DNA of 64,000 bases. It comes from Candidatus Peregrinibacteria bacterium (lineage in GTDB: Bacteria; Patescibacteriota; Gracilibacteria; UBA1369; GCA-2718715). Under the pieces are notes generated by a model, which worked only from the letters and a program-made list of their open reading frames with translations, was not told the DNA's origin and ran no database searches. This document shows, piece after piece, positions 1 through 64,000 of this stretch (position 1 is the stretch's first letter; each line of letters begins with the position of its first letter). The stretch is taken from the NCBI GenBank assembly GCA_014240275.1, contig JAAZXH010000008.1:32653-96652 (forward strand), read 5' to 3'. A program made the translations under genes and the position numbers.

Positions 1-105
1 TTTATATTCAAATTCTTCTGGTAAATTAAGTAGAAGTGACTTTAAAAGCAAATCGTCACCATAGTTGCCACAACCGTAATTTCCAACAATTAATGAATAT
101 TTCAT
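1..105 (-). CDS. Polysaccharide pyruvyl transferase family protein (CsaB-like), N-terminal fragment running off the window
   Basis: Manual translation from ATG at 105: MKYSLIVGNYGCGNYGDDLLLKSLLLNLPEEFEYK. GxYGxGNxGD is the family's N-terminal motif. Start overlaps the rnhB stop (ATGA). Confidence 0.7.
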   Translation of the reverse strand, partial: MKYSLIVGNYGCGNYGDDLLLKSLLLNLPEEFEYK

Positions 106-653
106 GATTTAATTTTAAAGCTCCTGCGGTGAATCTGAGTATAACCAAATTTTTGTATAGCCTTTCTATGAAACATAGTACCATAGCCCTTGTGCCTTTC
201 AAAACCATATTGAGAATAAGAAGAGGCAAGATCCCTCATATAAGCATCTCTAAATTCCTTAGCAATAATACTAGCCAACGCTACTGCTTTATATTGATCT
301 TCTGCTTTGTACTCAAAACGGTGATCAAATTTCAAATCAATCTTATAACGGCCATCTATAATATATGGGCAAAAGTGTAAACGAGAAGAAAGGTTAGAAT
401 AACATTGTAACAAAGCTTCTCTAAATGCTAGCGATATACCAAAATTGTCAATGAAATTGGCGGAAACAGAAGCTATTGCAAAATCAACTTGTGGTAAAAG
501 CTCACGCAAAAGTTTTCTACGTTTGGTTGACGTTAAACGTTTTGAGTCAATTAAATTAAAATCATTAAAAAGAGGAGAGTTGAGAACTGCACAAACCACC
601 ATTGGACCAGCTAAACAACCACGACCAACCTCATCAACACCTATATAAGACAT
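102..653 (-). CDS. rnhB: Ribonuclease HII
   Basis: GVDEVGRG, DSK, IDG, ASIIAK, HKGYGT and HRRSF motifs. Probable start is the ATG at 653, coupled (TAATG) to the upstream stop. Confidence 0.95.
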   Translation of the reverse strand: MSYIGVDEVGRGCLAGPMVVCAVLNSPLFNDFNLIDSKRLTSTKRRKLLRELLPQVDFAIASVSANFIDNFGISLAFREALLQCYSNLSSRLHFCPYIIDGRYKIDLKFDHRFEYKAEDQYKAVALASIIAKEFRDAYMRDLASSYSQYGFERHKGYGTMFHRKAIQKFGYTQIHRRSFKIKS

Positions 654-1537
654 TAGTAGTCCTGAGTTGTTGCTGATCCAATACATTTAACAGCCAAACT
701 GTTACCGGCATGAACTGAACTTGCAATATCTTTGGACTGTAAGTATTCAGTAAAAAAACCAGCCCTAAAAGCATCGCCACAACCGGTTGGATCAATTGGA
801 TTTTTTGCTGGCAAGGTGTCAAAATATTCATTAATATTTAATTCGGAGTTAACTACATTTATTGGTTTAAAACCATCAGTAATAATTACGTAGGACGCTT
901 TGTTATAAATTTCAAAATCTTTTAATTGAAATATATCTTTAATTAAAGCCATTTCTTCTTTGTTCAAAATTAAAAACTCAGAATACTCTAAGATTTCTAA
1001 AAACTTATCACGTTGAAAAGCTGAAATTTGCTGACCTGGATCAAAAACTAAAGGTATATTATGTTTTTCAGTAAACTCATATGCTTCTATCATACAATTA
1101 ACAGAATCTGGAGAAACTATAAATATCTCATAATCTGTCTTGGCAAATTTATAAACATCAGAACTAGCCAAAACAGCAGCATTTGACATAAAGAAAGTCA
1201 GTTGCTGAGACTCATTATCAGTTGCAATGTATGCACAAGCAGTATAGGAATTCGGAATTATAACAACATTCTCAGAGGGGATATTAAACTTTTTAAAACG
1301 ATCAAGGTAATCATTAGAATCTAACGAACCTAAAACTCCATACATATCAAAATCGGCACCAAGCTGCGCAAGACCATAAGCAATATTACCGGCACAACCT
1401 CCAAAAGAAACTAATTTTTCAGATAATACAAAACTACAATTTATAAATTGAGAAGCAGAAAGATTACGTTTAAAATTATCCTTATAACGCAGCAAGTGAT
1501 CATAGGCTAAATGGCCAGAAATTCCAATTTTAGACAT
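653..1537 (-). CDS. PfkB-family carbohydrate/nucleoside kinase (adenosine kinase-like)
   Basis: SGHLAYD, GGCAGNIAYGL, FDPGQ and DPTGCGDAFRAG motifs. Confidence 0.88.
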   Translation of the reverse strand: MSKIGISGHLAYDHLLRYKDNFKRNLSASQFINCSFVLSEKLVSFGGCAGNIAYGLAQLGADFDMYGVLGSLDSNDYLDRFKKFNIPSENVVIIPNSYTACAYIATDNESQQLTFFMSNAAVLASSDVYKFAKTDYEIFIVSPDSVNCMIEAYEFTEKHNIPLVFDPGQQISAFQRDKFLEILEYSEFLILNKEEMALIKDIFQLKDFEIYNKASYVIITDGFKPINVVNSELNINEYFDTLPAKNPIDPTGCGDAFRAGFFTEYLQSKDIASSVHAGNSLAVKCIGSATTQDY

Positions 1538-1539
1538 GT

Positions 1540-2244
1540 TTATTGATTAGAGATATAAAAACCGGCCTCTTGTAGACCTTGGAAAGTGCCAACATCAAAC
1601 CAAGCTTCTTGCAAAGTTGTATAACTAAGCTGGTCTTCTTTTAAATAAAGTTCTAGTAGATCTACTATTTCAAATTCACCTCGTGCTGATTTACTTAATT
1701 TTGGTATTTTTTTAAAAACAGTATTATCAAACATGTAAAGCCCAGTAATAGCTAGGTCAGACTGAGGGTCTTCAGGTTTTTCAACCATATCAGAAACAGA
1801 GTCATTTTCATCTAAATACAAAATACCAAATCTAGAAGGGTCATTAACGGCTTTTGTAAATACAGAAGCACCAGATTTAAAAGATTTAACTTGAGTAGAA
1901 ACGTCATCGAAGGCTAAATTATCTCCTAAAACGACAAAACAATCATCATCACCAACAAAATCCCTAGCATGATAAATAGCATCAGGTAATCCATGCGGAT
2001 GATCTTGGATCTTATATTGGATATTTACACCAAACTCTTTACCAGAATGTAAGTATTTCATAAACATATCAGCGTGAAAATAATCAATGACTATCAAAAT
2101 ATCTTTTACCCCAGAGCGAATTAGAAAATCTAGAGGATAAAAAATCATCGGTTTGTCATAAACTGGCAATAAACTTTTAGGAAATAAATTCGTCAAAGGT
2201 TGTAAACGAGTACCACGACCTCCAGCTAGTATCACACCTTTCAT
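1540..2244 (-). CDS. rmlA: Glucose-1-phosphate thymidylyltransferase (short form)
   Basis: GVILAGGRGTRLQPLT, LPVYDKPMI, EKP, SARGEFEI, WFDVGT. Confidence 0.9.
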   Translation of the reverse strand: MKGVILAGGRGTRLQPLTNLFPKSLLPVYDKPMIFYPLDFLIRSGVKDILIVIDYFHADMFMKYLHSGKEFGVNIQYKIQDHPHGLPDAIYHARDFVGDDDCFVVLGDNLAFDDVSTQVKSFKSGASVFTKAVNDPSRFGILYLDENDSVSDMVEKPEDPQSDLAITGLYMFDNTVFKKIPKLSKSARGEFEIVDLLELYLKEDQLSYTTLQEAWFDVGTFQGLQEAGFYISNQ

Positions 2245-3083
2245 AAATATTGAGTTATGTATTCTTGCAAAGCGAGTTTAAAATTTCGCATAGGCTTAAT
2301 TCTTTCACTGGACAGTATAGAACATTCAGGCCTAGTTGCCAAGCGTTTTAAATCCTTAGAACTAATAGCTTCGATCATCTTACCTGTGGCAGCAAGTTCT
2401 TCTATAGCTAAGGCAAATTGATGCCAATTAACAGGATTGTCATTACATAAATGCATAACACCAGAGGGCTTTTCTTCTAATACAGTATTTAATAAATAAT
2501 TAGCTATATCGAGGGTATAAGTTGGACACCCAGTTTGGTCTGTTACAACAGCAACAGGATTATCCGATTCTAATTTTTTATATATAGAAGAAACAAAATT
2601 ATTCTTATGAGGTCCAAACAGCCAACTAGTACGAATAATCAAGGCTTTATCATTGTTCTGCAAAGCCTGAATTTCAGCACGTAACTTAGTTTGGCCATAG
2701 TAATTAATAGGGTTGGGAACATCTGATTCAATATAAGCCTGGCCCTTTTTTCCGTCAAATACATAGTCGGAACCAAATGTAATAAAGTAAGCATTTATTT
2801 TTTTTGATAATTTAGCTAACTGCATAACCAAGTCAACATTTAATTCTTCCGCTAAAACCTGCTCATATTCCTCAACCTCACATTGATCTACAAGGTTATA
2901 ACCTGCACAATTAATAATTACATCTGGCATATGATCTTCAATATAATCAGCTACTTGATGAAAACTGCGTAATTCTAACTCGGATCTATCTGGAACTAAA
3001 AGTTCAAAATCAGAAGGTAAAAAAACCTGCTTAATTGCAGAACCAAGTAAACCGGTGGATCCAAGGAGTAAAACTTTATTCAT
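2241..3083 (-). CDS. rmlD: dTDP-4-dehydrorhamnose reductase
   Basis: GSTGLLG, SDYVFDG, YGQTK, RTSWLFG, DQTGCPT. Confidence 0.92.
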   Translation of the reverse strand: MNKVLLLGSTGLLGSAIKQVFLPSDFELLVPDRSELELRSFHQVADYIEDHMPDVIINCAGYNLVDQCEVEEYEQVLAEELNVDLVMQLAKLSKKINAYFITFGSDYVFDGKKGQAYIESDVPNPINYYGQTKLRAEIQALQNNDKALIIRTSWLFGPHKNNFVSSIYKKLESDNPVAVVTDQTGCPTYTLDIANYLLNTVLEEKPSGVMHLCNDNPVNWHQFALAIEELAATGKMIEAISSKDLKRLATRPECSILSSERIKPMRNFKLALQEYITQYL

Positions 3084-4770
3084 AATAATTTGTAATTAAC
3101 TGAAGTAGATTCTCGAAAGATAAATTTTGACTATCATCCTCTGATCTAAATTTAAGTTCTAACTCTTGATTTTCTTGGAGACGTTTAGAAACAACAATAC
3201 GTACGGGAATACCAATTAAATCAGCATCTGCAAATTTAGTACCAGGATTAGCTTTTCGGTCGTCCCATAGAACATCATAGCCAAGATCTAAAAATTTTTG
3301 ATAATATTCTTGGCCTAAGTCAGGAGAGTTAATATCGATTAAGTGAATATGGAAAGGACTTAGTTTTTTAGGCCAAATAATTCCTTTTGCATCATGGTGT
3401 CTATCGACCACAGTTTGCAAAGTTCTACATACACCAAAACCATAACAACCCATATGGAAATGGTGAGACTTATTGTCACTACCAGCATACACCGCATCCT
3501 TCATTAAACGTGAATAATGAGTACCAAGATGGAAAATATTACCAACCTCTACTCCTTTTTTAGCAATTAGCTTTGATTTACCATCAGGAGCAAGCATTGA
3601 AGCTTTTGCTATTGCAAGATCAAACTCTAAATCACAGGTAAAATCTCTACCATAATTGACATTAATGGTATCGTGAGTATCACTTTTTTGACCCCCCACC
3701 ATATTATTTACGTATTTCAAACTATTGTCACCAACATAGGTAACCTTATCATTACCAAACGATTTAACATAACCATATTTAGTTCCAACCTTTTCTAGAT
3801 CTGACTCATTAGCCTCTCGCAATAAGCCAACCATATCTAAAGCATTTTCTAATTTATTTTTATTAATGTCAATATCACCTCTAGCAACTACTACAAAAGT
3901 TTGTTGTGAGTGATCATTTACAAAAACTACATTTTTTAAATATTTATAAAGAGGCAAACCATAATGTTTTTTGTTGTCTTGCATATTCAAAACCCATTCT
4001 GGTTGGGTAACTGTTTCAAGTGGTAATATATCAGCATCATCTAATACTGCATGTTTAAATTCTGCAATATCTTCATGAGCTATATAGGAGCCGTCCTCGG
4101 AAACAAAGTAATCACTTTCTCCAATTTGTGTTTAAACAATAAATTCATGAGAAAAATCCCCACCAAAATAGCCATTATCAGCTGGTACAAAATCTACTTT
4201 TAATTCACAGTCCTGATAAATATCCAAATAAGCCTTTGCTAATTTATCATAGGTTAATTTAAAGGAATCTTCATCAATGTCAAAACTATAAGCATCTTTC
4301 ATTAAAAATTCGCGTACACGTAATAAACCACCCCGAGCTCTGAGTTCATCACGAAACTTATAACCCATTTGATAGATAGTAAACGGAAGCTCTTTGTAAC
4401 TGATATTAAATTTACGAACAACATCCACAAACATTTCTTCTGCAGTACCACCTAAGGCAAATTCTGCACCACGGCGATCTTTTAAAGTCATAAGCTCATA
4501 ACCTCCAGACTTATCACGCTTGGTTTCTTGCCATAATTCAATTTGATGCAATACTGGAGCAAACATTTTTTGACAATCAGCAGCTAACATATGCTTATCG
4601 ACTATGGCTGTTAACTTATCCATAACTTTTTGACCAAGTGGTAAAAAGTAATAACGACCCGCTACAGATTCAGTAATAAATCCTGCTTGTAAAAGTAACT
4701 TATGCGATGTAAGTGTTATCTCTGAAGAGATATGTTTTAAAGTTTTACCAAAAAATTTAGAATATTTCAT
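3076..4770 (-). pseudogene. proS: Proline--tRNA ligase (bacterial type with INS editing domain), 564 codons, interrupted by a single in-frame TAA at 4134-4132
   Basis: ORFs 4132..4770 (KFRDELRARGGLLRVREFLMKDAYSF) and 3076..3990 (GVEVGNIFHLG, MGCYGFG, KFADADLIGIP) are in the same frame. The 47 codons between them are open and ProRS-like. Functional status is uncertain. Confidence 0.85.
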
Positions 4771-4773
4771 AAT

Positions 4774-5751
4774 TTATTTTAAAGAATTTTCTACCCAGTC
4801 CTTATGTGACTGGTACCAGTCAAAGGTTTTTTGTATCCCCTCAGAAAAGGGGACTTTGGGCTCCCAACCAAGGTCATTCTTTATTTTGGAACTATCAATC
4901 GCATATCTTCGATCATGAGCTTTTCTATCTTCTACATATGTAACTAAATCAGTTGGTTTACTTAAGAATCCCAAAATAAGTTTTGTGATAACTAAATTTG
5001 TTCTTTCAAAATTACCACCTATATTATAAATACTACCAGGTTTAGCCTTATCTAAAATAACACCCAGTGCTTCACAGTGGTCAGAAACATACAACCAGTC
5101 TCTAATGTAATTTCCATCACCATAAATAGGGAGAGGCTTATCTTGCAATGCAAGATTGAAAAAGAGGGGAATCAACTTTTCTGGATACTGATAAGGACCA
5201 TAATTATTACTACAACGTGAAATTGTTACATACATTCCATATGTTACAAAATAGGAGTTTACCAACATATCAGCTGAAGCTTTGGTAGCTGCATATGGGC
5301 AATTTGGATCAAGAGGAGTTTCTTCTGTGAAAAAATCTTCAGAATCAAGACCAAGATCACCATATACTTCATCGGTTGAAACCTGATGATAGCGCTTTAC
5401 TCCATGATCACGAGCAGCCATAAGTAGATTATGAGTACCAACAATATTAGATTGAATAAAAATGTCTGGTGCTTCGATAGAACGATCAACATGTGATTCA
5501 GCAGCAAAATGTATTACCGCATCGAATTTATTATCAGCAAAGTATTGATCTATAAAGGTATAATCAGCAACATCACCCTGAGTAAAATGCACATGACCAT
5601 TATCTATTAGATCCTGGATGTTTTCTAAATTTCCAGCATAGGTTAATTTATCTAAAACATAAACCTTCACTTTATGTTTTTCAACATAATAGCGAACAAA
5701 GTTTGAACCAATAAAACCAGCACCACCAGTAACAAGTAATCTATTAAACAT
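4774..5751 (-). CDS. rmlB: dTDP-glucose 4,6-dehydratase
   Basis: VTGGAGFIGS, DKLTYAG, FAAESHVDRSI, VSTDEVYG, YAATK, CSNNYGPYQYPEK. Confidence 0.96.
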   Translation of the reverse strand: MFNRLLVTGGAGFIGSNFVRYYVEKHKVKVYVLDKLTYAGNLENIQDLIDNGHVHFTQGDVADYTFIDQYFADNKFDAVIHFAAESHVDRSIEAPDIFIQSNIVGTHNLLMAARDHGVKRYHQVSTDEVYGDLGLDSEDFFTEETPLDPNCPYAATKASADMLVNSYFVTYGMYVTISRCSNNYGPYQYPEKLIPLFFNLALQDKPLPIYGDGNYIRDWLYVSDHCEALGVILDKAKPGSIYNIGGNFERTNLVITKLILGFLSKPTDLVTYVEDRKAHDRRYAIDSSKIKNDLGWEPKVPFSEGIQKTFDWYQSHKDWVENSLK

Positions 5752-6142
5752 TTTTTAAAAATTTATTAAAGTCTTCTATATAATCTTCACGATTAGGATT
5801 GTAATGAGTAGAACTTAAGCATAACATTACAGCCTTTTTAGAAAAATCATAAAACTCATGCCAGATGTAATTCCCAACGTAAAGCGCCTTTTGATGATCT
5901 TCAAGGGTGAGTATAATTTCTTTTTCACCATCGTGAAGTCGAACCTTACAAGTTCCGCTAACCATATAAAAAATCTCTTCTTCTCTTTTATGGCAATGAC
6001 CACCGCGGGGTGTTAAATTATTCCAAACGGTATAAACTCTCTTTGGTGTAAAAGGTAGGCTTTGATCAAATTCAACAGGGGTTAAATTGCCTTTTTGAGT
6101 AATATGATTATTTAAATCAAATTCAAAATATTTTTCTGTCAT
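5744..6142 (-). CDS. FdtA/QdtA-family cupin (dTDP-4-keto-6-deoxyglucose 3,4-ketoisomerase-like)
   Basis: KGNL, PFTPKRVY, RGGHCHK, WHEFYDFS, DYIED. Confidence 0.82.
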   Translation of the reverse strand: MTEKYFEFDLNNHITQKGNLTPVEFDQSLPFTPKRVYTVWNNLTPRGGHCHKREEEIFYMVSGTCKVRLHDGEKEIILTLEDHQKALYVGNYIWHEFYDFSKKAVMLCLSSTHYNPNREDYIEDFNKFLKNV

Positions 6143-6152
6143 GTTTTAAATA

Positions 6153-8210
6153 TTATAATGAGCGTTCACGCATTTCAATTTCGTATGCTTCTAATACATC
6201 ACCTTCTTCAAGCAAGACCTTACCGGTATATTTAATACCAGCTTCATTCCCTGATTTTACAGTATCCTCAACTGTTTTACCTTTCTGAAGTGAAAGTATT
6301 TTACCTTCACCTACTTCTTCACCAGAGCGGATTACACGTAATTTACAACCGTTTTTAAACAAACCATTAGTGATTTTCAAACCAACAATTTGATCCTTCT
6401 TCTTCGTGAAGAAAATTTCACGTGCTTCAGCTTTACCAAGTTCTATAACAACTTCTTCTGGCTCTAATAGACCAGACATAATATTGGTAAGGTCATTAAT
6501 CATCTTATAAATAATCTTATAGTTTTTAATTTCGACGCCTCTCATATCAGCCATTTTTTGAATTTCTGGAGGGATACTTACGTGAAAGCCAAGCACTATA
6601 GCTGAACCAGCTGCGGCCATAGATATATCAGACTGGGAAACATTACCAACACCATGGTGCACAATTTTAATCATGACTTCTTCATGTCTTAACTTTTCTA
6701 GAGATTGCTTAATAGCATCATAACTACCTTTGGTATCTGTTTTAAGAATAACTTTGACAACCTTAAGGCTACCAGCACGAATTTTTGAAACTATTTCAGT
6801 TAAAGTTGATTGACCTTGTAAACGTTCACCTTTACGTATGGCAGCAATTTGTTTTGCTTTTTCTCGAGCTTCTTTTTCAGAATCAATAACCTGTAGAATA
6901 TCTCCAGCGTGTGGAGTTTTTGAAAGACCAGCTAACATACAAGGAGAACCTGGGGAGACAGTTTTAATTTTTTGACCATTCTCATCAAGGATTGTTTTAA
7001 CCTTGCCGTAAGCATCACCTACTACAAAATTTTGACCTATTTTTAAAGTACCAGTATTAACAACTATAGTTGCGACTGGACCAAGTCCTTGTTCAACATT
7101 AGTTTCTACTACAGTAGCAACTGCATTTCTATCTGGGTTAGCCAGCAGTGGATCAATATCTGCAACTAGCAAGATCATTTCTAGCAGATGATCTATACCG
7201 TCTCCTTTTAGGGCAGAAATTGGACACATAATTGTTTTTCCTCCCCAGTCTTCAGCTTGTAAACCATACTCAACCAATTCGGTTTTAACTTTATCTGGAT
7301 TCGCTGTTGGTAAATCCATTTTATTAATGGCCACAATAATAGGAACACCCGCATCCTGAGCGTGATTAATAGCTTCTACAGTAGTTGGTTTAACACCTTC
7401 AGCAGCAGAAACAACCAAAATTGCAATATCAGTCAGACGAGCTCCACGTGAGCGCATTTCAGTAAAGGCTTCGTGACCCGGGGTATCTAAAAAAGTAATC
7501 AACCTATCATTCTTTTTAACTTGGTAAGCGGCAATATGTTGCGTTATTCCTCCAGATTCGGATGCTACCACATTAGTTTTACGGATTGTATCTAAAAGCT
7601 TAGTTTTACCATGATCAACGTGACCCATTATTGTAATAATAGGTGGACGTAATTTAAGATCTTCTTTTTCATCATCCCCAATAATCAATTTTAAGTCCTG
7701 AGATATTAAATCAGAAGTAGAGCTTGAAGACTCAACTTTTTTAACTGAAATTCCAAATTCTACCAAAATCAAAGCTACTGTATCAAAGTCTAACTGCTGA
7801 TTAATATTTGCTAAAATACCATTTTTCATCAATTCACCTATCAATTTTGCAGGATTAACACCAGTTTTTTCAGCCAATTCCTTAACAGAAATTGTATCAC
7901 CCATAAATAAGGTATCTGTTTTTAACTCAGTAACAGAATCCTTTTTAACCTTACTAACTTTTTTCGAACCAGCAACTTGTTTTCTTTGAGTCTTTACTGT
8001 TTCTTTTTCTAAATTATCTTCAACAGACGTTACCAGCTTTTCAATTTCAGATTTAGTGGTACCAAGTTCATCTTCTAATAATTCTGCAATGTCATCATCA
8101 ACAGATAAATTAGTCTCATTAAATTCAAAACCATGTTCTTTTAGAATTCCAACTAACTCTTCTACACTACTATTTAACTTCTCAGCTAAGTTCTCAAGCT
8201 TTATACTCAT
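6153..8210 (-). CDS. infB: Translation initiation factor IF-2
   Basis: RPPIITIMGHVDHGKT, GGITQHI, DTPGHEAF, INKMD. Confidence 0.98.
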   Translation of the reverse strand: MSIKLENLAEKLNSSVEELVGILKEHGFEFNETNLSVDDDIAELLEDELGTTKSEIEKLVTSVEDNLEKETVKTQRKQVAGSKKVSKVKKDSVTELKTDTLFMGDTISVKELAEKTGVNPAKLIGELMKNGILANINQQLDFDTVALILVEFGISVKKVESSSSTSDLISQDLKLIIGDDEKEDLKLRPPIITIMGHVDHGKTKLLDTIRKTNVVASESGGITQHIAAYQVKKNDRLITFLDTPGHEAFTEMRSRGARLTDIAILVVSAAEGVKPTTVEAINHAQDAGVPIIVAINKMDLPTANPDKVKTELVEYGLQAEDWGGKTIMCPISALKGDGIDHLLEMILLVADIDPLLANPDRNAVATVVETNVEQGLGPVATIVVNTGTLKIGQNFVVGDAYGKVKTILDENGQKIKTVSPGSPCMLAGLSKTPHAGDILQVIDSEKEAREKAKQIAAIRKGERLQGQSTLTEIVSKIRAGSLKVVKVILKTDTKGSYDAIKQSLEKLRHEEVMIKIVHHGVGNVSQSDISMAAAGSAIVLGFHVSIPPEIQKMADMRGVEIKNYKIIYKMINDLTNIMSGLLEPEEVVIELGKAEAREIFFTKKKDQIVGLKITNGLFKNGCKLRVIRSGEEVGEGKILSLQKGKTVEDTVKSGNEAGIKYTGKVLLEEGDVLEAYEIEMRERSL

Positions 8211-8264
8211 AATTGACTTTATTTATACCACCTTAGTTTATGTTTTTTTTAGAATAAAGGCAAG

Positions 8265-8286
8265 AAAAAAGCCGGCTTTGCCGGCT
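8265..8286 (-). terminator. Intrinsic terminator after rpsA
   Basis: Minus strand AGCCGGC-AAA-GCCGGCT hairpin followed by a T run. Confidence 0.8.
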
Positions 8287-8291
8287 ATCCT

Positions 8292-9566
8292 TTAAGCTTT
8301 AATTGCTTCTAGTATCTTGGCTATCATTGCATCAGATAAACCTTCAATAGATTTTAATTGTTTTTCATCTAGAGATTTTATAGCTTCAAATGAATCAAGC
8401 CCTCGTTCCAACAGAACAGATTTAGCTTTAGCAGATAACTTTAAATCACCAAAGTTACCACTGGCAACTGATGATTTAGGAGTAGGAGAGTCAAACAAAG
8501 TAAGACTAATACGATGATTTTCTTTATCTACATTTACTATTTTGGCTTTTACTGGTTTTCCTTCCTTTAAATCAAGTTTTAAATCAGCAAAACGGGGGTC
8601 ATTCAACTCTGTAACGTGAATCAAACCATTGATATCGTCAGTAATGGTAACAAAACAACCAAAATCATTAACCTTTGAAACTTTACCACTTACTTGCATC
8701 CCAGGCGTGTAGGCTTTAGCAATTTCATCCCACGGATTATCAATCAACTTCTTAAGACTTAAAGAAATTTTATCACCTTCTATACCAATTACTTTAACTT
8801 TAATATTATCACCTAGCTTAGCATATTTAGCTGGATCTTCAACGTGTCCCCATGCAATTTCAGAAATATGTACCAAACCTTCCAGTCCGTTGAAAGTTAC
8901 AAACACACCAAAGTTAACAACACCAGAAACTTTACCATCAACTATTTCGTCGATATTGATTTTTTCAAGAGCCTTCTTCTTTTGTTCGTAGTAAGCTGCT
9001 TTTTCTGAAAAAATCAACTTTTTAGTGTCAAAATCAACATTAATAACACGAACTAACATTTTTTTACCAATTAAAGACTGAAGTCTAGCTAAAATCTCTG
9101 CACTATTGGCCCCATTAACACGCGGATAATGCATAGGTGCAAGTTGACTTACAGGCAAGAAACCCTTGATTGAATCTACATCAACTAAAAGGCCACCTTT
9201 ATTGGCATCGGTGATCTTAACTTCAACCGGCTCTTTATTATCATGGTAATCAACAAAACTTTTCCAAGTTCTTTGTTGAGAAGCTCTTCTAAGAGATAAT
9301 ACAGCTAAACCTTCATCATTTTCTTTTACTAAAACAAGAGCTTCAACCTTGTCGCCTTGTACTAATTCAGATAAGGTATTGGTAGCATCAACAGCTTCCG
9401 AACCAGAAATAATACCGGTAGTAACACCTCCAAGATCAACCAAAACTTGGTTGTCTTGAATATAAATAACAGTTCCTTCGACTATTTTTCCAGGTTCTGG
9501 AATAAAAATCTCAGGGGAACCTTCCTGATTTAATAAATCTAACATTGAGAATTCTACTTTGTTCAT
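8292..9566 (-). CDS. rpsA: 30S ribosomal protein S1 (four S1 domains plus a C-terminal HhH-like domain)
   Basis: NKGGLLV, GFLPVSQL, FGVFV, EGLVHISEIAW, ISLSLK repeats. Confidence 0.92.
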   Translation of the reverse strand: MNKVEFSMLDLLNQEGSPEIFIPEPGKIVEGTVIYIQDNQVLVDLGGVTTGIISGSEAVDATNTLSELVQGDKVEALVLVKENDEGLAVLSLRRASQQRTWKSFVDYHDNKEPVEVKITDANKGGLLVDVDSIKGFLPVSQLAPMHYPRVNGANSAEILARLQSLIGKKMLVRVINVDFDTKKLIFSEKAAYYEQKKKALEKINIDEIVDGKVSGVVNFGVFVTFNGLEGLVHISEIAWGHVEDPAKYAKLGDNIKVKVIGIEGDKISLSLKKLIDNPWDEIAKAYTPGMQVSGKVSKVNDFGCFVTITDDINGLIHVTELNDPRFADLKLDLKEGKPVKAKIVNVDKENHRISLTLFDSPTPKSSVASGNFGDLKLSAKAKSVLLERGLDSFEAIKSLDEKQLKSIEGLSDAMIAKILEAIKA

Positions 9567-9673
9567 AAAATTTTGTTTGGTAACTAGTTAAAAAATAATA
9601 CGCAAGATCTACATTAATTACCAAATATAAATCAAGCGCACTAATTTTACCAACATTTATTTAAGAAGGCAAG

Positions 9674-12235
9674 TTATTTTACATCAAAAGTAAAATCATT
9701 TTTCTTATAGCCAATCTTCAACGTAGAGTTTGCTGTTAAAGTAGAATCAAGCAACATATCAGTCATTTTATCTTGAATAACCTCTTGCAATTTTCTACGT
9801 GCCGGTCGGGCTCCATATTGGCGATCGTATGATAATTCAGCTAATCTGTCTAAGGCCTTGTTTGTAAGGGAAATTTTTATCTTACGTTCAGATAATTGCT
9901 CTTCAAATTGTGAAATTAAAAGTTTAACAATTGATTTAACTTGAGGATGAGTCAAAGGTTCAAATACAATTATATTATCTAAACGATTAATAAACTCAGG
10001 TTTAAAGGCTTTTTTAACGTCATGCATTACTTCTTCTGAGGCTTGATCAAACTCTGCCATTTCTTTAGCTAACTCAGATTCAGATAAATTAAAACCAATA
10101 GAAGATGCTTCTTCAGTTAAACGAGCAGCACCAATATTTGAAGTCATAATAATGATAGTATTTGTGAAATCTACCTTTTTACCTTTTGCGTCTGTTAAAC
10201 ATCCGTCTTCTAGAATCTGTAGAAGCAAATTAAAAAAATCAGGATGTCCTTTTTCTATTTCATCAAACAAGATAACAGAATAAGGTTTTCTACGAACAGC
10301 CTCTGTTAATTGGCCTCCATCTTCATAACCTACATATCCAGCAGATGTACCGACTAAACGAGACGTAGAATGACGCTCCATGAATTCACTCATATCAATT
10401 TTAATCAAAGCTTTAGAGTCATCATAAATTTCAGAAGCTAGGGTTTTCACGAGCTCTGTTTTACCAACCCCAGTAGGTCCTAAAAACAAGAATGAACCAA
10501 TTGGTCGATTTGGATGAGAAATACCAAGCCGAGACCTTCGAATAGCTTTAGAAATTTCTGTTACCGCTTTATCTTGACCAACTATAGACTTGTGCAGGAT
10601 GGTTTCTAAAGATTTTAACTTTTCAACGTCAGTAGCGACTAATTTATTAACAGGGACACCAGTCATCTTATGAATTATGGCAGCTATATCTTTTTCGTGG
10701 ATCTTTTTTCTAAGATGCCTTGGAGTCTTAGTAATCTTTAATTGTTCAATTTTATCCAAAAGCTTCATTTCCGAGTCTCTAAAGGAAGCAGCTTTTTCAA
10801 AATCTTGCTTAGAAACTGCAGATTCTTTTTTTGTAGAAATTTTCTTTAACTCCTTCTTAAGATCTTCAAGTTCGCTCTTATTGTCTAAACTAGTTACTTT
10901 TTTTAAAGCGCAAGCTTCATCTAAGGTATCAATAGCTTTATCAGGCAAAAAACGGTCAGCAATATAACGAGCAGAAAGTGTAACAGCAGACTTTAAAGCA
11001 TCATCTGTAATCATTAGATTATGATGATCTTCAAAACATTCTCTCAAGCCACTCAAAATTTCAACTGAATCTTCTTCAGACGGCTCTGGAACAGTAACGA
11101 CCTGAAAACGTCTTTCTAGAGCAGAATCAGATTCAATGGCCTTACGATATTCAGTTGTAGTAGTAGCACCAATTAATTGCAATTGAGCTCTAGATAATGC
11201 AGGTTTTAAAATATTAGCAGCATCTAAACTACCCTCAGCTGAACCAGCTCCTATCAAAGTATGTAATTCATCTATAAATAAAATAATATTTTTATTAGCA
11301 GAGGCCTCTTCAATAATAAGCTTGATTCTGTCTTCAAATTCACCACGAAACTTAGTACCTGCTACAACATTACCAAGAGGAAGAGATAGAATTGTTTTAT
11401 CAAACATAGTGTGAGGGACACTTTTGTCATGAATTCTTAATGCTAAACCTTCAACTACAGCTGTTTTACCAACTCCAGGCTCACCAATTAAAACAGGGTT
11501 ATTTTTAGTCTTACGGTTTAAAATAGAAACTAGACGTTCAATTTCATCGTTTCTTCCAATAACAGGATCCAACTTGCCCTTAGCGGCAAGTTCAGTCAGG
11601 TTTGTTGTAAAATAGTCCAATGTTGGGGTTTTAGACTTTGGTTTTTTTGATTTTTTGTAAGGAGGGGCATCTTGCTGACCAGACAAAACTCCATTCAAAC
11701 CATTTAAGAAAAACTCTAATGGATTACTTGATTCATCATTCTTTGAGGAATTTGATCCAGATTCAACTTTAGCTTCATTAGATTTTTGGAAAATTTCTAA
11801 AATTTGAGATTTAATATGACGAGGATTGATTTTCATATTTTCTAAAATAACAGTCGCAGCTGTATTTTCTTGAGAAACTACAGCGTATAACAAATGTTCA
11901 GTACCAATAAAATTATGGTTAAACTTAGATGCAATACTAAGGGCATTTTCTATAACCTGTTTGGCATAACCAGAAAGAGTGCCAGCAGATTTAGATTTAG
12001 TAGCAGCCTTAGAACTAGACCTACCAACAGTTTTTAAAACAAGCTCTACATTATTAGCACTTACACCAAAATTATTAAGGATTGTTGAACCAAGACTATT
12101 TTCTTGATACAAAATACCTAACAGTATATGTTCAGTTCCAACATATGACAAATTTGCTTCCGCAGATTTTTCTTGCGCGATCATTAGTGTTTCTTTCGCT
12201 TCTTTGGTAAATTTTTCGAAGTGATTATCTTCCAT
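9674..12235 (-). CDS. clpC: ATP-dependent Clp protease ATP-binding subunit (ClpC-type)
   Basis: Two Clp-N repeats ([14 protein letters not shown]), two Walker A motifs ([16 protein letters not shown]), UVR-like middle domain ([11 protein letters not shown]), YGARP. Confidence 0.93.
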
Positions 12236-12323
12236 ATTTATTTAATTAGACAATGATATTATAACACAAAATAGGCTATAATACGCCAAGTTAGTATTTA
12301 CAAAAAAAGGATTTATACTAAGG

Positions 12324-12350
12324 TTAGCAACCTCAATAATAGAGTGCTAA
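12324..12350. promoter_or_regulatory. CIRCE element (HrcA operator) upstream of clpC
   Basis: Minus strand TTAGCACTC-N9-GGTTGCTAA against consensus TTAGCACTC-N9-GAGTGCTAA (9/9 and 7/9). Confidence 0.85.
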
Positions 12351-12364
12351 ACAAAGCATGTCAA
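12336..12364 (-). promoter_or_regulatory. Sigma70-type promoter for clpC
   Basis: TTGACA-N17-TATTAT on the minus strand, overlapping the CIRCE. Confidence 0.75.
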
Positions 12365-12365
12365 A

Positions 12366-13832
12366 TTATTCTTCAAGCAAATCAATGGAATCATACATTT
12401 TTTGAACGAAATCCTTATATTTAGGATCAAACTTAAACTCTATACTCTTATCATCAAGCTGCCTAGTCATTTTTTCAACCAGGGGAGAATTTATAGCAAC
12501 ATTTGTACTTTCGAACCCAACAGGTGATACAATAATCAAAACATTATCTTGAGTAACAGGCTCTAATGCAAACAAATACGAGTCCTCATCACGAATATAA
12601 TACCAACTAGCAGGATAAGACAAAGAAAAACCTAAAGCAGGAGTCTCAAACAACCTAAAACCTTCTGGCAAACTATTAACTTGAATCTTGTCGTTGCGTA
12701 AATTAATGAATGTTAATGGACGGTCATAAACATCATTAACACCAGAACTTAATTCCCAATCCGTATTAACACCTTCAACAAAAGTAGCCTTAACTAAATA
12801 ACCATTAGTATAATTGACCAACACTCTTGCTTCTTTATTCTCGTTATCAATAAAAATCAAATAAAAGTGTTTATTATCAGTGAACGCAAAGCTGACAGCT
12901 TTAGAAAAAGTCGGAACAACGTTATCAACTTGAGATAAAAAGTCTTCAACAATATCTTTATTTTCAAAATTCAAACCTTCTTCAACAGGTTCTTCTGCAG
13001 GAACCTCTTGTTGAGAAGAATTATCGTCAGGTGCAATAGGAGCAAACTCTAGCTCAGTTGCAATACCATTCGCCTCTTCGATAACTTCTGAATTAAGAAA
13101 TTGACCAGTTGGAGTGAAATAATTTAAATTAACTAAGAAATTATCAAACTGTTTAACAGAAGATTCAGAAGTCAAAAGACGTAAATCCATTTCATATAAA
13201 ACATTCTGATTTTGAGTTAAATACAAAAGCTGAGTATCAGAGGCTCTATAGAACTTATAGGCATTACTTGCAATATTTAAATTATCAAAACTAAAATCAG
13301 GATATTTATTAGCAACAAACAAATCAATGTCTTGCTCTACACTCAGTGGGTGTAACTGCAAACTTAAAACAGAAGGATCGTCTAAAAAAGAAATAGTTAA
13401 ATTCGGAAAATTTGATTGCAACTGCATTTGTTCTGACAAATCAAACGAGATACCAAAACTTGGCAGAGTTTCAAGGGTCGAAACCTCTTTATTTAAATCT
13501 TCTAGAACATCAATTTGATTAACAAAAATTAAATCAACAGGTTTATTGTTTAATTGTTTTTCTAAATAATTACCAGAAATTCTAATTTGTTTATCTATAT
13601 ATAAGTCTAAATCGTGCAAAACACTATTTAAATAAACTCGATTTTTTGATTCAGTGATCATTAAGTGAGTAGCATCAAGATCAGATAAATCTGAAGTTAA
13701 GGACTCTATCTCACCAACGAATGTCTTAGTAACAACCGTATCTAAATATGGCTCAGGGGCATCTGATTTAAAACAACCAGTCATTAAAGTTAATGAAGAA
13801 ATAAGACAAAAAGAAATAAATGCTTTATTCAT
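12366..13832 (-). CDS. Hypothetical lipoprotein (acidic; possible PsbP-like segments)
   Basis: Signal peptide with lipobox LMTG-C; GISFDL and GFSLSYPASW motifs. Confidence 0.6.
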   Translation of the reverse strand: MNKAFISFCLISSLTLMTGCFKSDAPEPYLDTVVTKTFVGEIESLTSDLSDLDATHLMITESKNRVYLNSVLHDLDLYIDKQIRISGNYLEKQLNNKPVDLIFVNQIDVLEDLNKEVSTLETLPSFGISFDLSEQMQLQSNFPNLTISFLDDPSVLSLQLHPLSVEQDIDLFVANKYPDFSFDNLNIASNAYKFYRASDTQLLYLTQNQNVLYEMDLRLLTSESSVKQFDNFLVNLNYFTPTGQFLNSEVIEEANGIATELEFAPIAPDDNSSQQEVPAEEPVEEGLNFENKDIVEDFLSQVDNVVPTFSKAVSFAFTDNKHFYLIFIDNENKEARVLVNYTNGYLVKATFVEGVNTDWELSSGVNDVYDRPLTFINLRNDKIQVNSLPEGFRLFETPALGFSLSYPASWYYIRDEDSYLFALEPVTQDNVLIIVSPVGFESTNVAINSPLVEKMTRQLDDKSIEFKFDPKYKDFVQKMYDSIDLLEE

Positions 13833-14763
13833 AATTTAAAATATTAGAACGTACGTAGTTTACACCCTTGTTTGTTAAAAGTCTACCTTTGTGAGATCTT
13901 ACCAAAAGACCCAAACTCAATAAATAAGGTTCATAATATGATTCAAGACTAGATGGGTTCTCATTTAAAATAGCAGCCAAACTATTTAAACCAATTGGGA
14001 CATCAGATTCATAAAGCCTTTTAAGCAAAGCTCTTTCGGTAGTATTTAAACCAAATTTATCTATACCAAGTTCTTCTAAAATAGACCTAAGATCTACATC
14101 ATTAAAGTTATTTTTTTTAGCAAGTAAAAAATGATCCCGTAAGCGTTTTAGCAAATTTAAGGCAATCCTTGGTGTGCCCTTTGAAACATTAACTAAAAGA
14201 TTCAAGGCCTCATCTGACAAATTAACATCCAATAAATCGATTTGTGAAAGTAATAAACGTTTAATCTCGGAATCTGGATATAATTCCAATTTGAAATTAT
14301 GAATAAATCTATCAGTTAAAGGACGTGATAATTTATCAGGCTTAGTTGTAGCACCAATTAAAGTAAATGGCATAATATCTAAACGAATTGATTTTGCAGT
14401 AACACCTTTACCTATCAAAATATCAATTACATTATCCTCCATCGCAGTATAGAGTAATTCTTGACACTTGAGTGTCAATTGATGAATCTCATCAATGAAC
14501 AAAATATCACCTTGCTGTAAAGAACTTAATATGGAAGCTAAATCACCAGAACGGCTAAAAGTTTGACCCGCAGTAACCATACAGTTTGTACTCATTTCAT
14601 TAGCTATAATCTGAGCTAAAGTAGTTTTACCTAAGCCGGGCTGTCCATGAAACAAGATATGGTCCAAATGCTGTTCTCGAGAGTTAGCAGAACGAACGAT
14701 TACATCTAATTGATTAATAAGCTTAGGTTGGCCAAAAAAGTCTTTTAATGTCTGTGGTCGCAT
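13825..14763 (-). CDS. ruvB: Holliday junction branch migration helicase RuvB
   Basis: MRPQTL, GQPGLGKTT, FIDEIH, AMED, FTLIGATT, GTPRIA, EPYL. Confidence 0.95.
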   Translation of the reverse strand: MRPQTLKDFFGQPKLINQLDVIVRSANSREQHLDHILFHGQPGLGKTTLAQIIANEMSTNCMVTAGQTFSRSGDLASILSSLQQGDILFIDEIHQLTLKCQELLYTAMEDNVIDILIGKGVTAKSIRLDIMPFTLIGATTKPDKLSRPLTDRFIHNFKLELYPDSEIKRLLLSQIDLLDVNLSDEALNLLVNVSKGTPRIALNLLKRLRDHFLLAKKNNFNDVDLRSILEELGIDKFGLNTTERALLKRLYESDVPIGLNSLAAILNENPSSLESYYEPYLLSLGLLVRSHKGRLLTNKGVNYVRSNILNYE

Positions 14764-14765
14764 TC

Positions 14766-15254
14766 TTATTTTTTATATAAATCAGTAAGTGACTGGATGT
14801 AAGTTCTAAGCTTAATAGGATAAGCAGCTTGCGGAAAACTAATAGCTACCTTGGAAGTTGACGTCAATAAATCAATAGAACCAAAGTCTAAAAATTTAAA
14901 CTTAGAAAAAATACCACTTGTATGAACCTCTACATCAATAATATCACCAAACTCAACCTCAGAAATTTTCTTTACTGTTAAATATTTCCAATCAATAAAA
15001 ATAACTCTTTTATTAGTAATAACTAAACGATCTAACCAATAAATTAATGTTAAGTAAATCAAAAGGGCAATAAAAATAAACAACAAAACTAAATGCACAA
15101 TAAAAATTACCTTAAATGTTAAAGCATCCTTTATTAGATACAAAATCAAATAAAAGGGCATTATAAAAAAAACTAATTTAAAAACATTTAAAAAATATGG
15201 GGTATAATGATGATAGAAAATTTTGAGTACAAACTCATCCTTTGTTAACAACAT
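14766..15254 (-). CDS. Membrane protein with bacterial PH (bPH_2-like) domain
   Basis: Two TM helices, then YWLDRLVITNKRVI and DFGSIDL. Start chosen at ATG 15254. Confidence 0.65.
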   Translation of the reverse strand: MLLTKDEFVLKIFYHHYTPYFLNVFKLVFFIMPFYLILYLIKDALTFKVIFIVHLVLLFIFIALLIYLTLIYWLDRLVITNKRVIFIDWKYLTVKKISEVEFGDIIDVEVHTSGIFSKFKFLDFGSIDLLTSTSKVAISFPQAAYPIKLRTYIQSLTDLYKK

Positions 15255-15286
15255 AGAAACAATTATCAATATCATTATGAAAGAAC

Positions 15287-15928
15287 ATGCTTAAAAAATC
15301 AAATCCTATCATCAAATCTATATTATTAAGTTTATTATTATTCGCAATAACATTCATAGTAATACAAAAAACTAACTACAAAAGTGTCGCAAGCCTACTT
15401 TTAATTCAGAATTTAATTATCTTAATCCCTGTATACATAATTAAAAATGAGCAAAAACTCATACAAGACTTAAATAAAAAAACCGATTGGATAAAAAATA
15501 TAATAAAAGCAGTAAAATACTATTTAAGCTTTTTAAGTGTAATGATAATTATACAAGCAATATCTATAGGGTTTAATATACAAATTCCACTCTTTGGCGA
15601 TCAAGAAATTCCTCAAGATTTTTTAATTATAAATAAAAGCTTATTTATAATAATCTGGATTTCACTGATTGCACCAATTATAGAAGAACTATATTTTAGA
15701 AACTTCATATGGAACAATATAAAGAATAAAAACAGAAATGTTATTCAAGCAAGTCTGTTTGCAATCTTTCACTTAGAACCAAGTACTCTTGGGCCATTAT
15801 TTATATATGGAATGCTATTAGGTAAAATACGAGAAAAATATGGAATTTATGCAGCAATAACACTACACATAATTAATAACAGCTTGGCAACAGCGATAAT
15901 ATTGACCTTGCAAAAATTCTCATTATAG
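15287..15928 (+). CDS. CPBP/Abi (CAAX protease-like) intramembrane metalloprotease
   Basis: APIIEELYFR, FAIFH and HIINN motifs with several TM helices. Confidence 0.9.
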   Translation: MLKKSNPIIKSILLSLLLFAITFIVIQKTNYKSVASLLLIQNLIILIPVYIIKNEQKLIQDLNKKTDWIKNIIKAVKYYLSFLSVMIIIQAISIGFNIQIPLFGDQEIPQDFLIINKSLFIIIWISLIAPIIEELYFRNFIWNNIKNKNRNVIQASLFAIFHLEPSTLGPLFIYGMLLGKIREKYGIYAAITLHIINNSLATAIILTLQKFSL

Positions 15929-15962
15929 GTTATAATTATTTAATTATAAACTATTCATCAAA

Positions 15963-17384
15963 ATGAAAAAAACAATCATAGCTATCGGAATCTTAGGCTG
16001 CCTTGTTGTTAACAGAACCTATGCAAATTCTGAAAACCAAAATTTAAAAAAAGCCTTAACATTTGCATATAAAGACAACATACAAACAATTGAATTTGAA
16101 ACTAATCAAGTTCAAAAAATAGACCAAGGTATTCTTAAAAACTATTTTAAACCAAAATATCAAATAAGTCAAAACGGTAAAAAAGAAATATACCAAACAT
16201 ATAAAATTAAAGAAACAGCCAGAAACGCTATTTATGATTACAATAGTGATAAAATAATACCAAGCAGAAAAGGTTTCAAAATAAACAATGAGGTATATTT
16301 AAACGACGAAGTAAATAAACTAGACATAGCAATTCAAACAGCAGATATAACAGATAATGACATTAACAAAAACCTTGAAACTATTGAAACCTACTTAAAC
16401 AAAACACTAAAAATTAAAATAGACAATAAAGATTATAAAATCAAATACAAAAAACAATGGTTTAAAGTAAATCAAGAAAAAGTCAGCTTAAATATAAAAT
16501 TAATTAGCCAAGACATTCAAAGAGCTCTCTCACAATATGCTGAAAAAAGCAAACATGTAAGATTAACAGACCTTGGCGATAGATTTGAAATAGACAAACA
16601 AATAAAAGCATATAAAACAGTAAGTTATACTGATATTCAAAATATAGCCTACAACATAATCAACCAAGAAGAACATAAAATTCATACAACAAACAAGTTT
16701 CCAATAATTAGAAATACAAAAAATGAAACCTTAAACATAATAGGATATGGTAGGAGTGATTTTAATGGATCAGTAGTAAACAGAATCGGAAACATTAAAA
16801 TGGGAGCCAAACTTTATAATAAAATAGTCATTGAACCAAATTCAGAATTTTCATACAATAAAATAATGCAAACAAAAGGCAGAAACATACCATGGTTGAA
16901 TGCACACATAATAGTTAACGGAAAAGATTTGAAGCTCGCGCCAGGCGGTGGATTATGTCAAACATCAACAACTATATTTAGAAGTGCCTTTAATGCTGGG
17001 CTACCAATAATAAAATGGAAAAACCACAGCCTGTACGTAAGATACTACACTATGTACGGAGACGGATTAGACTCAACTATTTTTCCAGGCAAACAAGATA
17101 TGAAATTTCAAAACCCATACAATGAAAAAATATACTTAAGTAGTTACGTAGATGCAAACAACAATATGCATACATTTTTAATCTCAAAAGCTCAAAAAGA
17201 AAAGATAACTGCAGAAGGCCCATTTTATGGCAGAGAAACAAAAGTTATGCCAAATGGTCGTACGCTTGGAAGAAGTCAAATAGGATGGCTAAGAACCATT
17301 AATAATAAAACTGAAGAATTTGTATCTACATATAATGGAGGATATCATATTCCAAAAGACAAATTAAAAGCGAGTCAGATCTAG
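15963..17384 (+). CDS. VanW family secreted protein
   Basis: Signal peptide; EFSYN, GGGLCQTSTTIFR, NHS, GLDSTIF, DMKFQN. Confidence 0.88.
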   Translation: MKKTIIAIGILGCLVVNRTYANSENQNLKKALTFAYKDNIQTIEFETNQVQKIDQGILKNYFKPKYQISQNGKKEIYQTYKIKETARNAIYDYNSDKIIPSRKGFKINNEVYLNDEVNKLDIAIQTADITDNDINKNLETIETYLNKTLKIKIDNKDYKIKYKKQWFKVNQEKVSLNIKLISQDIQRALSQYAEKSKHVRLTDLGDRFEIDKQIKAYKTVSYTDIQNIAYNIINQEEHKIHTTNKFPIIRNTKNETLNIIGYGRSDFNGSVVNRIGNIKMGAKLYNKIVIEPNSEFSYNKIMQTKGRNIPWLNAHIIVNGKDLKLAPGGGLCQTSTTIFRSAFNAGLPIIKWKNHSLYVRYYTMYGDGLDSTIFPGKQDMKFQNPYNEKIYLSSYVDANNNMHTFLISKAQKEKITAEGPFYGRETKVMPNGRTLGRSQIGWLRTINNKTEEFVSTYNGGYHIPKDKLKASQI

Positions 17385-18053
17385 AAAGAAAGCCAATATA
17401 ACTATTGGATGTAGCATATAAATTAAGAGTGTACGAGAACCCAAAAAGGTAATAAAATTACCTTTTTTTACTATAGTTTCTAAAGAAGTCAAACGCATAA
17501 ATATTGGTAAAAAAAGATAACCAAGTAAAACATATGAATACCATGGGAAAAGTGGAAAGAAATCTAAAGTATTAATACTAGCAGGATAAAAACCTAAAAC
17601 GTTTAAGAAAATATTATCAGAAGGGAATAAATACAACAACCTACCAAAAATAATCAAAGCGATTATTAAAGTTTTGTTACTTTGAAACCTAGATACAACA
17701 AGGTAATTTAAAATAGTAGCATAAGCAAAAAAATGTAAAATACCATTGAAAATAAAATACTCAGGAATTAACAAAAATGTAAAAGCAGAGATCAGCAAAG
17801 CACAAGCAAGTATCACAAAGAAGCGTTTGAGAAAATAATGAAAACCTCGGGATTTTTGAGATACATAATACAAAGACAAACCAGATAAAGTCACAAAACC
17901 AATACGTGAAATATGACCAATAACCTCATAAAAAGTTTTATAATCAACATACCAGGTATAATCATAAAAAAAATGCCCAACAAAGACAAAATGAAAAACT
18001 AACATCAAAAACAAACATATGAATCGAAGATAGTCTAATAAATAGTTTCGCAT
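17364..18053 (-). CDS. DUF1624 / HGSNAT-like membrane acyltransferase
   Basis: LDYLRF..LMLVFH, GILH, DFFPLFPW, IYMLH. Confidence 0.8.
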   Translation of the reverse strand: MRNYLLDYLRFICLFLMLVFHFVFVGHFFYDYTWYVDYKTFYEVIGHISRIGFVTLSGLSLYYVSQKSRGFHYFLKRFFVILACALLISAFTFLLIPEYFIFNGILHFFAYATILNYLVVSRFQSNKTLIIALIIFGRLLYLFPSDNIFLNVLGFYPASINTLDFFPLFPWYSYVLLGYLFLPIFMRLTSLETIVKKGNFITFLGSRTLLIYMLHPIVILAFFLDLTRF

Positions 18054-18063
18054 AATAATAAGG

Positions 18064-18140
18064 TGGCGCTCGCGAAAGGATTCGAACCTTTGACCTTCGC
18101 CTTAGAAGGGCGCTGCTCTATCCAGCTGAGCTACGCGAGC
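18064..18140 (-). tRNA. tRNA-Arg(UCU)
   Basis: Cloverleaf GCTCGCG...CGCGAGC-G-CCA, anticodon loop CT-TCT-AA, T loop TTCGAAT. Confidence 0.95.
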
Positions 18141-18181
18141 AAGATATAGCTAATTTATCATAAGAATTCTAAAAACTCAAG

Positions 18182-19957
18182 CTAAGAATTTAAAAATTCA
18201 GCCAAAATTTTAATAACTTGTTCGCGTGTTAAAGCTTGATCATGATCACGAATTAAATCGGTATCAACTATACCAAGTTTTAGTCCATATAAAAGATACG
18301 GGTAAGACCAACGATCTAATGAAAGATATTGCGTTAGAGTAGTGTCTGTAGTAGCTAAATTTACATCAACTTTATACAAGTGAAATAAAACTTTCAACAA
18401 CTCTGGTAATGTAACAAAAGCATCAGGATTAAAATTTTCAGAGTTTTCAAACACTGTTGCTGCAGTTAACATTAAAACTGGTTCGTAAAACCAATCCTGG
18501 CTAGTAACATCATCAAAATTAAGCGTTAAATTAGAATTTCGATACTTAGTAAATGGAAACAGTTTACTCAAAACAGATGCCAATTCTGAACGATGTAATG
18601 GGTTATTGGGCATAAAAGAACCATCTGGATAACCCGATATAATCTCTTTACGAACTAAATCAAATAAAGTATCAGCAATTTCATTAGAATTTTCTAAATC
18701 CTTGAACAGCATAACCTCAGAATTTAAAGCGTAAGAGTTGGAACCATCAGAAAAACTAAATTTATAGTTACCAATATCTGACGGGATTAATTCAAACTTT
18801 AAAACTCCCTCCTCATAAGACTTATTGAGCATAGTAGAGGATTTTGAGGATTTAAAAGAATTAGCAATAGCATTGTTAGATGCAACAATCGATTTATGTA
18901 AATTCAAAACACTAACAACTTGTTTTTGACCGTAAATCATTTTTTTAGGACCAATAATTTCAATTAACTTGTCTTCTAATTCTGGTTCTTGAAATTCAAT
19001 TTGTTTTGGAACAACTATTGCCTCTACTTCTATATCTGTAACTTTAGATTCAATCTTAGTATTAGAATTAAAAATTAAAAATTTTTGAACAAAATTCATA
19101 GGATGGACAGTGTTAGCAAAACCATCAGCCTTCTTAAAACCAGTATTAACCGCCTGAAAAAAGTCTAAGCCAGCCTCACGCAACTCAGGACCAGTAAACA
19201 TCCAATATGGATGCCATGGCGCAGTAACAGCATCAATTTGAAAATGCAAATGGGGAGTAGTACTTAATCCGGAATTACCACTAAGTGCAACTTGCTCTTC
19301 CTTTGTGACGACATCACCAACCTTTACATTCATAGTAGATAAGTGAGAATAACTAGAATAAATATCAGTTAAAACATTTGAATCATGCAAACTAGGAACA
19401 TTAGAGTGCTTGATCACTACATGGTTACCAAAACCATAGGGTTGTTGCTCAACCTTAACTACAACACCATTAGCAATAGACAAAACAGGAGTACCAATCG
19501 GCAACTTAATATCGACAGCAGGGTGAGAGCCGGCGCCTTCAATACCATCTAACTCATAATTGCCCATATACACTACCGGATAAGTAACCTTTAAATTTCT
19601 AGTATAAGTATCATTCTTATCAAAACCTAAAGATGCAACAGGCTTACGTAACAAACTAGCATCATAGACAAATGGATCAACTTTATATTGGTCTGAAATA
19701 CTCTCATAAGAGTTTTTCCATTGAGACGAATCTAAATCAGTCCATACAACAGACTTAGCAAAAGGAAAAGAAGTTCCATCAAATGGTGAATGCTTAACAC
19801 CTGTTAAAGTTGAGGTTTTCAACAAATTTAAGGCAATATGTTGATTTTGATGCACAAACACTACAGCTAAAACTAGCACAAGTAGTAAGAGATAAATATG
19901 CTTTATAATAAAGGCACGTATTTTGTGAAAAATTGCAAGATGGGTACTAGTTGGCAT
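18182..19957 (-). CDS. M23 family metallopeptidase with C-terminal SLH domains
   Basis: N-terminal TM; HPAVD, YSHLS and PHLHF zinc motifs; SLH-like GYPDGSFMPNNPLHRSE and FDDVTSQDWFY. Confidence 0.88.
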   Translation of the reverse strand: MPTSTHLAIFHKIRAFIIKHIYLLLLVLVLAVVFVHQNQHIALNLLKTSTLTGVKHSPFDGTSFPFAKSVVWTDLDSSQWKNSYESISDQYKVDPFVYDASLLRKPVASLGFDKNDTYTRNLKVTYPVVYMGNYELDGIEGAGSHPAVDIKLPIGTPVLSIANGVVVKVEQQPYGFGNHVVIKHSNVPSLHDSNVLTDIYSSYSHLSTMNVKVGDVVTKEEQVALSGNSGLSTTPHLHFQIDAVTAPWHPYWMFTGPELREAGLDFFQAVNTGFKKADGFANTVHPMNFVQKFLIFNSNTKIESKVTDIEVEAIVVPKQIEFQEPELEDKLIEIIGPKKMIYGQKQVVSVLNLHKSIVASNNAIANSFKSSKSSTMLNKSYEEGVLKFELIPSDIGNYKFSFSDGSNSYALNSEVMLFKDLENSNEIADTLFDLVRKEIISGYPDGSFMPNNPLHRSELASVLSKLFPFTKYRNSNLTLNFDDVTSQDWFYEPVLMLTAATVFENSENFNPDAFVTLPELLKVLFHLYKVDVNLATTDTTLTQYLSLDRWSYPYLLYGLKLGIVDTDLIRDHDQALTREQVIKILAEFLNS

Positions 19958-19997
19958 AAATTATACTTAAATCATATAATTATACCACAAATCATTA

Positions 19998-21425
19998 TTA
20001 ATTTAAAGCATTTAATGCTGCGTTTAGTTGAATATCAATCAAACTTATAGAATCAATATCAAAGTTCAAGTTTTTAGAGATAGCTAGTTTCTGCAAAGCT
20101 AAACGGGTATTATTCCCAAAGTAATCAGAAGCAAAAGGACTATCTAAATATTTATTATCAATTAAAATTTGTTGCAATGCTTTAACCAATGAATTTGAAT
20201 CACCAAACTTTAAAACTGTAAAATCGGTATTAGCAACAAGGTCTGAATCTAAGGAGCTAATAAAAAAAGCCCTTTTTACCAAGAGTGAATTTAAAACCTG
20301 TCGAGTTTGAGGCCCTAAATAGCCTGCATATTTAGAATTAAGTCTTTTAATCAAACCAAAACGTAATTGGAATTTTGCTAAGGCATACTCAGTGTTTTTA
20401 CCAAAATAACCAGTAGGATCCAAATTCAAATAACCTAAGTCCTTTAATAACTTTTGCAAAATTCTAACAGAAATAGTGGTGGAACCTTTTTGTAACGGGT
20501 ATTTAAAAAAGTCTAAATTATTATCAACTATTAAAGACCTAATATGATCCATAGCCATTTCGGAGGATAACAAGCCATAATCACTAGCAAATTTATTTAG
20601 CGCTTCAACTGTATCAGAATCTAATTCTGAAGTTAAAGTTTTTAAATAAGAAAAATTAATCAAAAATTCCTGTATAAATTTAATATCATTATTATCAGAA
20701 TGCTTAACTTGATTTTTTGAAATTAAGTTTGACATAGCAATATCTAAAATAATTTTTTGATCAGAGATAGTTAATACCGTACTATTATAATAATCGAATT
20801 TTAGATTATTAAGTTCAGATTGAAAATTCAATAATGAAACATCTAAAGCTTTATCAAACACTCGATCGATAGAACCATCATAATAATTCATATCAAACAA
20901 ATACCGCTTAACATATAAAACTAATTCAGAACTATCACCAAACTTTAAGTCCTTTAGATCATCTATAGAAGTAATCTGATTAGGCCTACCAACTACAGCA
21001 ATCAATTTATTAGGATCTAAAGTAACATCAACAAGGACTTCCTTAGACTGTATACCAAATTCTAAAGCTTTCTTAAGTCCTTCATCACCATAACCCAACC
21101 ATAAATCTAAGCGCTTACCCTTAATCGCACCACCTCTATCAGTAACTTTAAAATGACCCAAATCTTTAATTTCAACAATTGAGCCAAAATCAAAACAAGG
21201 AGGAGCAGCTAAAAACAAATGATCTTGATCAAAAACTTTCTCACCAGAAGCAGTAACAATACCTGATCCATTTAATCGAATATCTCCTAAATATGAACCC
21301 GTAACATATTTTTTTTGGTTAATTAAAGGGGAGTAATAAGCAGAAACAGAATATGTTCCAGAATTACAATCAGCAAAAACTAAGCCTGGTATCAGAGTAA
21401 TTATAATGGGAAGTAAACGTTTCAT
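19998..21425 (-). CDS. Secreted 3D-domain protein with multiple peptidoglycan-binding repeats
   Basis: VSAYYSP, DRGGAIKGKRLDLWLG (3D domain); repeated LKFGD, LQKG..VRILQKLL..LGY and GYFGKNT. Confidence 0.82.
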   Translation of the reverse strand: MKRLLPIIITLIPGLVFADCNSGTYSVSAYYSPLINQKKYVTGSYLGDIRLNGSGIVTASGEKVFDQDHLFLAAPPCFDFGSIVEIKDLGHFKVTDRGGAIKGKRLDLWLGYGDEGLKKALEFGIQSKEVLVDVTLDPNKLIAVVGRPNQITSIDDLKDLKFGDSSELVLYVKRYLFDMNYYDGSIDRVFDKALDVSLLNFQSELNNLKFDYYNSTVLTISDQKIILDIAMSNLISKNQVKHSDNNDIKFIQEFLINFSYLKTLTSELDSDTVEALNKFASDYGLLSSEMAMDHIRSLIVDNNLDFFKYPLQKGSTTISVRILQKLLKDLGYLNLDPTGYFGKNTEYALAKFQLRFGLIKRLNSKYAGYLGPQTRQVLNSLLVKRAFFISSLDSDLVANTDFTVLKFGDSNSLVKALQQILIDNKYLDSPFASDYFGNNTRLALQKLAISKNLNFDIDSISLIDIQLNAALNALN

Positions 21426-23890
21426 TAGCCAATTTTTCTTAAAATTTCACGAGAGACAAACTCTCTATCACGTCCATACTTTAATCGAGAAAGTTCAATG
21501 AAAGCTTCTTTTAAGGTAGGGTTACCAAACTCAGTATAAGGACTCAAAGGAGTAAATGAAAAAGGTTTAGAAGGTTGAGAATCTATCGAAAGCTTCAAAA
21601 CACCTTTATATTTATCAACATTAATAAGGTCTTGATCAGAAAAAACTGGTGCCATTTCTTTGGCCATAAACTCAGCATCCTGAGCACCTATTTTATAACA
21701 CATCATAGAACCAACATTACCAAATACAGCATTTTTAATTTTTTCATCATTTTTATCAACTAATTGTGAAATATACTGATGAGCGAGATTAAGACCTAAT
21801 CTATATTTACGAGCTTCAGATAAAATAGATTCAATTGAATCAGTAATATAGTTTTGAAATTCATCAATATATAAGAAGAAGTCTTTACGATCCTCTTTAG
21901 CCATTTTTTGACGCATCATAGCAGCCATTTGTAGCTTTGATACAATAATCAAACCAAGTAGCTTAGAATTAATATCACCAGTTAAACCTTTAGATAAATT
22001 CATTAATAGTATTTTTTGCTCATTCATGACCTGAGAAAAATCAAAAGAGGATTTAGTTTGCCCCAAAATATTACGCATCATAGTATTAGTAATAAAGGCA
22101 CCAAACTTTGCTGCAAAATAAGGGATAATTCTCATTTTTTCTTCTTGAGAAGTGTTTTTCATTTGGTTTTCCCAAAATGAGCGAACAATCGGATTGGAAA
22201 CGTGTTTAATACAATCAGTTTGAAAGTTATTATCAGTAAATAAACGTACAATATCTGTTAAGGCACCACCATCTGGATGTTCCATTAAAGTCAAACAACC
22301 GTTTCTAAAATAATCTTGCAGTCTTGGTCCAAATATTTCTTCATCAAAAATTTTAATCATTATATTCATAGCATCCAAGGCAATCATATCACGAGAATCT
22401 TCTGATTCTGCCTCTAAAAGGTTAAAGCCCATCGGCCTTTCTACATCAGCAGGATTAAAAATTATCACATCATCAGCCCTTTCTTTAGGAATAAATGGCA
22501 ATAGATCATCAACTAACTGTCCATGGGGATCAATAACACAGACACCATTACCTAAACGAAAATCTTGACGAATCATCGCTTGTAATATTGAAGATTTACC
22601 AGTACCAGTTTGACCAATAACATAAAAGTGTCTAAACCTATCTTCGGGCTGAATAAATACTTCACGAGTTACACCACGATAGGTAGAATGACCTAGTAAA
22701 AGACCTTCTTTAGGTAAATTATCTGGGGGTGGAGCAATTTTATAATTTTGCCAAGCAAAATTAGGAACCCTACTAAACCTTATACTCGGTACATGAAAAA
22801 TAGAAGAAAGTTCATCAACAGATAAAATATTTTTCTTAAATTTATATATTAGTGGCTTCTTAAAACTACGTACAATAAATTGTTTAAACAAATAATCAGA
22901 AGAAAACTTATAATCTTCTGGTATAGTGAAGGAATTGAAATCCTGATAAGTATAGTTAGTAAAACAAGACAGTATACTACCAAGATTGACACCAGCATCC
23001 TCTGGGTTTTTAGCTCCAGATACTACTCTAATAATTGTATCAAAACCAGTTTTAGTATTTTTAGTATCAAAAGCAGATATCTGCTCTTCCTTAACCTGGG
23101 TTAATCTATCAGTAGCAGGGGTATCGTCAGAACCCATTAAGTTTTCAGCTCCTTTGAATATTAATTCAAAGAAATTACGAATCCACTTTAAAGGATTCCA
23201 TGAAGAGCCTGAATTCTCATTAGAATTCAGCAAATCCTGAGCCTTAGAGCGACCAGCAGATTGCCAATTAGACAATTCTGGTTTGATCATAATTTGAATT
23301 GCAGCACGTTCAGATGACTCAAGTTTAGACATACTATTTAAAACATCACTTAGCGGCTCACTACTCATCTGGTTAAAAGTTCTCAATGGATACATAGATT
23401 CTCTGGCAAGATGAACATATGTACCACAAAAAGTAAATTCATCATCAAATAAGTTATAACCATCAACAGGTTCAATAAAAACATCAGGGTAAAGGGCAGT
23501 GATCTTTTTTTCAATCACACGAACTGCTGAACGAGGCACACAACAATATAAATTAATCAAAGAATCAACAACGGCAATTTCAAGACTCATATAAGGTTGA
23601 CCATTTAAAAAAGGAGAAATTTTTGTAAAATCAGCTATATTTAAAAAAGAATCAAACATTTGTGCTCCTAAGGCACAATACTCTTTAAAATCACCGCCGG
23701 TAGCACCAAAAGCCTCTTTATCGACTTCTTTATCTTGCTGAGACTCTTTTTTAGGAACACAAATTTTTAACATTACTAAATCTAAAGATTTAGCAAAATT
23801 ATTACGACTTCTTACCTTATACATAATATATCTATATATCCAATAAAGAATAAATAGACCTAAAAGTGATAAAATAATATAAAGAAGCAT
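21425..23890 (-). CDS. Membrane-anchored VirD4/TraD/HerA-like ATPase (type IV secretion coupling-protein-like)
   Basis: N-terminal TM; RHFYVIGQTGTGKS (Walker A), IDPHG, LYIDEFQ (Walker B), LSEARKYRL, HQYISQL. Confidence 0.88.
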   Translation of the reverse strand: MLLYIILSLLGLFILYWIYRYIMYKVRSRNNFAKSLDLVMLKICVPKKESQQDKEVDKEAFGATGGDFKEYCALGAQMFDSFLNIADFTKISPFLNGQPYMSLEIAVVDSLINLYCCVPRSAVRVIEKKITALYPDVFIEPVDGYNLFDDEFTFCGTYVHLARESMYPLRTFNQMSSEPLSDVLNSMSKLESSERAAIQIMIKPELSNWQSAGRSKAQDLLNSNENSGSSWNPLKWIRNFFELIFKGAENLMGSDDTPATDRLTQVKEEQISAFDTKNTKTGFDTIIRVVSGAKNPEDAGVNLGSILSCFTNYTYQDFNSFTIPEDYKFSSDYLFKQFIVRSFKKPLIYKFKKNILSVDELSSIFHVPSIRFSRVPNFAWQNYKIAPPPDNLPKEGLLLGHSTYRGVTREVFIQPEDRFRHFYVIGQTGTGKSSILQAMIRQDFRLGNGVCVIDPHGQLVDDLLPFIPKERADDVIIFNPADVERPMGFNLLEAESEDSRDMIALDAMNIMIKIFDEEIFGPRLQDYFRNGCLTLMEHPDGGALTDIVRLFTDNNFQTDCIKHVSNPIVRSFWENQMKNTSQEEKMRIIPYFAAKFGAFITNTMMRNILGQTKSSFDFSQVMNEQKILLMNLSKGLTGDINSKLLGLIIVSKLQMAAMMRQKMAKEDRKDFFLYIDEFQNYITDSIESILSEARKYRLGLNLAHQYISQLVDKNDEKIKNAVFGNVGSMMCYKIGAQDAEFMAKEMAPVFSDQDLINVDKYKGVLKLSIDSQPSKPFSFTPLSPYTEFGNPTLKEAFIELSRLKYGRDREFVSREILRKIG

Positions 23891-23891
23891 T

Positions 23892-25649
23892 TTAATAATT
23901 TTTAATTCTTAATTCCTTTAAAGTGTTCATATCAGGCTCAGATGGTGCTTGCAACATAAGATCTTTAGCTTTTGAATCCTTCGGGAAGGCAATTACCTCA
24001 CGAATATTTGGCTCGCCACATAAAATCATAACAAATCTATCTAAACCCCAGGCGATTCCGGCGTGTGGCGGAACTCCATACGAAAATGCATTTAAAATGT
24101 GTCCAAAACGTTTATCGGCATCTTCCTTTGAAATATTCAACAAATCAAAAACTTTAGATTGCAAAGCAGCATCATGTATTCTTTGGCTACCACCACCAAT
24201 CTCACTACCATTTAATACAATATCATAACCTATTGAACGGCATTTGTGTGGGTCGGAATCGAGTAGATGTACATCCTCCATCATAGGAGAGGTAAATGGA
24301 TGATGACAAGCTTGAACAGATCCATCGTCATTTTTTTCAAACATAGGAAATTCAGTAACCCACAATAATGCAGCTTGAGTTTCATCAATAAGATCAAAAC
24401 GTTTACCAACTTCAAGACGAACAGCTCCTAAACTATTACAGGCAATGTCGAATTCATCTGCAGCAAAAAAGAGAATATCTCCATTTTCAAGTTTAACCAA
24501 ATCTACTAAGGCACTAATTTCATCTTCAGACATAAACTTTAATATAGGTGACTTCAGTTCACTACCTGACTTAATAATATAGGCCATACCTTTAGCTTTA
24601 TAAATTTTAGCAACATCTTCAAGTTCAGAAATTACCTTGCGAGAAAATTGTTCAGCAATTGCAGGCACCTTAAGCACCTTAACAATACCACCATTAGCAA
24701 CTACTGATGCAAAAGCTTGAAAACCTGAATTTTGAAAAATTTCGGTAGCATCAGCAAAAGGCAAATCAAAACGTAAATCTGGCTTGTCAGAACCATATGT
24801 GTTCATACAATGATCATAAGTCATATGTGGAATTGCATCTGGCTGTTTCAAGTCTGGTCGATATTCAGTAAGTAAAGACTGTACTAACTCAGAATTTAAT
24901 TCTATAACATCCTTATCAGTCACAAAAGACATCTCTAAATCTAATTGCGTGAATTCTGGCTGTCTATCTCCACGCAAGTCTTCATCTCTAAAACATCTTG
25001 CAATCTGAAAATATTTATCCATACCAGCAACCATAAGCAATTGTTTCAGCTGTTGTGGAGATTGAGGTAAAACAAAATAAGATCCAGGATATAAACGAGA
25101 AGGAACCATATATTCTCTCGAACCCTCAGGAGTACCTTTAATTAATACTGGAGTTTCAATTTCTAAAAATTGTCTATCAGATAAAAAATCTCTAATTCGT
25201 TTTATAACGTTATGACGCATAATAAGATTTTTTTGTAATTTACTACGCCTTAAATCCAAATAACGGTATTTGAGCCTTAGTTCTTCGTTAACGACGTCAT
25301 CAGAATCAATTTCAAAAGGAGGAGTTTGCGCTTCAGATAAAATCTTTAAATCACTAATTAAAACTTCGATCTCACCAGTAGGTAATTTAGAATTCGACAT
25401 TCCATCAGGTCTTTTACGAACCTTACCTTCAACACGAATTACATATTCACCACGCAAACTTTCTGCTAGTTTATGAGCATCAGCAAAATCAGATGGATCA
25501 AAAACAATCTGTGTAAGGCCATAACGGTCGCGTAAATCAATAAAAATCAAACCTCCATGATCTCTTCTTCTATTAACAAATCCTGAAAGGATAACAGTCG
25601 CATCAATATGATCTATATTCAGTTCGGACAAATTGTGTGTTCTAAACAT
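23892..25649 (-). CDS. aspS: Aspartate--tRNA ligase (probably non-discriminating)
   Basis: RDHGGLIFIDLRD, LPQSPQ, RCFRDEDLR, PPHAGIAWGLDR. Confidence 0.97.
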   Translation of the reverse strand: MFRTHNLSELNIDHIDATVILSGFVNRRRDHGGLIFIDLRDRYGLTQIVFDPSDFADAHKLAESLRGEYVIRVEGKVRKRPDGMSNSKLPTGEIEVLISDLKILSEAQTPPFEIDSDDVVNEELRLKYRYLDLRRSKLQKNLIMRHNVIKRIRDFLSDRQFLEIETPVLIKGTPEGSREYMVPSRLYPGSYFVLPQSPQQLKQLLMVAGMDKYFQIARCFRDEDLRGDRQPEFTQLDLEMSFVTDKDVIELNSELVQSLLTEYRPDLKQPDAIPHMTYDHCMNTYGSDKPDLRFDLPFADATEIFQNSGFQAFASVVANGGIVKVLKVPAIAEQFSRKVISELEDVAKIYKAKGMAYIIKSGSELKSPILKFMSEDEISALVDLVKLENGDILFFAADEFDIACNSLGAVRLEVGKRFDLIDETQAALLWVTEFPMFEKNDDGSVQACHHPFTSPMMEDVHLLDSDPHKCRSIGYDIVLNGSEIGGGSQRIHDAALQSKVFDLLNISKEDADKRFGHILNAFSYGVPPHAGIAWGLDRFVMILCGEPNIREVIAFPKDSKAKDLMLQAPSEPDMNTLKELRIKNY

Positions 25650-25673
25650 ACAGTAAAATTAAACAATAAAATA

Positions 25674-28600
25674 TTAATGCTTTTGCTGATTTAAGTAAAG
25701 CCATTTCTGTTCAAACTCAGGGGATGGCTGAATCTGCATGGGTAGTTTAACTTTTTTAAATTGCATTTTAGCTAAACGTAAATATACAGGGTACTTACCA
25801 GGTACTTCGGCAAGCAACTGTTTCACTTTTTCTAAATTTTCCTTATTAGGATCTAAATTAAAATCCAAAACTATAGGATCAATCGAATCTTGACACAACT
25901 TATCTAAATCTACCATTTTTAAATTTGAAACGATCATTTGGGTTCCACGGTCAAAATCCAATTTACCTCTAACTACAACAGTATCAGACAGAATAGGCGT
26001 AAACTCTAACCCCTTATAAGTTCGAGGAAAAACAACAACATCTAAAGAACCAGAAGGGTTAGAAACGGTAAAGGTCATCATAGCAGCACCTTTTTTGGTA
26101 ATAAAATTACGAATAGAGGTCACCATACCACAAGCTGCAAACATATTAACTTTAGCCTTAGCAACCTCATCCGGATCAATCTGAGCTAAATCTAAGTAGT
26201 TTTTATCGATAAAATCTATATAAGGGTCTAGTGGATGTGCAGAAACATACAAACCCAATACAGATTTTTCTAAAGATAATCTATCAAACATTGATACTTC
26301 ACGAAATGGAGCATATTTAATTTTTTCAAGTTCAATATCATCGGAGAGAGAAAATAAAGAAGACTGACCTGCCAAATTAGATTTCTGAGCAAGTTTTGCA
26401 TAAGACGACAATATATCAACAGAATCAACAATTACAATTCTATCACCAAACAAATCAAAAGCTCCACTATAGGCTAATGCTTCCATAGTTTTCTTGTTAA
26501 TAAGATTTGCAGGTACACTTTCTAAGAAATGCTCCATCGATTCGAAACTACCAACTTTTGAACGAGATTCAATGATTTTTTCCATAGAAGAAGAACCTAA
26601 ACCTTTAATAGCACCTAAACCAAAACGAATAGTTTTACCATCTAAAATCCTAAAATCAACATCCGATTCGTTAATATCTGGCGGCAGAACAGAAATACCT
26701 AGCTGTTTACACTCTTTAATATCGAGTACAACCCTTTCTGTATTTTCAAGATCAGAACTCAATAATGCAGCCATAAACTCTACTGTGAAATTAGCTTTTA
26801 AATAGGCTGTTTGATAGGCAATCATGGCGTAACATGTAGCATGTGACTTGTTAAAACCGTAACCTGCAAAAGGTTCAATAACATCAGTAAAGACAGTTTT
26901 AGCAAAATCAGGATCATGTCCCTGGTCTTTTGCACCATTAATAAATTTTTCACACTGTTCAGCTAACAATTCAGGAATTTTTTTACCTACTGCCTTACGT
27001 AATAAGTCAGCTTCACCAAGGGTAAATCCAGCAAAAGACTTTGCAATTTCTAAAATTTGCTCCTGATAAACACCTACTCCATAAGTTTCTTTCAAAATAG
27101 GTTCAAACACAGGGTGCATATATGTGATTTTTTCTGGATTATGCTTACCCTCAATATATTGAGGAATAAATTCCATCGGGCCAGGTCTATACAAGGCATT
27201 CATGGCAATAATATCATAAATAGAAGATGGTTTTAACTCCTTTAAATAACGCTGCATTCCAACAGATTCAAGCTGAAATACACCGACCGTTAAACCATCT
27301 GATAGTAGATCAAAGGCCTTTTGGTCATCTAAACCTAATTTAGATAAATCAACATCTTTCTTTTTTGTTAACTTAATTAAATCTAAGGCCTTTTGAATTA
27401 TGGTTAAGTTTCTTAAACCCAAAAAGTCCACCTTTAGTAAACCAATTTTTTCCAAAGGATTCATAGAATACTGAGAAACTATAGTATTATCTTTACCAGC
27501 TGCAAACTGCAATGGAGTATGATCAGTTAAAGGGTTTTCAGCTAACACTACTGCACAAGCATGAGTACCTGTATTTCTCACTGTACCTTCTAATTTCATA
27601 GCATTATCAAGGAGTGCTTTAGCTCTTGGATTTTGATCATAAACTTCTTTTAATTCAGGAAATTCCTTTGTAGATTTAGCCAAAGGGGCATGTTTACCCA
27701 AAACAGGAGGTGGAATACGTTTAGAGATAGCATCAACTTCAGAATATTCATAACCCATTGCACGACCAACGTCACGCACAACAGCTCTAGCAGACATAGT
27801 TCCGAAAGTAATGATTTGGGAAACATTTCTACGACCATATCGTTCAACAACATATTGCAAAACTTCGTCTCTGCGAGCATCTTCAAAGTCAATATCGATA
27901 TCAGGCATACTTACACGTTCCGGATTCAAAAAACGCTCAAAATACAATCCATACTCCAAAGGATCAACTGTAGTGATATCTAAAGCGTAAGCAATAATAG
28001 AACCTGCAGCAGAACCACGACCTGGACCAACAATAATCCCTCGATCGTGAGCAAATGAAACAAAATCATTAACAATTAAGAAATAATCATCAAAACCCAT
28101 CGGAGAAATAACAGACAACTCATAATCTAAGCGTTCTAGAGCTTTAGATTGCTGGGCCTTTGAATATTTTTTTTGAATCCCAACCTCACACAATTGACGC
28201 AAATATTCTGCAGAAGAAATATTATTAGGAGTAGGAAACTTTGGAAGTAAATTAAGATCCAAAGGAATTTCTAAATTCGTAAGATTAGCAATTTTTTGGG
28301 TATTTTCATAAGCTCTAGGAAAATTCTTGGAGAACTCCAACAGTTCGTCATCTGGCTTTAAATAAGATTCATATGAGAATATAAAGCGATTGGGGTCATT
28401 GATATTCTTCCCATTGCCAATACACATTAAAATGTCCAAAAGATCCTTATCTTTTTTTTCTATATAATGTGAATCACAAGTTAAAACCATTTCAAGATCT
28501 TCTTCATTCGACATTGTTTTTAATGCAGCATTTACAATATTTAAATCTGAATTATCATTAGAGGCAATAATTTCAAAGAATAAATCTTGCTCAAAAATCT

Positions 28601-29081
28601 TTTTATAAAAATTTAACAAATCAGTTTGTTTATCTGAGTCATTAATTAAAATAGCCTTACCAAGATCAGAAGCAATACCACCAATTATACAAATTAAACC
28701 TTTGCTATGAGCTTCTAACACCTTATAATCAATACGAGGACGATAATAAAAACCTTCTAAATGAGCTATCGTAACAAGCTCAATTAAGTTTTTATAGCCT
28801 TCATAATCCTTTGCAATCAATAAAACCTTAGAGGTAGATTTGTTATTAACATCCTTTAAAAACCTATCCTTACAAATATAAAAGTCAACTCCAATAATTG
28901 GTTTAACACCCTCCTTCTTACATTTATGATAAAAGTCAAAAGCAGAATAAAGATTAGCGTTATCAGTTAGTGCAATTGCAGGCATTTGATTAGCAGTAGC
29001 ATAATTAACTATGTCAGAAGGAAATGAAACAGCAGACAACAAACTATAACAGCTATGATTATGTAAATGAATAAAAGTCAT
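25674..29081 (-). CDS. dnaE: DNA polymerase III alpha subunit
   Basis: GPGRGSAAGS, FERFLNPER, MPDIDIDF, KVDFLGL, YGFNKSH. Probable start is ATG 29081 (MTFIHLHNH). Confidence 0.97.
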   Translation of the reverse strand: MTFIHLHNHSCYSLLSAVSFPSDIVNYATANQMPAIALTDNANLYSAFDFYHKCKKEGVKPIIGVDFYICKDRFLKDVNNKSTSKVLLIAKDYEGYKNLIELVTIAHLEGFYYRPRIDYKVLEAHSKGLICIIGGIASDLGKAILINDSDKQTDLLNFYKKIFEQDLFFEIIASNDNSDLNIVNAALKTMSNEEDLEMVLTCDSHYIEKKDKDLLDILMCIGNGKNINDPNRFIFSYESYLKPDDELLEFSKNFPRAYENTQKIANLTNLEIPLDLNLLPKFPTPNNISSAEYLRQLCEVGIQKKYSKAQQSKALERLDYELSVISPMGFDDYFLIVNDFVSFAHDRGIIVGPGRGSAAGSIIAYALDITTVDPLEYGLYFERFLNPERVSMPDIDIDFEDARRDEVLQYVVERYGRRNVSQIITFGTMSARAVVRDVGRAMGYEYSEVDAISKRIPPPVLGKHAPLAKSTKEFPELKEVYDQNPRAKALLDNAMKLEGTVRNTGTHACAVVLAENPLTDHTPLQFAAGKDNTIVSQYSMNPLEKIGLLKVDFLGLRNLTIIQKALDLIKLTKKKDVDLSKLGLDDQKAFDLLSDGLTVGVFQLESVGMQRYLKELKPSSIYDIIAMNALYRPGPMEFIPQYIEGKHNPEKITYMHPVFEPILKETYGVGVYQEQILEIAKSFAGFTLGEADLLRKAVGKKIPELLAEQCEKFINGAKDQGHDPDFAKTVFTDVIEPFAGYGFNKSHATCYAMIAYQTAYLKANFTVEFMAALLSSDLENTERVVLDIKECKQLGISVLPPDINESDVDFRILDGKTIRFGLGAIKGLGSSSMEKIIESRSKVGSFESMEHFLESVPANLINKKTMEALAYSGAFDLFGDRIVIVDSVDILSSYAKLAQKSNLAGQSSLFSLSDDIELEKIKYAPFREVSMFDRLSLEKSVLGLYVSAHPLDPYIDFIDKNYLDLAQIDPDEVAKAKVNMFAACGMVTSIRNFITKKGAAMMTFTVSNPSGSLDVVVFPRTYKGLEFTPILSDTVVVRGKLDFDRGTQMIVSNLKMVDLDKLCQDSIDPIVLDFNLDPNKENLEKVKQLLAEVPGKYPVYLRLAKMQFKKVKLPMQIQPSPEFEQKWLYLNQQKH

Positions 29082-29169
29082 ATTTTTTTTTACAAAAACA
29101 TTATACAAAAAAAACACAAAAAAAAAATGTTGAATTTTAAATAAAAAAGAGTTAAGATGTTATGGCTGT

Positions 29170-29254
29170 GCCGCGGTGGCGGAATTGGTAGACGCGCTGG
29201 TCTTAGGAACCAGTGGGGAAACCCGTAAGAGTTCGAGTCTCTTCCGCGGTACCA
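29170..29254 (+). tRNA. tRNA-Leu(UAG)
   Basis: GCCGCGG...CCGCGGT-A-CCA, anticodon loop CT-TAG-GA, long variable arm; preceded by TTGAAT-N17-TAAGAT. Confidence 0.95.
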
Positions 29255-29277
29255 CTTTATATAAGTGGTATTTTTTT
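29251..29277 (+). terminator. Probable intrinsic terminator after tRNA-Leu
   Basis: ACCACTT...AAGTGGT hairpin followed by ATTTTTTT. Confidence 0.6.
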
Positions 29278-29345
29278 ATTTTAAAATATATTTGACAAGA
29301 AACAAAAAACAGATTATACTAAGAACCTTTACTTAACTTAATGTA

Positions 29346-30317
29346 ATGTTTGATTTTCTCAAAAACTACCTAACAAACAAAGAATACGAAGTAATACAAA
29401 AAAGATACTTTGAAAACAAAACTCTTCAAGCCATAGGAGATGAAATGGCTCTAACTAGAGAAAGGATACGACAAATCCAAAACAACGGTATCAACAAACT
29501 CAAACGAGTAATTGAAACAACTAAAGTTCAATTAGTAATCGAAAAAATAGAACAACACTTGCAAAAAAACAGCAACCTAAGTTGCTACAAAACCCTCCAA
29601 AACAATTTCCAAGAACATACAATTGGTGAATTGGAACTAATTGTAGATGCATCTCAAAACATTGAGACAATCAAAAAAACCCAAAACTTCAAACATTCAT
29701 GCGGCTTAAACAACAAAATAGATAAAAACAAACTCAATCTAATTCATAAAAAAATCATCCAAGAACTGAAAACAAACAATAGACCAATCTGTACAAACAA
29801 ATTTGTAATTGAAATACAAAAAAAACAAGATACATACACAAGTCAAAAAACAATTCAAGGGATTATTGAAATATCAGAACAAACAAAAATATTAGATAAT
29901 AAAGTCGGTCACATAAGCTGTAGGGAAGTTAACCCAAAAAGCATCAAAGATAAAGCTATTATAGTACTAGAAAGGGCACATCAACCACTACACTTCCGCG
30001 ATATAAATCAAAAAATACACCTAGAAGAATTTGACAGAAAAACAGTAACTCTAGAAGCAGTCCACAATGAGCTAATTCGCTATGAAGATTTTGTATTAGT
30101 TGGAAGAGGACTTTATGCTTTATCTAAATGGGGGTACACAAAAGGGACAGTAAAAGATATAATCCATCAAATACTAAAAGAACATGGTGTATTATCAAAG
30201 AAACTAATAGTTGCAAAAGTATTAGAGCAAAGACAAGTAAAAATCGGTACGATTAGTTTAAACCTACAAAAATACCCAGAATTTAAAAGAGTTGGAAGAG
30301 CCACTTACTCACTCTGA
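29346..30317 (+). CDS. Sigma-70 region-4-like HTH protein with C-terminal HARE-HTH (RNAP delta-like) domain
   Basis: TLQAIGDEMALTRERIRQIQ; PLHFRDI; VHNELIR..FVLVGRGLYAL..WGY. Confidence 0.75.
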   Translation: MFDFLKNYLTNKEYEVIQKRYFENKTLQAIGDEMALTRERIRQIQNNGINKLKRVIETTKVQLVIEKIEQHLQKNSNLSCYKTLQNNFQEHTIGELELIVDASQNIETIKKTQNFKHSCGLNNKIDKNKLNLIHKKIIQELKTNNRPICTNKFVIEIQKKQDTYTSQKTIQGIIEISEQTKILDNKVGHISCREVNPKSIKDKAIIVLERAHQPLHFRDINQKIHLEEFDRKTVTLEAVHNELIRYEDFVLVGRGLYALSKWGYTKGTVKDIIHQILKEHGVLSKKLIVAKVLEQRQVKIGTISLNLQKYPEFKRVGRATYSL

Positions 30318-30728
30318 TTGTAAAGTTCCTTTAAAATTATCATAAACTACATTCAACTCTGTTAAAGACATTTTTTCAGGGTCAGCGCCCAACCTATTCA
30401 ACATTAAAGTGGCATTAAATCGCTTTTGTATAATTGAAAGACGATCTGAACCAAAAATAAAACTAAAAGATTTTATTTTTGCAAATATAGAATTCACTAA
30501 AACAATTAATTTTTTACGTCCTAAAACTTGAGATTTTTTAGGAGGAGTATTATTTTTACTATTAGAGTTGGTTTGTGAATTACTTGAGTCAGTAACTGGA
30601 ATATTACTCACTATAGTTTTTAAATCTGAACTTAAATCAGAAAGAAATTGTTCAGGATTTAATTGAGACGTATCATCATCTATAGACTTATCCTTATCGG
30701 ATAGACTTTCTATATTTTTAAGATTCAT
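30309..30728 (-). CDS. Hypothetical protein (~139 aa)
   Basis: Open frame filling the gap between two + strand genes. ATG at 30728 chosen; the longer ORF call overlaps the divergent gene. Confidence 0.45.
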   Translation of the reverse strand: MNLKNIESLSDKDKSIDDDTSQLNPEQFLSDLSSDLKTIVSNIPVTDSSNSQTNSNSKNNTPPKKSQVLGRKKLIVLVNSIFAKIKSFSFIFGSDRLSIIQKRFNATLMLNRLGADPEKMSLTELNVVYDNFKGTLQSE

Positions 30729-30756
30729 ATAAAATGTTAATGTCTTAAATATAAAT

Positions 30757-32229
30757 ATGAAGAAATTTACGAAAATTCTACTTACTATAATAATAGCAAC
30801 AAACCTATACTCAACACAAGCCCAAGAAAACAACCCAATAAAATCCCCAAAACTTATCAAGGCTGGTGAACCTAGTAATTTTTCTATAAATGACCAAAAC
30901 TCAAAAACTAAATGGGATTTTGGTAACGGTAATAAAGACACAGGTGCAAATGTTGCACACACATACAATAAAGCCGGTATATATGAATTGAAAATAGAAA
31001 ACCAAAACCAAACAAACACACAAGAAATTCAAGTCTACCAAGAAATAAACCTATTGATTCATGATAAAAATAATTTAGAAAAATATATTAACAACACACA
31101 AACTTTAGCAAACAACAACCAAAACCAAATCATAGCATTAGACACAAACAAGCATACCAACCCGTTTATAAACCAAGAAATAATTCTTGAGAAACTAACT
31201 CAACTACAAGCTATAAATTTTGAGAAAATAGACAACATCATAATCTGGACAGACAATAATAACGGAATAAACCCTTTAATTCAATATTTAACAAAAAACC
31301 AAGAAATTAAAGTCGATAAAAAAAACATCTATATAGTAAATAATAAATTTGATAACAAAACACGATTAATAAGACAACAAAGAAGATTAAAAGCTAAAAA
31401 CATGTATGTTATTAAAAGCCCTAATCTATACAGCTTAGCAGATAGTCAAAACACCAAAGAATTTGAAAAAAAACTTAAAGAAGGACTACTAGAATACGTA
31501 GAAATCAAACCAGAAAACTATATATATAATCCACTAAAATTCTTATCACTTTCGATAGATTATTTAAGTGAAAAAGGAATACCAGAAAACCTAATTCAAC
31601 TCCTATTGCTAATACCCCTGATTTGCTTCTGGATTAGCTTTTTAAAACAAATAATAGGCCTATCAACAATAGGAGTATATCTGCCAATTGTTATTACACT
31701 CTGCTTTCTGATCTTAGGAATTTCAGTTGGGACAATCACAATGGCAATCGTATTTTTTGCAAGTAGCCTGAGCTCATACCTACTTAATAAAGTGCGAATG
31801 TTATACAGTCCAAAAACTTCGCTAACAATAGTAATTACCAGCCTAATATATACTATGAGCTTGAGCCTTTTAATTAAATTTAAAATTCTAGATATATATA
31901 CAGGCCTAATGACAGTCTTCCCTACAATAATCATGTTAACTATGGCAGAAAAATTTGCCAATATTGTAAATTCTAAAGGATTAAAAAGTTGTTTTTTTAC
32001 AACACTTGAAACGTATTTAGTTATAATACTAACATACATACTTTGTGGAGGTACTTATTACTATCAATCCAAAGTTTATTCATTCCAATTCTTCAATCAA
32101 CACATTATCAACAGTCCAGAATTAATAATACTGCTAAGTGTATTTATATTTATTATTGGTAGATATACAGGGCTACAAGTGAGCGAATACTTCAGATTTA
32201 GAAAAATTTTAGATAACATCGAAGAATGA
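30757..32229 (+). CDS. PKD-domain protein with C-terminal 7TM domain (7TM_transglut-like)
   Basis: Signal peptide, PKD motif WDFGNG...HTYNKAGIY, then LLIP, KQIIGLSTIGVYLP, VFPTIIM..MAEKF and GRYTGLQVSEYFRF, typical of the 7TM domain found beside ATP-grasp ligases. Confidence 0.82.
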   Translation: MKKFTKILLTIIIATNLYSTQAQENNPIKSPKLIKAGEPSNFSINDQNSKTKWDFGNGNKDTGANVAHTYNKAGIYELKIENQNQTNTQEIQVYQEINLLIHDKNNLEKYINNTQTLANNNQNQIIALDTNKHTNPFINQEIILEKLTQLQAINFEKIDNIIIWTDNNNGINPLIQYLTKNQEIKVDKKNIYIVNNKFDNKTRLIRQQRRLKAKNMYVIKSPNLYSLADSQNTKEFEKKLKEGLLEYVEIKPENYIYNPLKFLSLSIDYLSEKGIPENLIQLLLLIPLICFWISFLKQIIGLSTIGVYLPIVITLCFLILGISVGTITMAIVFFASSLSSYLLNKVRMLYSPKTSLTIVITSLIYTMSLSLLIKFKILDIYTGLMTVFPTIIMLTMAEKFANIVNSKGLKSCFFTTLETYLVIILTYILCGGTYYYQSKVYSFQFFNQHIINSPELIILLSVFIFIIGRYTGLQVSEYFRFRKILDNIEE

Positions 32230-34592
32230 TCAAATTTAAAGACATACTAGGAATAAACAGCAGGTATCTTGATTTCATCCTAAAATACAACAGTCAAGAA
32301 AAAATGAAATTTGCAGATTCCAAACTAAAGACAAAACAATATCTCCAAGCCAGAGGGATACCAGTACCAAAACTACATGCAATAATTGACTCTTACGAGA
32401 ATTTAAAAAAATTTGACTTTAACAACTTGCCGAATTCAACTGTTATAAAACCCAACCAAGGATCAAGAGGAAGAGGCATTATTCCTTTTAAACAAATCAA
32501 AACTAACGACTTTATAACAGTTAATGAGAAACATTATACTACAGATGAAATTAAATCTCACATCGCAGATATCATAGATGGTAAATATTCACTAGGAAAC
32601 ATAAGAGATAAAGCATTTTTTGAACAAAGAATAATAACTGACAAATCCTTACAAGCATTATCATACAAAGGACTACCAGATATAAGAATAATTGTATACA
32701 AAGAAACCCCAGCAATGGCAATGTTAAGACTACCAAACAAACAATCAGACGGAAAAGCAAACCTTGATGCAGGTGCATACGGATTTGGTATAGACCTAGC
32801 CACCGGTAAATTAACATATATGATAAAAGACAAACAGATTTATCAAAACTATCAAGAATTAATTCAAATACCAAATGATTTTAAAGTGCCATATTTTGAT
32901 GAAATTCTAAATATCGTATGTGAATGCCAAAAACATACCGGACTAGGATTTTTAGGGTGTGATATTGCAATAGATCAAAACAACGGACCAGTATTAATCG
33001 AAACCAATGCGAGGCCTGGTTTATCAATTCAACTCGCAAATAAAGCTGGTCTCAAAAAAAGACTTATTCAAATAAACCAAATCAAAACTAAAAATATTAG
33101 TCAAAAAATTCAAACAGCAAAATCATTATTTTCTGATAAAAGTAGTAAGCCAAACAAGGAAAATAAAGAGAGAGTTTTAGGCTCCTATGAAAAAGTCAAC
33201 TTAATCGATCACAAAAAAATTCTAACCGGAAAGATCAACCCTACATCTAATAAAAACTTTATACCCCAAGAACTATATAAGCAGTTAAAAATTCAAGAAG
33301 AAAATCCAAAAATTAAAATCAGACTTGGTGGTTTAAGACAATCGTTAATTTTTGAGGTTAAAAAAGGTATTAAAGAAATAGAAATTGGGATAGGTAATAA
33401 TCAGAACTACCTATATAATCACACAAAAAAAGAGCAAAATAAATTACCTTCAATCAAAGTTAAAAAGCCAAAATTTGAATTCTACTTTAAACCACAAATA
33501 AATTATGGAGAAGTCGACTTCCAAATACATCAAATCAGTAAAAAGTTAAAAATCCTAAGTAAACTTACACCTAAAAACCTAGAGTCTGAAATTAAAAAAT
33601 TTAAAGAAAACACAAATTACAATCCACAGTTCGAATATGAAGACTTCAGTGACTTTTTATTTGAAAACATTAAAAAATTAAGAAACATTAAGGTCGAGGG
33701 AGATGTTTTAGGACAAATATTTTTCAAAAAAATTAAATACTTAGAAAAAAACCTAAAAATGATTGCATGTATCGGAACAGAACAATATAGCGAAGCAAGT
33801 TTAGATATCTATCGTGCTCCAACTATAAAAGAATTAGAATTAGCTGAAAAACACAAAAAAAATTCTAAACAGTACGACCAGTCAACTAATCTTTCTGCTA
33901 ATGAGGCAAAAAAAATATTCTTAAAATTTGCAGAAAGCTCAAAACTTAAAAATATAGAGGTACAAATTAAAAATGATATGATTTCAGATGTAAGTGTAAA
34001 CAAAAAGGGAACAATTTTTTTAAACAAAAATGCAAAATTCAACGAACAAAGAATTGAAAAATTAATAGCTCATGAAATTGAAACTCACATATACACAGCT
34101 ATTAACGGTAAAGACCAACCCTATCAAATCTTTCAAGATGGGCTAGCTAATTATTTATACACCCAAGAAGGTCTAGCAGTATACAACCAAGAAAAACAAT
34201 TAGGTTTTAAAGAACCATGCCATGGAGCCAATACACTAATAAATAATAACTTAGTATACCAAAATTCCTTTGCAAACGGATATAAAGCACTAAAAAAACA
34301 AGGCTTATCAGATAATGAAGCTCTAAAAGCCTGCTTAAAAACCAAACGTGGCCTAAATGACACTAGTCAAAAAGGTGGGAGCTTTAAACCTTCTGTCTAT
34401 TTTATAGGAGTTCAAATGATCACAAAATTCCTAAACGAAAAAGGAGATTATAACAACTTATATATAGGGAAAATAAACATTGAAGACATCAAGCTTATTA
34501 AACAGGTGAAATCTTTAAATCCAGCCAAATTACTACCAAGATGTTATCAAAAAATTCAACGCATCAACAAGGAGGCGTCACCAAATGAATAA
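32226..34592 (+). CDS. Fusion: ATP-grasp (alpha-L-glutamate ligase-like / ATPgrasp_ST) + degenerate aspartyl-protease-like domain + DUF1704/QEGLA metallopeptidase
   Basis: LGINSR, DSKLKTK, VIKPNQGSRGRGI, GLPDIRII, GKANL, GFLGCDI, IETNARPGLSIQLAN; C-terminal HEIETH (34071-34088), QEGLA (34164-34178), KRG and LYIGK. Confidence 0.85.
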   Translation: MIKFKDILGINSRYLDFILKYNSQEKMKFADSKLKTKQYLQARGIPVPKLHAIIDSYENLKKFDFNNLPNSTVIKPNQGSRGRGIIPFKQIKTNDFITVNEKHYTTDEIKSHIADIIDGKYSLGNIRDKAFFEQRIITDKSLQALSYKGLPDIRIIVYKETPAMAMLRLPNKQSDGKANLDAGAYGFGIDLATGKLTYMIKDKQIYQNYQELIQIPNDFKVPYFDEILNIVCECQKHTGLGFLGCDIAIDQNNGPVLIETNARPGLSIQLANKAGLKKRLIQINQIKTKNISQKIQTAKSLFSDKSSKPNKENKERVLGSYEKVNLIDHKKILTGKINPTSNKNFIPQELYKQLKIQEENPKIKIRLGGLRQSLIFEVKKGIKEIEIGIGNNQNYLYNHTKKEQNKLPSIKVKKPKFEFYFKPQINYGEVDFQIHQISKKLKILSKLTPKNLESEIKKFKENTNYNPQFEYEDFSDFLFENIKKLRNIKVEGDVLGQIFFKKIKYLEKNLKMIACIGTEQYSEASLDIYRAPTIKELELAEKHKKNSKQYDQSTNLSANEAKKIFLKFAESSKLKNIEVQIKNDMISDVSVNKKGTIFLNKNAKFNEQRIEKLIAHEIETHIYTAINGKDQPYQIFQDGLANYLYTQEGLAVYNQEKQLGFKEPCHGANTLINNNLVYQNSFANGYKALKKQGLSDNEALKACLKTKRGLNDTSQKGGSFKPSVYFIGVQMITKFLNEKGDYNNLYIGKINIEDIKLIKQVKSLNPAKLLPRCYQKIQRINKEASPNE

Positions 34593-35596
34593 AAACGATA
34601 ATCACTAGCCATTGCATGTTCATATATTTTGCGTGTTGCTTCACAACCTATAAATGCATTAATCAAAAGCAAAAGTGTGGATTTAGGCAAATGAAAATTT
34701 GTTAAAATACCATCAACCACAAAATCATCAAATGGTGGCTTAATAAAAATTTGTGTTTCTCCCTGTTGAGGCACAAATTTATTTGTTTCAAAATCAAAAA
34801 CGGTTTGAAGCACACGTAAGGCAGTAGTCCCTAAAGCAATAATAGGATTATTATTAACCTTAGCATGATTCAAGTCAACAGACGCAGCCTCAGAAAACTC
34901 ATAGTACTCTGAATGCATCTCATGATCAAAAATACTCTCTTTAATTGGAGCAAAGGTACCCAAACCAACATGCAAACAAACATCAATAAATTTTACACCT
35001 TTATCTTCTAATTTCTTCAAAACTTGATCTGTGAAATGTAAAGAAGCTGTAGGAGCCGCAACAGAACCTTTAGTTTTAGCAAAAACAGTTTGATAACGAT
35101 CTTTATAGTAATTTGGATCATCAACATCAATATAAGGTGGTAGTGGAACCTCTCCATGAGACTCTAAGAATGCTAATATATCAAAAGAATGGATGTTACC
35201 AACATACTGGATGATACGATGACCAGAGTCTGAAACACTTAAAACTTCAAAAACAAAACCACCAATTCTAAAAACTTTTCCTATTTTAAATTTCTTACCC
35301 GGCCTTACTAAAGCTACAAAGGATTTGTTGTTTATTTTTTTTAAAAAAAATAATTCATGTTCTGACTTATCAATCATAAACCTTAAGCGTGCTGGAATAA
35401 CCCTTGAGACATTCCTGACCAAATAAGAATTCTTTGGTATCAAATTTACTATTTCTGAAAATTTATAATCAGTAATCTTACCTGAATTATAATACAATAA
35501 AGAACTCATATCACGTTTATCAGAAGGTGCATTAGCAATTAACGATTTAGGTAAATCAAAATTGAAAAATAAATTAGCAGGAAGCGTGGAATTCAT
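34556..35596 (-). CDS. queA: S-adenosylmethionine:tRNA ribosyltransferase-isomerase
   Basis: VIPARL, GEVPLPPYI, YQTVFA, GSVAAPTASLHF, HVGLGTF, TNFHLPKSTL, YRFYSFGDA. Confidence 0.96.
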   Translation of the reverse strand: MNSTLPANLFFNFDLPKSLIANAPSDKRDMSSLLYYNSGKITDYKFSEIVNLIPKNSYLVRNVSRVIPARLRFMIDKSEHELFFLKKINNKSFVALVRPGKKFKIGKVFRIGGFVFEVLSVSDSGHRIIQYVGNIHSFDILAFLESHGEVPLPPYIDVDDPNYYKDRYQTVFAKTKGSVAAPTASLHFTDQVLKKLEDKGVKFIDVCLHVGLGTFAPIKESIFDHEMHSEYYEFSEAASVDLNHAKVNNNPIIALGTTALRVLQTVFDFETNKFVPQQGETQIFIKPPFDDFVVDGILTNFHLPKSTLLLLINAFIGCEATRKIYEHAMASDYRFYSFGDASLLMR

Positions 35597-35666
35597 AATA
35601 ATAAATATATAAAAACACAGACATGTTACAATATATCATCTAAAACAGTCAAGAAAACAATATAAA

Positions 35667-36779
35667 CTAAAAACTAGTGCTAAATTCTTTTTGATTAGGA
35701 TCAGCAACACCAGTATATTTTATTATACATAAAGTTATATCATCCAGCTGCAAAGAACCATTGGCGTAAATATCTAAATCTAATTTTATTTTTTCATAAA
35801 CTTCATTAACAGTAGGCAAATGGGAATATTTAGATATTAGATCTACTAGGCCAGTTGGACCAAACAATTTTCCATTTTGATCTTTCAATTCGGTCACTCC
35901 ATCTGATGCCAAGACCATAACGTCGCCATCTACTAGTTGTAATGATTTTTGCTCTAACTTCTTTGAAATATCTTCGAGTAAACCAAGAGCTACACCCTTA
36001 GTATCAAAAGATTCAACAACTGCTTCAGATTGTCTAAATATATGAATTTTTTCATAACCACAAGGATAATACAGAACCTTGCCTTGATCATTCAAATTCA
36101 TAAATACGGAACTTAAAAACATTGATGCTGAAGTATTTGACTTTAAAAAAGAATTCAATAATACAATTAGTTTATCTAATACAAGAGACTGATTAGTTAA
36201 AAACATAGTTTGAACCATAATCATAATCAGTGCAGCAGGGGCACCATGACCTGTGGCATCAGCTAAATAAAGGTCAAAACCAGATTTAGTAGGCCTAAAA
36301 TTAAACATATCTCCACCTAATTCATCAGCAGAACGGTGCTTAACCAAAAACTGATAATTTTTAAGTTTTAACGTATTAGAAGGTAATAAGTTTTCTTGAA
36401 TGTGTTGGGCCATAGTTAGCTCTGTATACATTCGTTGACCAGATTTAATATAGGAAGCTACATTTTCAAAATTATAAACTAAATCATTCACAAAAAAACA
36501 TATCAAACCATATTCATCTAAACCAAGATCAGGTAATTTCTGATAAGGTTTTTTGGCTATAATATTTGCAATTTGATTCGCAATTAATTGTAATTTAACA
36601 ACAAAAGATCTCCAAATAGCAAAAGGAAGCAAAACTATTACTATACAGGAATAATACAACAAAAACATAGCATCGAACTTCAATATTTCTAAAAAAGATA
36701 ACATCAAAGGAAGAAACATCACCACAATCAGTAGAAGAATTTTATAAAAAACTCGATGTGAATATAAAACAAATTGCAT
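35667..36779 (-). CDS. Membrane-anchored PP2C/SpoIIE (RsbU-like) serine phosphatase
   Basis: Two TM helices, HAMP-like linker, AQHIQENLLP, GGDMF, ADATGHG, SDGVTE, DDIT. Confidence 0.9.
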   Translation of the reverse strand: MQFVLYSHRVFYKILLLIVVMFLPLMLSFLEILKFDAMFLLYYSCIVIVLLPFAIWRSFVVKLQLIANQIANIIAKKPYQKLPDLGLDEYGLICFFVNDLVYNFENVASYIKSGQRMYTELTMAQHIQENLLPSNTLKLKNYQFLVKHRSADELGGDMFNFRPTKSGFDLYLADATGHGAPAALIMIMVQTMFLTNQSLVLDKLIVLLNSFLKSNTSASMFLSSVFMNLNDQGKVLYYPCGYEKIHIFRQSEAVVESFDTKGVALGLLEDISKKLEQKSLQLVDGDVMVLASDGVTELKDQNGKLFGPTGLVDLISKYSHLPTVNEVYEKIKLDLDIYANGSLQLDDITLCIIKYTGVADPNQKEFSTSF

Positions 36780-36780
36780 A

Positions 36781-37134
36781 TTAAATTAGTGATTTAATAA
36801 AAACATCAAGGTCTTTTTGATACTCTATTAATTCAAAAACACCTAAATTGTCAAATATATCATATACTTGAGGTTGAGCTTGAGATAAAACCAACTTTTG
36901 TTTATTGTTTAATAACTTTTCTGATAAACTTATTAAATATCCAACATATTGTGAATTTACATATGACAAGTATTTTAAATCAAATACTAAATTGGGAACA
37001 TGTAAATCTAAAACATATTTATCGATTTTTTTTTGAATTTCATTAATACAGGTGTTATCAATTTCACCTTTAAATTGTAACAAAACATAAGGGTCAGAGT
37101 GAACCGGTTTATTAACTTCAATTAATTCGTACAT
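36781..37134 (-). CDS. STAS-domain anti-sigma factor antagonist (RsbV/SpoIIAA-like)
   Basis: GEID, DLKYLSYVNS (phospho-acceptor Ser position), VYDIFDNLG. Confidence 0.88.
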   Translation of the reverse strand: MYELIEVNKPVHSDPYVLLQFKGEIDNTCINEIQKKIDKYVLDLHVPNLVFDLKYLSYVNSQYVGYLISLSEKLLNNKQKLVLSQAQPQVYDIFDNLGVFELIEYQKDLDVFIKSLI

Positions 37135-37172
37135 AAAGTATACTTATATATAAAGCATACCAAGTATACAAC

Positions 37173-39407
37173 TTATAATAAATCCTTGACCATAAAATAC
37201 TCTTTACGTGCAGACAACATATGGTAAGCCTTTAACAAAGTTTCTAACAAATCCTTATCGTTGTCATAATCAGCATATTCATTATTCAATGATAGCTCCA
37301 AGATAGAAACTAAGTGGGACTTAAAAGACTGATTTTCTAAACGAGATAAAACCATACGCATTTTAGAATAATCTAAATCGGATAAACTAAATGCAATTGG
37401 CTTATCAACATAGGTACTAAATAACAACTTAGCAGTAACAGAACTAAACCTCTCAACACTATCAAACATAGCAGACAAGTCATAATTTAAAGCTAAAACT
37501 AAAGCTTCTAACTGAACTTCAACCTCAGAACTATTCAAGTTTTTATAAATCAAACTATTAAATTTACTAGATTTATAATATAAATGTAAATCAGCTAATT
37601 CATAAAAAACAGTTCGCTTATCTAAATTCAAACTATTTACAAAACTTATAACATTGTCATCATCAACCAACTTAAATAGTTCATAAGTATCCTTAAACAA
37701 CTGTAGATCCATGATTTCAGTTAAATTACGTAAATTTAATTCAATCACAGCGATATCAGAAGAAAGCATTGCTTGAAATAAATAAATTTCCGCCAGTACA
37801 CGCTTCGACCTTCCATTTACAGATAAATCTCGAGCTTGATTTAATAACTTATTTAAAGTAAAAGGTCTAGCCCTTAACTGATCAATGTTATTCTTTAATA
37901 TATGAGATATAACATCAAAAATTCTTACATCATCAATATAGTTATACTCTAACAAACCGAGTAACTCATCAAGATAATCTAAATCCGCATATTTCTTAAA
38001 TAACTCTAAGATCTCTAACTGCAAATCTTTATCCAAATGTGGATGAGCAACTAAATATTTAATTAAAAATTGAAAATCAATATAAGAAGGATTTTGATGT
38101 AAAATAGAAATAGCATTTAATTTCGTACTTAATTTTTTTGATTTCAATAATGCCTTCTTAGGAGATCTTAAATAATCTTTACTGAATTTAGTAGTAGCAA
38201 AAGTAACAATACCAAGCATCAATAACGAAACAACATTTAAAAACATATCTAAATTCAAAAACTCTAGAATAAATATAATCAAAAAGGAACTAATAATCAT
38301 TCCAAGTGGTTTAACAACACCCTCTAAAAATTCCATTACATAACTACGAGAAGAATGTTTAAAAGAATAGAATGTAGCATGATATGCATTTAAGAATGTA
38401 ACGTCAGAAATATCATGGTTAGTTTTAACAAACAGAAGGCTTAAAAAACCAGGGTTAGTAAACATCGAAATTAAAGAAAAAATCATAATAATAGGCGACA
38501 GCAATAAAGACTTAATAACACCTAAAAAATTCATTACCCTAGAAGCTAAAAAGAACTGGTAAACCAAAGTCATCCCACCAATAATCATATGAAAAAAACC
38601 TAAGTCAAAAGCCATCGAATGATCATCATGACCATGATCAGCGAATTGTGAAACAAAATCTAAAAACTGAAATTCCAAAACATAAAAAAATGCAAATTGG
38701 AATAAAATTATAATAGCTAAATAGGTTAAACCAGAATAATTTAAAATATCATTAAATTTAACTCGACTATGCTTTGCATGACTATGAGAAATAACTTTAG
38801 CTGGAACACTAACCGATCTATCATTAAAAATTAATAGAATAGGCAAGTTCATTAAAACTAAAATAGAACTAAGTGCTAATAAAGATGATAATTCAAAGAA
38901 AGTAGAAAAAACCGAAATCAAAATACCAGCCAATACAGTACCAATGGTTTCAGCACTTTCTATAAGTGGAAAAATACGAGTACTTTGACTTGGTGAGAAT
39001 AAACTTTCAAAAAATAATAATTTGGAAATTTTCATTTGAGACCAAAAAACTGCTAAAGTAAAAAGCAGTAAGCTAGCAAAAATCCAAAAATTCGAAAGAA
39101 AGAAATAAGAAGACAAAATCAAAGCCAAACTACACAAAAAACTCATACCTATAATCAATAAGGTACGATTTTTTGAACTTACAAAATTTTTAAATAAGAA
39201 AAAACCGAAGATTGTTAACAATCCATAGACAATAAAGAGTCTTGGTATGATAGTTAAATCAAAAACATCAATTGCTAAAACAATTAATACAGTCCAAGAA
39301 ATTACAAAAACCAAGCGTGAAACTAGAGCTAAAGACCAACAAACTAAAAAATCCTTAATTTCACTACGATTTAATCTAAAATGACTTAATATATTCAAAA
39401 AAAACAA
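37173..39407 (-). CDS. MFS-fold transporter (TLC/NTT nucleotide-translocase-like) with C-terminal helical (HEAT-like) region
   Basis: About 12 TM helices in the first ~410 aa; LFSPSQSTRIFPLI..AETIG and EGVVKPLG motifs; soluble helical tail. Start codon uncertain (TTG). Confidence 0.6.
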   Translation of the reverse strand: MFFLNILSHFRLNRSEIKDFLVCWSLALVSRLVFVISWTVLIVLAIDVFDLTIIPRLFIVYGLLTIFGFFLFKNFVSSKNRTLLIIGMSFLCSLALILSSYFFLSNFWIFASLLLFTLAVFWSQMKISKLLFFESLFSPSQSTRIFPLIESAETIGTVLAGILISVFSTFFELSSLLALSSILVLMNLPILLIFNDRSVSVPAKVISHSHAKHSRVKFNDILNYSGLTYLAIIILFQFAFFYVLEFQFLDFVSQFADHGHDDHSMAFDLGFFHMIIGGMTLVYQFFLASRVMNFLGVIKSLLLSPIIMIFSLISMFTNPGFLSLLFVKTNHDISDVTFLNAYHATFYSFKHSSRSYVMEFLEGVVKPLGMIISSFLIIFILEFLNLDMFLNVVSLLMLGIVTFATTKFSKDYLRSPKKALLKSKKLSTKLNAISILHQNPSYIDFQFLIKYLVAHPHLDKDLQLEILELFKKYADLDYLDELLGLLEYNYIDDVRIFDVISHILKNNIDQLRARPFTLNKLLNQARDLSVNGRSKRVLAEIYLFQAMLSSDIAVIELNLRNLTEIMDLQLFKDTYELFKLVDDDNVISFVNSLNLDKRTVFYELADLHLYYKSSKFNSLIYKNLNSSEVEVQLEALVLALNYDLSAMFDSVERFSSVTAKLLFSTYVDKPIAFSLSDLDYSKMRMVLSRLENQSFKSHLVSILELSLNNEYADYDNDKDLLETLLKAYHMLSARKEYFMVKDLL

Positions 39408-39441
39408 TTATATTCATATAATTATATCACATTTTAAACAT

Positions 39442-39465
39442 AAAAAAAAGGCGGATAACCGCCTT
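39442..39465 (-). terminator. Intrinsic terminator after tsf
   Basis: AAGGCGG-TTAT-CCGCCTT followed by a T run on the minus strand. Confidence 0.82.
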
Positions 39466-39472
39466 ATCTTTT

Positions 39473-40234
39473 TTAGATCTTGTAAAGTCTAAACCCAGTA
39501 ACCTTTGCATTGTTTGCAGCGGCAAACTCTTCAATAGTTTGATCTGGATTCATAACGAAACTTTGTGAATTTAAAGCTACATCTGAACGTAGTTTAGATT
39601 CTTTACCAGTTAAAATTTTATCCCAAATTGACTCTGGCTTATTAGAACTTGCAAGCTCTTCCTTAGCAAAAGCTAACTCTTTATCAATATAAACCTGATC
39701 AACATCTGATTTATTTAAAGCTTTAGGCGAAGTAGCAGTAACATGCATAGCGATTTGTTTTGCAATTTCTTCATTACCACCTTCTAAAATAGCTACTGCT
39801 CCTAATTTATTATTAGAATGTACATAGGTACCAAGAACATTACCATCTAGAGTTTCAGAAGATTTTAAAACAACATTTTCACCCATTTTTAAACCGAGAT
39901 CTGAAATTTCTGCATCTGCAATTTCTGTTCCAGATAAAACCTGATTAGCAAAATCCTTAACAGTGTTTATAAAATCTTCGTTCTTTGAAACAAAATCAGT
40001 TTCACACGCAATTGTAATAGCTGCAGCTTTAGAACCATCTTTTACGATAGAAACGACACCTTCAGAAGTAGTACGTTCTGATCTTTCTTTAGCTTTAGCT
40101 TCTCCTTTTTTACGAAGTAAATCAAAAGCCACATCAAGATCACCAGCAGCTTCCTCTAAAGCTTTTTTACAAGCACTAATGGAAACACCAGATTGATCTC
40201 TAAGCTGCTTGATTAAATCAATTGTAATATTCAT
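39473..40234 (-). CDS. tsf: Translation elongation factor Ts
   Basis: IKQLRDQSG..CKKAL, CETDFVSKN, IAMHV. Confidence 0.96.
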   Translation of the reverse strand: MNITIDLIKQLRDQSGVSISACKKALEEAAGDLDVAFDLLRKKGEAKAKERSERTTSEGVVSIVKDGSKAAAITIACETDFVSKNEDFINTVKDFANQVLSGTEIADAEISDLGLKMGENVVLKSSETLDGNVLGTYVHSNNKLGAVAILEGGNEEIAKQIAMHVTATSPKALNKSDVDQVYIDKELAFAKEELASSNKPESIWDKILTGKESKLRSDVALNSQSFVMNPDQTIEEFAAANNAKVTGFRLYKI

Positions 40235-40235
40235 T

Positions 40236-40925
40236 TTATTTTTGGGTTAATGTTGTTTTAATAGTATCTAAAAAGTAAGTAATTGATTTAATCGCATCAT
40301 CATTACCTGGAATTCCAAAATCAACTAAATCAGGATCAGAGTTTGAATCTAAAACACCAACTACTGGGATACCTTTTTTACGAGCTTCTACAACTGCTGT
40401 CTTATCACGATTTACATCAAGCACAAAAAGACAGTCTGGCAATTTATCCATTGATTCTACACCACCTAAAGATGATTGTAATTTTTTAATAGTCTTTTTA
40501 AAGCCTGAGGCTTCTTTTTTAGTGTATTTATCAAATTCTCCTTCTTTTTCCATCTTCTTAAGTTTTTTCAATTCATTTACACGCCGTGAAATAGTAGAAT
40601 AATTAGTTAAAAGTCCTGGAATCCATTTATTTGTAACATATGGCATATCTAATTCATTTGCTACATTTTGAAGTACTCCAGTTGCTTGTTGCTTAGTAGC
40701 TACAAACAAAATATTTTTTTTGTCGGTATAAATAGACTTCATAAAGTCCAAAGCTTTATCAAAAGCCTCAAGAGTTTTACTTAAATCAAATACGTGAACG
40801 TTTTTTCTTTGACCCCATACAAACTTCTTCATTTTTGGATTCCATTTGTTTGTATAATGACCGAAATGTACGGCACACATAAGCATTTTTTGTAACTCAG
40901 CTTCAGAGTTTTTAAAATTTGTCAT
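40236..40925 (-). CDS. rpsB: 30S ribosomal protein S2
   Basis: VHFGH..KWNPKM, WIPGLLTN, DSNSDP, PGNDDAIKS. Confidence 0.97.
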   Translation of the reverse strand: MTNFKNSEAELQKMLMCAVHFGHYTNKWNPKMKKFVWGQRKNVHVFDLSKTLEAFDKALDFMKSIYTDKKNILFVATKQQATGVLQNVANELDMPYVTNKWIPGLLTNYSTISRRVNELKKLKKMEKEGEFDKYTKKEASGFKKTIKKLQSSLGGVESMDKLPDCLFVLDVNRDKTAVVEARKKGIPVVGVLDSNSDPDLVDFGIPGNDDAIKSITYFLDTIKTTLTQK

Positions 40926-40955
40926 GGTATATGTATTAAATTCCTTAATTCTATA

Positions 40956-41020
40956 TTTAGATAAGTGTTTGAATACCGTGGAATCAGAAAATCTGACAGG
41001 AATAGTACCAAATATCTAAA
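40956..41020 (-). promoter_or_regulatory. Structured 5' leader of rpsB-tsf
   Basis: Nested helices TTTAGATA/TATCTAAA, TTTG/CAAA, GTACT/GGTAT and TCAGA-TTT-TCTGA, downstream of TTGCAA-N17-TAGGAT. Confidence 0.5.
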
Positions 41021-41087
41021 CTAAGATTTTGACTTTCAAATCCTACCTAAATTCATTATAATTTGCAAGTCAATATTAATTTTTACC

Positions 41088-43664
41088 ATGGAAATCGCAA
41101 AAAACTTTGACTTCGAAAAATACGAAACAGAAATATATGAACGTTGGGAAAAAAACAAATGTTTTGAACCAATCAAAAGCGACAAACAATATTCAATAAT
41201 TATGCCACCACCTAATGCTACGGGCATACTACACCTGGGTCATTCAATTGGTCTAACTATACAAGATATATTAGTAAGATTTAAACGTATGCAAGGCTAT
41301 GAAACAATCTACGTTCCAGGAACCGACCACGCTGCAATAGCAACTGAAAGCAAAGTCGCACAAATATTAGGTGAGCAAGGTATAGAAAGAAATAGCCTTG
41401 GGCGTGAAAAATTCTTAGAAGAGGTAGATAAATACGTTAAAAATTCACAATCAAATATTATAGAGCAAACAAAATTGATGGGAGTCTCGGCGGACTGGAG
41501 CAAACTAAGATACACTATGGAAGAGGATATTAGTGAGCAAGTCCAAGATATATTCATAAAAATGTACAACGATGGACTAATTTACAGAAGTGGAAGAATA
41601 GTTAACTGGGATCCAAACCTAGAAACCACAGTTTCCGATGATGAACTAGAGTATGAAACTAAAACTGACAATTTCTATTATTTTCAATTTGGACCAGTTG
41701 TGATTAGTACCGCACGACCAGAAACAAAATTTGCAGATAAAACAATAGTAGTGCATCCAGAAGATGAACGCTACAAAGAAATAATCGGCAAAGAATTTGA
41801 TGTAGAATGGATAGAAGGAACTATCAAAGCTAAAGTAATTTCAGACGAATGCATAGATATGGAACTTGGAACTGGAGCAATGACAATCACACCAGCTCAC
41901 TCACTTGTGGACTTCGAATTAGCTCAAAAACACGATCTAGAAATCAAACAAATAATAGATTTAGAAGGAAAAATCATACCTAGCGTCTCTAAGACTTGCG
42001 GAGGTCTATCAGTTAAACAAGCGCGTAAAAAAGTCACGGAAATTTTAGAAGAAAAAGGACTAGTAGTAAAAATAGATAACAAATACAAACATAACGTTGC
42101 AGTTAATTACCGCGGGGGAGGAACAATAGAACCTCAAGTAATGAAACAATGGTGGCTAGATGTAAACAAAAAAACAATTAACTACAAAGGCAAAACACTA
42201 TCATTTAAAGAAATACTACAAAACGTAGTTAGAGAAAATGAAATAAAAATTACACCCAATAGATTTGAAAAAAATTATTTTAATTGGATAGATAACCTTC
42301 AAGACTGGTGTTTATCAAGACAAATATGGTTTGGACACCGCATACCAGCTTGGTTTAAAGACGGCCAAATCAAAGTACAAATTCAATCACCAGGAAAAGG
42401 ATGGCAACAAGACCCAGACACCTTAGACACCTGGTACTCTGCAGGCATGTGGCCATTTACCGCTTTAGGTTATCCTAACACAGACTTAACAGACAAATTC
42501 TATCCAGGCTCATGTCTAGAAACAGGTAATGATATTATATTTTTCTGGGTAGCACGTATGATACTTTTTGGAACATATGTCATGAACGATATACCATTTA
42601 AAGATGTTTACCTCCATGGAATGGTAGTAGATAAAAACGGTAAAAAAATGAGTAAAACAAAAGGTAACGGCATAGATCCACGCGAAATGATTGCAAAATA
42701 TGGTACAGACCCATTAAGACTTTCTCTAGTTATAGGATCAAGTCCAGGAGAAAAACTCAGACTATATGAAGAAAAAATTGCAACCTACAAAAACTTTGTT
42801 ACCAAAGTTTGGAATTCTGTACGGTTCGCATTAATGTATACGAACTCAAACGAAACAACAATCGATAATACAAAACTCAACATTCAAGACAAATGGATCT
42901 TAAGCGAATGCCAAAATCTAATAAACTCAGTAACTGAGAATTTAGAATCATATCGATTTTCAGATGCCGGAAACCAAATTTACAACTTCTTAAGAAACAA
43001 ACTCTGCGACTGGTACCTAGAAATGTCAAAAGTAGAAACCAACTCAGCTGTAGTACTACATGTAATCGACGCATGTCTTAAATTACTACATCCGTTTACT
43101 CCAATGGCAACAACTAAACTATACTCTTATATTAATGAGAACGAACTAATGCTAGAAAGCTGGCCAGAAGTTAAAACAGAGTTAATTTTTGAGGAAGCCA
43201 AAGAAATGGAGAAACTAATTCAAACCGTAACAGCAATTCGTAGAATTAAAAAAGAATTTGACCTACAAACAGACAAACAAGTGCCAATCAAGTTACAGAC
43301 TCAACAAAAATATATTATTGAAAGTCTAGAAGTAATAAAAAAACTCAGTAATAGTGAAAACATAGAATTAAGCAATAATTCAGAAAAACTTAAACTTCCT
43401 TCAGAACACCTCAGCTTTGCTACAGACATTTATTTAAAACTAGAAAATCTAAACAACATACAAGAACAAGTAGAAAAAACTGAAAAACAATTAAATAAAA
43501 TAGAAAAACAATTAACAAATTTCACAAACAAACTTTCAAATAAAAAATTCACAGATAATGCGCCAGGTGATATTATAGAAAAGGTAGAAACAGAAAAAGA
43601 TAAAGCTCAAGAACTCCTCAACAACCTGATTCACAAACTTAATGTTCTAAAAGAATGCCTATAG
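41088..43664 (+). CDS. valS: Valine--tRNA ligase
   Basis: PPPNATGILHLGH, GTDHAAIAT, DWCLSRQIWFGHRIP, KMSKTKGN, C-terminal coiled coil. Confidence 0.97.
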   Translation: MEIAKNFDFEKYETEIYERWEKNKCFEPIKSDKQYSIIMPPPNATGILHLGHSIGLTIQDILVRFKRMQGYETIYVPGTDHAAIATESKVAQILGEQGIERNSLGREKFLEEVDKYVKNSQSNIIEQTKLMGVSADWSKLRYTMEEDISEQVQDIFIKMYNDGLIYRSGRIVNWDPNLETTVSDDELEYETKTDNFYYFQFGPVVISTARPETKFADKTIVVHPEDERYKEIIGKEFDVEWIEGTIKAKVISDECIDMELGTGAMTITPAHSLVDFELAQKHDLEIKQIIDLEGKIIPSVSKTCGGLSVKQARKKVTEILEEKGLVVKIDNKYKHNVAVNYRGGGTIEPQVMKQWWLDVNKKTINYKGKTLSFKEILQNVVRENEIKITPNRFEKNYFNWIDNLQDWCLSRQIWFGHRIPAWFKDGQIKVQIQSPGKGWQQDPDTLDTWYSAGMWPFTALGYPNTDLTDKFYPGSCLETGNDIIFFWVARMILFGTYVMNDIPFKDVYLHGMVVDKNGKKMSKTKGNGIDPREMIAKYGTDPLRLSLVIGSSPGEKLRLYEEKIATYKNFVTKVWNSVRFALMYTNSNETTIDNTKLNIQDKWILSECQNLINSVTENLESYRFSDAGNQIYNFLRNKLCDWYLEMSKVETNSAVVLHVIDACLKLLHPFTPMATTKLYSYINENELMLESWPEVKTELIFEEAKEMEKLIQTVTAIRRIKKEFDLQTDKQVPIKLQTQQKYIIESLEVIKKLSNSENIELSNNSEKLKLPSEHLSFATDIYLKLENLNNIQEQVEKTEKQLNKIEKQLTNFTNKLSNKKFTDNAPGDIIEKVETEKDKAQELLNNLIHKLNVLKECL

Positions 43665-44539
43665 TTATATCTGAAATCGAAAGCCTTATCAAACAAAGGC
43701 AACTCAAGAAAGCCAATAAAATGCTTCAAGAATATTTTCGTACCAATGGAATCGATACGAACGGGCAAAAAGTTTACAAAAAACTTCAAAATGCAATCCA
43801 AAGACACAATGAAGAAATTGGTACCCACTCAATGAACGAAATTCAATCCCTAATCAAACAAACAAACTTTCACAAAGCATTAGAAAAACTAAATCTAGCA
43901 AAAAAACATCTAGAACACGACCCAAGATTCCAAAAATTCTACATAAAAACCATTAAAGCAATCAATTCACAAAACTCAAATCAATACAAACAATTCTTAA
44001 AACTGCAAAGGAGCAAAATCAAAAAACTAATCAAAAAAAACAAAGAAAACCAAGCTCTAAAAGAAGTACAAGAGCTATGTATGAAGCACCCAAACAATCC
44101 AAATATAAAAATTTTACTCCAAGAAACAAAACAGTTAGTAGTTATACACAAATACAAAAAAAACAAGGTTAAACTCAAAAAAATTGACACTAAAACAAGG
44201 CTAGAATTCTATCTTAAACTATACGAAATAGATAAAACCAACCAAGACATAAAAAGAGAACTTGCGAAAGCAAAAAAAGAAATCGATCAACAAAATTATT
44301 TTCAAAAAGACCAATATCTGATAGAATCAGAAATGCAAATAAAGGTTCTATATAACACAGGCAAACACGAAAAATGCCACATGGCTTGTGTGGAACTTCT
44401 AAGATTTGATCCAAACAACAAACAAGCTCAAAAATATTTTTCAAAATCACAAAATGGGCTACAAAAACAAAACCTTAAAATAGCATACGAAAAACTCAAA
44501 CAACATCTAACCAAATCAAATGATACTATCAGACGGTGA
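43655..44539 (+). CDS. Hypothetical basic helical-repeat (TPR-like) protein
   Basis: Lys/Gln-rich with repeated helix pairs ending HPNNP and FDPNN; overlaps valS and dcd. Confidence 0.55.
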   Translation: MPIVISEIESLIKQRQLKKANKMLQEYFRTNGIDTNGQKVYKKLQNAIQRHNEEIGTHSMNEIQSLIKQTNFHKALEKLNLAKKHLEHDPRFQKFYIKTIKAINSQNSNQYKQFLKLQRSKIKKLIKKNKENQALKEVQELCMKHPNNPNIKILLQETKQLVVIHKYKKNKVKLKKIDTKTRLEFYLKLYEIDKTNQDIKRELAKAKKEIDQQNYFQKDQYLIESEMQIKVLYNTGKHEKCHMACVELLRFDPNNKQAQKYFSKSQNGLQKQNLKIAYEKLKQHLTKSNDTIRR

Positions 44540-45113
44540 TATAAAAAAACATATCCAAGAAGGTAAAATTATTGTAAATTCCGTTGACAAGAAACATTTA
44601 GAACATATTCATTGTTCATCTATGGACCTTAGATTAGGCAAATATTTTAAAGTTTACAAACATTCACAAATTGCAGTTTTAGACCCTAAAAATCCAAGCG
44701 GAATCTCAGACATGACAGAACTTATCGAAATCGAAGAAGGTAAACCGTTTATAGTCCAACCAGGTGAATTTGTTTTAGGAGTAACCGAAGAAGAAATTGG
44801 ACTTCCAGATAATTTAGTTGCAAGGGTAGAGGGCCGCAGCTCAATAGGGAGACTAGGAATAATAGTACACTCTACAGCCGGGTTTATAGATGCAGGATTC
44901 AAAGGAACAATAACCCTAGAAATAACCAACATCAACAGGTTGCCTGTAGCCCTTTACCCAGGAATGAGAGTTTGTCAACTAGCTTTTGAACTCATGACAA
45001 ATACAGCCGAAGTTCCATACCATAGAAAGGCCAGCTCCAAATACCAAAACCAAAAACTTCCAGAAGAAAGCCGAATTTTAATTGATCCAGAATTCAAAAA
45101 ATCAGTAGCATAA
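44520..45113 (+). CDS. dcd: dCTP deaminase
   Basis: MILSD, SMDLRLG, VEGRSSIGRLG, TAGFIDAGFKGTITLE, PGMRVCQ, KYQNQ. Confidence 0.95.
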   Translation: MILSDGDIKKHIQEGKIIVNSVDKKHLEHIHCSSMDLRLGKYFKVYKHSQIAVLDPKNPSGISDMTELIEIEEGKPFIVQPGEFVLGVTEEEIGLPDNLVARVEGRSSIGRLGIIVHSTAGFIDAGFKGTITLEITNINRLPVALYPGMRVCQLAFELMTNTAEVPYHRKASSKYQNQKLPEESRILIDPEFKKSVA

Positions 45114-45161
45114 AAAAACCTTAAATTTTGTAAAGGCGAAGAGTTTGAAACTGTTCGTTTT

Positions 45162-45209
45162 TTTTTATATATTGTATGTATCGCTTAAAAACAATACAAA
45201 ATATAGTAC
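45162..45209 (+). promoter_or_regulatory. Putative tandem NrdR boxes overlapping the nrdJ promoter
   Basis: tttttatatattgtat (45162-45177) and atacaaaatatagtac (45194-45209), 32 bp apart, resembling acaCwAtATaTwGtg; promoter TTGAAA-N17-TATATT at 45145-45173. Confidence 0.6.
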
Positions 45210-45222
45210 TTAACCCTTATAT

Positions 45223-48200
45223 ATGGACACCCTCAAACAAGAACAAAAAGTTCAAATAAAAGACAGCGAACAAAGTGGTCTAGAAATTCCAAGACTACTC
45301 ACCAAAAACATTGAGAACCCACTCGAAGCAGTCGAATACGAAAACCGAAACTGCTCAATATATGGTTCAGACGGTAAATTAGTTTTTGAAATGAAAAACT
45401 GCAAAATACCAAAAAGATGGTCACAAGTTGCAGCCGACATTATGATATCTAAATATTTTAGAAAAGCTGGAGTACCACAATATGACGATAACGGAAACAT
45501 CAAAATGGACTCCAACGGAAAAATCGAACTAGGTCCAGAAAAAACAGCAAAACAAGTGGTAAAAAGACTGGCTGGATGCTGGAGATACTGGGGTCAAAAA
45601 TATAGTTACTTCAAAAGCAACCAAGATGCTGAAAATTTTGAAGCAGAACTTCAACACATGCTAATAAATCAAATGGCTGCCCCAAATTCACCACAGTGGT
45701 TTAATACGGGACTTAATACTGCCTACGGAATTACAGGCCCAGCTCAAGGACACTTCTATTGCGAACCAGAAACAGGAGAACTCAAAAAATCAACAGATGC
45801 ATATAGCCACCCTCAACCACACGCATGTTTCATTCAATCCATTGGAGATAATCTAGTAAACGAAGGTGGAATCATGGACCTCTGGGTCAGAGAAGCAAGA
45901 TTATTTAAATACGGATCAGGAACTGGAACTAATTTTTCAAACATCAGAGGTGCCAACGAACCCCTAAGTGGAGGAGGATACTCCAGTGGACTAATGTCAT
46001 TCCTAAGAATTGGAGACCGAGCAGCAGGAGCAATAAAATCTGGCGGGACAACCAGAAGAGCAGCAAAAATGGTTTGTTTAGACCTAGATCACCCAGATAT
46101 TCAAACATTTATCAATTGGAAAGTAGAAGAAGAAAAGAAAGTTGCTGCACTTATCGCAGCAGGTTACGACAGTAGCTACGACGGGGAAGCCTACGCAACA
46201 GTTGCAGGACAAAACTCAAACAACTCAGTACGTATTCCACATAAATTCATGGATAGCCTTAAAACAAATGGAACCTGGGATTTAACCTGGAGAACAAATG
46301 GCCAAACCTGCAAAACTCTAGAAAGTAAACAGTTGTGGAAAGATATTGCCAATGCAGCCTGGAAGTGCGCGGACCCAGGAGTACAATACGACGGAACAAT
46401 CAACGATTGGCATACTTGCCCAAAAGATGGTCGAATCAATGCATCAAACCCATGTAGTGAATATATGTTCTTAGACAACACAGCTTGTAACCTAGCTTCG
46501 ATCAATCTTGTACATTTTTACAATTACGAAACCAAACAATTCAAAATTCAAGAATACCTACATGCAATTAGAATCTGGACTATCGTACTAGAAATCAGTG
46601 TCCTAATGGCACAATTCCCGTCTAAAGAAATTGCTGAATTATCATATAAATACCGAACACTCGGCCTAGGGTATGCAAATCTAGGATCTATACTAATGCG
46701 TATGGGTATCGAATATAACTCCGACGAAGCAAGAAGCATCTGCGGATCCATGACAGCAATCTTAACAGGTGAAAGCTACAGAACCAGCGCAGAAATCGCA
46801 AAAGTTAAGGGTACCTTCCTAGGCTATGCAAACAATAAAGAAGATATGCTAAGAGTAATCCGTAATCACCGCAGAGCAGCTTATGACAGCCCTGCAGCAG
46901 AATATGAAAACATACACATCAAACCACAAGGAATCAAAGTACAACACACTCCAGAATACCTCCTAAAAACAGCACAAGACGTATGGGACAAAGCATTATC
47001 TCTTGGTGAAATATACGGATACCGCAACGCGCAAACAACCGTAATTGCTCCAACTGGTACAATTGGCCTATTAATGGACTGTGATACAACCGGAATTGAG
47101 CCAGATTTCAGCCTAGTTAAATTCAAAAAATTAGCAGGTGGCGGCTACTTCAAAATAGTCAATCAATCCGTAGCCCCAGCCCTAGAACAATTAGGTTATA
47201 ACGAAACTCAAAAACAAAAAATCGTAGAATACATTGTTGGTAGCCAAGACCTCAGAACACTCAAAAACATTACAATAGATTCCTTACAATCTAAAGGACT
47301 AAGCCTAGAGCACATTCAACACTTCCAAGAAAAAACAGCCGCAGCATTTAGTGTAAACGACGTATTTGCCAACTATAACATTCCAGGAGACTTACTCAAC
47401 AAACTAAACCTTGGAGAAAAAGAAATTAACGATCCAAATTTTAACTTCCTAAAACACTTAGGCTATAGTGATGAAGAGATTAATCAAGACACAGAAATAT
47501 TATGTGGACAAATGAAAATCGAAGGCGCTCCACACATTAAAGATGAACATCTACCGATCTTTGACTGTGCTAATAAAAATGCAGATGGCAAACGTTACAT
47601 TCACCACAACGGACACATCCGAATGATGGCGGCAGCTCAAAGCTTTATCTCTGGTGCAATTTCTAAGACAATCAACATGCCACACGAAGCAACCGTTGAA
47701 GAAATTGAAAACGCATACCTGCTAAGTTACGAACTAGGTGTTAAAGCAAATGCAATTTATAGGGATGGGTCCAAACTCTCACAAGCCCTATATAGCGGAA
47801 AAGAAAGCTCGGAGGACACAAAAGAAGGAACAGCTACAAAAAAAGAAACTATCACAATTTCTGACAGAGGGACTAAAAGAGATCTACCAATTCGAAGACA
47901 CGGTATCACAATCGAATCAAGCATCGCAGGAAACAAAATCCATTTACGAACTGGCGAATACAAAGACGGAGAACTGGGAGAAATCTTTATCGACATGTTT
48001 AAAGAAGGTGCAGCCTTTAGAAGCTTACTGAACGCCCTAGCCGTATCAGTATCTATCGGGTTGCAGTATGGAGTACCACTCAACAAATTTGTAGACAAAT
48101 TTACCTTCACCAGATTCGAACCAAGCGGAATGACAAACCACCCAAATATAAAAACATGTACCTCGATTATCGACTTTATATTTAGAGCATTAGGGTTTGA

Positions 48201-48435
48201 ATACCTCAACCGTACTGACTTCTTACACGTCAAACCAAAACCAGAAACGAAAGTACAAGAAAGCAATAAAAAAAACACACAAACTGAAACCAAACTAAAA
48301 AGCACTAGTGTAGACGAACACCTTAGCAACATGATGGGGGATGCACCAGCCTGTGGAACCTGCGGACACATAACCGTCCGAAATGGTGCGTGCTACAAAT
48401 GCTTAAACTGCGGAAATTCACTCGGATGTAGTTAA
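45223..48435 (+). CDS. nrdJ: Vitamin B12-dependent (class II) ribonucleotide reductase
   Basis: PNSPQWFN, HACFI, GGTTRRAAKM, NASNPCSEY, TACNLAS, IAPTGTI, GAISKTIN, YRDGSK; C-terminal TSCPD-like domain and CxxC..CxxC. Confidence 0.95.
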   Translation: MDTLKQEQKVQIKDSEQSGLEIPRLLTKNIENPLEAVEYENRNCSIYGSDGKLVFEMKNCKIPKRWSQVAADIMISKYFRKAGVPQYDDNGNIKMDSNGKIELGPEKTAKQVVKRLAGCWRYWGQKYSYFKSNQDAENFEAELQHMLINQMAAPNSPQWFNTGLNTAYGITGPAQGHFYCEPETGELKKSTDAYSHPQPHACFIQSIGDNLVNEGGIMDLWVREARLFKYGSGTGTNFSNIRGANEPLSGGGYSSGLMSFLRIGDRAAGAIKSGGTTRRAAKMVCLDLDHPDIQTFINWKVEEEKKVAALIAAGYDSSYDGEAYATVAGQNSNNSVRIPHKFMDSLKTNGTWDLTWRTNGQTCKTLESKQLWKDIANAAWKCADPGVQYDGTINDWHTCPKDGRINASNPCSEYMFLDNTACNLASINLVHFYNYETKQFKIQEYLHAIRIWTIVLEISVLMAQFPSKEIAELSYKYRTLGLGYANLGSILMRMGIEYNSDEARSICGSMTAILTGESYRTSAEIAKVKGTFLGYANNKEDMLRVIRNHRRAAYDSPAAEYENIHIKPQGIKVQHTPEYLLKTAQDVWDKALSLGEIYGYRNAQTTVIAPTGTIGLLMDCDTTGIEPDFSLVKFKKLAGGGYFKIVNQSVAPALEQLGYNETQKQKIVEYIVGSQDLRTLKNITIDSLQSKGLSLEHIQHFQEKTAAAFSVNDVFANYNIPGDLLNKLNLGEKEINDPNFNFLKHLGYSDEEINQDTEILCGQMKIEGAPHIKDEHLPIFDCANKNADGKRYIHHNGHIRMMAAAQSFISGAISKTINMPHEATVEEIENAYLLSYELGVKANAIYRDGSKLSQALYSGKESSEDTKEGTATKKETITISDRGTKRDLPIRRHGITIESSIAGNKIHLRTGEYKDGELGEIFIDMFKEGAAFRSLLNALAVSVSIGLQYGVPLNKFVDKFTFTRFEPSGMTNHPNIKTCTSIIDFIFRALGFEYLNRTDFLHVKPKPETKVQESNKKNTQTETKLKSTSVDEHLSNMMGDAPACGTCGHITVRNGACYKCLNCGNSLGCS

Positions 48436-48438
48436 AGT

Positions 48439-48462
48439 AAAAGGCCTCAATTGAGGCCTTTT
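48439..48462. terminator. Bidirectional intrinsic terminator between nrdJ and guaA
   Basis: Perfect palindrome AAAAGGCCTCAATTGAGGCCTTTT. Confidence 0.85.
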
Positions 48463-50019
48463 TTATTCCCATTCAATAGTAGCAGGGGGTTTTGAAGTTA
48501 TGTCATAAACAACCCTATTTATCCCTTTAACTTCATTGACAATTCGATTAGAAACTCGTGCCAAAAAGTCATAAGGCAAACGCGACCAATCAGCGGTCAT
48601 TCCGTCTTCAGATGAAACCAAACGTAACACCAAAGGGGACTCATACGTTCGCATGTCTCCCATCACACCGACACTTTTAACATCAGCAAGTAATACACAC
48701 AAAGCTTGCCAAGTATTATCATAGTGGCCAGAAGTTTTTAACTCTTGTAATAAAATATCATCAGCTTCAGACAAAGTAGCAACACGATCAGAATCTAAAG
48801 CACCTATCACACGAATTGCAAGACCTGGACCAGGGAAAGGGTGACGAGTTACAATTTCTTCAGGAACTTCCAAATAACGTCCAACAGCACGCACCTCATC
48901 TTTAAACAACTTTCTAAAAGGTTCAATTAATTTAAACTTAAGATCTTTTGGTAAACCACCTACGTTATGATGACTTTTGATCTTGTGCGCAACCTCAGAA
49001 GCATTAGCAGAATCTATATTAGGATCACATGACTCAATAACATCTGGATACAAGGTACCTTGAGCTAAAAAATCAAACTCACCAAGTTTAGCTGATTCTT
49101 TTTCAAAAGTTCGAATAAACAATTCACCAATTGTCTTACGCTTAGTTTCGGGATCAGAAACACCCTTTAATTTAGTTATAAATTTTTCTTTAGCATCAAC
49201 CGCAACAACCTTAATAGCAAATTTTTCTACAAATATTTTCATTAATTTACTCACCTCATCTTTACGCATAAAACCATGATCAACTATCATACAAGTTAGC
49301 TGGTCACCAATTGCCTTATGTAAAAGAAAAGCTAAAACCGAACTATCTACACCTCCCGATAAGCCAAGTAACACATTTTTATCTCCAACGGTTTCACGAA
49401 TTTTTACAACTTGCTCATCAATAAAATTAGAAACTGTAAAAGAGCAATCAGCCTTACATATATTCACTATAAAATTTTCTAACATCTGATTACCATATTG
49501 TGAATGAACAACCTCCGGATGAAATTGCACACCATAAATTTGCTTTGATTCATTTGCAATAGCTGCATTTTTAGTGATTTCAGTTTCAACAATAGATTTA
49601 AATCCATCAGGTAAGCGCGTTACAGAATCACCATGAGACATCCACATAACAGAATCATCTGGAACACCATCTAAAATAGGACAAGATTCTAATAGTTTAA
49701 TATGTGCCTTACCGTACTCACCCTTGCCAGTGTCAGCGACTGTTCCACCTAAAGTATGGACAAGTAACTGCATACCATAACAAACACCTAAAATAGGTAT
49801 ATTTAAATCTAAAATACACTCTGGAAGTCGAGGAGCATCAACACCATAAACAGAATTTGGGCCACCAGATAAAATTATCCCTATTGGATCATGTAACTTT
49901 ATCTCATCTAAAGTAATTTGGTGAGATACAACCTCCGAAAAAACATGAAACTCACGAACTCTTCGAGCAATTAACTCACTATATTGAGAACCATAATCAA
50001 GAATCAGTATTTTTTGCAT
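48463..50019 (-). CDS. guaA: GMP synthase (glutamine-hydrolysing)
   Basis: [47 protein letters not shown]. Confidence 0.98.
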
Positions 50020-50072
50020 GATAGAAATTAAAAGTTTAAATTACACAACTTAACGAGCAAAGTCAAATCAAG

Positions 50073-50990
50073 CTATTTCGTTTTTTTAAAACACTGAATA
50101 AATGTAGTTAAAGGTACAGCTAAAATCAATGCCGTGGAACCTAAAATAATTCTAATGAATTCTTCAATAAACATTTCAGTATTCAAACGAAACCATACCG
50201 GCATAGAAACATCAACATGCAAAACCAAAAGCCAAGGCAAAAATGCAGCCATATAAGCAAAGAACAGAGTATTAATCAAAGAAGCAATATGATGCCTACC
50301 AACCACCATAGCCTGATTATAAAGTTTAGCAAAAGTATATTTTGGATTAGCCTCATACAAACGATTCACAATCGACATCTGAGAAATCACAACATCATCC
50401 AACACTCCAAAAGTACCAAGTATTACACCAATGTTAAACAATATACGCATATCAAACTGAACATTTTCAGACATTGCTAAGAAAAAAGACTCATCATTTC
50501 CAACCCCAGTCAAAAATAAAAAGTCCGTAAAAAAAGTAGAAATCAACAAAAAGACCACAGATAACACAAACATGATTATAAAAGCCCGAAAAGTAGAAGA
50601 TTTAACTCCATGTGTAATTAATAAATTAATAAGCATCAACAAAAACACTAACAAGGATATAAAAAACAAATTACCAGAAGAAGCTAAAGCAGGAATCAGA
50701 ACAAAAAAACCATATATCAGAGAAAAAACCAAAGCAAGCAGTGAACGCAACCCTTCTTTACCGGCTACATAAATCGAAGATATCACAAAAATTAAAACCA
50801 AAGGTATCAGTCGATACAAACGCAAACTATCAACAAAGTTAGAATTTTCATCCACAATCACAGAAGAAGCCTTAGTTTTAGATAAAAAATCAAGATTATT
50901 AATAATAGTAAAATCAGCAATTGCAAGACCAAAACAAGTAATAATCAAAAAAAATAGAAGTATCTTGAACATAAATAAAATTAAAAGCAT
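50073..50990 (-). CDS. YibE/F family membrane protein
   Basis: GLRSLLAL, GVLDDVVISQ, GRHHIASLINTL, EEFIR, AVPLTT. Start uncertain. Confidence 0.85.
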   Translation of the reverse strand: MLLILFMFKILLFFLIITCFGLAIADFTIINNLDFLSKTKASSVIVDENSNFVDSLRLYRLIPLVLIFVISSIYVAGKEGLRSLLALVFSLIYGFFVLIPALASSGNLFFISLLVFLLMLINLLITHGVKSSTFRAFIIMFVLSVVFLLISTFFTDFLFLTGVGNDESFFLAMSENVQFDMRILFNIGVILGTFGVLDDVVISQMSIVNRLYEANPKYTFAKLYNQAMVVGRHHIASLINTLFFAYMAAFLPWLLVLHVDVSMPVWFRLNTEMFIEEFIRIILGSTALILAVPLTTFIQCFKKTK

Positions 50991-51030
50991 TTTAAGTATA
51001 TAACAAAAAAACAACGACTCAAAACTAAAA

Positions 51031-51837
51031 CTATTTAGTTAAAATATATACAGCAAAATTTTTCTCATATTTTAAATCAATCTTTTCAATAGTAAAACCT
51101 ACCATCGTAGCAAGTTCAAATAAAAGCTCATCATACAAATCATCACAATAATGCATATAAACATTGGGATCATCTTGCAATCCAATAGAAGCCTCTCTAA
51201 AATGTTGCGCAGGTTTTCGATTACAATACCAAATAATATCTTTTTTAGTATTTGTATCAAACCCAACATGACATTTAAAAGGCACCTCATCATCTTTATA
51301 CTTATCAAGTAAAAGCACACCCCCTGGTTTTAAAACATAATACAAGCCCTCTAATGCAGCCTTAAAACGCATACGCGCTGCAACCGAGTCAGCTTTAAAG
51401 GCTTTATTAATGTCACCAGAGGCATAAATAAAGGAATTCCCTCTATTAAAAATAAAATCATAAGTATTTTCAGCTAACATTTGGTTCTCAGGATATTCAG
51501 ACCACACAGATTCAATAACTCGAACATCAGTATTGAGCTTTTGGTTAATTTCAGATAAAAAGCCTTGTGCAAACTCAGGGTGTTTATCGGCAAAATCAAT
51601 ATTAAAACCATCTAAATATAAATCCTTTGTTAAAAAGCCTGAACCACAACAAGAGTCAAGTATACGAGATGTTCGATCTATGTTTTTAGAACGCAAGAAA
51701 TTTAAAATCTCAGCATAAAAAGAATCATAATCTGGATATAACTCATTATATAACGCTGCATTCCAAACCTTATCAAAACCGGTACCACCTAAATCAAAAT
51801 TTTGATAACCAGGGGAGCGATATTCACGAATTTTCAT
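51031..51837 (-). CDS. Class I SAM-dependent methyltransferase (glycine/sarcosine N-methyltransferase-like)
   Basis: RILDSCCGSG motif I, YDFIFNRGNSF, LKPGGVLLLD. Confidence 0.75.
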   Translation of the reverse strand: MKIREYRSPGYQNFDLGGTGFDKVWNAALYNELYPDYDSFYAEILNFLRSKNIDRTSRILDSCCGSGFLTKDLYLDGFNIDFADKHPEFAQGFLSEINQKLNTDVRVIESVWSEYPENQMLAENTYDFIFNRGNSFIYASGDINKAFKADSVAARMRFKAALEGLYYVLKPGGVLLLDKYKDDEVPFKCHVGFDTNTKKDIIWYCNRKPAQHFREASIGLQDDPNVYMHYCDDLYDELLFELATMVGFTIEKIDLKYEKNFAVYILTK

Positions 51838-51905
51838 AAAAAAATTAAAATTAAATTGATATATATATATATAACATAATACAATATAAATAGATAATAC
51901 TATAA

Positions 51906-52717
51906 ATGCAAGAAACGATCCAAAGACTTAAAAAACTCAACTTTGCAACAGTTTGCCAAAGCGCTAATTATCCAAACATGTCTGAGTGCTGGTCATCTGG
52001 GACCGCTACCATAATGGTAATGGGAGACACCTGCACCAGAGCCTGCAAATTTTGCAATGTAAAAACTGGCATGCCAGATAAATTAGACCTACTCGAACCT
52101 CAAAAAACAGCCTTTGCAATTAAACAAATGGATATTGACTACGTAGTGATCACCTCAGTCGATAGAGATGAACTTCCAGACCAAGGAGCCAACCATCTCA
52201 AAAAAGTTATCGAAATGGTAAGGAGATTCAACCCCAATATTAAAATTGAAATCCTAGCTCCTGACTTTAGAGGCAAAATTGAACTTTTAAAAATAGCCCT
52301 TGCTGCCAAACCTGAAGTTTACGCGCACAACATTGAAACCGTCAAACGCTTAACACCTAAAGTCAGAGATATTCGTGCCACATATCAAAACTCACTCAAT
52401 ATTTTAAAACAAGCTAAAGAAATTAGCCGAAAAATTTAACTAAAACATCTATCATGCTAGGACTCGGAGAGACACCAAGCGAAGTACTCGAAACCATATC
52501 AGACCTCAGACAAAATAAGTGTGACATAATAACCTTTGGGCAATACATGCAGCCCAGCCAAAAACACTATAAAGTTCAAAAATATGTTCCCCCTCAAGAT
52601 TTTTTATGGTACACTAAGATGGCTTACTGCCTTGGATTCAAATTAGCCTACGGAGGCCCATTAGTCCGAAGTAGCTACAAGGCGGGAGAATATTTTAAAC
52701 AAATACAAAATGCTTGA
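51906..52717 (+). pseudogene. lipA: Lipoyl synthase, frameshifted and missing one auxiliary-cluster Cys
   Basis: CTRACKFC, YVVITSVDRD and HNIETV, then a frame break at about 52436 before TKTSIMLGLGET...LVRSSY. The CX4CX5C motif reads C-QSAN-Y-PNMSE-C. Confidence 0.85.
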
Positions 52718-53810
52718 TCCAATTATATATCCGATCTTTGCAGAATACGCTAAACAACCATACCAAATGTATCAGGTGATGAATGAACAAGGGGAAATCA
52801 TAGGTCAAAAACCAGAAGGTATCGAAAATGAACAAATCCTAGAATTATATACCTGGATGAAAAGGATGGTAGCCTTCGATAAAGTATGTATAAACCTTCA
52901 AAGAACAGGTCGTATGGGAACCTACCCAAGCATTAGAGGGCAAGAAGCCTGTCAAATTGGCTCAGTATACGGATTGCTCGAAACCGACTGGCTAGTACCA
53001 ACCTTTCGCGAATCTGGAACTATGTGGTACCACGGAATAGACCCAGTACAAATCATGCAATATTGGATAGGTAACGAGAAGGGGTCTGAACACCCAAAAT
53101 CTAAAAACGTTTTACCAATTCAAATTTGCGTAGGAGCTCACTTACCACATGCAGTAGGTTTAGGTTGGGCAGAAAGACTCAAAAACGGTGAAAACATAGC
53201 CATATGCTCATTTTCAGATGGAGCTACTAGCGAAGGAGATTTTCACGCCGCAATGAACTTTGCAGCAGTTTACGACACCAGAACCATCTTTTTCTTACAA
53301 AATAACAAATATGCTATTTCAACTCATACCAACCTACAAACAAAAGCTGAGTGCTTTGCAGTTAAAGGCGAAGGTTACGGATTACCAAGCATCAAAGTCG
53401 ATGGAAACGATATTCTAGCGACCATTGCCGTAATGCAAGAAGCTCAAAAAATGGCTCGTGATGAAAACAAATCAAGCTTTGTAGAAGCAATGACCTACCG
53501 TTTGCTAGACCACACAACCTCAGACAACGCAAAGCTCTACCGAGAAGACTCCGAAGTCGAAGAAGCGAAAAAATTTGATCCAATTTTAAGACTAGAACTC
53601 TACCTAAAATTAGAAAACCTAATTAACGATCAAAAAATCGAAGAAATAGAAAAGAATGGTAGCAAAGAAGCGGAAGGTTATGCCGAAAAAGCTTTAGCAA
53701 GTGAAAACCCAGCACCAGAAGACATGTTTAAGTACTTACTTGCAAAACCCTATCCAGATCTAGTCAAACAAATGCAATCAATAAATGAAAATTTAAACCC
53801 AGCATCATGA
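52710..53810 (+). CDS. pdhA: Pyruvate/2-oxoacid dehydrogenase E1 alpha
   Basis: LQRTGRMG, GQEA, SDGATSEGDFH...NNKYAIS (TPP motif), TYRL..HTTSD. Confidence 0.9.
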   Translation: MLDPIIYPIFAEYAKQPYQMYQVMNEQGEIIGQKPEGIENEQILELYTWMKRMVAFDKVCINLQRTGRMGTYPSIRGQEACQIGSVYGLLETDWLVPTFRESGTMWYHGIDPVQIMQYWIGNEKGSEHPKSKNVLPIQICVGAHLPHAVGLGWAERLKNGENIAICSFSDGATSEGDFHAAMNFAAVYDTRTIFFLQNNKYAISTHTNLQTKAECFAVKGEGYGLPSIKVDGNDILATIAVMQEAQKMARDENKSSFVEAMTYRLLDHTTSDNAKLYREDSEVEEAKKFDPILRLELYLKLENLINDQKIEEIEKNGSKEAEGYAEKALASENPAPEDMFKYLLAKPYPDLVKQMQSINENLNPAS

Positions 53811-54784
53811 GCCAATTAAAAATAGTAGAGGCTCTAAATCAAGCCTTAGATCAAAAAATGGCAAAAAACGAAAAAATCCTTCTAATTGGTGAAGATATTG
53901 GTTACCTTGGTGGAGTTTTTAGAGTGTGCAAAGGATTAATTCAAAAATACGGAAAAGAACGCGTCTATGAAACCCCACTGACCGAGCAAGGAATTATAGG
54001 TAGCGCACTAGGGTTAAGCGTAAATGGATTCAAACCTATATGTGAAATCCAATTTGATGGTTTTATCTGGACAGGATTTGATCACATTATCAACAACGTA
54101 GCACGCCTTAGAACCCGCTCACGCGGCAGATTCACCTGCCCAATGGTCATTAGAGTGCCATTTGGTGGAGGCATTCACGCTCTAGAACACCACTCAGAAA
54201 GCATGGAAGCAATATTTGCACACACTCCAGGAGTGAGGGTTGTTATACCATCTGACCCATACACAGCCAAAGGCCTGCTGTGTGCCGCTATAGATTCCGA
54301 GGATCCAGTAATATTTTTAGAACCCAAAAGAGCATACCGTTCGATTAAACAAGAAGTTCCTGAAAAAGTTTATAAAATAGAATTAGACAAAGCCAGGGTT
54401 CTACGAGAAGGTAAAGATCTTACAATCATAAGCTATGGGGCAATGATGCATGAAACCAAAAAAGCTCTTTCTGAATACATCCAAACCCGAGCTATCGACT
54501 TTGAACTAATAGATTTAATCTCACTTTCACCTATTGACTACGAAACAGTAATCAATTCAGCCAAGAAAACCGGTAGAGTGGTAATTATTAACGAAGAAAA
54601 CCCTTTTTGCGGACTAGCAGCCGAAATGGCAGCCCGGATTACCGAAGACTGCTTTGAACAACTACAAAGACCGGTAGTACGCGTGACTGGTTTTGATACC
54701 ATCATTCCACTACTGAAAACTGAATACAACTATCTTCCAAGCCTCAAAAAAATCAAGGCTGGATTTAATCAAGCACTTAACTAA
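53807..54784 (+). CDS. pdhB: Pyruvate/2-oxoacid dehydrogenase E1 beta
   Basis: GEDIG..GGVFR, TPLTEQ, EIQF, EHHSES, PVIFLEPK, KTGR. Confidence 0.92.
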   Translation: MSQLKIVEALNQALDQKMAKNEKILLIGEDIGYLGGVFRVCKGLIQKYGKERVYETPLTEQGIIGSALGLSVNGFKPICEIQFDGFIWTGFDHIINNVARLRTRSRGRFTCPMVIRVPFGGGIHALEHHSESMEAIFAHTPGVRVVIPSDPYTAKGLLCAAIDSEDPVIFLEPKRAYRSIKQEVPEKVYKIELDKARVLREGKDLTIISYGAMMHETKKALSEYIQTRAIDFELIDLISLSPIDYETVINSAKKTGRVVIINEENPFCGLAAEMAARITEDCFEQLQRPVVRVTGFDTIIPLLKTEYNYLPSLKKIKAGFNQALN

Positions 54785-54789
54785 ATTAT

Positions 54790-55956
54790 ATGCAATTTAA
54801 ATTTCCAGACGTTGGCGAAGGAATCCACGAAGCAAAAATTGTTCACATAAACGTCAAAACAGGCGATAATATTGAAAAAGATCAAATTATTTGCGAAGTT
54901 GAAACAGATAAATCTGTGGTAGAAATCCCTTCACCATTCAGCGGAACTGTCAAAGACATCCCTCACCAAATAGGCGACACAATACACGTTGGTGACCTAC
55001 TTTTAGAATACGTAAGCAATGATCAAATTGAGACAACAAACCAAAAACCAGAAACACCAACCGCCCCACAACCAGAGCCTAAAAAAGAAGGTAACGTAGT
55101 AGGTTCTTTAGAAGACGCCGATAGCACTCCAGGGGATGGAACATTTGATTTTAGCTCATACACACCAGACACCCAAGCCGCACCTAGCAATACAGATCGT
55201 AAAGCAGAGTTAGCCGAAATTCAAAAGCATGAAACCGCAGAAGAAAAAATAGAACAATCAATAGATCCTACAAATAAAGAACAAACTCAAGCCACAACTA
55301 ATAACATTGAAAACTTAAGTGGCATCCGTAAGGTTATTGCCAAAAACATGCGCCAAACCAGAGACAACACAGTTACAGTAACTCACTTTGACGAAATAGA
55401 CGCCGATCGACTTGTTGCCAAACGTACCGAAATGAAAAAACAAGGGACTAAAGTCTCATACCTAAGCTTAGTTATAGAAGCCTATTGCAAGGCCTTAAAA
55501 GAATACCCCAACTTTAACGCAAGTTATGATCAAGCGAACGAACAACTCATAAAACATCCAGATGTAAACATGGCTATTGCAGTCGATACCGAAGATGGAC
55601 TCATGGTACCAGTCATACAAAACTGTGAAAACTTAAACCCAGTCGGAATAACCGAAGCAATAATTAACTTAGCTGAAAAAGCTAAGAGCCGGAAACTAAA
55701 TGCGAGTGACCAACAAGGCTCAACCGCATGTATAACCAACTATGGATCAATAGGCGGAAAATTCGCTACTCCAGTTTTAAACCCAGGCAACATAGTTAAT
55801 CTTGGAATTGGTAGCATGGAAGAAAAAATTGGATTTAAAGGAGAGCATATCCACTCACATACAATAATTCCAATCAGTTTTAGCTACGATCACCAAATCA
55901 TAGATGGAGCAGAAGCAGCTAGATTTATTAAAAGGTTAGAGGAATTAATTAATTAG
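54790..55956 (+). CDS. pdhC: Dihydrolipoamide acyltransferase E2 (one lipoyl domain, no recognisable subunit-binding domain)
   Basis: PDVGEG, VETDKSV (lipoyl Lys), GLMVPVI, ITNYGS, YDHQIIDG. Confidence 0.9.
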   Translation: MQFKFPDVGEGIHEAKIVHINVKTGDNIEKDQIICEVETDKSVVEIPSPFSGTVKDIPHQIGDTIHVGDLLLEYVSNDQIETTNQKPETPTAPQPEPKKEGNVVGSLEDADSTPGDGTFDFSSYTPDTQAAPSNTDRKAELAEIQKHETAEEKIEQSIDPTNKEQTQATTNNIENLSGIRKVIAKNMRQTRDNTVTVTHFDEIDADRLVAKRTEMKKQGTKVSYLSLVIEAYCKALKEYPNFNASYDQANEQLIKHPDVNMAIAVDTEDGLMVPVIQNCENLNPVGITEAIINLAEKAKSRKLNASDQQGSTACITNYGSIGGKFATPVLNPGNIVNLGIGSMEEKIGFKGEHIHSHTIIPISFSYDHQIIDGAEAARFIKRLEELIN

Positions 55957-56009
55957 ACCTTGACTTAATTAAGCGCGCATGTATAGTGCTGTTAATTTAA
56001 CCTGAAAAC

Positions 56010-56267
56010 ATGTACATCGTTAACATACCAGAAAATTTCTGGCAATATGAAAATGAAGACAGCTTTTTTGAAGACGTAAAAAAATGGATTAAAATCGGTG
56101 CAACATTAGATCAAATACAATCCACTTATTCAAGATTATTTCTAGGAAAAGAAGGATACGACATCAACAAAGTTATAAGTTTTTGGGACAAACTGAATGA
56201 TAATATACAAACACCAAGAGAAATACAATCAAATATTAAAGATCAAACAACGGACTTGATAGGATAA
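56010..56267 (+). CDS. Hypothetical protein (85 aa)
   Basis: Open frame with its own promoter-like TTGACT-N16-TATAGT and a downstream terminator. Confidence 0.55.
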   Translation: MYIVNIPENFWQYENEDSFFEDVKKWIKIGATLDQIQSTYSRLFLGKEGYDINKVISFWDKLNDNIQTPREIQSNIKDQTTDLIG

Positions 56268-56294
56268 AAAAAAAGGCCATATGGCCTTTTTTTT
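56267..56294. terminator. Bidirectional intrinsic terminator
   Basis: Palindrome A8-GGCCATATGGCC-T8 between convergent genes. Confidence 0.85.
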
Positions 56295-58086
56295 ATTTAT
56301 TCCGTTTTCTTTCGTTCTCAGTTAAATACTTCTTACGTAAACGAATAGTACTTGGAGTAATTTCAACATATTCGTTATCTTTAATATATTCGATAGCTTT
56401 TTCTAAATTGATTTCAATCGGTGGAGTTAAAGTTAACGCATCATCGGAACCAGAAGCCCTAACATTAGTTAACTTTTTACCCTTAGTAGGGTTAACTGTT
56501 AAGTCAGTACCTTGATTATGCTCACCAATAATCATACCTTCATATACGGCAGTTGAAGGACCAATAAACAAAGGACCTCGAGCCTGTAAATTATAAAGAG
56601 CATATGAAAGCGCAGTACCATTTTCACCAGAAATCATAGAGCCAACCTGACGCTTTTGAATAGGACCTACATATGGAGAAAAATGTGAGAATGCATGGTA
56701 AAAAGTACCTTCACCCTTAGTAAGTAATAAGAAAATTGAGCGAAAACCTAAAATACCACGAGTTGGACATTCAAATTCTAGCATTGTATTTCCATTTTCA
56801 GCTACCATATTCTTCATAATACCTTTACGTTGACCTAATGCTTCAATAATAGAGCCAGACATTTCATCTGGAACATTAATTACTACTGATTCGATTGGTT
56901 CATTTTTTACACCATCAATTTCTTGCATTAAAACTTCTGGCTGTGAAATTTGTAATTCAAAACCCTCACGGCGCATGGTTTCAATCAATACTGCAATATG
57001 CATTTCACCTCTACCAAATACTTTAATTGCATCAGAGTTTTCTTTTCTTTCTATTTTTAAACCTACATTAGTTTCAAGTTCCTTTTCCAACCTATCCAAA
57101 ATATGACGCGAAGTCACAAACTTCCCTTCTTGTCCAGCAAAAGGAGAATCATTAACCATAAATTCAATTGCTAACGCTGGTGGATCAACCTTAATAGCAT
57201 CTAAAGCTTGTACATCTGGGTTATTTGAAATGGTTTCAGAAACATAAATATCTTCAATCCCTGCAATACAGACAATGTCACCAGCCTTAGCTTCTTGAAC
57301 TTCGACTCTATCCATTTGGTTATAGGCAAAGATTTTAGTAACTTTGCGAGAACGTTTATTTCCCTCTAAATCAACTACTGTAACAGTAGAGTTTGCTTTT
57401 AAAACTCCAGAATAAACACGACCAATAGCTAACCTTCCCAAGAAATTATCATAAGCTAAACTAGATGGCTGCATCATAAAATCAGCATCTACATTTTGAT
57501 CAGCCTCCTTTACATTTTCTAACAAAAAGTCTAAAAAGGGATTAATGTTATCCTGAGGATCATTTAATTCACGTACCGCAACTCCATCTTTGGCAACAGC
57601 GTAAATATAAGGAAAGTCTAACTGATCATCAGAAGCTCCAAGTTGAGCAAAAAGATCAAAAGTCAAATCAACCACTTCATCAGGGCGAGCCATTGGTTTA
57701 TCGATCTTATTTATACAAACCAAAACATTATGACCTAACTCTAAAGACTTCTTTAATACAAATTTAGTTTGAGGCATAGGACCTTCATACGCATCAACTA
57801 CTAAAACTACAGCATCAACAGTTTTTAAAACCCTTTCAACTTCCGAACCAAAATCAGCATGGCCAGGAGTATCAACTATATTAATTTTATTACCCTTGTA
57901 GTTAATAGATGCATTCTTGGCATAAATTGTAATACCTCTTTCTTTTTCTTGATCGTTAGAATCCATTGCTCTTTCATCTAACCCCTTATGATCATCAAAG
58001 TTTTCTGAGGCTTTTAATAAAGCATCAACTAAAGTTGTTTTTCCATGATCTACGTGAGCTACTATGGCTACATTAAAAATTTTCAT
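56293..58086 (-). CDS. typA: Translational GTPase TypA/BipA
   Basis: [48 protein letters not shown]. Confidence 0.97.
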
Positions 58087-58138
58087 ATATATAAGTAAAG
58101 TTGTGTCAACTATACTAGTAGTTCAAGAAAATAGCAAG

Positions 58139-58801
58139 TCATCTACCGCTCAATAAAGACCTTTTTAAAAACTCAAACAATTCTCCTTCTTCTAACGATT
58201 TCTGTATTAACCAATCACCATTAAAAATGGAAGCATATCGAAAATATTCCTGCATATGTTCCAAATACATAATATTAGAGTCAAAATGCAAGCGATTAAA
58301 ATCAGAACAAAGTGCGACATAATGCTTAGGCACATATTTTTGCTCAAAAGAAATAAAATTTAAAATTGAATCCATATAAACATCAAATGAATAATCAGTC
58401 ACGTCATCAATAAAAGATAAGGTATGCATGGAAGATTCTAAAGCATAACGCAAAAGAGAATTTTGATTCTCTAAGCCCAAGTCACACATTGAAGTTTTCA
58501 AAAGAAACACAGGTGTCCGTTCCAATATATTTAATTCTTTAACTAAACCTACATTGATTTTTAAAACCTCTGGCGTAGAAACATACTTATAGATATCTGA
58601 AGTCCAGTGATCATATATTGAAAAAGACCGAACATCTTTAATTTGCAATTCAGATAAATCAATAATAACCAACCAAAGATAGTCCTGATTAAAATTCAAA
58701 ACTTCATTAACAAGCTCCGCAACTTTTGCAAAACGCAATTTGGGTTCAGAATCAGATACTAATAACCCCCCACCAATTCGTAGTACATTCAATTCATTCA
58801 T
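58139..58801 (-). CDS. Hypothetical protein (N-terminus weakly resembles the amino-acid kinase fold)
   Basis: 220-aa ORF; VLRIGGGL recalls the V-K-GGS strand of that family. Confidence 0.5.
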   Translation of the reverse strand: MNELNVLRIGGGLLVSDSEPKLRFAKVAELVNEVLNFNQDYLWLVIIDLSELQIKDVRSFSIYDHWTSDIYKYVSTPEVLKINVGLVKELNILERTPVFLLKTSMCDLGLENQNSLLRYALESSMHTLSFIDDVTDYSFDVYMDSILNFISFEQKYVPKHYVALCSDFNRLHFDSNIMYLEHMQEYFRYASIFNGDWLIQKSLEEGELFEFLKRSLLSGR

Positions 58802-58854
58802 AAGATTGCATATAGGCTAAGTATAACACAAGTCACAAAGCAAACATAATAAAA

Positions 58855-58929
58855 TGGCTCCCGGGGTCGGACTCGAACCGACGACCAATTGGTTAACAGC
58901 CAACTGCTCTACCACTGAGCTACCCGGGA
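58855..58929 (-). tRNA. tRNA-Asn(GUU)
   Basis: TCCCGGG...CCCGGGA-G-CCA, anticodon loop CT-GTT-AA, T loop TTCGAGT. Confidence 0.95.
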
Positions 58930-58990
58930 AGGCATGCTTTTTTCAAGCTTCAAAATAATATACAAAGATTTTAAGCTTTGCAAGCATTTT

Positions 58991-60103
58991 TTATACTTTT
59001 TTAAAACCTAACTTAAAAATTAAACGATGCACAAACTGATTATTTCTTTGATAAAGGGCGGTTTTAATTTTAAATTGTCTTGAAATAGGTTCAAGCTCGT
59101 AACCATATTCTGAAATCTTTCCAAGTAAATTAAAAAAGCTAGCATCAGAATCTGCAGCAATTTTAGGAAAAATCGGGTAACACATTACAAGTTCAAAATC
59201 TGATTTTGCTGCTAATGATAAATTTCTAAAAAAATCCAAATATAACTCAAAAACAGTATGCATTTGAGCTTTCAAAAAATTATCTGGCTCATTTCCATGC
59301 AATGGCTTACCTAAATATCCTTCAGAAATTAATGCGTTAAAATTTGGCACATCATTAAACTTCTTAGTCACATCTTGCATAAAAACATTCGATTGAAAAT
59401 TTAAACCAAATTTTCGTTGCATAAAAAATAGATTCTTATCTGTTCCTTCAATATTTTCTTGCTTATAATCAGACCCGTACACATTTTTAGTACCAGATAA
59501 AACCGCCTCCATTAAAAGGCTTCCCGTTCCACAAAACGGGTCATAAATAGCATTAGTATTAGTTGCTATATTTAACATCATCTGAGAAAGCTTTGGTGGT
59601 AACATACCGAGTTTTGCATCTCTATAAGGTTTCTTATAATCACGTATCGCATACTTCTTAGCATTTGCAATAAAAAAAGCTTCTAAAAAATAGACCTGAG
59701 ATTTAAACTTTAGAATATAAACAAAAACATCCTTCTTATTCTGAAAACGTACTGGGCGATAGTCAGTAGCCTTAAAGGCATATTTAAATTTAATATTATT
59801 AAAACCCACACACATCTTACGTAAATGATGAGGTTTCATAAAATTTGAATCTAATAAAACATGTTTCTTATCATCAGCTTTATCAAATCTAGATAAATAA
59901 CTCAAAAATTCTGATTCAGATTTAGCAACTATTCGGTAAGCAGCTCGAACTCCACCCATTGAATCATAAGGGAGATCATAAAATTTAGAATTATTAAACA
60001 AAAGAAAGTTATCATATAAGCACTTGCGATCAAAATCAATAAAATTACCAAGCTCAGCAAGTGATAAATCTAACTGATTTCCAAAATGAATAAAACCCAA
60101 CAT
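58991..60103 (-). CDS. TRM11/UPF0020-like RNA methyltransferase
   Basis: RDYKKPYRDAKLGMLPPKLSQMM, YDPFCGTGSLLME, GSD, ISEGYLG. Confidence 0.8.
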   Translation of the reverse strand: MLGFIHFGNQLDLSLAELGNFIDFDRKCLYDNFLLFNNSKFYDLPYDSMGGVRAAYRIVAKSESEFLSYLSRFDKADDKKHVLLDSNFMKPHHLRKMCVGFNNIKFKYAFKATDYRPVRFQNKKDVFVYILKFKSQVYFLEAFFIANAKKYAIRDYKKPYRDAKLGMLPPKLSQMMLNIATNTNAIYDPFCGTGSLLMEAVLSGTKNVYGSDYKQENIEGTDKNLFFMQRKFGLNFQSNVFMQDVTKKFNDVPNFNALISEGYLGKPLHGNEPDNFLKAQMHTVFELYLDFFRNLSLAAKSDFELVMCYPIFPKIAADSDASFFNLLGKISEYGYELEPISRQFKIKTALYQRNNQFVHRLIFKLGFKKV

Positions 60104-60236
60104 ATCCTAATATTTATTTATATAACAGCTTTTATACTAGGGTATTTAAGTGGATTTGTCTACCTAAGATTATCATTTGACCCGAAGCTTAAATTTGAAT
60201 ACAATTGCAATAACACGTAACAATTAAATTTTTACC

Positions 60237-60677
60237 ATGAGTATTACATTAAACAGAGCACAATTACTTGGCAATCTAACTCGAGATCCAGAATTGAGAT
60301 CAACACCAGCAGGAACTAGTGTTTGTTCATTCACAGTCGCAACAAATCACGCCTGGGTTGATCAAACAGGACAAAAAAAAGAAAAGGCAGAATTTCACAA
60401 TATTGTTGCATGGGGTAAATTGGCAGAAATCGTATCAAACTATTTACATAAAGGTGACAAGGTATTTCTTGAAGGTAGAATCCAAACTAGAGATTGGGAA
60501 GGAGAAGATGGAAAGAAAAACTACAAAACAGAAATAATTGCAGATAACGTAATCATGCTACCAAAAAACCGCCCCATGAATTCTGACGATCTAAGTAACA
60601 TGCAGCAAAATACTAACCAAAGCAGTCCAAGTGCTGAAAATAGTGATGAAATAAGTATAGAAGATTTACCATTTTAA
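60237..60677 (+). CDS. ssb: Single-stranded DNA-binding protein
   Basis: LNRAQLLGNLTRDPELR, FHNIVAWGKLAE, EGRIQTR, C-terminal DLPF. Confidence 0.97.
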   Translation: MSITLNRAQLLGNLTRDPELRSTPAGTSVCSFTVATNHAWVDQTGQKKEKAEFHNIVAWGKLAEIVSNYLHKGDKVFLEGRIQTRDWEGEDGKKNYKTEIIADNVIMLPKNRPMNSDDLSNMQQNTNQSSPSAENSDEISIEDLPF

Positions 60678-60682
60678 TAAAA

Positions 60683-60833
60683 TGGACTTTTATAAGGGTG
60701 ATAAACGAAAAAGTACTAAACCAGTAACTTGACCGGTAGATGTACTTATGACCACTTGTACTACGATACGAAAGTCGTAACCTTAGTAACCTAGCCTAGA
60801 AGTAGCTCCACCTACCACCCTTATAGAAATCCA
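60683..60833 (-). ncRNA. Putative ~150-nt structured non-coding RNA (rod-like; 6S-like or unknown)
   Basis: Exact inverted repeat TATAAGGGTG (60691-60700) / CACCCTTATA (60816-60825). Pairing extends far only on the minus strand, through G-U pairs. TTGACA lies upstream at 60864-60859. Confidence 0.65.
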
Positions 60834-60920
60834 CTTCCTATATTCCTACTTTACAATCTGTCAAAGTTCGTATAAACTATATTCAATTATAACCCATAGT
60901 ACTAACCAAGTCAAATCAAA

Positions 60921-61490
60921 ATGAAAGAAAATAAGTTTTTTGCAATCATAGGTCCAAGCGGATGTGGAAAAGGAAGCATCATAAAAGAATTAAAAAACAC
61001 ATACCAAGATTTTTTTTATCCCATATCATATACGTCAAGACCAATTAGAGATAATGAAAAAAATGGAGAGACCTATCACTTTGTCAGTATCGAAGAATTT
61101 CAAAATAAAATTAAAAACAACGAATTTTTAGAGTATCAACTAATACACAACCAACACTATTATGGTACTGACAGAAGATCTATCCAAACAAAACTCAAAG
61201 AAAGTCATATAATTAGAGAAATAGACTATCAAGGATTTAAAGACATCGCAAAAGTATTTCCGAAACAACAACTAGTATCAATCTTCTTAACAACAGAAAC
61301 TTGGGAAGAACTCAAAAACAGGATTCAAAAAAGACAAGCAATAAGCGAAATTAACCTCAAAGAAAGAGAAAAATCCTACCACATCGAATTAGAATTTGCT
61401 AAACAATGCAACCACATAATCTTTAACAAAGACCAACAGCTAGACAAAACAGTTAATGAAGTTAAAAAAATAATCAATACTTACTTATGA
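60921..61490 (+). CDS. gmk: Guanylate kinase
   Basis: GPSGCGKG, SYTSRPIR..EKNGETYHFVS, FLEY, YYGT, EIDYQG. Confidence 0.93.
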   Translation: MKENKFFAIIGPSGCGKGSIIKELKNTYQDFFYPISYTSRPIRDNEKNGETYHFVSIEEFQNKIKNNEFLEYQLIHNQHYYGTDRRSIQTKLKESHIIREIDYQGFKDIAKVFPKQQLVSIFLTTETWEELKNRIQKRQAISEINLKEREKSYHIELEFAKQCNHIIFNKDQQLDKTVNEVKKIINTYL

Positions 61491-61846
61491 TCAGGTTATT
61501 AATCAACATCGTATGTAATGGATTAATTTTAATAGCTTGTAGCAAGATATTAAGCACTACACTCCAAATCCAATCAATGGAAAACCTTATTCTATACAGC
61601 ATCATACTGTATATATTTAACTTACTCATTAAACCAATTGTTAAACTAATTAACTTTCCACTAAAAATCTTAACTTTAGGAGTATCCAGTGTAATAATCC
61701 AAGCTTGTATAATCTTATTTTGTGTAAGCTTTAGCAACATCATTCTACAAAACAACGGAATTATAATCACAAATGACTTTATTTCTTACATAAAAGTTGG
61801 TATTGTAATTGGGATCTTAGATTATATCAAAAATTTAATAGTTTAA
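61487..61846 (+). CDS. Phage holin family 4 / YvlD-like membrane protein
   Basis: NLLIKPIVKLINFPLKILTLG motif; four TM helices. Confidence 0.8.
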   Translation: MIRLLINIVCNGLILIACSKILSTTLQIQSMENLILYSIILYIFNLLIKPIVKLINFPLKILTLGVSSVIIQACIILFCVSFSNIILQNNGIIITNDFISYIKVGIVIGILDYIKNLIV

Positions 61847-61847
61847 A

Positions 61848-62060
61848 ATGAGTGCAATCAAAATAGTATATACGGTAGTTAGTCTACTCTTAATTATTAC
61901 AATTTTAAGCCAAGCCAGAGGGGGAGGTCTATCAGCAACTTTTGGGGGAGCAGGAGAATTCTATGCCCAAAAAAGAGGTGCAGAAAAAGTTCTATTCAAT
62001 ATCACTATGGTACTAGCAATCTTGTTCTTAGGGATTTCCTTGAGTTTTCATTTTGTCTAA
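61848..62060 (+). CDS. secG: Preprotein translocase subunit SecG
   Basis: Two TM helices with ILSQARGGGLSATFGG...KRGAEK loop. Confidence 0.92.
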   Translation: MSAIKIVYTVVSLLLIITILSQARGGGLSATFGGAGEFYAQKRGAEKVLFNITMVLAILFLGISLSFHFV

Positions 62061-63656
62061 ATGAATTCAGTCTTAAAAAGGTACAAAAAAAAGGATGTTT
62101 TAATAACCAAAGTCTTATTTGGACTAATTTTAGTAATTATATTTACTCAAATTATAAATGCTATCATCTCACCATTTTTTAACGATCCAAATAAAATCAT
62201 CACAATTGGATCATATTCAAATTTTACGCAATATAACCCTATTTATTTTAACAAAGATCAAGCCAGTCGAGATTTATCTGAGTTAGAATACAAAAAATTA
62301 ATTAAATACAATCCTGAAACCAAAGGTTTTGAAGCAGATCTTTGTACATTTATAATTGAAAACGAATCTAAAACGATAAAATTAAGATTACAACCCAACC
62401 AATTTTGGCACAATGACGAAGCAATAAGCAACAAAGACATAATTTACACACTACAAGAACTTTATTTGTCACCAGAGTATAAAAACCCACTAATAAAACA
62501 AAATTTTCAAAAAACAGAAATATACGAAAATAAAAACCAAGAAATTGTATTTGAGATACCACAAGCCAATAGCTTTTTTATTGCAAACCTTGAAATTCCA
62601 ATTTTTGCACAAACAGATCTAGAAAACCAAGATATTAATCAACTCAATTTCGAAGATCTTAATGGTAACAATAATTATAAAATCGAATCTGAAACACAAG
62701 AAGACAGCCAAAGCATATTCAAACTCAAAAAACAAAAAAAAGAAGTTCAGAACAGACAAATCAATTATCATGCAATTTTTAACAAAGACCATGCTATAAA
62801 GCAACAAAGTAACTTTGACGATTTAGTTGGACTCCAGGAAGGAGAAATAGCAATCAACCCTAATAAATTTATAAAATCAGTTAGTCTTCCACGATACCAG
62901 GCAGTATTTTTTAATACTAACAATCAATTCTTAAGAAACATTAATATACGTTCGGCCTTAAATATGGCTGCCAACAAAAAAGATCTAGTTCCAAAACTCA
63001 AAGATCAAACAATTATTGCTAATCCTTTCTTTCAATTTGATAACATTAAAAACATTCCAGATATCAAAATTAACATTATCCAAAATCTACTAATTGAAGC
63101 AGGCTTAAAACTACAAAACAACCAATTTTACTACAACAACCAAGCTATCCAACTCACGTTGACTTATCCAAACTATCAGGTGAATCCAAGCAAAAACAAA
63201 ACAAATCAAATAATCATTGAACACTTAATTGAAAACTTCAAAAAAATCGGTATTAAACTTATCCCACAACAATATGATCTAGATATTTTCCAAAACTTAT
63301 TATTGAAAAAAGAATATGATTTAATTTTGTATGGTCAAGACCTAGGAAATAACTTTGACGCTTTTAGCTTCTGGCATAGCTCACAAGCCAAGCCAAATAA
63401 ACTTAATTTAAGTAATTTAAAAGATCCATTAATTGATAATTTATTAATTAATTTAAGAAAAAGTGAGCAGAATCTACAAGGGGACTTAATTCAATCTCTC
63501 AATAAAAAACTCAAACAAATTGTACCTGCAATTTTCCTGCATACAGAAAATAACAGAATTTTAATTGACAAGCGCGTAAAAAACCGTAAAATCATTAGTG
63601 ATTATACAAACTTAGCACAACGTCTAAGTAACATACATAAATGGAAACTTAATTAG
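62061..63656 (+). CDS. ABC transporter substrate-binding protein, family 5 (OppA-like)
   Basis: N-terminal TM, YNPIY, ADL, FWHND..ISNKDIIYT, VFFN, IRSAL, YDLILYG, FWHSSQ. Confidence 0.85.
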   Translation: MNSVLKRYKKKDVLITKVLFGLILVIIFTQIINAIISPFFNDPNKIITIGSYSNFTQYNPIYFNKDQASRDLSELEYKKLIKYNPETKGFEADLCTFIIENESKTIKLRLQPNQFWHNDEAISNKDIIYTLQELYLSPEYKNPLIKQNFQKTEIYENKNQEIVFEIPQANSFFIANLEIPIFAQTDLENQDINQLNFEDLNGNNNYKIESETQEDSQSIFKLKKQKKEVQNRQINYHAIFNKDHAIKQQSNFDDLVGLQEGEIAINPNKFIKSVSLPRYQAVFFNTNNQFLRNINIRSALNMAANKKDLVPKLKDQTIIANPFFQFDNIKNIPDIKINIIQNLLIEAGLKLQNNQFYYNNQAIQLTLTYPNYQVNPSKNKTNQIIIEHLIENFKKIGIKLIPQQYDLDIFQNLLLKKEYDLILYGQDLGNNFDAFSFWHSSQAKPNKLNLSNLKDPLIDNLLINLRKSEQNLQGDLIQSLNKKLKQIVPAIFLHTENNRILIDKRVKNRKIISDYTNLAQRLSNIHKWKLN

Positions 63657-63661
63657 ATATC

Positions 63662-64000
63662 ATGCAAATCCAAGTAATATTACAAGAAAACGTAAAAAAC
63701 CTAGGTCAAAAAGGACAAGCGGTAAACGTAAAAAGAGGTTATTTTATGAACTTCTTACTACCACAAAACCTTGCAAGCTTCGCAACTAAAGGTAAACTAA
63801 TAGAAGCCGCAGAGGTTGAAAAGCAAGTCCAAGCAAAATTAGCAGAAGCTAAAAAAGAAGCTCAAGCAAAATACGAACAGATCAATGGCAAAACCCTGAA
63901 ACTTAGTTCTAAGGTTACCAAAAAAGGTAAACTTTACGCTAAAGTTAGTCAAAACAAAATTGCTGAATTGATCCTGACTGAATACAACTTATCAGTAGGA
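63662..64000 (+). CDS. rplI: 50S ribosomal protein L9, truncated by window end
   Basis: Manual translation: MQIQVILQENVKNLGQKGQAVNVKRGYFMNFLLPQNLA...GKLYAKVS. Confidence 0.93.
   Translation, partial: MQIQVILQENVKNLGQKGQAVNVKRGYFMNFLLPQNLASFATKGKLIEAAEVEKQVQAKLAEAKKEAQAKYEQINGKTLKLSSKVTKKGKLYAKVSQNKIAELILTEYNLSVG

Follow-up and report, generated by a model that had tools for sequence, protein, structure and literature searches.

A coupled gene pair codes for a membrane protein and a three-domain enzyme

We analyzed a 64,000-nucleotide stretch of contig JAAZXH010000008.1 (hereafter the window) from a Candidatus Peregrinibacteria assembly. The source is a tiny, uncultured marine bacterium. Two open reading frames lie on the forward strand of the locus, the first coding for a 490-residue RloB-like membrane protein, which we call the partner, and the second for a 788-residue enzyme (Table 1). 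The partner has a signal-like N-terminus followed by a PKD domain, a conserved ectodomain, a 7TM_transglut domain and a short, basic, predicted cytosolic tail that ends in ...DNIEE. The first-pass annotation had described two coupled genes with an ATGA overlap, which is read directly in the sequence, and a signal-PKD-7TM product for the first gene, of which Pfam recovers the PKD and 7TM domains while the signal peptide is judged from the sequence alone. A scan of the locus for promoters and terminators gave a site count no higher than in shuffled sequences. An alternative genetic code is not needed; translation table 25 merely extended the reading frames beyond their natural ends.

An assembly chimera, a possibility raised with the initial annotation, was ruled out by the recurrence of the fusion in other genomes (394 stretches of species-representative genomes have a related fusion) and by contigs from other public runs that bridge the junctions. 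Specifically, contigs of runs X1 and X2 read through from one gene to the other and across both domain junctions, free of joints and indels. Run X1 may be the source sample, and the rows from X4 and X5 are identical.

Table 1. Coordinates of the genes, domains and motifs at the locus (window positions).
Feature	Position	Strand	Evidence
RloB-like membrane partner gene, 490 aa	30757..32229	+	ORF, Pfam, NCBIfam, alignment, hydropathy
PKD domain, aa 30-87, presumed extracellular	30844..31017	+	PF00801 E 5.8e-9, PF18911 E 9.9e-9
Conserved ectodomain, aa 92-260, at the position of the RloB inactive transglutaminase domain	31030..31536	+	Conserved alignment columns
7TM_transglut domain, aa 261-484	31537..32208	+	PF14402 E 2.1e-21
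Predicted cytosolic tail RYTGLQVSEYFRFRKILDNIEE	32161..32226	+	Alignment, tail counts, hydropathy; terminal EE = 32221-32226
ATGA stop/start overlap joining partner and enzyme genes	32226..32229	+	Sequence read: GAAGAATGATC
Soluble three-domain enzyme gene, 788 aa	32226..34592	+	ORF, Pfam, NCBIfam, structure search
RloC/RimK-type ATP-grasp ligase domain, aa 15-284	32268..33077	+	Pfam, NCBIfam, alignment
Degenerate retropepsin-like (RloA/RimB/DUF785-type) domain, aa 312-402	33159..33431	+	Predicted structure, alignment
N338-P-T replacing D-T/S-G in the retropepsin-like domain	33237-33245	+	Alignment
MATCAP/DUF1704/QEGLA metallocarboxypeptidase domain, aa 431-778	33516..34559	+	Pfam, NCBIfam, structure search
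HEIETH motif of the MATCAP domain	34071-34088	+	Translation
QEGLA motif of the MATCAP domain	34164-34178	+	Translation

The partner is related to RloB

The proteobacterial trio of ATP-grasp, 7TM and aspartyl protease genes to which the locus had been likened is now named rloABC (Lormand et al., mBio 2025, PMC12239564), and we read examples of it from plasmids of Legionella adelaidensis (L083) and Aeromonas caviae (L084). The 7TM_transglut match of the window partner scores 77 bits against a cutoff of 25, so this domain is present. The RloB model NF052267 also matches (E 1.5e-11), with a score of 43.8 bits that is far under its cutoff of 900. The inactive transglutaminase domain PF14400 is found in the Legionella and Aeromonas RloB proteins but has no match in the window partner, where residues 92-260 gave no Pfam match and an ESM Atlas search returned no usable one. 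A crude hydropathy scan gave six peaks, and the length of one would accommodate a pair of helices. The 22-residue tail has four Lys or Arg residues, and its E-x-x-R-F-R/K motif is common to the partner clade and to gammaproteobacterial RloB, whereas the terminal EE occurs only in the partner clade.

Complex prediction, in which the enzyme and partner residues 279-490 were given their own alignments, scored 0.42 (runs of 0.42, 0.43 and 0.42) against 0.00 for the best of three controls. At least 80% of contacts agree between runs and the pLDDT of the partner is 74 or higher, with no interface given. For reference, 58 of 80 solved complexes passed the mark, as did 2 of 110 mismatched pairs; scores of 0.60 or below include only 7 of the 80 solved complexes, yet both of the passing mismatched pairs. 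The prediction thus gives weak support to docking of the enzyme on the partner.

The enzyme joins an ATP-grasp ligase to a retropepsin-like and a MATCAP-type domain

The best Pfam model for the N-terminal domain is ATPgrasp_ST (E 1.6e-64), and the alpha-L-glutamate ligase-like model TIGR02291 aligns residues 3-287 with positions 8-294 of its 317 (E 4e-79) at 265.9 bits, under its cutoff of 314.2. None of the 81 relatives differs at K75, R154, D246, E259 or N261. The last three align with the D..E-x-N of RimK, and together with K75 in the VIKP strand they are presumably the ATP/Mg-binding residues of the ATP-grasp fold. The earlier claim of an intact ATP-grasp domain is thus upheld, with every motif quoted for it present in a translation that contains VIKPNQGSRGRG, PDIRII, GKANL, LGCDIAID, LIETNARPG, GKINPTSNK, AHEIETH and TQEGLA. 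The domain is 36% identical over 298 residues to the ATP-grasp protein of the canonical Aeromonas rloABC locus (E 1e-61). Similarity to E. coli RimK is local (E 1e-4), and the RimK family model TIGR00768 gives 38.4 bits and misses its cutoff of 143.4. The TTL model PF03133 covers only residues 241-282 (model positions 236-277 of 292; 24.6 bits), which reflects the shared ATP-grasp core and not membership of the TTL family. Behind MATCAP chains, the nearest structures are ArgX and RimK, including the RimK-RpsF complex; both of these enzymes act on the C-terminal Glu of a protein. A crude hydropathy scan found no hydrophobic segment in the enzyme.

No Pfam model matches the middle domain of the window copy, PF05618 (DUF785) included; Asp_protease_2 matches this domain in 17 of 41 relatives, and a profile of it run against PDB sequences found weak Ddi1 matches only (E 0.26-1.8). 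Its AlphaFold model (pLDDT 92.3) is closest to the DUF785 protein Lpg0085 (Z 10.7, 89 residues aligned) and to P. aeruginosa RloA2 (9g59; Z 10.3, rmsd 2.4, 90 of 91 residues aligned), with retroviral proteases ranking behind both at Z 7-9. By this predicted structure the domain has a RloA/RimB-type retropepsin fold, as had been proposed for a segment reading KINPT in place of KIDTG. It is internal to a soluble protein and has no signal peptide. Among the close fusions, D[TS]G is kept in 17 of 81 and lost in 64, and the retropepsin domain of the window enzyme, with its catalytic Asp replaced, is predicted to be dead.

The assignment of the C-terminal domain to DUF1704/MATCAP also stands, and a possible failure to match this family is excluded. 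PF08014 aligns residues 459-778 with model positions 4-351 of 365 (E 5.2e-42) at 144.5 bits against a gathering threshold of 27, and all 40 aligned relatives match it. The QEGLA model TIGR02421 matches with E 9.5e-44 and 150.1 bits, missing its equivalog cutoff of 338.65. Foldseek pairs the enzyme with human MATCAP (7z5g) at E 3e-12 and a TM score of 0.66 normalized to the target. HEIETH and QEGLA align with HEIGTH and EEGLA of the human protein, in which HExxxH forms the metal site and acts with a downstream Glu according to PMC10499314. All 81 relatives agree at H616, E617, H621, E648, G649 and A651, and the C-terminal domain is predicted from its motifs to be a MATCAP-type carboxypeptidase with an intact catalytic site.

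The invariance of both the ligase and the carboxypeptidase sites bears on whether only one activity matters, such that, for example, the carboxypeptidase would act a single time in a biosynthetic pathway, maturing or degrading what the ligase has made, and no reversible cycle would take place. Peptide natural-product and cyanophycin-like pathways also typically place a ligase beside a peptidase, and cyanophycin synthetase is among the structural neighbors of the enzyme. Nevertheless, with neither site decaying and with the nearest characterized systems (RimK/RimB and the tubulin ligases with MATCAP) being opposing pairs, we consider this reading very improbable.

A glutamate tail is conserved among the partners

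Patescibacteria have tiny genomes and retain few dispensable systems. The module is common among them, with a relative in 128 of 401 sampled genomes, and the relatives listed, at least 120, are all 767-813 residues long with both domains present. Surveying the operon as well as the fusion showed that the partner lies directly upstream of the enzyme in 74 of 80 loci, or 74 of 76 informative ones, as four of the six remaining loci have less than 150 nt of upstream sequence.

The partner ends in two to four Glu residues in 71 of 74 cases (EE in 43, EEE in 25 and EEEE in 3). These are encoded by both GAA (138) and GAG (36) codons, the tail persists where the two genes are 42-422 nt apart, and unlinked partners in three genomes still end in -GEE, -EEEE and -AEEE. 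The gaps of up to 422 nt, the use of both codons and the unlinked genes rule out the idea that the EE merely results from the ATGA overlap or from a ribosome-binding site. The first-pass annotation had suggested, speculatively, that the -EE tail is a substrate, and this idea gains support because the tail is so widely kept, in both codons and in unlinked genes. It does not extend to the family as a whole: some homologous systems have no Glu tail, and therefore the ligase needs no such tail in general and must have another acceptor there. In the Glu-tailed clade itself, the tail has been lost in L056 and L079 and the partner of L002 has a -VE end, with the enzymes intact in all three.

In this genome 5 of 744 reading frames end in EE, against 2.9 expected. 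The other four code for a MetRS, a VTT/DedA protein, a pilin-like protein and one protein with no assigned identity. These further EE ends would be consistent with an enzyme that modifies another acidic-ended protein in the manner of RimK (for example a ribosomal one), a small molecule or a cell-wall precursor, with the 7TM protein acting as a sensor that regulates or localizes it. A cytosolic ligase that has its own protease is already known in RimK/RimB, and envelope phenotypes have been described for rlo mutants (both in PMC12239564). ATPgrasp_ST, the best Pfam model, is described as 'sugar-transfer associated', and an envelope phenotype is also reported for a Shewanella mutant in a 7TM inactive-transglutaminase gene. 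However, the conservation of the partner tail is far above chance, none of the four other reading frames is linked to the operon, and a search of this genome for ribosomal protein S6 (PF01250) found none, which at 79% completeness does not prove its absence. We therefore regard a different substrate as improbable.

Relatives without a Glu tail comprise 22 two-domain proteins, four full fusions of another family, L115 and two gammaproteobacterial RloB. All 26 of the non-Glu-tailed patescibacterial relatives (the 22 two-domain proteins and four fusions) keep D[TS]G, which is lost in 63 of 78 Glu-tailed systems, a co-variation that comprises only three or four independent contrasts and so is out of reach of significance. 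With D[TS]G kept in 22 of 22 two-domain proteins and lost in most of the close fusions, and with the MATCAP site invariant, these comparisons fit the earlier proposal that the original protease was inactivated and replaced.

The tail-less relatives (22 two-domain, four fused and two gammaproteobacterial) need an acceptor other than a tail, and the E-x-x-R-F juxtamembrane motif is universal where EE is not. Both observations would suit a ligase whose product at the membrane is free poly-alpha-glutamate or some other short peptide, with the 7TM protein exporting or anchoring the product, MATCAP recycling or sizing it, and the -EE tail serving only as a product-like docking handle, pseudo-substrate or primer. 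According to PMC12239564, RimK makes poly-alpha-L-glutamate peptides, RloA is secreted and cuts runs of at least eight Glu, and free poly-Glu is one option that the authors raise. On the other hand, a docking handle could lie elsewhere than at the very C-terminus and would have no need to range from two to four Glu, an exopeptidase suits a defined free end, and decay of the endopeptidase motif is mostly limited to Glu-tailed systems. On balance a free polymer appears rather unlikely, though less so than the other alternatives.

A proposed membrane module that extends and trims a glutamate tail

In the reading that we favor, at a probability of roughly 45%, the locus is the patescibacterial form of the RloB-RloC membrane/ligase module, and the enzyme of this RloBC-type module both extends and trims the cytosolic Glu tail of its partner. 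In such a module the place of the secreted RloA protease would have been taken by two cytosolic domains joined to the ligase, namely a dead retropepsin and a MATCAP-type carboxypeptidase that is predicted to be active. The soluble enzyme would dock at the cytosolic face of the 7TM protein on the universal E-x-x-R-F-R/K juxtamembrane motif. The ATP-grasp domain would then use ATP to add residues to the -EE tail, most likely alpha-linked glutamates by analogy with RimK, which adds glutamates at the -EE end of ribosomal protein S6. The MATCAP domain may take residues off the free C-terminus singly, as TMCP1/2 do with Tyr and Glu on tubulin tails, and the dead retropepsin domain could be a poly-Glu-binding or dimerization scaffold. 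Tail length might report ATP or glutamate supply, or tune the membrane protein, and by analogy with rloABC in Pseudomonas the module may have a role in envelope or osmotic stress.

Retention of D[TS]G in 26 of 26 non-Glu-tailed relatives, as opposed to its loss in most Glu-tailed systems, counts in favor of this tail-extension reading. Counting against it are the periplasmic location of the Pseudomonas protease, which points to an exported product and not to a cytosolic tail, the three loci (L056, L079 and L002) with intact enzymes and no Glu-Glu tail, and the scores of TIGR02291, TIGR02421 and NF052267, all of which are under their curated cutoffs.

To our knowledge, reversible C-terminal glutamylation in bacteria is known only for ribosomal protein S6 (RimK/RimB). 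The only other polyglutamylated protein cited in PMC12239564 is the Legionella effector SdeA. More tentatively, the module may represent a bacterial 'tail code' in which an ATP-grasp writer reversibly adds Glu to the cytosolic C-terminus of a 7TM envelope protein and a MATCAP eraser fused to it removes the additions. In that case the pairing of ATP-grasp and MATCAP on -EE tails would be older than the eukaryotic cycle of tubulin tyrosination/glutamylation and may have been its seed, and the exchange of an endo-acting retropepsin for an exo-acting MATCAP would have come with invention of the Glu tail. If true, this would be a first function for bacterial MATCAP homologues and a link to tubulin-modifying enzymes. 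The rloABC system is clinically relevant, and the module could reveal the product of RloC-type ligases. A literature search found no description of the module, of ATP-grasp with DUF1704 or of a bacterial MATCAP with ATP-grasp; Iyer et al. 2009 may cover the ATP-grasp/DUF1704 link.

Comparison with known systems

As in rloABC, the window has a 7TM_transglut gene followed by a TIGR02291-like ATP-grasp gene with overlapping stop and start codons, and the two systems share the RloA-type retropepsin fold and the juxtamembrane E-x-x-R-F motif. However, there are several differences. The window retropepsin is fused to the ligase and has neither a signal peptide nor DTG, a MATCAP carboxypeptidase is added, the partner ectodomain is PKD plus an unassigned domain where RloB has Transglut_i_TM, and the partner ends in -EE where the RloB proteins of L083 and L084 end in ...AKARS and ...PGKDK. 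PMC12239564 describes RloA as cutting poly-Glu, and the effect of losing rloA as being relieved when rloB or rloC is lost too.

Closer to hand, the two-domain patescibacterial proteins have the same ligase and retropepsin domains and an upstream 7TM partner, and in 6 of 22 loci a separate MATCAP gene lies within the stretch examined, at distances from directly adjacent to about 4 kb. Unlike the window enzyme they keep DTG (22 of 22), and their partners have a basic tail that is Glu-ended in 0 of 22.

RimK-RimB is similar in pairing a cytosolic ATP-grasp Glu ligase for a protein -EE end with a cytosolic retropepsin-like peptidase. In contrast, the window genes are membrane-linked and the predicted peptidase is a metallo-exopeptidase. 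Finally, in regard to the tubulin enzymes, MATCAP/TMCP1 and TMCP2 with TTL/TTLL share with the window a Pfam MATCAP domain with HExxxH and the EGLA Glu, an opposing ATP-grasp ligase and an acidic -EE tail, and TMCP1/2 also deglutamylate (PMC10499314). The window differs in that both predicted activities lie in one polypeptide, the ligase is RloC/RimK-like, and the presumed target is a membrane protein and not tubulin.

Architecture of the enzyme and its membrane partner

The partner gene and the enzyme gene lie on the same strand and overlap by their stop and start codons (ATGA). The ATP-grasp domain of the enzyme (aa 15-284) best matches ATPgrasp_ST (E 1.6e-64) and the TIGR02291 'alpha-L-glutamate ligase-like' model (E 4e-79), in the latter case with a score below the equivalog cut-off. 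The first-pass annotation had proposed that the C-terminal domain belongs to the DUF1704/MATCAP family, and this is borne out for aa 431-778 by Pfam (E 5.2e-42) and by the QEGLA model TIGR02421 (E 9.5e-44). An AlphaFold model of the enzyme built from 40 relatives (mean pLDDT 87.7) likewise returned human MATCAP as the top Foldseek match (E 3e-12, TM 0.66 normalised to the target), followed by ArgX, RimK (the RimK-RpsF complex included), cyanophycin synthetase and D-Ala-D-Ala ligases. The middle segment had been read as a RimK-associated retropepsin with an altered catalytic triplet, a description that also holds. Specifically, aa 312-402 modelled separately (pLDDT 92.3) match Lpg0085/DUF785 (Z 10.7) and Pseudomonas aeruginosa RloA2 (Z 10.3, 90 of 91 residues), then retroviral proteases and Ddi1, and the catalytic triplet is N-P-T. 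A hydropathy scan found no hydrophobic segment in the enzyme.

The partner contains a PKD domain (aa 30-87) and a 7TM_transglut domain (aa 261-484) by Pfam, and the NCBIfam RloB model covers only the 7TM part with a score far under its cut-off. The region between them (aa 92-260) is conserved in an alignment of 41 partners and has no family match in Pfam or the ESM Atlas. The C-terminal sequence is RYTGLQVSEYFRFRKILDNIEE, with four Lys or Arg residues per 22 in the tail. Because the N-terminus is signal-like, the PKD domain is outside, the helix count is odd and the tail is basic, the C-terminus is probably cytosolic.

The host assembly (G000) is 0.85 Mb with 35% GC and is 79% complete. Annotation of the neighbouring window genes indicates that the pair stands alone. 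The 236-aa opposite-strand ORF may be a shadow ORF. Downstream, a 744-aa multi-helix membrane protein is accompanied by a STAS-domain protein (E 5e-14) and a phosphatase of the SpoIIE-type PP2C kind (E 1e-29), a group that looks like a partner-switching module.

Coordinates of features in the window and in fetched loci of relatives (L numbers)
Feature	Location	Strand	Remarks
488-aa ORF ending in EE	window 12366-13832	-	
Sigma70_r4/HARE-HTH protein, 323 aa	window 29346-30317	+	Sigma70 region 4 E 2.8e-14, HARE-HTH E 5.7e-8; upstream of pair, 439-nt gap
236-aa ORF	window 30309-31019	-	spans 439-nt gap and first 263 nt of partner gene; hydrophobic start, Ser/Asn-rich middle
Partner, 490 aa	window 30757-32229	+	
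Enzyme, 788 aa	window 32226-34592	+	
queA, overlap with enzyme gene	window 34556-34592	convergent with enzyme gene	PF02547 E 8.5e-103; shares last 37 nt of enzyme gene
Phosphatase/STAS/membrane-protein group	window 35667-37134 and 37173-39407	-	weak MFS match of 744-aa protein
Class IV aminotransferase gene before unlinked partner	L125:440-1366, L126:543-1469, L127:3047-3973		PF01063, E 2e-46 to 5e-52
663-aa proteobacterial 'QEGLA motif protein'	L085:3056-5047		Vibrio sp. HDW18 plasmid record

The fusion is real and common

An assembly chimera is ruled out by recurring relatives and by contigs of other public runs, which span the two domain junctions and the junction between the genes and show no indels there. 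Both end domains occur in all 120 relatives listed by a database search (767-813 aa), and 1838 of 8000 scored candidates reached E <= 1e-3. The survey suggested by the first-pass annotation yielded 394 related stretches in species-representative genomes, close relatives being labelled Peribacteria, Peregrinibacteria, Gracilibacteria or Patescibacteria. We kept 80 of these loci for comparison, and a same-strand partner homologue lies directly upstream of the enzyme gene in 74; four of the six loci without one include <150 nt ahead of that gene. Among 401 evenly sampled Patescibacteria genomes, 128 contain a match (E <= 1e-10), and these fall in 96 of 320 genera. Marine and seawater metagenome runs from several studies contain near-identical DNA.

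Across the window and the 80 loci, ligase residues K75, R154, D246, E259 and N261 and carboxypeptidase residues H616, E617, H621, E648, G649 and A651 are invariant (81/81). At the Asp position of the retropepsin, 44 sequences have D, 29 have N and 8 have some other residue, and the canonical D[TS]G motif is kept in only 17. These patterns point to a decaying protease domain flanked by two enzymes that are both predicted to be active.

The partner's glutamate tail

The 74 adjacent partners end in EE (43), EEE (25), EEEE (3) or -VE (1), and only two lack a terminal Glu. These two (L056 and L079) have no ectodomain. They belong to one small lineage (also L129 and L128) with a 7TM-only partner of 248-257 aa ending in -KNH or -KNN and an enzyme that keeps all catalytic residues. 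In the remaining two loci without an adjacent partner (L077 and L078) and in their relative G273 the partner is encoded elsewhere in the genome, directly behind a class IV aminotransferase gene, and its C-terminus in these three genomes reads -GEE, -EEEE and -AEEE. Some class IV aminotransferases consume or produce glutamate. Because both Glu codons are used (GAA 138, GAG 36) and the tail is retained at intergenic gaps of 42-422 nt as well as in unlinked partners, the Glu end is under selection as protein sequence and does not merely follow from the overlap of the genes.

EE-ending ORFs of at least 100 aa in G000 number only 5 of 744 versus 2.9 expected; besides the partner they are MetRS, a VTT/DedA protein, a pilin-like protein (...DQEEE) and the unassigned 488-aa ORF. 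A search of this assembly, 79% complete, for ribosomal protein S6 (PF01250) gave no hit. That the enzyme acts on some other protein or a small molecule seems unlikely.

Relatives without a glutamate tail

Most further matches in the phylum sample have ligase and retropepsin only, with MATCAP as a separate gene or not seen. Adding 35 further loci gave 116 systems.

Tail and D[TS]G states among the 116 systems
Architecture	D[TS]G	Partner tail	Systems
fused	lost	Glu	62
two-domain	intact	not Glu	22
fused	intact	Glu	15
fused	intact	not Glu	4
fused	lost	not Glu	4
broken fusion	lost	Glu	1
fused	lost	partner not adjacent or not seen	6 (3 later found Glu-tailed)
fused	intact	partner not seen	2

Each two-domain protein has DTG at the aligned motif (22/22; DTGA or DTGT in 20). 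Since their partners, and the two gammaproteobacterial RloB proteins examined (...AKARS and ...PGKDK), lack the Glu end, the RloB/RloC pair works without it in many lineages. A juxtamembrane E-x-x-R-F-R/K motif is common to partners with and without the tail. When the two gammaproteobacterial proteins were used to root a quick maximum-likelihood tree of the ligase domain, a single clade (100% support) united 88 fusions, all Glu-tailed except L002, L056 and L079. The minimum number of changes on this tree is 4 for tail state, 4 for fusion state and 12 for D[TS]G. Because tail state offers no more than 3-4 independent contrasts, its co-variation with D[TS]G does not allow a statistical claim. 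One family (L114, L118, L119 and L120) has three-domain fusions with DTG and partners with basic ends (...HDKSA, ...KKHRA); these look like intermediates between the two-domain and Glu-tailed forms. L117, sister to these four, combines DTS with an -EE tail.

A proposed mechanism and its relation to known systems

Our preferred reading, held at a probability of roughly 45%, is that the soluble enzyme would dock on the 7TM partner and lengthen its -EE end, probably with Glu, that the MATCAP domain would cut the lengthened tail back, and that the dead retropepsin would be retained for binding or dimerisation. The predicted enzyme-partner complex scored a weak 0.42 versus 0.00 for the best control. 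The DTG-intact relatives without a Glu tail set limits on this tail hypothesis. Glu is added to the RpsF C-terminus by RimK and removed by RimB (PMC12239564). Human TMCP1/MATCAP and TMCP2 are HExxxH metallocarboxypeptidases that shorten chains of poly-Glu and take C-terminal Tyr and Glu off the tails of tubulin (PMC10499314). A one-way maturation role is improbable.

The main rival, somewhat unlikely in our judgement, is that a free or exported poly-Glu-type product is made and the tail serves as its handle or primer. In the 2025 description of rloABC, RloA is a secreted retropepsin that cuts runs of at least 8 Glu, and loss of all three RloA proteases is lethal and rescued by rloB or rloC deletion, so that RloB and RloC are the source of the product which RloA has to remove (PMC12239564).

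The constituent parts of tail extension and trimming proposed here are known families. In the literature searched, which did not cover Iyer et al. 2009, we found no description of the MATCAP fusion, the decayed retropepsin or the Glu-tailed partner. A second bacterial MATCAP fusion is the Vibrio plasmid protein (L085), here with a glutamate-related hydrolase fold: an N-formylglutamate amidohydrolase-like N-terminal domain (PF05013, E 2e-11) precedes MATCAP (E 5.6e-102), and no ATP-grasp gene lies near it at the plasmid locus. The ligase domain of the enzyme shares 36% identity over 298 aa with the canonical Aeromonas rloABC ATP-grasp, whereas its similarity to Escherichia coli RimK is local only, and HEIETH and QEGLA align with HEIGTH and EEGLA of human MATCAP. 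Genuine RloB has an inactive transglutaminase domain, in whose stead the partner has aa 92-260.
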